Positions 1 to 20,000 of a stretch of DNA of 20,000 nucleotides are shown here, piece by piece; positions within the stretch are counted from its first letter, which is position 1, and every line of letters begins with the position of its first letter. The notes under the pieces are model-generated. The model saw only the letters and a program-made list of their open reading frames with translations. It made no database searches and was not told where the DNA came from. Location: NCBI GenBank assembly GCA_000165425.1, contig CT868096.1:619129-639128 (forward strand), read 5' to 3'. The DNA is from Paramecium tetraurelia (lineage: Eukaryota). The translations under genes were made by a program, and so were the position numbers.

Positions 1-761
1 AAGAATCCCTAATTTACACCAATTTACAATTAAGAAATTTTTTAATATTTAATAAGCTAAGAATAGAAATTCTTAGTTAGTCATAATTATATGAATGAAT
101 AACGATAACCAGATTTAAATGGATGAAATTTTCTATATCACATCACAATTAATCGATAGATTTTTGAATATTTAAAAAACAACTAGATGCAATTGTAATT
201 AGTAGGGGTTGCTTCATTATTTTTAGTTTGTAAATATGAAGAAATTTACCCTCCAGATATAAAACACTTTGTTTATATTGCTGATAATGCTTATACAAAA
301 TATGATGTTTTGGATATGGAAGGTCAAATTTTGTAGACTTTAGATTTCTCAATTACTTAACCATCAAGTTATTGTTTACTGTAGAGATTTGGGAGAATTG
401 CTGAATTAGATACAAAAAACTTGTTTCTAGCTCAATACTTATTAGAACTATCAATAATCGATATCAAATTTATGAATTACAAGCCATCATTCTTAACTTG
501 TGCTGCTATTTATCTAGTCCATAAAATAAGGTATCAGATCTATATTTTCATAGAAAGACTCCATAATCTTGGAATGAAGAGATGTAAAATATAACAGGAT
601 ACAATGAATAGGAACTAAGATTTTGTGCAAAGGAAATGTGTTTGATTCTTTAATCATCAGACAAATCAAATCTTTAAGCAGTTTGAAAGAAGTTTGCTTA
701 AACATAATATCTAGAAGTATCAAGAATCAGAGTTGAAAGACAAACTAAATCATAAAAATGA
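1..761 (+). pseudogene. Mitotic (B/A-type) cyclin pseudogene, 5'-truncated by the window
   Basis: Code-6 translation gives YNQEIFQYL..YMNEQRQPDLN, then [60 protein letters not shown] and YKPSFLTCAAIYLVHKIR (cyclin box). Intron at 531-553 (23 nt). Lesions: the MRAIL-containing segment is missing near 120/121 with a frame change and TGA at 124-126; a second frameshift at about 188-189; in-frame TGA at 684-686 (QAV*KKFA). Terminal TGA at 759-761. Confidence 0.85.
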
Positions 762-865
762 ATTTTTAATCCATTCTAGTTAAATTTGTAATTACTTGGG
801 GGGTGATTGTAAGAAAATCTATCTTGTTTTCGCAAAAAAATTAATAGTAAAATAATGGATTATTT

Positions 866-2071
866 TCATTCAAATTGTGAAGTCAGTTGATGAGATATGT
901 TAGTTCTAGCAGCTTACGGATTGGCACTTTTTGTTCTTAGTCTGCAAGCATCAAAAGATCTTCTTGAAGCCAATGTTATGATTCTATCTTTGTTAAATCT
1001 TTCATTAATATCTTATACACAATGCTTATTTATATTAACCCATCTATTCTCATTCGCTTATTTTTGCAAAAGATGAGTGGCTTATTCACTTGCTACTTTT
1101 TACATAAATGCTGATATCTGACATGATTATCTTTTTTTTAAAACTTTTAACTTCCTTTTCACTTTAGATTTTAACTATAAAAATTAAGTTATTATTACAA
1201 TCATCTCTTGCTATTTCTTTTCTAGGTATTCAAGCATATCAGCTTCTTCCTTCACTTTTTCAGCTTAAGAAAATTCCTTTAATTTTAAAAGCTATTTTTG
1301 TTTTGACCTCATATCGAGAACTTTTTTAGAGACTTTAAAAACTTTTGGTTAAAGCTCTTCTTAAAATTATTTGCTCATCTCCTAAATGGTTTTTTTTTGT
1401 TGTTCCTTAAAGCATATATAAATTCTTACTAGAAGCATATTAAATTTATAAAATCTACTATTCTGAAAATCAATAACAAACTCATTCCACTTTTTTTATT
1501 AATGATATTAATGTTCAAAAGCTGTTTTTTAAACCAAAGTTTCTTAATATTTTTGCAATTAGGTAATGTAATTTTTCCATCTCTTTTACTACTTTACCTT
1601 TATTTCCTATATTCTGTTTTCTATTCTATGCATTTCTTTAACATCACCATTCTTACAACAAATTTTATAATAATCTTTAAGCATTGTAATCAAATTATTA
1701 ATGTAAGGATTATTTAAATAATCAACTCTTCTTTTATCTCGTTAACTCCCTTCTATTTAAGCTATCAGCATTTCACTTTAGATTTAATTTAAATTTTATT
1801 CTTGTTATTATTGCATCACTAATTGTCTAAGTTCTTCATAATAATCTATTTCTGTTATTATCATAATAATATCTTCAATTGTAAACTCTTTAGCACCTTT
1901 GAGCAAGAGATTATCAAAGTAAATTTAGTCTAAGGTAATTGGAAATTATTTACATTCCTTATTGCATTCATAAATATTATTTAATATTTTATCAACCTGC
2001 TCTAGTGATATAAATCCAACTTACTATTCATCTTATTAATTGAAGTGCCTCAAAAGTGTTCCTAATTTCAT
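866..2071 (-). CDS. Hypothetical coiled-coil protein with a possible degenerate N-terminal EF-hand-like motif (385 aa spliced, 401 aa unspliced)
   Basis: Open code-6 frame from ATG 2071 (MKLGTLLRHFNQQDEQQVGFISLEQVDKIL) to TGA 868-866. The C-terminal half is K/E/Q-rich (SKKVLDMRSKQKQLLKLKEFSQAEKVKEEADMLE). Likely 24-nt introns at 1406-1429 and 1175-1198; both preserve frame, so they are not proven. Confidence 0.75.
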
Positions 2072-3124
2072 ATTATTAATTATATTTTATATATGAGTCA
2101 GAAAATCAATAACATCATTTTTCAATTTCTCTCAGATGGATACCATTAACCTTTCCCAAGTCTTACTATTTTTCATAGAAAGATTAGAAATAAATTTATA
2201 GTAAGATATATAATTATAAATTTTATATTTGAGTTTTGTGAAATATTGATAGAATTTGCTTGAATGAAAATCCTTGCTCAAAAAGTTTAAAGATTTATTC
2301 AAATAGGCATTGTAATTTATCCTATGATATTCATTCCCATTATTTGATGTATTTACTCAATTAACAGTTATCTTATAATAATTATTAAAATTTAGTGAAT
2401 AGAAATTGTTATTTAAACCAATTTAATCCCCAATTAGAATTTTTATCATATTTTTGTTTAAAGTTAATAAAATATCTCACTCTATCATTTATATAATTAA
2501 TTGAACATTGTGGTAAATAAAGTATAAGATTAAAAGGTTTCTATTTTACTAAATTTAACTTGGAGACTGTAAATCTTGATATATAGTTTATAAATAATTA
2601 CCAAATACTGATTTTTATTTAATCTCAATTATATAATTATATGGGATAACCAAAAAATTTAACTCTAATAGTTAAATTGTTGAGTATTTGTTAATTAAAT
2701 CTTTATTTTCTAAAACCATCCTTAAAATACCATTACCTTTTGAAAATCAAATATACTTAAATTTGAGATTTTAAACTAATGATTGATTTTTTATGAAAAT
2801 AATATTAGATTCATAATGAATTTAACTCATCGCCTTAATTTGAACATCATTTTAATATTCTTGAAACGAGAAAGGGAATTTTTAAGCAAAATAACAATTT
2901 TTGATAATACAATAAGATTTTTTGTGAATGGATTGTAGAAATATAATATATCATTGATACGCATTGATCTAATAGCAAAATAAGTCTTCTAAACTGAAAT
3001 TTAAATGTTCTCCTAAACTTTAGATAAGAAACATTTAGATTTATGATGAGTCTTATAGCATTTTCTTCTTACTAATTTAAGTTTTGAGTAATTTGTTAGT
3101 AAGATAACAAATTAAATAATAAAA

Positions 3125-5155
3125 ATGAAAGCTAAGGCAATAATTGAATTTATCGTTTTTGTGGATTCGCTTAAAACTATTGGGATCTTTTTATTGGATG
3201 AGGGAATGTATCAAATAAGGATTAACTTATATATATAGAGTGTAAGTGATTTTGAGTATTGCAGTCCCAAAATTTGAAGATTCCTCTCACTCCGAAAGAA
3301 ACTTTGCTATTCAAGAGAAATGAATAACAATATTTGCCATAACATATAATTGATAACTATTATATGAGTGATGCTTTCTTATTGAGATAATGGACGGAGG
3401 AAGTAATAAATTATTTAAATTGGAAAGGAAAAATTTGAGATAAAAAATGGATGTAGGTTCAGCGGTGCAATTCCACATAATTTAAAAGAGTAGCCCTGTT
3501 TCATGGAGATTGAATTAATGTATTACGATTTAGCATAAAAAATTGTCTCATTTTAAAGTATATCGATGGCGAAGTTTAAAATTGAAAACTCATCAAATGG
3601 GATATATGAATATGTTCCTGTAATATTAGGGGAAGATCACTTTAGTTTATTAAATCTGATGGTATAATTGAATAACTAATAAATTAGGTTCTTTGTTCAT
3701 TGACTAGTTTTGATATTTAACTATAGTAGGTATAAAGTGAGGATAAGATGGCACTAGATCAACATTAACATATAAACATGAGACAACTATATAACAAAGT
3801 GTTGGAACCTCTTAAAACATCTTATCGAAATATGCAGACATTCTATTATAATATGGAGTTAGAAATGGAAAGAGCAAGCAGCAGTGGAGGTATGCAATAT
3901 CAACTTCGACAAACGAAAAGTTTTTAGGTTTTGCCATTATCTAGCGCGGATTCATTATTAAAAAATGAATAAAATACATAATTGATTAGCAAAGTTATGG
4001 CCAATGAATTCAAAGTGCTATAAAGTACAATAAACTAATTGTGGCATAAAATAATTATTGGATTAAAATTAGGCCATTAAAAATTACTCAGGTAACTGAA
4101 GAAGGAGTCATTAACAAATTTCTAAAGTCGATACTCTGCATTTACACAGAAAGAAGTAATTCCTGTTGTAGATCATCAATATACTATGATTCCTTAATAA
4201 CAGAAATAAAGTCAAGAGTAGGCAGATTTATAGAGTAAAAGATTGGAGTATCAGAAATTGTTACTACAAGGTCCATCGAAAATAGTTGATTTAAAAATAA
4301 TAGATGAAATCAAGGATAAGTTAATGATAGTTGAAAAACATTATGTTACAAGATAAACATTTTAATTATCAAGATCAAAATTGCATCTAATTGTTTTGGT
4401 TCATGGTTATTAAGGCCATTCTTATGATATGAGATTATTGGAGAACTATATGTGTTTAAGGTTTCCTTAGCATATGTTATTGGTTTCATTGTGCAATCAG
4501 TAAAACACAGAAGGAGATATATTACAAATGGGTAAATATCTTAGTGACGAAATTAAAAACTATATTGCAACATGGTCTTATACCGATAAATTAGTTATCT
4601 CATTTATCGGACATTCGTTAGGAGGATTAATTATAAGAGCAGCATTACCATATTTGGATTTTGAGTTTCATACTTTCTTAACATTAGGAACACCACATTT
4701 GGGTAATGTTACTAATTAAAGACCTTTAATAAAATTTGGAATGTGGTTTTTTTAGAAACTAAAGAAATCTCTAAGTTTATCTCAATTAAATTGTTATGAT
4801 GATACATTGTTAAAACTATCCTTATTTCCTGGAATGAATAAATTTAAACATATTATTTTATTTGGATCTCAATAAGATCATTATGTGAATAGTGAAAGCA
4901 GTTTATTAATGAAAGTCTCAGGAATTGAGAATGAATTAAAGCATAATGAAATGGCAACTAATATCTTAAGACAATTGCATCAAAATGAAGTCTTAAGAAT
5001 TAGCATTGATTATAAGTTCTATGATGGGTATAAGTCTTAATATTATTCATAGAGATTTTGATACTTTTTTAGGGAGGAAAGCACATATAGCCATCTTGGA
5101 ATCACATTTTCTAAATTAATACATAATATATAACTTAGGAGACTATTTCAAATGA
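3125..5155 (+). CDS. FAM135-like / DUF676 putative serine esterase (alpha/beta hydrolase), about 643 aa
   Basis: Motifs HLIVLVHGYQGHSYDMRLL, ISFIGHSLGGLIIRAAL (GxSxG nucleophile elbow), FLTLGTPHLG, GSQQDHYV and GRKAHIAILES. Four introns (3242-3264, 3403-3427, 3662-3687, 5028-5052) restore one frame from ATG 3125 to TGA 5153-5155. Confidence 0.9.
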
Positions 5156-5242
5156 AAAGTTATGATATATATTAATTCATAAATGATATTTTTCTTCGTT
5201 TTAAAAGATGTTTTTATTATATTAATTATAATTCAATAATAC

Positions 5243-6395
5243 ATGCTGGCTTTACTATTAGTGCAGATAGGAAGTTCAATGCCAATATATGGAAACTTCT
5301 CTTAATACTATTATTATGTAGAATTGAATAATAAAAAATGGATTTTAGATTAGGCTTTTGATGGTGCTATAGAAGATACTGAATGTCTAGGTAGCAACAA
5401 TTCAAAATCCTAATTTTTCTTTGCTTAAAGATTTATATAGATTCGTTCTCTTCCTTTAAGTAAAAATATGATAAGAGAAGCTGATAGTGCAAATTACATT
5501 TGTTAAGATACTTGTAAAATGTAGATAGGTGATTTTACAATCAATAATTACTGTGGATAATTCTACAGTTAACATTAGGAAATTAATAATTATTTAGGTC
5601 TTGGTTAAATAGTACAAAATCCTAAAAGCGATTAGCAACTTAAATTATGTTTGGCTTAAAATGGAGGTTATATGAAAATTGGTAATTTTGAGAATGATGA
5701 GCATCACATTTAAATTGATTATGTCTAACTAAATTGTTTTATGGAATCTAATTGTTAAAAGAATAGATTGTAATTCATCGGTTTAGAAATAAAATAATTT
5801 TTCTTATATCCCTTGAGTAAAATTGAAGTAGTAGCGGATTTCTCAAATACATATGTTGAGCTTCCTTCTTATATGTATATGCCTTTAATATAGCACATAT
5901 AATGTTAAGGAGTTTTCTGTCCTAGAAGAAATGATTCAGAAGGACTGATATGCTATGATAATGACTATGATGATGTAGATAAATTTTATCAGAAGTTTCC
6001 CAATATTCGCTTTTATTTTTATGTAAACTCAAAATTTGTTTGGTTTCCATAAGATTATTTAGTTACACATGATAATAAGACTTATTGTTTTCCTGTAAGA
6101 GGAGGAAGTAACTTTATATTTATTTGAAATAGCATCCAAAATTATTCTGGGTTAACCATTTATGAGAAATAAAGAGTTTATTTTTGGAAAGGATAAATTA
6201 ATTATCAATTACCAAAATTGCTCCGAAGAAACTAGCCTTGATGCTCCAACAATATCATTGTATATAGAAAAGGAAATCTCAAAATTTTACACAGGGATAT
6301 CATTGCTCATATCCACATTCATCATTTATTACATCCTATTTAAGTTTAAATAGAGGAAAACAAATTAATAATTGATTAATCCACACATTCAATGA
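5243..6395 (+). CDS. Pepsin-family (A1) aspartic protease homologue with degenerate catalytic motifs, signal peptide and C-terminal TM helix, about 375 aa
   Basis: MLALLLVQIGSSMPIYGNFSQYYYYVEL..WILDQAF; YLGLG; LCLAQNGGYMKIG; VVADFSNTYVELP; FPNIRFYF..WFPQDYL..YCFPV; IILGQPFMRNKEFIF; hydrophobic GISLLISTFIIYYILF. One frame-restoring intron at 6108-6132. An in-frame upstream ATG at 5183 is an alternative start. Confidence 0.85.
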
Positions 6396-7625
6396 TTATT
6401 TTATTATTTTCTATTGTAAGTTCTTAATTAATATTTGATCTCAAAAGAGATGTTTATAAGTCAGAGTATTTCATAGAATTAGATATCGGTACTCCATCAA
6501 AGAAAACTAACTTTGTTGCTGACACTGGCGCTCCGATAACTTCATTTATATGCAATTCTGTAAGAATCCTAAATTAAACATAGAATTCAAATACTTTGCA
6601 TATGTGCAATTAGGATCAGAACTCAGATTGCTTGTCTTAATTTGTCACTTATGATGGAGAATTGTCTAGTGCAATTTCAGCATATGATCTAATGAAGATT
6701 CAAAAAAACAATATAATATTAAACTTTGAATGCATTTCACAAGATTCAACCTAAATATTAGGATTGGGAAGTTAAAGCAATTTTATTAACGCCTTATATA
6801 AAGAATTTTAATTTTAAAGCGAACATTAGATATTTTCAATATTATTAACAAATGAAAATGGCAAATTAACTGTCGGTCAAGATTATCCAAATTATAATGA
6901 TAGTAGTATTCCTTTTTCTTATTAGTCCTACTATTTTTAAGTAGACTTAGTAACTGTCTCAGTAAATTTATTAATAATTTAAGGATGATAATAATAATAT
7001 AGTTTTTTAACCAAATCAACTTGAGGACTATGAGATTATTGTAGATACAGGAAGCACATTAATTAATATGGATTCTGAAACTTTCTAATCTTTTATAAAA
7101 TCATTTTCTAAATGCGAAAAAGATCCTAGAGGATGTCCCTAAAAAAAGGAGATATATGGATATTAATGTTATTTGTATAATAGGCCTCATTATGGTGACA
7201 TCTCTAATTTTTATGAAACTTTTCCTGAGTTTAGTTTCAACTTTAAAAATGGCTATAAGTATAAATTGAGTGCAAAAGATTATTTGATTAATTTATAGGA
7301 TAATTATTATTGTGTGCCTTTTGAAGGTTTTGCAAGAAATTATGAAACTAAATTCAAAAAAATCATTCTTTTAGGACAACCTTTTATGAGAAATAAAGAA
7401 TTTTATTTTGATTTGAAAGAATATAAAATTTTCATTAAAGATCCAGAAACATCATAAAATTTTTTGCATTATACGAATTTAACAGATTTGGGTTTGAATA
7501 CTTATATTTTTGTGGAACTTGCCTTAATGATTGGGATTTGCTTCTTTTACAGAAAATATTCAGCCCAAATAAGAGGAATGTTTAGATCCAGCAGACCAAA
7601 CTAAGGGGTTAATCCTTATGCTTGA
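6392..7625 (+). CDS. Pepsin-family (A1) aspartic protease with two intact DTG motifs, signal peptide and C-terminal TM helix, about 395 aa
   Basis: MIILLFSIVSS signal; YFIELDIGTPSKKTNFVADTGAP (DTG at 6521-6529); ILGLG; IIVDTGSTLINM (DTG at 7044-7052); ILLGQPFMRNKEFYFD; TM YIFVELALMIGICFFY. Introns at 6560-6583 (24 nt, frame-neutral) and 6962-6983 (22 nt). TGA at 7623-7625. Confidence 0.92.
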
Positions 7626-8222
7626 TTTAAATTAATATATTACATTTATGTTCACATAATAAAATAAATAGCTAACCTTCACAACTTCATTCAAAACTCC
7701 TCTAATATTGATTCGATCAAATCTTGGGAAAATTTCAAAAAATGAAAACAAATCATTCAATTAAGTACAAATATGATGTGTTATCTTGATTTTTAATATT
7801 AATAAAATTTAATTAAAACAATATAGTAAGTTGTCCTTTAACTTATGTGTAAGCAGATACATATTTTGGATAAAATGATCTACTATCTAAGGATAGAATT
7901 AAATTGACATGAAAATCAAGGAATTTAATTTAAGGAAGAGTTAGATAACTAGTTTCATAATATATTAAAGAATTTCTATTCGCTTAGAAAATATGATTTA
8001 TGGAAATGATTATTCGAGATAGTAATCTTACTAAATAAAAAATTCATCTCAGTTGCATTTAAGGAAAAAAAATATTATACATCTATTCTACATCTTAATA
8101 AGTTAGAAACTTTCGGACATCAATTCAAGAAGACTTGTTCAATTAAATTGAAGAATTTATTTGTGTATTTCATCTGTAATAAATTTAATAATTAATTATT
8201 TATTGAATTATTTTATTAATAA

Positions 8223-9168
8223 TCATTTTAAAATGCTTCTTTCGCTTGTACATGCCAACTGATGTTCTAAGAAATAACATGGGAATATTATGTCACCATC
8301 ATAATACAATTAGGATAAAAAGTATAGGTTTCCATTCTTACCTAGATGTTTTCTGAATTCTACCAATTAAATATTTAACAATGTAAAGGAATAAATAAAA
8401 AACAATATTAAAATCCTTTAAAATTAAATTAAAATCTACCAAATAATTGCTGTCATCATATCCTAGATATTCAAATATAAACCCACGAATAATATTTCAA
8501 ATAAAAGCACAAATGATATTCTAGTAAATAAATTAATTTGAAAGTAAGTACCTCCATGGTTAATCAGAAACAAGGAAGCAGTTTTTAATTCCATCCTCCT
8601 TATCAAAATGGGAACAAATTAAAATAATTATTAAATTGATGAAGATTACGGCAATAAAAACACCCAAATTCAATTCTGGATATAAAATAACTGCATATAC
8701 AAACCAGAATAATCTAACAATAGTATTTACTCCCTATTTATTAAATTATTAGATTACAAACAAAAATACGTTTTTAGGTGACTTTAAGGATTATGAATTA
8801 CTAAATTATGCTAATGCCAATGATAAGATGTAAAGCATCAAAAGCACAACCCAAATAATAAATGGTATTTGCAAGATCTATTCGCTTAAATTAAAATGAG
8901 TTAATAATCCAATAACTAGTAATGCAACACCAAAATGAATCGACAATACTAATATATATTTGAATTGATTTTCCTAAATCTAGTTTTTGCTATTCCTCAA
9001 TACTAGGTCCTCTGTTACTAATCGGTTCTGTGATTGATATGACTTACTATGTAGTATTGTTTATAGCTGATTTTCTAACAAATATATCCAATATTCCCTC
9101 CATTAATGGCTTTTTGTCCTAATTTATTAGTTATTCTCACTTACTTCCACTTAATCTCGTTATTACAT
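8223..9168 (-). CDS. Multi-pass membrane protein, possibly a divergent Bax inhibitor-1/TMBIM family member, about 288 aa
   Basis: ATG 9168 to TGA 8225-8223 with introns at 8734-8757, 8521-8551 and 8416-8439. Six or seven hydrophobic segments follow a polar N-terminus. PKNVFLFGVNT and YFLSQLYYDGDIIF loosely resemble TMBIM motifs, so the family call is tentative. Confidence 0.7.
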
Positions 9169-9272
9169 TTATATAATTTAATAACAATTAATAATTAAAC
9201 GAATTTATGTATTTGATAATGATTAATCAATTTTATTATCTAAGTATTAAATTAATGGTTAATACGATGTGA

Positions 9273-9882
9273 TCATCCTAAGTAACAGTCTTCTTAGGAA
9301 AGAGATCTTATAATTTTGTACATAAGAAATCTTTAATTGGGGATTGTACTTAGTTGATATTTTATCTAGCTTATTTCATCTAAATTCTATTAAATTGTTA
9401 CATTTTAAAAAAATTAGTTTAATTTTTCCTTATTAAGCTCTGATTGTTAAAAATTTTAATCTGGTGACTTATCTTTTTCCTTGTTAGTTTAAATTAGTAG
9501 ATTATAATTTTTAATCTATTTGTTTAACTTAAGATTAGCTCTAACACTTGAGATTAACTATAATCATTTAATTCTTATATACTTAATAAACGTATGAATC
9601 CTTAAAATATTTCAGATTGCTTAATTATGAGGTTAATTAGTCTGAATTTTGGAAATTTGAATCAACTACTACTTAAACATTTATCTCAGGTCTATTTAGA
9701 TATTCTGATTAGTTAGGGACTGGTATTTCTCTTGAATTGGATGTATTAGGATTGATTTAAGCAGAATTGACTTAGGAAGATCGATTTTCTCCAATATAGT
9801 ACCCCCCAGAATTCATCTAATCATAAAAATTGACACTCTTTTCACTGTTTTAACTCTTTTCAGTCGTTTCACTTTAATTCAT
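9273..9882 (-). CDS. Hypothetical low-complexity N/Q/S-rich protein, about 194 aa
   Basis: ATG 9882 (MNQSETTEKSQNSEKSVNFYDQMNSGGYYIGE); a 25-nt frame-restoring intron (GTATATAAG..TTATAG, about 9558-9582); TGA at 9275-9273. Confidence 0.7.
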
Positions 9883-10050
9883 AATAAATATATATATTAT
9901 ATTATTCTTTATAAATTAACACTATTTATAATCCATGAATTGTCAGCATTAAACAAAGTAAGATATTTCATTAGTTAAATGAAAGAAGTATAAAGGCCAT
10001 AATACTAATGTAAAAGTTATCATTATATGTAAGATATATAATAAGTCATA

Positions 10051-11250
10051 TCAATTTATTAAATTGCTTTTACCAAATGATACTAATTTCTATTAATTCA
10101 AAGATGGGGATTTCTTGAGAGATGAATTATTGTTTAAATTTATCTAAGTATATATGGATTTTGTATCTGACTCGGTATCGGATTTGTTAATGGATTATAG
10201 ATATTCGATTAAGAAACCTCGGTATTCATGATTCTATTACTTAGAATCTAAGATTAAACCGACAATTAATCATTTTACCAATATACTAAAATAGTTAGTT
10301 ATGTGTTTTATTAGTATTAAATTTCTCTCCTCCTTAATCTTCAATGCTTTGTTACTCTTCATATTATATAGAAGCTTGCAGCGTTTCTAATTCCTTTATT
10401 CTTTTATATTATCATCCAATTTCTTTTTTTCATTTTTTCTTAAATCTAGTTGGCCAATTCATTTTAGTCATTTCCTTCTACTTTTGCTAAAGCTATCTTT
10501 TTGTTATGTATTCATAATCTTTTTGTTTTACCTTTCCTTTAGTTACTAATCAAAAATATAATCAAGCTATAGCTTTGGATTATCAACCTTTTATCGATAG
10601 ATATCTTACAAAGCATTTTATCTTTCTGACAATCTCTGATAAAACTATTTAATATTGTAAAATTAAGGTACATTTCTGTATGAATCCTCTTATTTTAAAT
10701 TCTTTTGCGATCCATTTTAAGTTTATTCCTTATATATTAATTATTGGAACTCTTTTGTCTTTTTTCTCTTTTCTTTTATTTGTTGCCATGCTTTCATTTA
10801 TTATTCAACAATTAATTTATACATTTCTCTTTCTCTTTTCTAATCTGCCCTTCCATAGATAATCAATTTATTGCATTGTTGATAATATCGTTCTCTATCT
10901 TTAATGTTTCTTGTTCTAATTTAATAACATAAGATTTTACTTTTTCATCAATTAATAGTTCTAATGATTCAAAATGAGATAATTCTGATTTCTCAGATTT
11001 TATTTTGTTGCTTCTCTATTCTATATTTATAGAGATTTTTCTTCTCGTTACTTTTTACAAATTAATTATCTATTCTTCATCTTCTTTTTATTTTTATAGC
11101 TGTAACTCCTTTTTTCTTTATTCTAATAAAAATTGCTATTGAATTAATTTTTATTTCTTATTTCATCATTCTTGTCTACTTTTCCTCTTCTCTCAATTTT
11201 CTATTAGTGTCTATTCTTTTTCCGTCATAATTTTATTTTGATAAAATCAT
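10051..11250 (-). pseudogene. Frameshifted coiled-coil protein gene remnant
   Basis: Coding-like fragments fall in different frames: RKLREEEKQTRMMK, QFLLEQRKKELQLQKQKEDEEQ, FYQRLSERQNALQDIYRQKVDNPK and IYNPLTNPIPSQIQNPYILRQ. An intron-like segment at 11136-11160 has no GT donor. Several in-frame TGAs and frameshifts are not resolved by GT..AG introns. Confidence 0.65.
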
Positions 11251-12013
11251 AAATTAAAATATGATTTTCAAATATACCAAGAAATATAAATAAATTTTGA
11301 TGATCTCTTCCTAAGAATAAGATTATTTCAACCAAATACCACTCTTTTTATTTTATTATTTTAATAGAGTTATGGAAAATTAAAGAAGTATGAAATAGTT
11401 ATTATATATATAGAGCAAAATAAATTAAGATAAAAACCTAAATAATCAATTAGTAATTATTTTTAATCAGACATTTTTTGTTTAAGATCTCTTGGTCTTT
11501 AATTATTAAATTTATGTTATTCATAAGAAATTATGGATAATACTTTTTATTTATACTTAAATATTCTTTGATTTATTATTTTTAACTTTTTGTTTTCGAT
11601 TCATAATCATTTAAGAGTCCGAAAAGAATTATTAGTTTTAATTGTTTAAGCAAAATTATAAATTTAGATATTTATTAAGCTTATTCAAACTTAATAAAGA
11701 GAGTTAGAATAAATCATATTTTACATATTTCTACTCATTAATAAGAGTATGCTTTCTGAATTTTGGCACTCAAATGGGCCTTCAATATAATATATCTTTT
11801 CAGGAATCAATTTTTAGTCTGAATGCTAAAATATAAGTTCCTTAAGTAAGATTACAAATTGGCTGAGGTTATCTTTGAGTCTATGATTAATTGATAAGAA
11901 AATTAGGATGAGATAGTAGGTTTAAATATGTATCAAAAATGAATGAGGAATATTTTCAAAAAGATGTGACATTAATATAATTTTGTTTTTAATATATTTT
12001 ATTTGATATTGCT

Positions 12014-12420
12014 TCAATGACTATCGTGATGAATGTTTACGATATAGAATGCAGTTTCAATACTTGAAACCAAGAAGGCTCTGTCTTTGATTTCAATTCC
12101 AAATTCTTTTTCAAGGGCATCATGAATATGAATGCATGTAGCTACATCAACGTATCCTGCTGCATCATTCCAATTAGTATTAAATGTGATTGGAGTTGAT
12201 TCCCACTAAAACGATTAATGATTTCATTATATACTCTTTCAGGATCAATTTTTCTTAATCTTTCTCCAACCACTTTGATTATTCTCTTAGCTGTTACAGC
12301 TGGCTTAATTTACTGTTAATTAAATACGTTATTATAAACAGATCCATTGGGGAAATGATATGAGTAAAGAGGAGCATAAGTCTGCATAGTCTTAGCAAAT
12401 GTAGATACTAATTTATTCAT
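12014..12420 (-). CDS. Acyl-carrier-protein-like protein, probably mitochondrial, lacking the phosphopantetheine Ser; 117 aa
   Basis: MNKLVSTFAKTMQTYAPLYSYHFPNGSVYNNPAVTAKRIIKVVGERLRKIDPERWESTPITFNTNWNDAAGYVDVATCIHIHDALEKEFGIEIKDRAFLVSSIETAFYIVNIHHDSH. ALEKEFGIEIKD matches the ACP helix II/III signature. Introns at 12304-12327 and 12206-12234. Confidence 0.8.
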
Positions 12421-12455
12421 ATTATTTTAAATTATTATTTATTGTATTAATATAC

Positions 12456-12910
12456 TCATTGTTTCTTTGCTTATTATTTTTTAGGTTGTGGTTTCTTAGT
12501 TTCCTTCTCTTTGGGTTATACCTTTTATTATTCCTTAGGTTATTGCTTCTTTTGTTCCTTCTTCTCATCTTTGACTTCAACTTCAGCATCCTCCTTCAAT
12601 TTCTTGATTCTCAACATGCCTTATTTTGCAGATAATCCAGCAGGAGTACTACGATTGTTATTAATATTACTTGACTTCCCAAGCACCACCAGCAATTTAT
12701 AAACCAGTCTATGTGCATCTCCAAATACCAATAGCTTATCTCTTGAGTGAATGCTAAATTGTTAGATGAAATCTGTACGGCTCCAGTAAATGTATTGAAA
12801 TATCTTTAGTGCTATGAAATTTCGAACTTCTTTATAATCTTTCTCAAAGATGCACCATATCTTGTGCCATATTTTCCTGTAATTCCAACCTTCTTAGTCT
12901 TTTTAGTCAT
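12456..12910 (-). CDS. RPL37A: 60S ribosomal protein eL43 (L37a), cysteine-poor, with a K/E/Q-rich C-terminal extension; 135 aa
   Basis: [54 protein letters not shown] is the eL43 signature. Introns at 12754-12778 and 12649-12670. TGA at 12458-12456. Confidence 0.96.
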
Positions 12911-12950
12911 TTCAAATAATAATTAAAATCTTTAATTTATTTTTAAATTA

Positions 12951-13030
12951 TTATCCAATCCACTCATCCTCATATCATCCAAATCTATTCATATCCTTAT
13001 ACACAAATTTCATCTTCATATATCCTAAGC
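12951..13030. promoter_or_regulatory. Clustered ATCC/GGAT motifs in the divergent RPL37A-chromodomain intergenic region (putative promoter elements)
   Basis: Six ATCC copies in about 75 nt, in a plus-strand tract almost devoid of G, 40-120 nt upstream of the RPL37A ATG. Function is inferred from position only. Confidence 0.4.
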
Positions 13031-13133
13031 TAACAAATACTATACCTTTAAATAAAACTACTCTGCCTTTTCTCATTATTTCCCTTTTAAAAGGAATTTA
13101 TTTAACTCTTATATCTCTTTTAATTAATTATAA

Positions 13134-13616
13134 ATGAAACACTAAAAAAAGTCGAAACAAGAGTATTAATTTTTTAATGTCGAAAAAATCGTTGGTAAGA
13201 GATATGATCCTGAAACTAATGAATTATAATATTGTATCAAATGGGAAGGCTATCCCGATGAAGAAAATACTTGGGAACCTGTAGAAAACCTTTAAAATGT
13301 CCTTTCATTCGTTCAAGAATATGAAGCTTATTAAAATAGTACAAGAAAAAAGCCTAAAATACAATTGGATGATAAAAAACTCAAAAATTTGCTCCTTATC
13401 AAACTAAATCAGTTCCTAGAATAGATGGCACCTAAATATGAATTATAAGAAATCAATCTGAGTGATTTTGACAGCTCTGAGGAAATAAAAGAATAACAAT
13501 AACATTAAGAAACTTAACCTAAAGCTACACCAGAACAATATGAACCAAAATCTCACATACTAACACAAGGTTTTCATTGGTGTCCTCAAAATTATGAATC
13601 TAATATAGATTATTGA
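13134..13616 (+). CDS. Chromodomain (HP1/Pdd-like) protein, 160 aa
   Basis: FFNVEKIVGKRYDPETNELQYCIKWEGYPDEENTWEPVENLQNVLSFVQEYE is a canonical chromodomain with the aromatic cage residues F/W/Y. Intronless; first TGA at 13614-13616. Confidence 0.9.
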
Positions 13617-13966
13617 AAATATCATGCCAAAATTTTGTGCTTATTTGATGATTTTAATTAAATTCTTATTTACCCACTCTAAATGGATAATGATTCTAAA
13701 GTCTTGCTTTATTGTTAAAACTCAATTCACTATTTTTAATATTGTTCCCAAAATTATTATTATTTCAATAAATCTTTAAAATTATATAAATACTGATTGT
13801 CGTTGTTGAATCATTTAACAATCCCACATAATTTATCAACAAAAAATAGGTTTATAAAAAATTAAATAATTATTTATGGAAAATAAGTTTAATAATTTTT
13901 ATATTTAAAAACATTCCTAATTCTATTAAACTATGTTTTAAATCTCTGATAGAAGATTAGTAATAT

Positions 13967-15658
13967 ATGAAGAATATTAATTTTATTGATATAAAGCTAA
14001 ACTAATCTACCTAAGAGCCATCCTGCATAACGTAAGAGAATTGGGTCGATTAACTATTGAACCCTGACTTAAGAAGAAACTTAAACTAATGTAATAATTA
14101 AATTGAAAAAATTTCTCTATTTCCAATAGTGGGATATGGGCTAAAAGTTGAGTTTCATGGTACACAAGAATTTAGTGTTAAAGTTAGATCCATTTCACAA
14201 GTGGAAAAAATAATTGATTTATCGACAATAGAATTAGGAAAGCAATATTAAACAAGAGACAAGCCAAATTGTATACTTCCATTATTAAAAAAGGAAGAAA
14301 ACAATTCTGAATTATTAAATTGTGAACTATTTAAGAGGAAGATGTCCTACTTAATAACCAAAAACCACCAATTATATGAATAAAACTCATATATTTATTT
14401 AATTTAGAGTACATTGAAATACCTAATAAAATACAATAATAATTAATAGTGGCAACAAGAAATGACTTAGGAAATATTTGAAGTTTGTGAATAAGTTTTT
14501 ATGAATTAGGACTTATATATAGATTCAATATAAAAAGAAGCATTTAAAAAATCAAAATTTTAATTGTTGAATGTATTTTGTTTGTTTAAGGAAAAAAAAC
14601 TTCAACCTGAAGTTATTTATTAGGAGTTTATATCTCCTAAATTATAAAATATTGAAAAGTTATAATTAAATGATGAAGGATAAAATGGATTAGGTAATTT
14701 TTTTGACACACTTAATTTGAACAACATAATATAAGACTTTGATGACATAAATGGATGTATAATAAGGTATTTAGATGAGAATGATTATTTTTATTTAAGA
14801 TTGTTCCACGGAAAATTTATAAGCAGTTTAATTAAATATTTCATTCCAAGCCAAAAATTTAGTTAAGAAATGGTTTCTTAAAAAGATGAAAGGCATACAA
14901 AATAAAGAAATTTAATAAAAAATTTTGCTTAATCAGCAATTTATAAGTTTTTATTTAATAACCTTATCAATAATTATTAAGAGGAAAAAAAAAAACAGAT
15001 TTTTTCATAACTAAATAAAATAATGGAAATATATGATTACTATTCATTTTTACAATCTTAATAGAAATACGAAGATTTAACTTTATACTACAATTTGAAT
15101 AATTTTTTAAGTAATTAAGATACATATAAAAATGGAATAATCCAATTTATCAATTATTTAGCATAGTAATTATTAAAAAAAATATCACTCTATGAATTAA
15201 GAAGAAAAACTTTTGAAAATTGTGAATAGTTGAGAAACTCCAGAGAAATATTGGAAAAGTAAGGAATAATAAGAAAATTCATGCAAATTTTTGGGATTGA
15301 TGGTAAAGAACAGGATGAACTAATAAATTAGATATTAGATACAACATCAGAAATATGTTGGCTAAATTATTAATCAATAAAAACTAATTGGCAAAATGAA
15401 GAGGAGATTATAAGCTTTTTAAATATGATCAAATGTTTTCCTTAAAGTTAGAATTTAAAAAGTAATTTCAATCTATATCTAAAATACTTGAATGATATAA
15501 CTTAATTTTGTTTTAAAATAAAGCATCAATCCAGGCAGTTCAAGTATTTTAATTAATTTGAAGAATATGAATTAAATAACACTCTTCCAAAGGATCAGAA
15601 AAAAGCATGTATATTCCTTAAAATCTTTCAAACTAGTAAGAATTTAATTAGAGCGTGA
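13967..15658 (+). CDS. Hypothetical intronless protein, about 563 aa
   Basis: One frame is free of TGA from at least 13862 to 15656. The first in-frame ATG in that stretch is 13967 (MKNINFIDIKLNQSTQEPSCITQENWVDQLLNPDLRRN). No motif recognised; the start and 3' end are uncertain. Confidence 0.75.
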
Positions 15659-15779
15659 AAAAGACGATTAATGTGAATGAGATTGATTACTATTATACTT
15701 AAAATTATAATTAAAGAAGTTTGAGAGAATTGATGTCCATAATGAATTTGATAACACAGATTAATTTGTAATTTCATTT

Positions 15780-15814
15780 TAATAAAATTTGATAATAAAA
15801 TTTGATAATAAAAT
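15780..15814 (+). repeat. 13-bp tandem repeat TAATAAAATTTGA x2.7
   Basis: TAATAAAATTTGA TAATAAAATTTGA TAATAAAAT, ending 17 nt before the HSF ATG. Confidence 0.8.
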
Positions 15815-15831
15815 ATATAATATTGATCAAA

Positions 15832-16724
15832 ATGAATAATATAAAGACATCTATCCCAACCTTCATTCTCAAAACCTATCAAATGTTGGAGGTATGAAAT
15901 CAATTGCCTAATTTAAGGATCAAAAGAGTACAAATGTAATTAGTTGGACTTCTTAAGGAACAGCATTTATAGTGTACAATTAAGTGTTATTGGAAAAAGA
16001 AGTCTTATAGAATTTCTTTAAACATAGCAATTATTCCAGCTTTGTAAGGTATAGAGAGTAGAAATATGATTGTAGATAATTGAATTTATATAATTTTAAA
16101 AAAGTGAAATCAAATGAAGGTTAAATATTCAAGCATAAATGTTTCCGTAAAGGCATGAAGTAATATCAAATATTTAAACTTAGATCAATGTTATAGTTTA
16201 TAAAACGAAAGAATTAGGATGATCCATAAGTTGGTTCTAACACTCTTGTATAAGAAGAGCCAAGTATTTCTGTCATATATTATATAGTCATCCATATCAA
16301 GGAGGAATAGAATTTATTTAAGGAGTGTGCCATTGACATCAAAGAAACGAACAATAAACTAAAGGAGGATATGAAATTATTATAAGAAACATCTTCATAT
16401 TTAATTGATTAAATGCAAAATCTTAATCATGTATTTATTAAATAAGACGCAATAGTTTGTTTATAACTAGAGTGTTGATATAGAGGTCAAATTCAAATAA
16501 GTTGGATAAATGTTACATGCAATAAATGAAGAACTGAGGCAAGAGAGTAAGAGTTGAATATATAAGTGTAAGATAAAAGTGAACCTATTACTAACAAATT
16601 TTTAGACAAAAAAGAAGATTGCTTTTAAGAATCAAAAGTTGGTTCTCCAAACCCTTATGTGGATTACAATAGCACAGCACTCAATCCATTGGATTATGAG
16701 TATTTTATAGACTCATTTTTATGA
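15832..16724 (+). CDS. Heat shock factor (HSF-type DNA-binding domain) transcription factor, about 246 aa
   Basis: IPTFILKTYQMLED..VISWTSQGTAFIVYNQ..VLQNFFKHSNYSSFVRQLNLYNFKKV..FKHKCFRKG..LQFIKRK, followed by a heptad-like region. Introns at 15892-15917, 16049-16075, 16160-16183, 16264-16287, 16431-16455 and 16547-16572. Confidence 0.95.
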
Positions 16725-16876
16725 AATAATTATCATATTAATTTATGAACTAACAACTAAATTAATTTTATTCAATATTATATAAGTCTCAATCTCAAAG
16801 ATAGTTTTGAGAAGCAGTAATTATCAAATGATTAAATTCATGACAAATGAACAAATAATATTAATATTCAATAATG

Positions 16877-17504
16877 TCAACAACTACTATGTGAACTAAA
16901 TTCTATTCCTTTGAAAAATTTGTACACAACAATAGCTTAGGTTACTGTAATCAATATTAATACTCCTATTTTTGCGATACCACACAAATAAATTGAATTT
17001 TAAGTGTTTTCTAAAACTAATTAAAATATTATTAAAATTTTTACTAATCTTATGAGAGTTTTCTCTATCAGTAATCCAATTTTGATTTCTATAGATTGAC
17101 TAAAAGTTTCTATTAGTTCTAGATAATTCTTTAGACATTTAATTAAATTGTTCAGATTAAGCATACTCTTTATCATCTCCATCGATATCAAAATCAAAGC
17201 TGACAGTTTTATAACTTCTATTCAGACTTCTAAAACAAATAAAATATGTTCCTATTTCATTTAATGTTTGTTTTAATGATCCTTCTTTTCCATTAGTCTT
17301 TTGTAGCAATTAATCATCATTTTCAGATTTTATGATTATTTCTGTTTTATCTTCATCCATTCCTGACACCTGAAAATTCACTATCAATTAACAATGTTTT
17401 TCATTAGATTTTACATAAAAGCAAGTTGGATTATGATTGATCTAAATAGATAGAGAATATCCTATATTTATTAAGCAAATTAAAATAAGTGTATATATTC
17501 TCAT
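16877..17504 (-). CDS. emp24/gp25L/p24 (TMED, GOLD domain) family protein, 199 aa
   Basis: Signal peptide MRIYTLILICLINIGYS; PTCFYV; GTYFICFRSLNRSYKTVSFDF; coiled coil IYRNQNWITDRENSHK; TM helix followed by YKFFK. Intron at 17017-17044. Confidence 0.9.
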
Positions 17505-17723
17505 CTATTATTTATTTATATGTAAAACTAAAATAAGTCATTTTTTGATTAAGAAACCTGTTTGGCTGAAATTGAATTACCATCTGAATGGAGACCTTAA
17601 TTCTTGAAGTGGACAAAAAAGTTAGAAAAATAGGATAAATATTAAGAGAAATTAAAGGCAAGTTTAGAAATAAAAAACAATGAATATTTCTTAATTTTAG
17701 AAGATGAAAAATAATCATTTAGA

Positions 17724-18319
17724 ATGAATATAAGCGAATTAAAATAACCAATGAATAAATGCAACTTATTAATACCATCACCTCCTTATAATGATTCACG
17801 AGATGTTTAAAATATAGGTGTCTTGCCCTACAAAGCAAAAGCAAAAATTGAGAATGATCAAAAAGATGCTAGAAATTAGTAAATAACACTTTTAACTTTT
17901 TTTAGTCTAAACTCAAATTTCTCCAGCAGCCATGAAATTGAAAAAAGTGAAAGTGAGAAGGAATATTGGGAATATTAAGTTTATGATAGACTCCAATTGT
18001 CTCATAAAGGTAATTGAATAATATCAATTTAGATATTAAATAACCATAGCAAGTTATGGAGAAACCACCTGTAGAAGTTTAAGACACATAAACTTTAAAG
18101 ATAAATTTAATTGAATTCTTGAGAACTAAGGGGGAGAGTGGAGCTAATATTTAAGAAATAAAGAAATATTATAAATTCCAAAATTTTTCAGAAGTAAGAT
18201 ATAAATTGTAAATCATAGAAAAATATTAAGGATACACTAAAAACTTTTGCAAATACAACTACTAGGGCTAGTAAATTAATTTATTTTTTACCTTCTACAT
18301 TGTAAAATTGAATGCTTGA
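17724..18319 (+). CDS. Hypothetical protein (3' end uncertain)
   Basis: ATG at 17724 or 17751 (MNKCNLLIPSPPYNDSRDVQNIGVLPYKAKAKIE). Typical small introns near 17879-17905, 18010-18032 and 18194-18218. Coding-like KINLIEFLRTKGESGANIQEIKKYY. The stop position depends on the intron choice. Confidence 0.5.
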
Positions 18320-18640
18320 GTTAAACGATTCTATACATAAATAATTAAATTTTAATAATTCTTTTCAATATAAATATTTCTATAAATAAAGAATTAAAAA
18401 TATTCAAATTAAATTTGTTATGCTAGATTTAATTAGGATAATTACAATCGACATTTCAATCAAACATGGACATTTCAATGGAGTATCAGAAAATTTTCTG
18501 AGTCTTGAACTAGAAAATAACAAAATGATTATGATGATTTTATAAGTTATTAATAAAACTATCCTTGAAAATTTAGTTATTAAACAAAAAAAAATAACTT
18601 CAAAAAGTTCTTGAAATCAATGAGGATATATATATATAAA

Positions 18641-19095
18641 TCAATTGATGGATGCTAAGTCTTCATAGAAGCAATAAGAACGAATGAGTTCATTATTTTC
18701 CCTTACTTCTATTTTTAGATTCTTATTATTTTAGGGTATTGTTTTAGAAACCCTATATCCGGTTGTTTTTTTTGTATTGAGTACATCAAGAATAGCAACT
18801 GGAACTGAGCGTTTGTTATTTTTGTAATAGTGAATGAGAGATTTAGCACTAGAATAATTGAGATCTAAGGTTTTGGCAACCTAAAAGTAATATTGATATA
18901 AATTACCTCCTTTATCTATTTTCCTTCTTAGAATACCTATCTAAATAGCTGTTTCTATTGTTCGATAGGTATTTTGTGGATTTTCCTTGTATTTGATTTA
19001 GAAACAATTCTTTTTGGAACATAATCTTCACCTTCAGAGCTTTGGGTGCTGGAATTTAAATCTCTGTATTATTAATGAGATAATGGTTGGCTCAT
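18641..19095 (-). CDS. Small helix-turn-helix (homeodomain-like) putative DNA-binding protein, 142 aa
   Basis: KIHKIPIEQQKQLFRQVFQEGKQIKEVAKTLDLNYSSAKSLIHYYK fits an HTH pattern. Intron at 18881-18906. TGA at 18643-18641. Confidence 0.8.
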
Positions 19096-19313
19096 ATGAA
19101 TTAAAAGGTTTAAGATATTAATAATATAAATAACAATGATAATGAATTATTTCATAATTTATTTTTAATTGAATTTAATTAAAAGAATATCTTCAGATGC
19201 ACAAATAATTACATAAGCAAATTTTATTGCAATCAATCTAGTGCTTAATAATTTTGAGAAAAGAATGGAAATAATAATTATAAATTCATCTTGATATGAT
19301 TTATACTTATAAT

Positions 19314-19935
19314 TCATTAAGCTGCAGCAACTGGGGGTTTTCTCATTTCTCTGATAAAGCGTTCATAAATTTCGTCTTCTCTTTATTTGAGTTCATTCTC
19401 AGTGTTCGGAGCATAATAGTTTGGATAATCCAATCCTGATGAGATTGATATATAAAAATTACCATATTTTGTTATTTTGAGTAATTGCTTCTCGATATAA
19501 TTCACAACTTTAGAAGCATCAGCCCAATTTCTATTTGCATTAGATCTATGTCCAAGAATAAAAGGTGGTCTAAGATGGAAATATTGATTTTAATAACTCT
19601 AAAAATGAGAGAACAAATTACTAACATCTTTTCTAATCTTGCACCAACAGGATAGAGATTAGTAACTCTACCTGATTCATGATTAAGGAATGCCCTCATA
19701 TGATTTAAAAAGGATTCGCCTATTGTTAAATATTAGCAATACCAACTCTTAATCTCTTAGCAAATGCTTCATATTCATATTCAGTCAAATCAGGTCTTAA
19801 TGTACTAAAAGAGGATTTGTAATATTTGAAATGCTATTCAGTTGTCATCTATCTTGCATTGATGGCTATTCCTCTTTCTGGATCAATGTATACTTCATCT
19901 GTGTCTGTTCCTCTTTGATTTCTCAATTAATTCAT
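19314..19935 (-). CDS. Hypothetical protein, 182 aa, family not recognised
   Basis: MNQLRNQRGTDTDEVYIDPERGIAINARQMTTEQHFKYYKSSFSTLRPDLTEYEYEAFAKRLRVGESFLNHMRAFLNHESGRVTNLYPVGARLEKML..RPPFILGHRSNANRNWADASKVVNYIEKQLLKITKYGLDYPNYYAP. Introns at 19720-19742, 19599-19621 and 19436-19462 give a clean frame. Confidence 0.85.
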
Positions 19936-20000
19936 TATTATATAAATAATAATATATTCACAATATATTGAATACTATAATTGAGACTAAGGATTACTTC

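Follow-up and report, generated by a model that had tools for sequence, protein, structure and literature searches.

The stretch of DNA analysed here, hereafter the window, comprises 20,000 nucleotides of the Paramecium tetraurelia genome and carries two neighbouring genes for A1 (pepsin-like) aspartic protease homologues. Read in genetic code 6, the frames give gene 1 (5243-6395, + strand; 375 aa, two exons, no internal stops) and gene 2 (6392-7625, + strand; 395 aa, three exons and two introns), with the following features.

5243..6107, + strand: gene 1 exon 1, ATG at 5243; signal peptide, N-lobe and most of the C-lobe of a predicted pepsin-fold pseudoprotease
5243..5278, + strand: predicted short signal peptide of gene 1, about 12 codons, from hydropathy only and with an inferred boundary
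5348..5359, + strand: gene 1 degenerate catalytic motif 1, DQAF (D36); DQAF, DQNF and DQNF in orthologues
5591..5605, + strand: gene 1 N-lobe psi-loop motif YLGLG (hydrophobic-hydrophobic-Gly), retained in alignment with relatives
5837..5848, + strand: gene 1 degenerate catalytic motif 2, DFSN (D199); DFTN, DFTN, DFTN and DLSS in orthologues
6108..6132, + strand: gene 1 intron, 25 nt, left out in contig run X3 and retained in X5
6133..6395, + strand: gene 1 exon 2; C-lobe psi-loop motif, stalk, TM helix, short tail and TGA (6393-6395)
6144..6179, + strand: ILGQPFMRNKEF, the gene 1 copy of a motif common to both genes (C-lobe psi-loop)
6260..6294, + strand: 35-nt "intron" of a public 758-aa fusion model, not seen spliced and taken here as gene 1 coding sequence
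6285..6341, + strand: predicted TM helix of gene 1 (hydropathy 1.84; helix at 334-370 in the model of orthologue P0005)
6392..6395, + strand: ATGA overlap of the gene 2 start codon and the gene 1 stop codon
6392..6559, + strand: gene 2 exon 1, ATG at 6392; the first 18 codons are the predicted signal peptide and the best-conserved block
6521..6532, + strand: gene 2 catalytic motif 1, DTGA, with Ala where Ser is usual
6560..6583, + strand: gene 2 intron 1, 24 nt, left out in both contig runs
6584..6961, + strand: gene 2 exon 2, with flap motif TYDG (6647-6658) and N-lobe psi-loop ILGLG (6755-6769)
6962..6983, + strand: gene 2 intron 2, 22 nt, left out in both contig runs
6984..7625, + strand: gene 2 exon 3, with DTGS (7044-7055), LLGQPFMRNKEF (7368-7403) and TGA (7623-7625)
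about 7488-7550, + strand: predicted TM helix of gene 2, inside exon 3

The product of gene 1 exon 1 is identical to residues 1-288 of the public protein P0009, and orthologues P0005 and P0006 have the same C-terminal end as gene 1; retention of the gene 1 intron leads to a stop at codon 295. Signal peptides were called by hydropathy only for both genes. The TM segments are moderate, with a 19-residue Kyte-Doolittle maximum of 1.84 in each protein, and a long C-terminal helix is present in the models of orthologues of both genes; the gene 2 orthologue P0008 has no 19-residue window of at least 1.7, yet its model contains the helix. A search with the LGQPFM coding pattern gave two matches in the genome, both in the window (reversed control, one match), and the two proteins share 24% identity across 239 aligned residues. 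An initial annotation, made from the letters of this DNA, had described the two degenerate gene 1 motifs at 5348-5359 and 5837-5848, the gene 2 motifs DTGA and DTGS, a common signal peptide/pepsin-like/TM architecture with the LGQPFM motif and a high divergence between the proteins, and all of these were recovered, the architecture through hydropathy, fold models and the genome pattern search. Three features had escaped it: the loss of the flap Tyr in gene 1, the missing nepenthesin insert in both proteins and the non-canonical character of the gene 2 DTGA.

Several lines of evidence bear on the family to which the two proteins belong. A profile of relatives gave plasmepsin V at 299 bits vs 140 for the next family; single-sequence PDB searches returned nothing relevant, and plasmepsin V was found by profile only. 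The model of the gene 1 orthologue P0005 matched plasmepsin V (8tyf) first (Z 21.1, rmsd 4.1, 268 aligned), tied with TAXI-IIA (Z 20.2), and also matched basic 7S globulin (Z 19.4) and Bla g 2 (Z 17.1). The model of P0008 matched plasmepsin V at Z 26.1 (rmsd 3.2, 297 aligned), in a top tie with BACE1 and others. The ESM Atlas gave generic pepsin-like clusters (0.90-0.92) and no closer family. In a FastTree phylogeny of 67 rows both genes fell with the plasmepsin V-like set and apart from 11 other A1 loci (support 99), and IQ-TREE on 25 of these rows also placed both within that set; the trees left out plasmepsin V itself and CTH3. As to whether the two genes are sisters, FastTree gave no resolution and IQ-TREE a support of 20 with a long-branch warning, and the canonical paralogue L003 scored at least as high as the other gene's exons against each of them. 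The genome holds more canonical family members, L003, L007 (with the insert) and L039, which are better candidates for true plasmepsin V/ASP5 orthologues, as well as four other motif-less A1 homologues. Sequence profile, structure matches and tree grouping thus agree with the relation to alveolate TM-anchored A1 proteases proposed initially, and support placing both proteins, as far as profiles and models can tell, in the plasmepsin V/ASP5-like membrane-anchored group.

Gene 1 has lost the catalytic signature of these enzymes. Its D36 and D199 align with the catalytic Asp columns, where Asp is followed by Gly at +2 in 43/43 relatives; Gly at +2 of both aspartates is found in 0/4 gene 1 orthologues. 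Gene 1 has DQA and DFS instead of D[TS]G and the orthologues have DQ[AN] and D[FL][TS], the degenerate state being common to the other aurelia species. An equivalent of the flap Y-[ED]-G, whose tyrosine corresponds to Tyr75 in pepsin, is seen in none of four gene 1 sequences, compared with a Y.EG flap in 36 of 43 relatives, and the flap region of the P0005 model (residues 68-107) has a pLDDT below 50. The flap Tyr is described as an active-site residue of A1 proteases (PMC2761423). The structural signature is retained, with psi-loop motifs in both lobes (YLGLG, G119; ILGQ, G295), Cys136/Cys318, the CLAxNGG motif and the WxP of the family. Gene 1 matches Pfam TAXi_C above cut-off, and the P0005 model, from a protein 89% identical to gene 1, has a bilobed pepsin fold (pLDDT 77, pTM 0.73). 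The A1 alignment and structure predictions suggested in the initial annotation return broken gene 1 motifs on a pepsin fold, the latter in the P0005 model. Judged by its motifs, fold model, conservation and RNA, gene 1 is a conserved, expressed A1 non-peptidase homologue (pseudoprotease), and very probably proteolytically inactive.

Conservation of gene 1 was compared with that of its neighbour. Identity to the octaurelia, primaurelia, pentaurelia and sonneborni orthologues is 89, 67, 65 and 54% for gene 1 and 87, 64, 65 and 56% for gene 2, and among gene 1 orthologues 45 of 69 family-conserved columns are invariant vs 78 of 195 others (Fisher p=4e-4). Gene 1 thus diverges no faster than gene 2 and is conserved, not decaying. 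The initial annotation had suggested that gene 1 is under selection, which the open frame, the gene 2-like divergence and the conservation of structural columns bear out; spliced RNA and conserved orthologues speak against an unexpressed or neutrally evolving gene 1, the outcome it had held against its own proposal. Close orthologues outside Paramecium were not found, and a search for distant loci in metagenome contigs gave 593 pattern matches, of which none was confirmed. Short gene 2-like fragments (P0011, P0012 and P0020) were also found.

Gene 2 carries a full catalytic set (DTGA, DTGS, ILGLG, LLG and TYDG), present in 3/3 full-length orthologues. It matches Pfam Asp above cut-off, and the P0008 model (56% identical; pLDDT 87) shows a bilobed pepsin fold. 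Its most conserved window is the first 18 residues (17/18 invariant in three species), and the second-motif window is among the best conserved (14/18). Three features are unusual. Ala follows the first DTG, as in 0/43 relatives; the nepenthesin insert, four cysteines after the first motif, is present in 40/43 relatives and in 0/4 gene 1 and 0/3 gene 2 sequences; and a conserved Cys pair is lost in gene 2 (its positions 143 and 338). Because of the DTGA and the missing insert, activity of gene 2 is likely rather than certain. The initial annotation had called it an active protease, which is likely but was assumed too readily.

Expression evidence comes from 4 of 24 listed runs. RNA derives from the + strand, with raw-read depth all in one orientation, and both genes are expressed at low levels (about 1-4 depth units per 10^9 letters read). 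In RNA-type contigs the intron at 6108 was left out in one of two runs, and those at 6560 and 6962 in both. Run X3 gave two contigs with a break at 6409/6420 and depths of 16.5 and 16.7; in run X5 a single contig spans both genes. Oligo-dT depth rises at 6112-6313 and falls at 6314-6414 in both raw runs, in which the gene 1:gene 2 depth was 2.7:2.3 and 4.8:1.3 (ratios 1.2 and 3.6, from low counts). Mean UTR lengths in Paramecium are given as 21.7 nt (5') and 44.6 nt (3'), and genes are reported to overlap occasionally, fusing transcription units (PMC5485702). In all likelihood two separate overlapping mRNAs are the main form, and the public 758-aa fusion model probably reflects a mistake in annotation.

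Taken together, the data are best accommodated by tandem duplicates, with an active gene 2, a binding gene 1 and separate overlapping mRNAs, a reading to which we give a probability of about 55%. The ancestor would have been a plasmepsin V/ASP5-like membrane-anchored protease gene, probably duplicated in tandem before the sampled aurelia species split, and the two neighbours would then have diverged in complementary ways. Gene 2 would have kept the catalytic apparatus and probably still acts as a protease, in the lumen or at the surface, with altered specificity. Gene 1 would have lost the Thr/Ser-Gly context and the flap Tyr, keeping the fold, the anchor and more of the family's structural signature, and would most likely be a non-catalytic binding protein of the secretory pathway or cell surface that, much as other A1 non-peptidase homologues do, binds a peptide or protein within its former cleft or close to it. 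Each gene would be expressed from its own mRNA, the two transcripts overlapping. We propose that the junction is conserved because the 3' end of gene 1 and the transcription start of gene 2 lie inside each other's coding sequence; such mutual embedding may lock the pair together without any need for the proteins to act together. Counting against this reading are the invariance of both gene 1 aspartates, for which an inactive enzyme has no need, the trees, in which the two genes are not recovered as sisters, the scores against L003 and the single X5 contig. Other readings follow in declining order of probability.

The initial annotation had gone further, making gene 1 the dedicated non-catalytic partner of gene 2, with the overlap coupling their expression and secretory or trichocyst cargo processing as their task. 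We regard this as unlikely. In its favour, the genes are adjacent in 5/5 species seen (as adjacent accessions on contigs of equal length in octaurelia, primaurelia and sonneborni, and as a single merged model in pentaurelia), the stop-start overlap ATGA also occurs in P. pentaurelia, as implied by protein P0127, and both genes are missing together from the sister segment of the recent duplication. No recent ohnologue of either gene was found, and two older DUF676-paralogue segments gave no match to either. The near-equal contig depths in X3, the invariant first residues of gene 2, the same predicted topology of both proteins and their complementary retention (Cys136/Cys318, CLAxNGG and WxP in gene 1, catalytic residues in gene 2) are also consistent with a partnership. 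However, A1 proteases function as monomers, the joint loss could reflect a single deletion spanning both overlapping genes, and adjacency, overlap and joint loss are explained equally well by a tandem origin with overlapping regulatory signals. In the 2.5-3.9 kb inspected at the four other motif-less A1 homologues there was no second A1 gene, so that such proteins occur in this genome with no enzyme next to them. The RNA points to separate transcripts rather than to co-expression through the overlap; both genes are weakly expressed, and their depth ratio, at low counts, is not the same in the two raw runs. Plasmepsin V and ASP5 do process secretory cargo (PMC8401336), but Tetrahymena CTH3 is described as a cathepsin with canonical motifs, and "transmembrane" is absent from the main text of the paper concerned (PMC4142616). 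Nothing was found that ties either gene to trichocysts. Per-gene expression tables for the pair were not found in the searched supplements of PMC3091696 and PMC5485702, a literature search by accession, current-annotation identifiers aside, gave no mention of either gene, and nothing was found in the literature on the pair or on a ciliate plasmepsin V-like pseudoprotease.

It is rather improbable that gene 2 is inactive too and the pair consists of two diverged binding proteins, as its Ala after the first DTG, the missing insert and the lost Cys pair might suggest. The insert is needed for plasmepsin V function, although other plasmepsins also lack it (PMC9478907). The two D[TS]G motifs, both psi-loops and TYDG are invariant in the three full-length gene 2 orthologues, the second-motif window is highly conserved and the P0008 model is confident, all of which argue for catalysis.

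That gene 1 is instead an atypical active aspartic hydrolase, in which the two aspartates still meet in a remodelled site, seems distinctly improbable. Both Asp are invariant in its orthologues (D36 4/4, D199 5/5), in the context of 126 invariant columns among 279 aligned (45%); the surroundings of the first motif (WILDQxFD) are highly conserved and the Gly motif of each psi-loop is preserved. Against activity, neither catalytic motif keeps its Thr/Ser or its Gly, bulky Gln and Phe occupy the +1 positions, no flap Tyr is present and the second motif varies across species (DFSN, DFTN, DLSS). Moreover, a degenerate homologue in the same genome, L057 (DLNS/DSRD), keeps both Asp, so that Asp retention recurs in degenerate copies.

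We consider it very improbable that the genes form an enzyme-pseudoenzyme unit coupled via the conserved ATGA, by stop-start translation on a read-through mRNA or by strict transcriptional coupling. In such a unit the dead protein would be made alongside the insert-less protease and would control it or feed it substrates, and the ATGA would owe its setting to this coupling, flanked as it is by an invariant gene 1 tail and the unusually invariant first 18 codons of gene 2.

Still more doubtful is a single gene in which splicing of 6260-6294 skips the gene 1 anchor and yields a pseudoprotease-protease fusion as main or minor isoform. Fused models that use a donor at the same position exist in P. 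tetraurelia (P0009) and P. pentaurelia (P0127), the X5 contig covers both genes, and from 6242 onwards the frame that runs into gene 2 contains no stop. We rejected the open frame as evidence, since by our own estimate about 50 codons without TGA are unremarkable in this genetic code. The segment 6260-6294 is unspliced in both contig runs and the raw reads, with no joint listed, and lies within the bin of greatest depth in X21 (12.3) and that of second-greatest depth in X22 (10.5); RNA contigs lose rare variants, so that a minor isoform may have escaped them. P0009 and P0127 differ downstream of the donor, and the membrane segment and tail of gene 1 are conserved in its own frame. A fused gene as main product was rejected on the unspliced segment and on the two-gene annotation of three other species. 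Finally, a decaying gene 1 pseudogene with a chance open frame, as the X5 contig with its truncating intron and the low expression might suggest, is largely refuted and scarcely credible given the open frame and gene 2-like divergence rate in four other species, the conservation concentrated on structural columns, the spliced transcript in X3 and the contrast with a truly decayed neighbour gene (7611-8170).

Pepsin-fold pseudoenzymes are a familiar class with several representatives in this genome, and close orthologues were found in Paramecium alone. What the pair would add to the plasmepsin V/ASP5-like group is a conserved membrane-anchored pseudoprotease, from a free-living alveolate amenable to routine RNAi and tagging; it would also correct the fused public gene model. 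Gene 2 is a naturally occurring case in which to ask if proteases of this group can function when the insert required by plasmepsin V is missing. Coupling, if true, would mean pseudoenzyme control of an alveolate secretory protease, with stop-start coupling and an operon-like arrangement in ciliate nuclear genes, and, as far as we could find, the first pseudoprotease partner for the plasmepsin V-like group.

Both proteins resemble plasmepsin V and ASP5 in the predicted signal peptide, pepsin fold, C-terminal TM helix and absence of an evident long prosegment, and gene 1 also in the family-conserved cysteines, CLAxNGG and WxP. They differ in that both lack the nepenthesin insert, gene 1 lacks the two D[TS]G motifs and the flap Tyr, and gene 2 has DTGA. 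As a selected pepsin fold with a broken catalytic signature, gene 1 is comparable to Bla g 2, the TAXI/basic 7S globulin/EDGP proteins and the inactive pregnancy-associated glycoproteins. These are soluble secreted proteins of plants and animals, whereas gene 1 is predicted to be membrane-anchored and would derive from the plasmepsin V-like group independently of them. In TAXI, 7S globulin and EDGP the C-lobe Asp is lost, and in gene 1 both Asp are kept; Bla g 2 also retains both Asp and loses the Gly residues. Conserved dead paralogues next to a live family are likewise seen in the iRhoms beside rhomboids and in pseudokinases, though these have other folds and a regulatory role shown experimentally. 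Among ciliate enzymes, CTH3, the Tetrahymena aspartyl cathepsin of mucocyst proprotein processing, is also an A1 protease with a signal peptide in the secretory pathway, but it has canonical motifs and is named a cathepsin (PMC4142616), whereas the Paramecium pair falls within the plasmepsin V-like set.

The window, with a GC content of 20–30%, was translated with genetic code 6. On re-reading, the coordinates and motifs given for both A1 genes in the initial annotation were all correct, and the two genes overlap at an ATGA (6392–6395). The genes and their neighbours are listed below.

~3100–5155, + strand: DUF676 putative serine esterase, upstream neighbour (Pfam E 3.6e-33)
5243–6395, + strand: gene 1, one 25-nt intron (6108–6132), 375 aa
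6392–7625, + strand: gene 2, 395 aa, two introns (24 nt, then 22 nt)
7611–8170, + strand: decayed, patchy copy of mevalonate diphosphate decarboxylase (69–75% nucleotide identity, three pieces)
8182–9939, − strand: multi-pass membrane protein gene, downstream (sister-segment match over 8182–9199, 80%)

We favour, with a probability of about 0.55, the reading that gene 2 encodes a probably active protease and gene 1 a non-catalytic binder, made from separate transcripts with overlapping signals. The gene 2 product would be a low-abundance, membrane-anchored protease working in the secretory pathway or at the surface, and the gene 1 product a membrane-anchored binder of the same fold; the genes would be transcribed separately and kept together by their overlapping signals. 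We found no evidence pointing to the trichocyst role proposed initially, and CTH3, a granule protease established in ciliates, is described as a canonical cathepsin (PMC4142616).

The relatives were aligned as 43 of 110 matches, picked by hand and mainly full-length, and their profile scored plasmepsin V at 299 bits vs. 140 bits for BACE2. Structure models of orthologues, rather than of the window's own proteins, gave plasmepsin V among the top structure matches for both gene 1 (P0005, pLDDT 77, tied with TAXI) and gene 2 (P0008, pLDDT 87, tied with BACE1 and others). In trees both genes fall in a plasmepsin V-like set with three more canonical paralogues of the same genome, apart from 11 other A1 loci, and a sister relation between them was not recovered there (support 20, long-branch warning). 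The two proteins are 24% identical across 239 residues, and each scores as high against the canonical paralogue L003 as against the other. A pattern search of the genome found the LGQPFM coding pattern twice, both times in the window; we infer a tandem origin because the genes are adjacent and share a private 11-residue motif. Gene 1 retains family structural marks missing in gene 2 (Cys136/Cys318, CLAxNGG, WxP). Both predicted cytosolic tails close with alike conserved words (NQQLINPHIQ; NQGVNPYA, NQGLNPYA; 6363–6392 and ~7596–7622), possibly, though this is speculation, a shared sorting signal.

A sister segment from a recent duplication keeps the upstream DUF676 gene (88% nucleotide identity) and has lost both protease genes, ~110 bp being left; one deletion would do for this joint loss. 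The decarboxylase gene is intact there (L051:2582-3700, G000:C136), a reciprocal gene loss in which the window's segment retained the proteases and the sister segment the decarboxylase. The DUF676 gene, whose stop sits 87 bp ahead of the gene 1 ATG, is paired with a recent ohnologue on C136, and at least 12 more paralogous matches were found; the scanned frames of the multi-pass gene gave no Pfam match.

The initial proposal that gene 1 is the dedicated partner of the enzyme gene 2, forming one module, now appears unlikely. Two D[TS]G motifs are present in 36 of the 42 other A1-like loci examined, a census that is a lower bound because the underlying Pfam search missed gene 1 itself; the remaining six comprise four degenerate loci (L034, L056, L057, L063), L007 (DTAS) and the apparently broken L035. 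L057 (G000:C68:22300-25000, ~836–1970, + strand) combines signal peptide, pepsin fold and transmembrane segment, with both Asp and no Thr-Gly (DLNS/DSRD). No second A1 gene was found in the 2.5–3.9 kb examined around each of the four, which argues against such a module, and these loci indicate that pseudo-A1 proteins recur in P. tetraurelia. L034 (C76) reads DTGN/HSGV and its close relative L037 (C336) DTGN/DSGE; the second Asp is absent from L056 (C335, DVDL) and from L063 (C672, DLTS, transmembrane segment present). L007:794 (G000:C180), a plasmepsin V-like paralogue that carries the nepenthesin insert, reads DTAS rather than DTGS at the first motif, and the gene just before L057 resembles an alkane hydroxylase or desaturase in its His motifs.

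That both proteins are inactive is unlikely, as the two D[TS]G, the two psi-loop motifs and TYDG all survive in gene 2. Favouring it are the Ala after the first DTG, seen in none of the 43 relatives, and the lack of the nepenthesin insert, which 40 of 43 relatives carry, both genes of the pair lack and plasmepsin V is described as needing (PMC9478907). For gene 1 the picture differs: each of the 43 relatives carries the two Asp, both with Gly at +2, vs. DQAF/DFSN in gene 1 (DQ[AN]F and D[FL][TS][NS] in its orthologues), and the flap Tyr motif occurs in 36/43 relatives vs. 0/4 gene 1 sequences, the gene 1-type model being unreliable in that region. Both psi-loop Gly motifs are kept. Asp-Thr/Ser-Gly, the hydrophobic-hydrophobic-Gly motif and Tyr75 are described as recognised active-site features (PMC11313796, PMC2761423), and since gene 1 lacks the first and last, its product is very probably inactive. 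The invariant Asp at both sites is the chief ground for caution and would favour an atypically active enzyme, an idea we find improbable given the lost Thr/Ser-Gly context and flap Tyr, and L057 likewise keeps both Asp without Thr-Gly.

RNA evidence came from 4 of 24 listed runs, two of oligo-dT raw reads from one study (X21, X22) and two of contigs (X3, X5; RNA nature guessed, introns absent). X21 and X22 gave 115 and 138 reads in a single orientation throughout, fitting + strand RNA, with mean depths for gene 1/gene 2 of 2.7/2.3 and 4.8/1.3; expression of both is low (~1–4 depth per 10^9 letters read). X3 has two contigs (5257–6409 and 6420–7601) with all three introns spliced out, and X5 a single one (5252–7665) with the gene 2 introns out and the gene 1 intron kept. 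Retention creates a stop at codon 295, ahead of the last strands and membrane anchor, and could reflect inefficient splicing, an NMD-related sample or the assembly path. One fused gene, as in the public model P0009 (GSPATT00000912001, 758 aa; gene 1 residues 1–331 plus all of gene 2, identical to our translation), is very doubtful: its required intron, 6260–6294, is unspliced in both contigs, no joint is listed, and it falls in the deepest or second-deepest raw-read bin. P0009 and P0127, its P. pentaurelia counterpart, are probably an annotation problem. Mean UTR lengths of 21.7 nt (5′) and 44.6 nt (3′) are reported for Paramecium, where predicted transcription units can become fused if genes overlap (PMC5485702); an mRNA overlap of ~70 nt is thus expected and would account for the single X5 contig. 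Two overlapping mRNAs are the best reading, read-through or a minor fused isoform being possible.

The most conserved part of gene 2 is its first 18 residues, mostly signal peptide (17/18 invariant across three species vs. a 48% background; post hoc binomial p=7e-5), with both catalytic motifs ranking behind. The last 10 residues of gene 1 are identical in three species but form one of eight such blocks, and its N-terminus is well conserved too (9/11). Double constraint is the plain explanation, because the transcription signals of each gene sit in the other's coding sequence. The bolder one, stop-start coupling at the ATGA within a coupled module, is a slim prospect.

Orthologues of both genes occur in P. 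octaurelia, primaurelia and sonneborni (for gene 1, 3 matches among 304 candidates), with neighbouring accessions on contigs of equal size in each species. In P. pentaurelia a single merged model covers gene 2 in full and gene 1 in part; its linker differs little from the window's sequence there and leads into Met-Ile, implying, at protein level, the same ATGA overlap. The octaurelia/primaurelia/pentaurelia/sonneborni orthologues share 89/67/65/54% identity with the window's gene 1 protein and 87/64/65/56% with its gene 2 protein, a match that leaves a decaying pseudogene hardly tenable. Gene 1 orthologues are invariant in 45/69 family-conserved columns vs. 78/195 others (p=4e-4), and gene 1 appears to be under selection of about gene 2's strength. 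The octaurelia and primaurelia gene 2 models (among records P0010, P0124, P0007) miss the first exon with DTGA, and the sonneborni gene 1 model has an out-of-frame end and, in the flap region, an inserted repeat rich in Gln/Asn. Among 1.84 billion representatives searched (110 matches), no gene 1 orthologue turned up beyond these species, and what came close to gene 2 there was limited to short, unplaced fragments. We found no paper on this pair in a literature coverage without most subscription journals and some supplements.

Bla g 2, TAXI, 7S globulin and EDGP are examples of established pepsin-fold pseudoenzymes. The first is described in PMC9541408 and the others in PMC11313796. Gene 1 adds another to those known, and its overlap with gene 2 is conserved.

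What the first reader, a model, noticed from the sequence alone, without database searches (positions are those of the whole stretch)
6340..6440. ATGA stop/start overlap joins two tandem aspartic protease genes with no intergenic DNA
Seen: the upstream gene reads ...NPHIQ-TGA (6393-6395). The downstream gene starts at ATG 6392-6394 (MIILLFSIVSS), and no other Met lies between it and the first DTG. The 4-nt ATGA overlap is the configuration known from translational coupling in prokaryotic operons and termination-reinitiation in some RNA viruses, and is unexpected for nuclear genes. Inference: either a bicistronic mRNA with reinitiation or -1 recoding, or two overlapping transcripts in which the promoter of gene 2 lies in the last codons of gene 1 and the poly(A) site of gene 1 lies in the signal-peptide coding region of gene 2.
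Basis: partly seen in the sequence, partly recalled or inferred. Interest (0 to 1): 0.8.

Follow-up and report, generated by a model that had tools for sequence, protein, structure and literature searches.

The report
Paramecium genes overlapping at stop/start
Two neighbouring protease-family genes of Paramecium share four bases, the stop of one being the start of the next; the overlap is real and kept in related species, and most likely each gene still has its own messenger RNA, with its start and end signals hidden inside the neighbour's coding sequence.

Summary
The ATGA overlap (6392-6395) is real. One DNA-type contig and two spliced RNA contigs show no indel at the junction. Public protein models force the same ATGA in P. 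pentaurelia and break at this junction in 5 of 5 Paramecium species seen. Gene 2 is an intact plasmepsin-V-like protease; gene 1 lacks both D[TS]G motifs and is probably inactive.

The overlap is not unique. My gene models for 420 kb around the locus give 11 credible tandem spacers of 6-28 nt among 112 pairs, plus a second, ohnologue-conserved ATGA about 20 kb away. With Paramecium's ~19-nt 5' and ~44-nt 3' UTRs, such pairs need overlapping transcripts. Gene 2's first 50 coding bases have 3'-flank composition (14% GC; 0 of 237 gene starts this low).

Best reading (0.65): two overlapping monocistronic transcripts, the extreme of Paramecium gene packing. Bicistronic termination-reinitiation stays open (0.22): no UGGGA motif, leaky scanning unlikely, no transcript-end data. 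Frameshift fusion, spliced fusion and sequencing error are unlikely. The scan's earlier notes held no Paramecium case; one tight animal tandem pair was noted on other DNA.

The parts
5243..6395 (+). Gene 1: plasmepsin-V-like A1 aspartic-protease fold, signal peptide and C-terminal transmembrane helix; probable pseudo-protease (375 aa)
5348..5356 (+). Degenerate first catalytic motif of gene 1 (DQA; DQA or DQN in 3 orthologues)
5837..5845 (+). Degenerate second catalytic motif of gene 1 (DFS; DFT, DFT, DLS in orthologues)
6108..6132 (+). Gene 1 intron, 25 nt
   Evidence: spliced in RNA contig X18, retained in X17
6260..6294 (+). 35-nt GT-AG stretch used as an intron by the public fused 758-aa model; not spliced in the RNA contigs
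6285..6341 (+). Gene 1 transmembrane helix, in the frame that ends at TGA 6393-6395
   Evidence: hydrophobic run followed by basic residues; kept in 2 orthologues; helix 329-368 in the model of the octaurelia orthologue
6356..6391 (+). Last 12 codons of gene 1; inferred transcription-initiation region of gene 2; wobble positions largely conserved
   Evidence: 13 same, 2 different; typical initiation -26 to -11 from bioRxiv 10.64898/2026.09.19.752804; function inferred
6373..6375 (+). Off-frame TGA; not gene 1's stop, but the end point of the mis-spliced P. sonneborni model
6392..6395 (+). ATGA: start of gene 2 overlapping stop of gene 1
6396..6445 (+). Gene 2 signal-peptide codons, 14% GC; inferred 3'-end region of gene 1
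   Evidence: function inferred
6392..7625 (+). Gene 2: plasmepsin-V-like A1 aspartic protease with DTG at 6521-6529 and 7044-7052, signal peptide and C-terminal transmembrane helix (395 aa)
6560..6583 (+). Gene 2 intron 1, 24 nt
6962..6983 (+). Gene 2 intron 2, 22 nt

Best explanation
Two separately transcribed genes packed until their coding sequences touch. Gene 2 is transcribed from a start site inside the last ~12 codons of gene 1 (about 6356-6383), has a normal ~10-30-nt leader, and starts at ATG 6392 by ordinary cap-dependent initiation. Gene 1's mRNA stops translation at TGA 6393-6395 and is polyadenylated about 45 nt later, inside gene 2's AT-rich signal-peptide codons. Each coding end doubles as the neighbour's regulatory DNA, which freezes the junction. 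ATGA is simply the likeliest geometry in an A-rich genome whose only stop is TGA. Shown: the overlap, its conservation, splicing, composition and the background of short spacers. Inferred: the start site, the poly(A) site and monocistronic translation.
For: (1) Published UTRs: 5' median 19 nt, 3' median 44 nt; genes sometimes overlap; Cap-seq split 649 fused models (PMC5485702); initiation mostly -26 to -11. Any spacer under ~60 nt therefore implies overlapping transcripts. (2) Spacers that short are common nearby: 23 of 112 predicted tandem pairs at or under 50 nt and 14 of 112 at or under 30 nt, 11 of which I judge credible, including 11 nt before a 2Fe-2S complex-I-type gene and 6 nt before a Ras-family GTPase. 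(3) A second ATGA is kept in the ohnologue and joins a 71-aa membrane protein to an acylphosphatase, genes with no evident shared function. (4) Gene 2 nt 5-54 are 14% GC: 0 of 237 predicted gene starts are this low against 84 of 237 3' flanks; lowest other signal-peptide start 16%, median 31% of 18, gene 1's own 36%; codon-resampling P=0.039. (5) In 13 ohnologue-conserved pairs with spacers up to 30 nt, synonymous divergence in the last 12 codons is 0.164 against 0.297 mid-gene, p=0.0013, matching the wobble conservation here. (6) No UGGGA upstream of the junction and 32 ATGs in gene 1. (7) NMD removes premature-stop transcripts in Paramecium (PMC5663052); that a 1.2-kb two-intron trailer would be a target is my inference.
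Against: No start site or poly(A) site was observed. Both RNA contigs run unbroken through both genes, whereas X18 breaks between the upstream esterase gene and gene 1; this fits a bicistron too (a contig across two genes shows no single transcript). Raw reads are too few (132) and depth tracks GC (rho 0.48, p=0.03, 20 bins). Gene 1's tail is not more AT-rich than its amino acids predict (P=0.47). Short-spacer versus long-spacer tail conservation is not significant directly (p=0.17). Both genes are missing together from the ohnologous contig, and a second enzyme/degenerate-paralogue pair sits 11 nt apart; both hint at coupling. The background comes from my own unvalidated gene finder (75 of 491 aligned introns lack GT/AG in the ohnologue).
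Confidence: 0.65

Rival explanations
1. One bicistronic mRNA: ribosomes finish the 375-codon gene 1, terminate at TGA and reinitiate on the overlapping ATG, making pseudo-protease and active protease in a fixed ratio. The conserved last 12 codons, or the peptide they encode, would be the coupling signal.
For: ATGA is kept across species. Unbroken spliced contigs cover both genes in 2 of 2 RNA-type assemblies. Gene 1's last 13 residues are 13 of 13 identical in P. primaurelia, against 64% identity over exon 1. Joint absence from the ohnologue. Peptide-dependent reinitiation without a viral element is reported for a human mRNA (PMC3923131, abstract).
Against: No UGGGA core in gene 1 (motif recalled) and no significant structure (z=-1.34, 17 of 200 shuffles as stable). 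No Asp-rich tail. Gene 1's tail resembles gene 2's own tail (NQQLINPH / NQGVNPY), so a protein sorting motif may explain the invariance. Similar tight junctions join unrelated genes. Gene 2's start looks like a 3' flank. NMD risk.
Confidence: 0.22
2. Stop-codon frameshifting (-1 or +2 at CAA-TGA) makes one three-pass protein with a dead and an active protease domain, gene 2's signal peptide serving as the second membrane span.
For: The topology would be consistent (inference). +1 and +2 shifts at stops occur in Euplotes (PMC10235951, PMC12275403, search listing).
Against: [quoted passage not shown] Gene 2 keeps its own Met and signal peptide in 3 species. No fused two-domain relative stood out among 110 hits of the 758-aa query (motifs checked in 15 of them). 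Other tight junctions have spacers of 6-28 nt that a shift would not explain.
Confidence: 0.05
3. One gene: the 35-nt stretch 6260-6294 is an intron, giving the 758-aa fusion of the public model (CAK71199.1).
For: It is the public model, and my finder reproduces it when overlaps are forbidden. The -1 frame is open from 6242.
Against: Not spliced in X17 or X18. It deletes the transmembrane helix that orthologues keep. The -1-frame peptide is 11 of 20 identical to P. pentaurelia upstream of -36, while the gene 1 frame is 19 of 24 identical to P. primaurelia over a similar stretch. The fused model beats the overlap model by only ~0.4 log units. About 98% of introns are 20-30 nt.
Confidence: 0.03
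4. Assembly error: a 1-nt indel hides a 16-nt spacer after TGA 6373-6375.
For: An off-frame TGA exists at 6373-6375 and is conserved in P. sonneborni.
Against: No indel in 3 contig sets or in 132 raw reads. Independent P. octaurelia and P. primaurelia proteins end NPHIQ.
Confidence: 0.01

Closest known systems
Overlapping transcription units of Paramecium tetraurelia (Arnaiz et al. 2017, PMC5485702; Jimenez-Marin et al., bioRxiv 10.64898/2026.09.19.752804)
   Same: Compact tandem genes whose UTRs overlap. Table S2 of PMC5485702 lists 3 of 29 rows with a second start site 2 nt from the gene's 3' end, one marked as overlapping UTR. The preprint suggests promoter elements may lie in the upstream neighbour's 3' UTR.
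   Different: Here the coding sequences themselves overlap, so both inferred signals would lie in coding DNA. I saw no such case in the passages read.
TURBS termination-reinitiation of caliciviruses and influenza B (review PMC10275272)
   Same: Out-of-frame stop and start sharing nucleotides (AUGA) after a long ORF.
   Different: No UGGGA core and no significant structure upstream; a single mRNA is not shown; nuclear intron-containing genes.
Drosophila dicistronic and multiphasic gene pairs (FlyBase, PMC4528330)
   Same: Nuclear same-strand genes with stop-start distances down to -34 nt; 18 pairs with coding overlap; about 18% of polycistronic loci hold similar genes; many also have monocistronic forms.
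   Different: Those rest on cDNA evidence, which is lacking here; Paramecium's very short UTRs make two separate transcripts easy.
Green-algal bicistronic genes translated by leaky scanning (PMC11892635)
   Same: Closely spaced, conserved nuclear ORF pairs.
   Different: They have a short, AUG-poor ORF1; gene 1 is 1128 nt with 32 ATGs.
Plasmepsin V (PDB 8TYF, 4ZL4), A1 aspartic proteases
   Same: Best sequence match for the fused query and for the gene 1 profile, and best fold match for gene 1; membrane-anchored.
   Different: About 15% identity; gene 1 has lost both D[TS]G motifs while keeping the aspartates; orthology not shown.

Membership tests
TURBS-type termination-reinitiation | Stop and restart codons within about 20 nt, out of frame | tested here: met
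   ATGA 6392-6395; criterion from PMC10275272
TURBS-type termination-reinitiation | Both ORFs on one mRNA | tested here: inconclusive
   Unbroken contigs in X17 and X18 cannot tell one mRNA from a ~65-nt overlap; 132 raw reads
TURBS-type termination-reinitiation | Upstream motif complementary to 18S rRNA (UGGGA core, recalled) | tested here: not met
   No TGGGA between 5150 and 6395; nearest at 6765. The Paramecium 18S sequence itself was not checked
TURBS-type termination-reinitiation | [quoted passage not shown] | tested here: inconclusive
   6290-6440 folds at z=-1.34, 17 of 200 shuffles as stable
TURBS-type termination-reinitiation | ORF2 translation depends on termination of ORF1 nearby | not testable with these tools
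   needs reporter assays
Leaky-scanning bicistron (green algae) | Short ORF1 depleted of AUGs | tested here: not met
   32 ATGs in 1128 nt of gene 1, 27 in 1188 nt of gene 2
Peptide-dependent cellular reinitiation (Gould et al. 2014) | Aspartate-rich C-terminus of ORF1 | tested here: not met
   The last 49 residues of gene 1 hold no Asp; feature from abstract
Euplotes-type stop-codon frameshifting | Stop interrupts one continuous protein, with no independent start after it | tested here: not met
   Gene 2 has its own conserved Met, signal peptide and complete domain
Overlapping monocistronic tandem units (Paramecium) | Capped start site just upstream of the downstream ATG | not testable with these tools
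   No Cap-seq or STRIPE-seq coordinates reachable; wobble conservation at -36..-1 is only suggestive
Overlapping monocistronic tandem units (Paramecium) | Poly(A) site about 45 nt after the upstream stop | tested here: inconclusive
   Composition fits; no poly(A)-bearing read was laid
Active A1 aspartic protease | Two D[TS]G motifs, gene 2 | tested here: met
   DTGA and DTGS; both also in P. pentaurelia and P. sonneborni
Active A1 aspartic protease | Two D[TS]G motifs, gene 1 | tested here: not met
   DQA/DQN and DFS/DFT/DLS in 4 of 4 species with both sites
Active A1 aspartic protease | Pepsin-like fold, gene 1 | tested here: met
   Model of the octaurelia orthologue pLDDT 73.9; Foldseek top hit plasmepsin V, E=2e-14

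The most novel reading that the evidence does not exclude
Paramecium makes stable bicistronic nuclear mRNAs and uses efficient termination-reinitiation without a TURBS after a 375-codon ORF, here to co-produce a pseudo-protease and its active partner. With about 2 credible ATGA junctions in ~114 sampled tandem pairs and ~20,000 tandem pairs in the genome (PMC8997360), a few hundred loci could be involved, hidden because annotation fuses or truncates them.
Probability: 0.2. Interest if true: 0.85.

Novelty: new variant of a known kind. Interest (0 to 1): 0.5.

Why it matters
Under the likelier reading, a Paramecium core promoter and a 3'-end signal are each confined to a few dozen coding bases. 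That makes these poorly defined elements directly testable by synonymous mutation. It also exposes an annotation blind spot: 5 of 5 public models seen for this locus are fused, truncated or mis-spliced, and other such junctions exist. Under the less likely reading it would be a rare cellular case of reinitiation after a long ORF. The conserved, probably inactive plasmepsin-V-like protein is a separate lead.

Tried and rejected
Paralogue search in G000 with gene 2 exon 1 and with the DNA of both genes found only the locus itself. The ohnologous contig C136 lacks both genes. Three other PF14541 loci each showed a single protease in 8 kb.

A junction motif scan of metagenome contigs gave 0 matches. 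No DNA of other Paramecium species was available, so conservation rests on protein models.

Complex prediction of the two ectodomains gave no verdict; it is no evidence either way.

The tree (quick method, 8 Paramecium rows plus the first 40 of 61 suitable hits) puts gene 1 and gene 2 on very long branches and does not join them. A tandem-duplication origin is not shown, although they align at 24%.

Raw-read depth (X24) peaks before gene 1's stop (6.85, 10.8) and falls at the junction (1.77). I rejected this as evidence of a poly(A) site because depth tracks GC and that bin has the lowest GC of the 20.

The wobble test (pooled Fisher p=0.008; 0.14 and 0.05 singly) uses a boundary chosen after seeing the data and is confounded by amino-acid invariance; a second control gave 18 same, 10 different. 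I treat it as suggestive only.

A TGATTAA promoter motif was considered: 8 hits within 60 nt of 237 starts, not clustered.

Of 14 spacers up to 30 nt I dropped 3 as likely mis-predictions (C113 449131, 476606, 561950). Of 11 junctions at or under 0 nt called with an overlap bonus I accept 2 (this one and 605957). The other 9 have an alternative model, an indel against the ohnologue, no ohnologue, or look like split genes; most were judged only from the printed junction and protein ends.

Table S2 of PMC5485702 (29 genes with two start sites) could not be tied to this locus.

Full report
Setting. The window is G000:C113:619129-639128. It is a ciliate macronuclear sequence read with NCBI code 6. 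The protein it encodes is filed as Paramecium tetraurelia GSPATT00000912001 / CAK71199.1, a 758-aa fused model.

Observation. ATG 6392-6394 and TGA 6393-6395 overlap as described. Gene 1 (5243-6395, one intron) gives 375 aa and gene 2 (6392-7625, two introns) gives 395 aa. Four runs were laid on 4600-8300. Contig X10 matches without a difference but may be the source of this DNA. Contigs of X17 (5252-7665) and X18 (5250-7702) are spliced, so they come from RNA. They cross the junction with no other letters, and their only gaps are the introns. Neither removes 6260-6294, the 35-nt stretch the public fused model treats as an intron. The only GT-AG candidates of 18-36 nt near the junction are 6260-6294 and two that begin after the stop, so none removes the TGA.

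Conservation. Searches with gene 1 exon 1 and gene 2's last exon each returned 3 proteins, from P. octaurelia, P. primaurelia and P. sonneborni. They have neighbouring accession numbers and equal contig lengths within each species, and a P. pentaurelia fusion is a cluster member. All 5 public models are broken at the junction. Tetraurelia and pentaurelia are fused. Octaurelia and primaurelia end gene 1 at NPHIQ but start gene 2 after its first DTG. Sonneborni keeps MIILLFS but drops the conserved GQPFMRN motif of gene 1 and runs in the +1 frame to the TGA equivalent to 6373-6375; the false 16-nt intron behind this is my inference from the window sequence. The pentaurelia fusion reads ENKLIIDQSTYS-MIILLFS through the junction. 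Met-Ile must be ATG-A, so TGA stands in gene 1's frame: ATGA is forced in that species. In the other three it is inferred, since I had no DNA. Off-frame models also expose gene 1's wobble bases: 13 same and 2 different at -36 to -1, against 20 and 22 upstream (caveats under Tried and rejected). The ohnologous contig C136 lacks both genes, with about 113 bases in place of 2.4 kb.

The proteins. Both carry PF14541, and gene 2 also PF00026. The closest solved structure by sequence and fold is plasmepsin V. Gene 2 has two DTG motifs. Gene 1 keeps both aspartates but reads DQA/DQN and DFS/DFT/DLS in 4 of 4 species, so it is probably inactive; this follows from the established role of the D[TS]G motifs and was not assayed. 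Both have a signal peptide, a C-terminal membrane helix and a similar short tail. A tree did not show them as sisters.

Background. I aligned 420 kb of C113 with 420 kb of C136 (238.5 kb aligned) and ran my own gene finder with ohnologue support. It gives a median tandem spacer of 152 nt, close to the published intergenic median of 161. It is imperfect: 75 of 491 aligned introns lack GT/AG in the ohnologue, and at this locus it prefers the fused model by ~0.4 log units unless overlaps get a small bonus. Of 112 tandem pairs, 23 have spacers up to 50 nt and 14 up to 30 nt; I keep 11 of these 14. They include 11 nt before a 2Fe-2S thioredoxin-like gene, 11 nt between a purple acid phosphatase and a degenerate paralogue, and 6 nt before a Ras-family GTPase. 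A second ATGA at C113:605954-605957 joins a 71-aa protein without a Pfam match to a signal-peptide acylphosphatase. It is kept in the ohnologue inside a 74-nt identical run, with substitution patterns that support both frames and no other conserved in-frame start. Runs of 60 nt or more number 70 in the aligned region, so the run alone is not exceptional. A precedes the stop in 113 of 237 genes and follows the ATG in 105 of 237, so ATGA needs no special selection once the ends meet.

Mechanism. Published Paramecium UTRs are tiny: 5' median 19 nt, 3' median 44 nt (PMC5485702), with initiation mostly at -26 to -11 (bioRxiv 10.64898/2026.09.19.752804). Pairs with 6-28-nt spacers must then have overlapping transcripts, or else be polycistronic; the same paper found that most transcription units match one gene and that Cap-seq split 649 fused models. 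Composition supports the overlap here. Gene 2 nt 5-54 are 14% GC, like real 3' flanks (median 16%, 84 of 237 this low) and unlike gene starts (median 30%, 0 of 237). Signal-peptide codons explain part of this (18 signal-like starts: median 31%, lowest 16%, itself after an 11-nt spacer), but codon choice is still AT-biased, P=0.039. Upstream genes of tight pairs show reduced synonymous change in their last 12 codons (p=0.0013 against mid-gene; not significant against long-spacer pairs). Against known bicistronic routes: no UGGGA, no significant fold, 32 ATGs in gene 1 and no Asp-rich tail. For a bicistron: unbroken contigs, joint absence from the ohnologue, an invariant tail and the dead/active pairing. 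Raw reads (132, all on the sense strand over both genes) cannot decide. I put two monocistronic transcripts at 0.65 and reinitiation at 0.22.

Comparison and novelty. Overlapping UTRs in Paramecium are known, and coding overlaps with or without dicistronic mRNA are catalogued in Drosophila. Five searches listed no paper on stop/start overlaps or bicistronic mRNA in Paramecium; I saw only the listed top rows, and the library lacks most subscription journals. I rate it a new variant of a known kind: a conserved coding overlap at the extreme of Paramecium gene packing, with an annotation blind spot and a probable pseudo-protease attached.

Papers seen. bioRxiv 10.64898/2026.09.19.752804: parts 1-4 of 6; its supplements were closed and may hold start-site coordinates for this locus. 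PMC5485702: passages, section 6, and part 1 of 3 of supplement 1; supplements 2 and 3 could not be read and may hold per-gene expression. Passages only: PMC8997361, PMC12716044, PMC10275272, PMC5663052, PMC11892635, PMC8997360, PMC5009743, PMC4528330. Abstract and outline: PMC3923131. Search listing only: PMC10235951, PMC12275403. Recalled, from no call: the UGGGA core, the purple-acid-phosphatase motifs, and the names complex I 24-kDa subunit, Mic10 and Rab for neighbouring genes.

Noticed in passing
L075:5742-6310 (G000:C113:605742-606310): Second ATGA overlap: a 71-aa two-helix membrane protein (no Pfam match; Mic10-like from recall) followed by a signal-peptide acylphosphatase, kept in the ohnologue.
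   Followed up: partly
L023:1562-4264 (G000:C113:701562-704264): Purple acid phosphatase followed 11 nt later by a paralogue with degenerate metal-binding motifs (motifs recalled): a second tight enzyme/pseudo-enzyme pair.
   Followed up: partly
L069:2872-4657, minus strand (G000:C113:542872-544657): Only 11 nt separate a coiled-coil gene from a 2Fe-2S thioredoxin-like gene (complex I 24-kDa subunit from recall); 67 nt are identical in the ohnologue across the junction.
   Followed up: partly
L032:1567-1574 (G000:C113:791567): 6-nt spacer between a 1679-aa gene and a Ras-family GTPase, stop and start both kept in the ohnologue.
   Followed up: no
L071:1680-1960 (G000:C113:561680-561960): A 4-base insertion relative to the ohnologue breaks a reading frame: pseudogene or assembly error.
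   Followed up: no
window 6560-6583: Gene 2's first intron is 24 nt, in frame and without TGA, a class reported as counter-selected; it is spliced in both RNA contigs.
   Followed up: no
window 6357-6395 and 7588-7625: Both proteins end in a similar tail (NQQLINPHIQ, NQGVNPYA), possibly a shared sorting motif; gene 2's is coded at 46% GC, gene 1's at 20%.
   Followed up: partly
window 3125-5155 and 7626-7790: The upstream gene is a DUF676 serine esterase ending 87 nt before gene 1. Non-coding sequence just after gene 2 (7611-7774) still aligns to the ohnologue although both protease genes are absent there.
   Followed up: no
P0007 (P. sonneborni gene 1): Carries a Q/N/D-rich repeat insertion of about 50 residues in the N-lobe, a region modelled with low confidence.
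   Followed up: no
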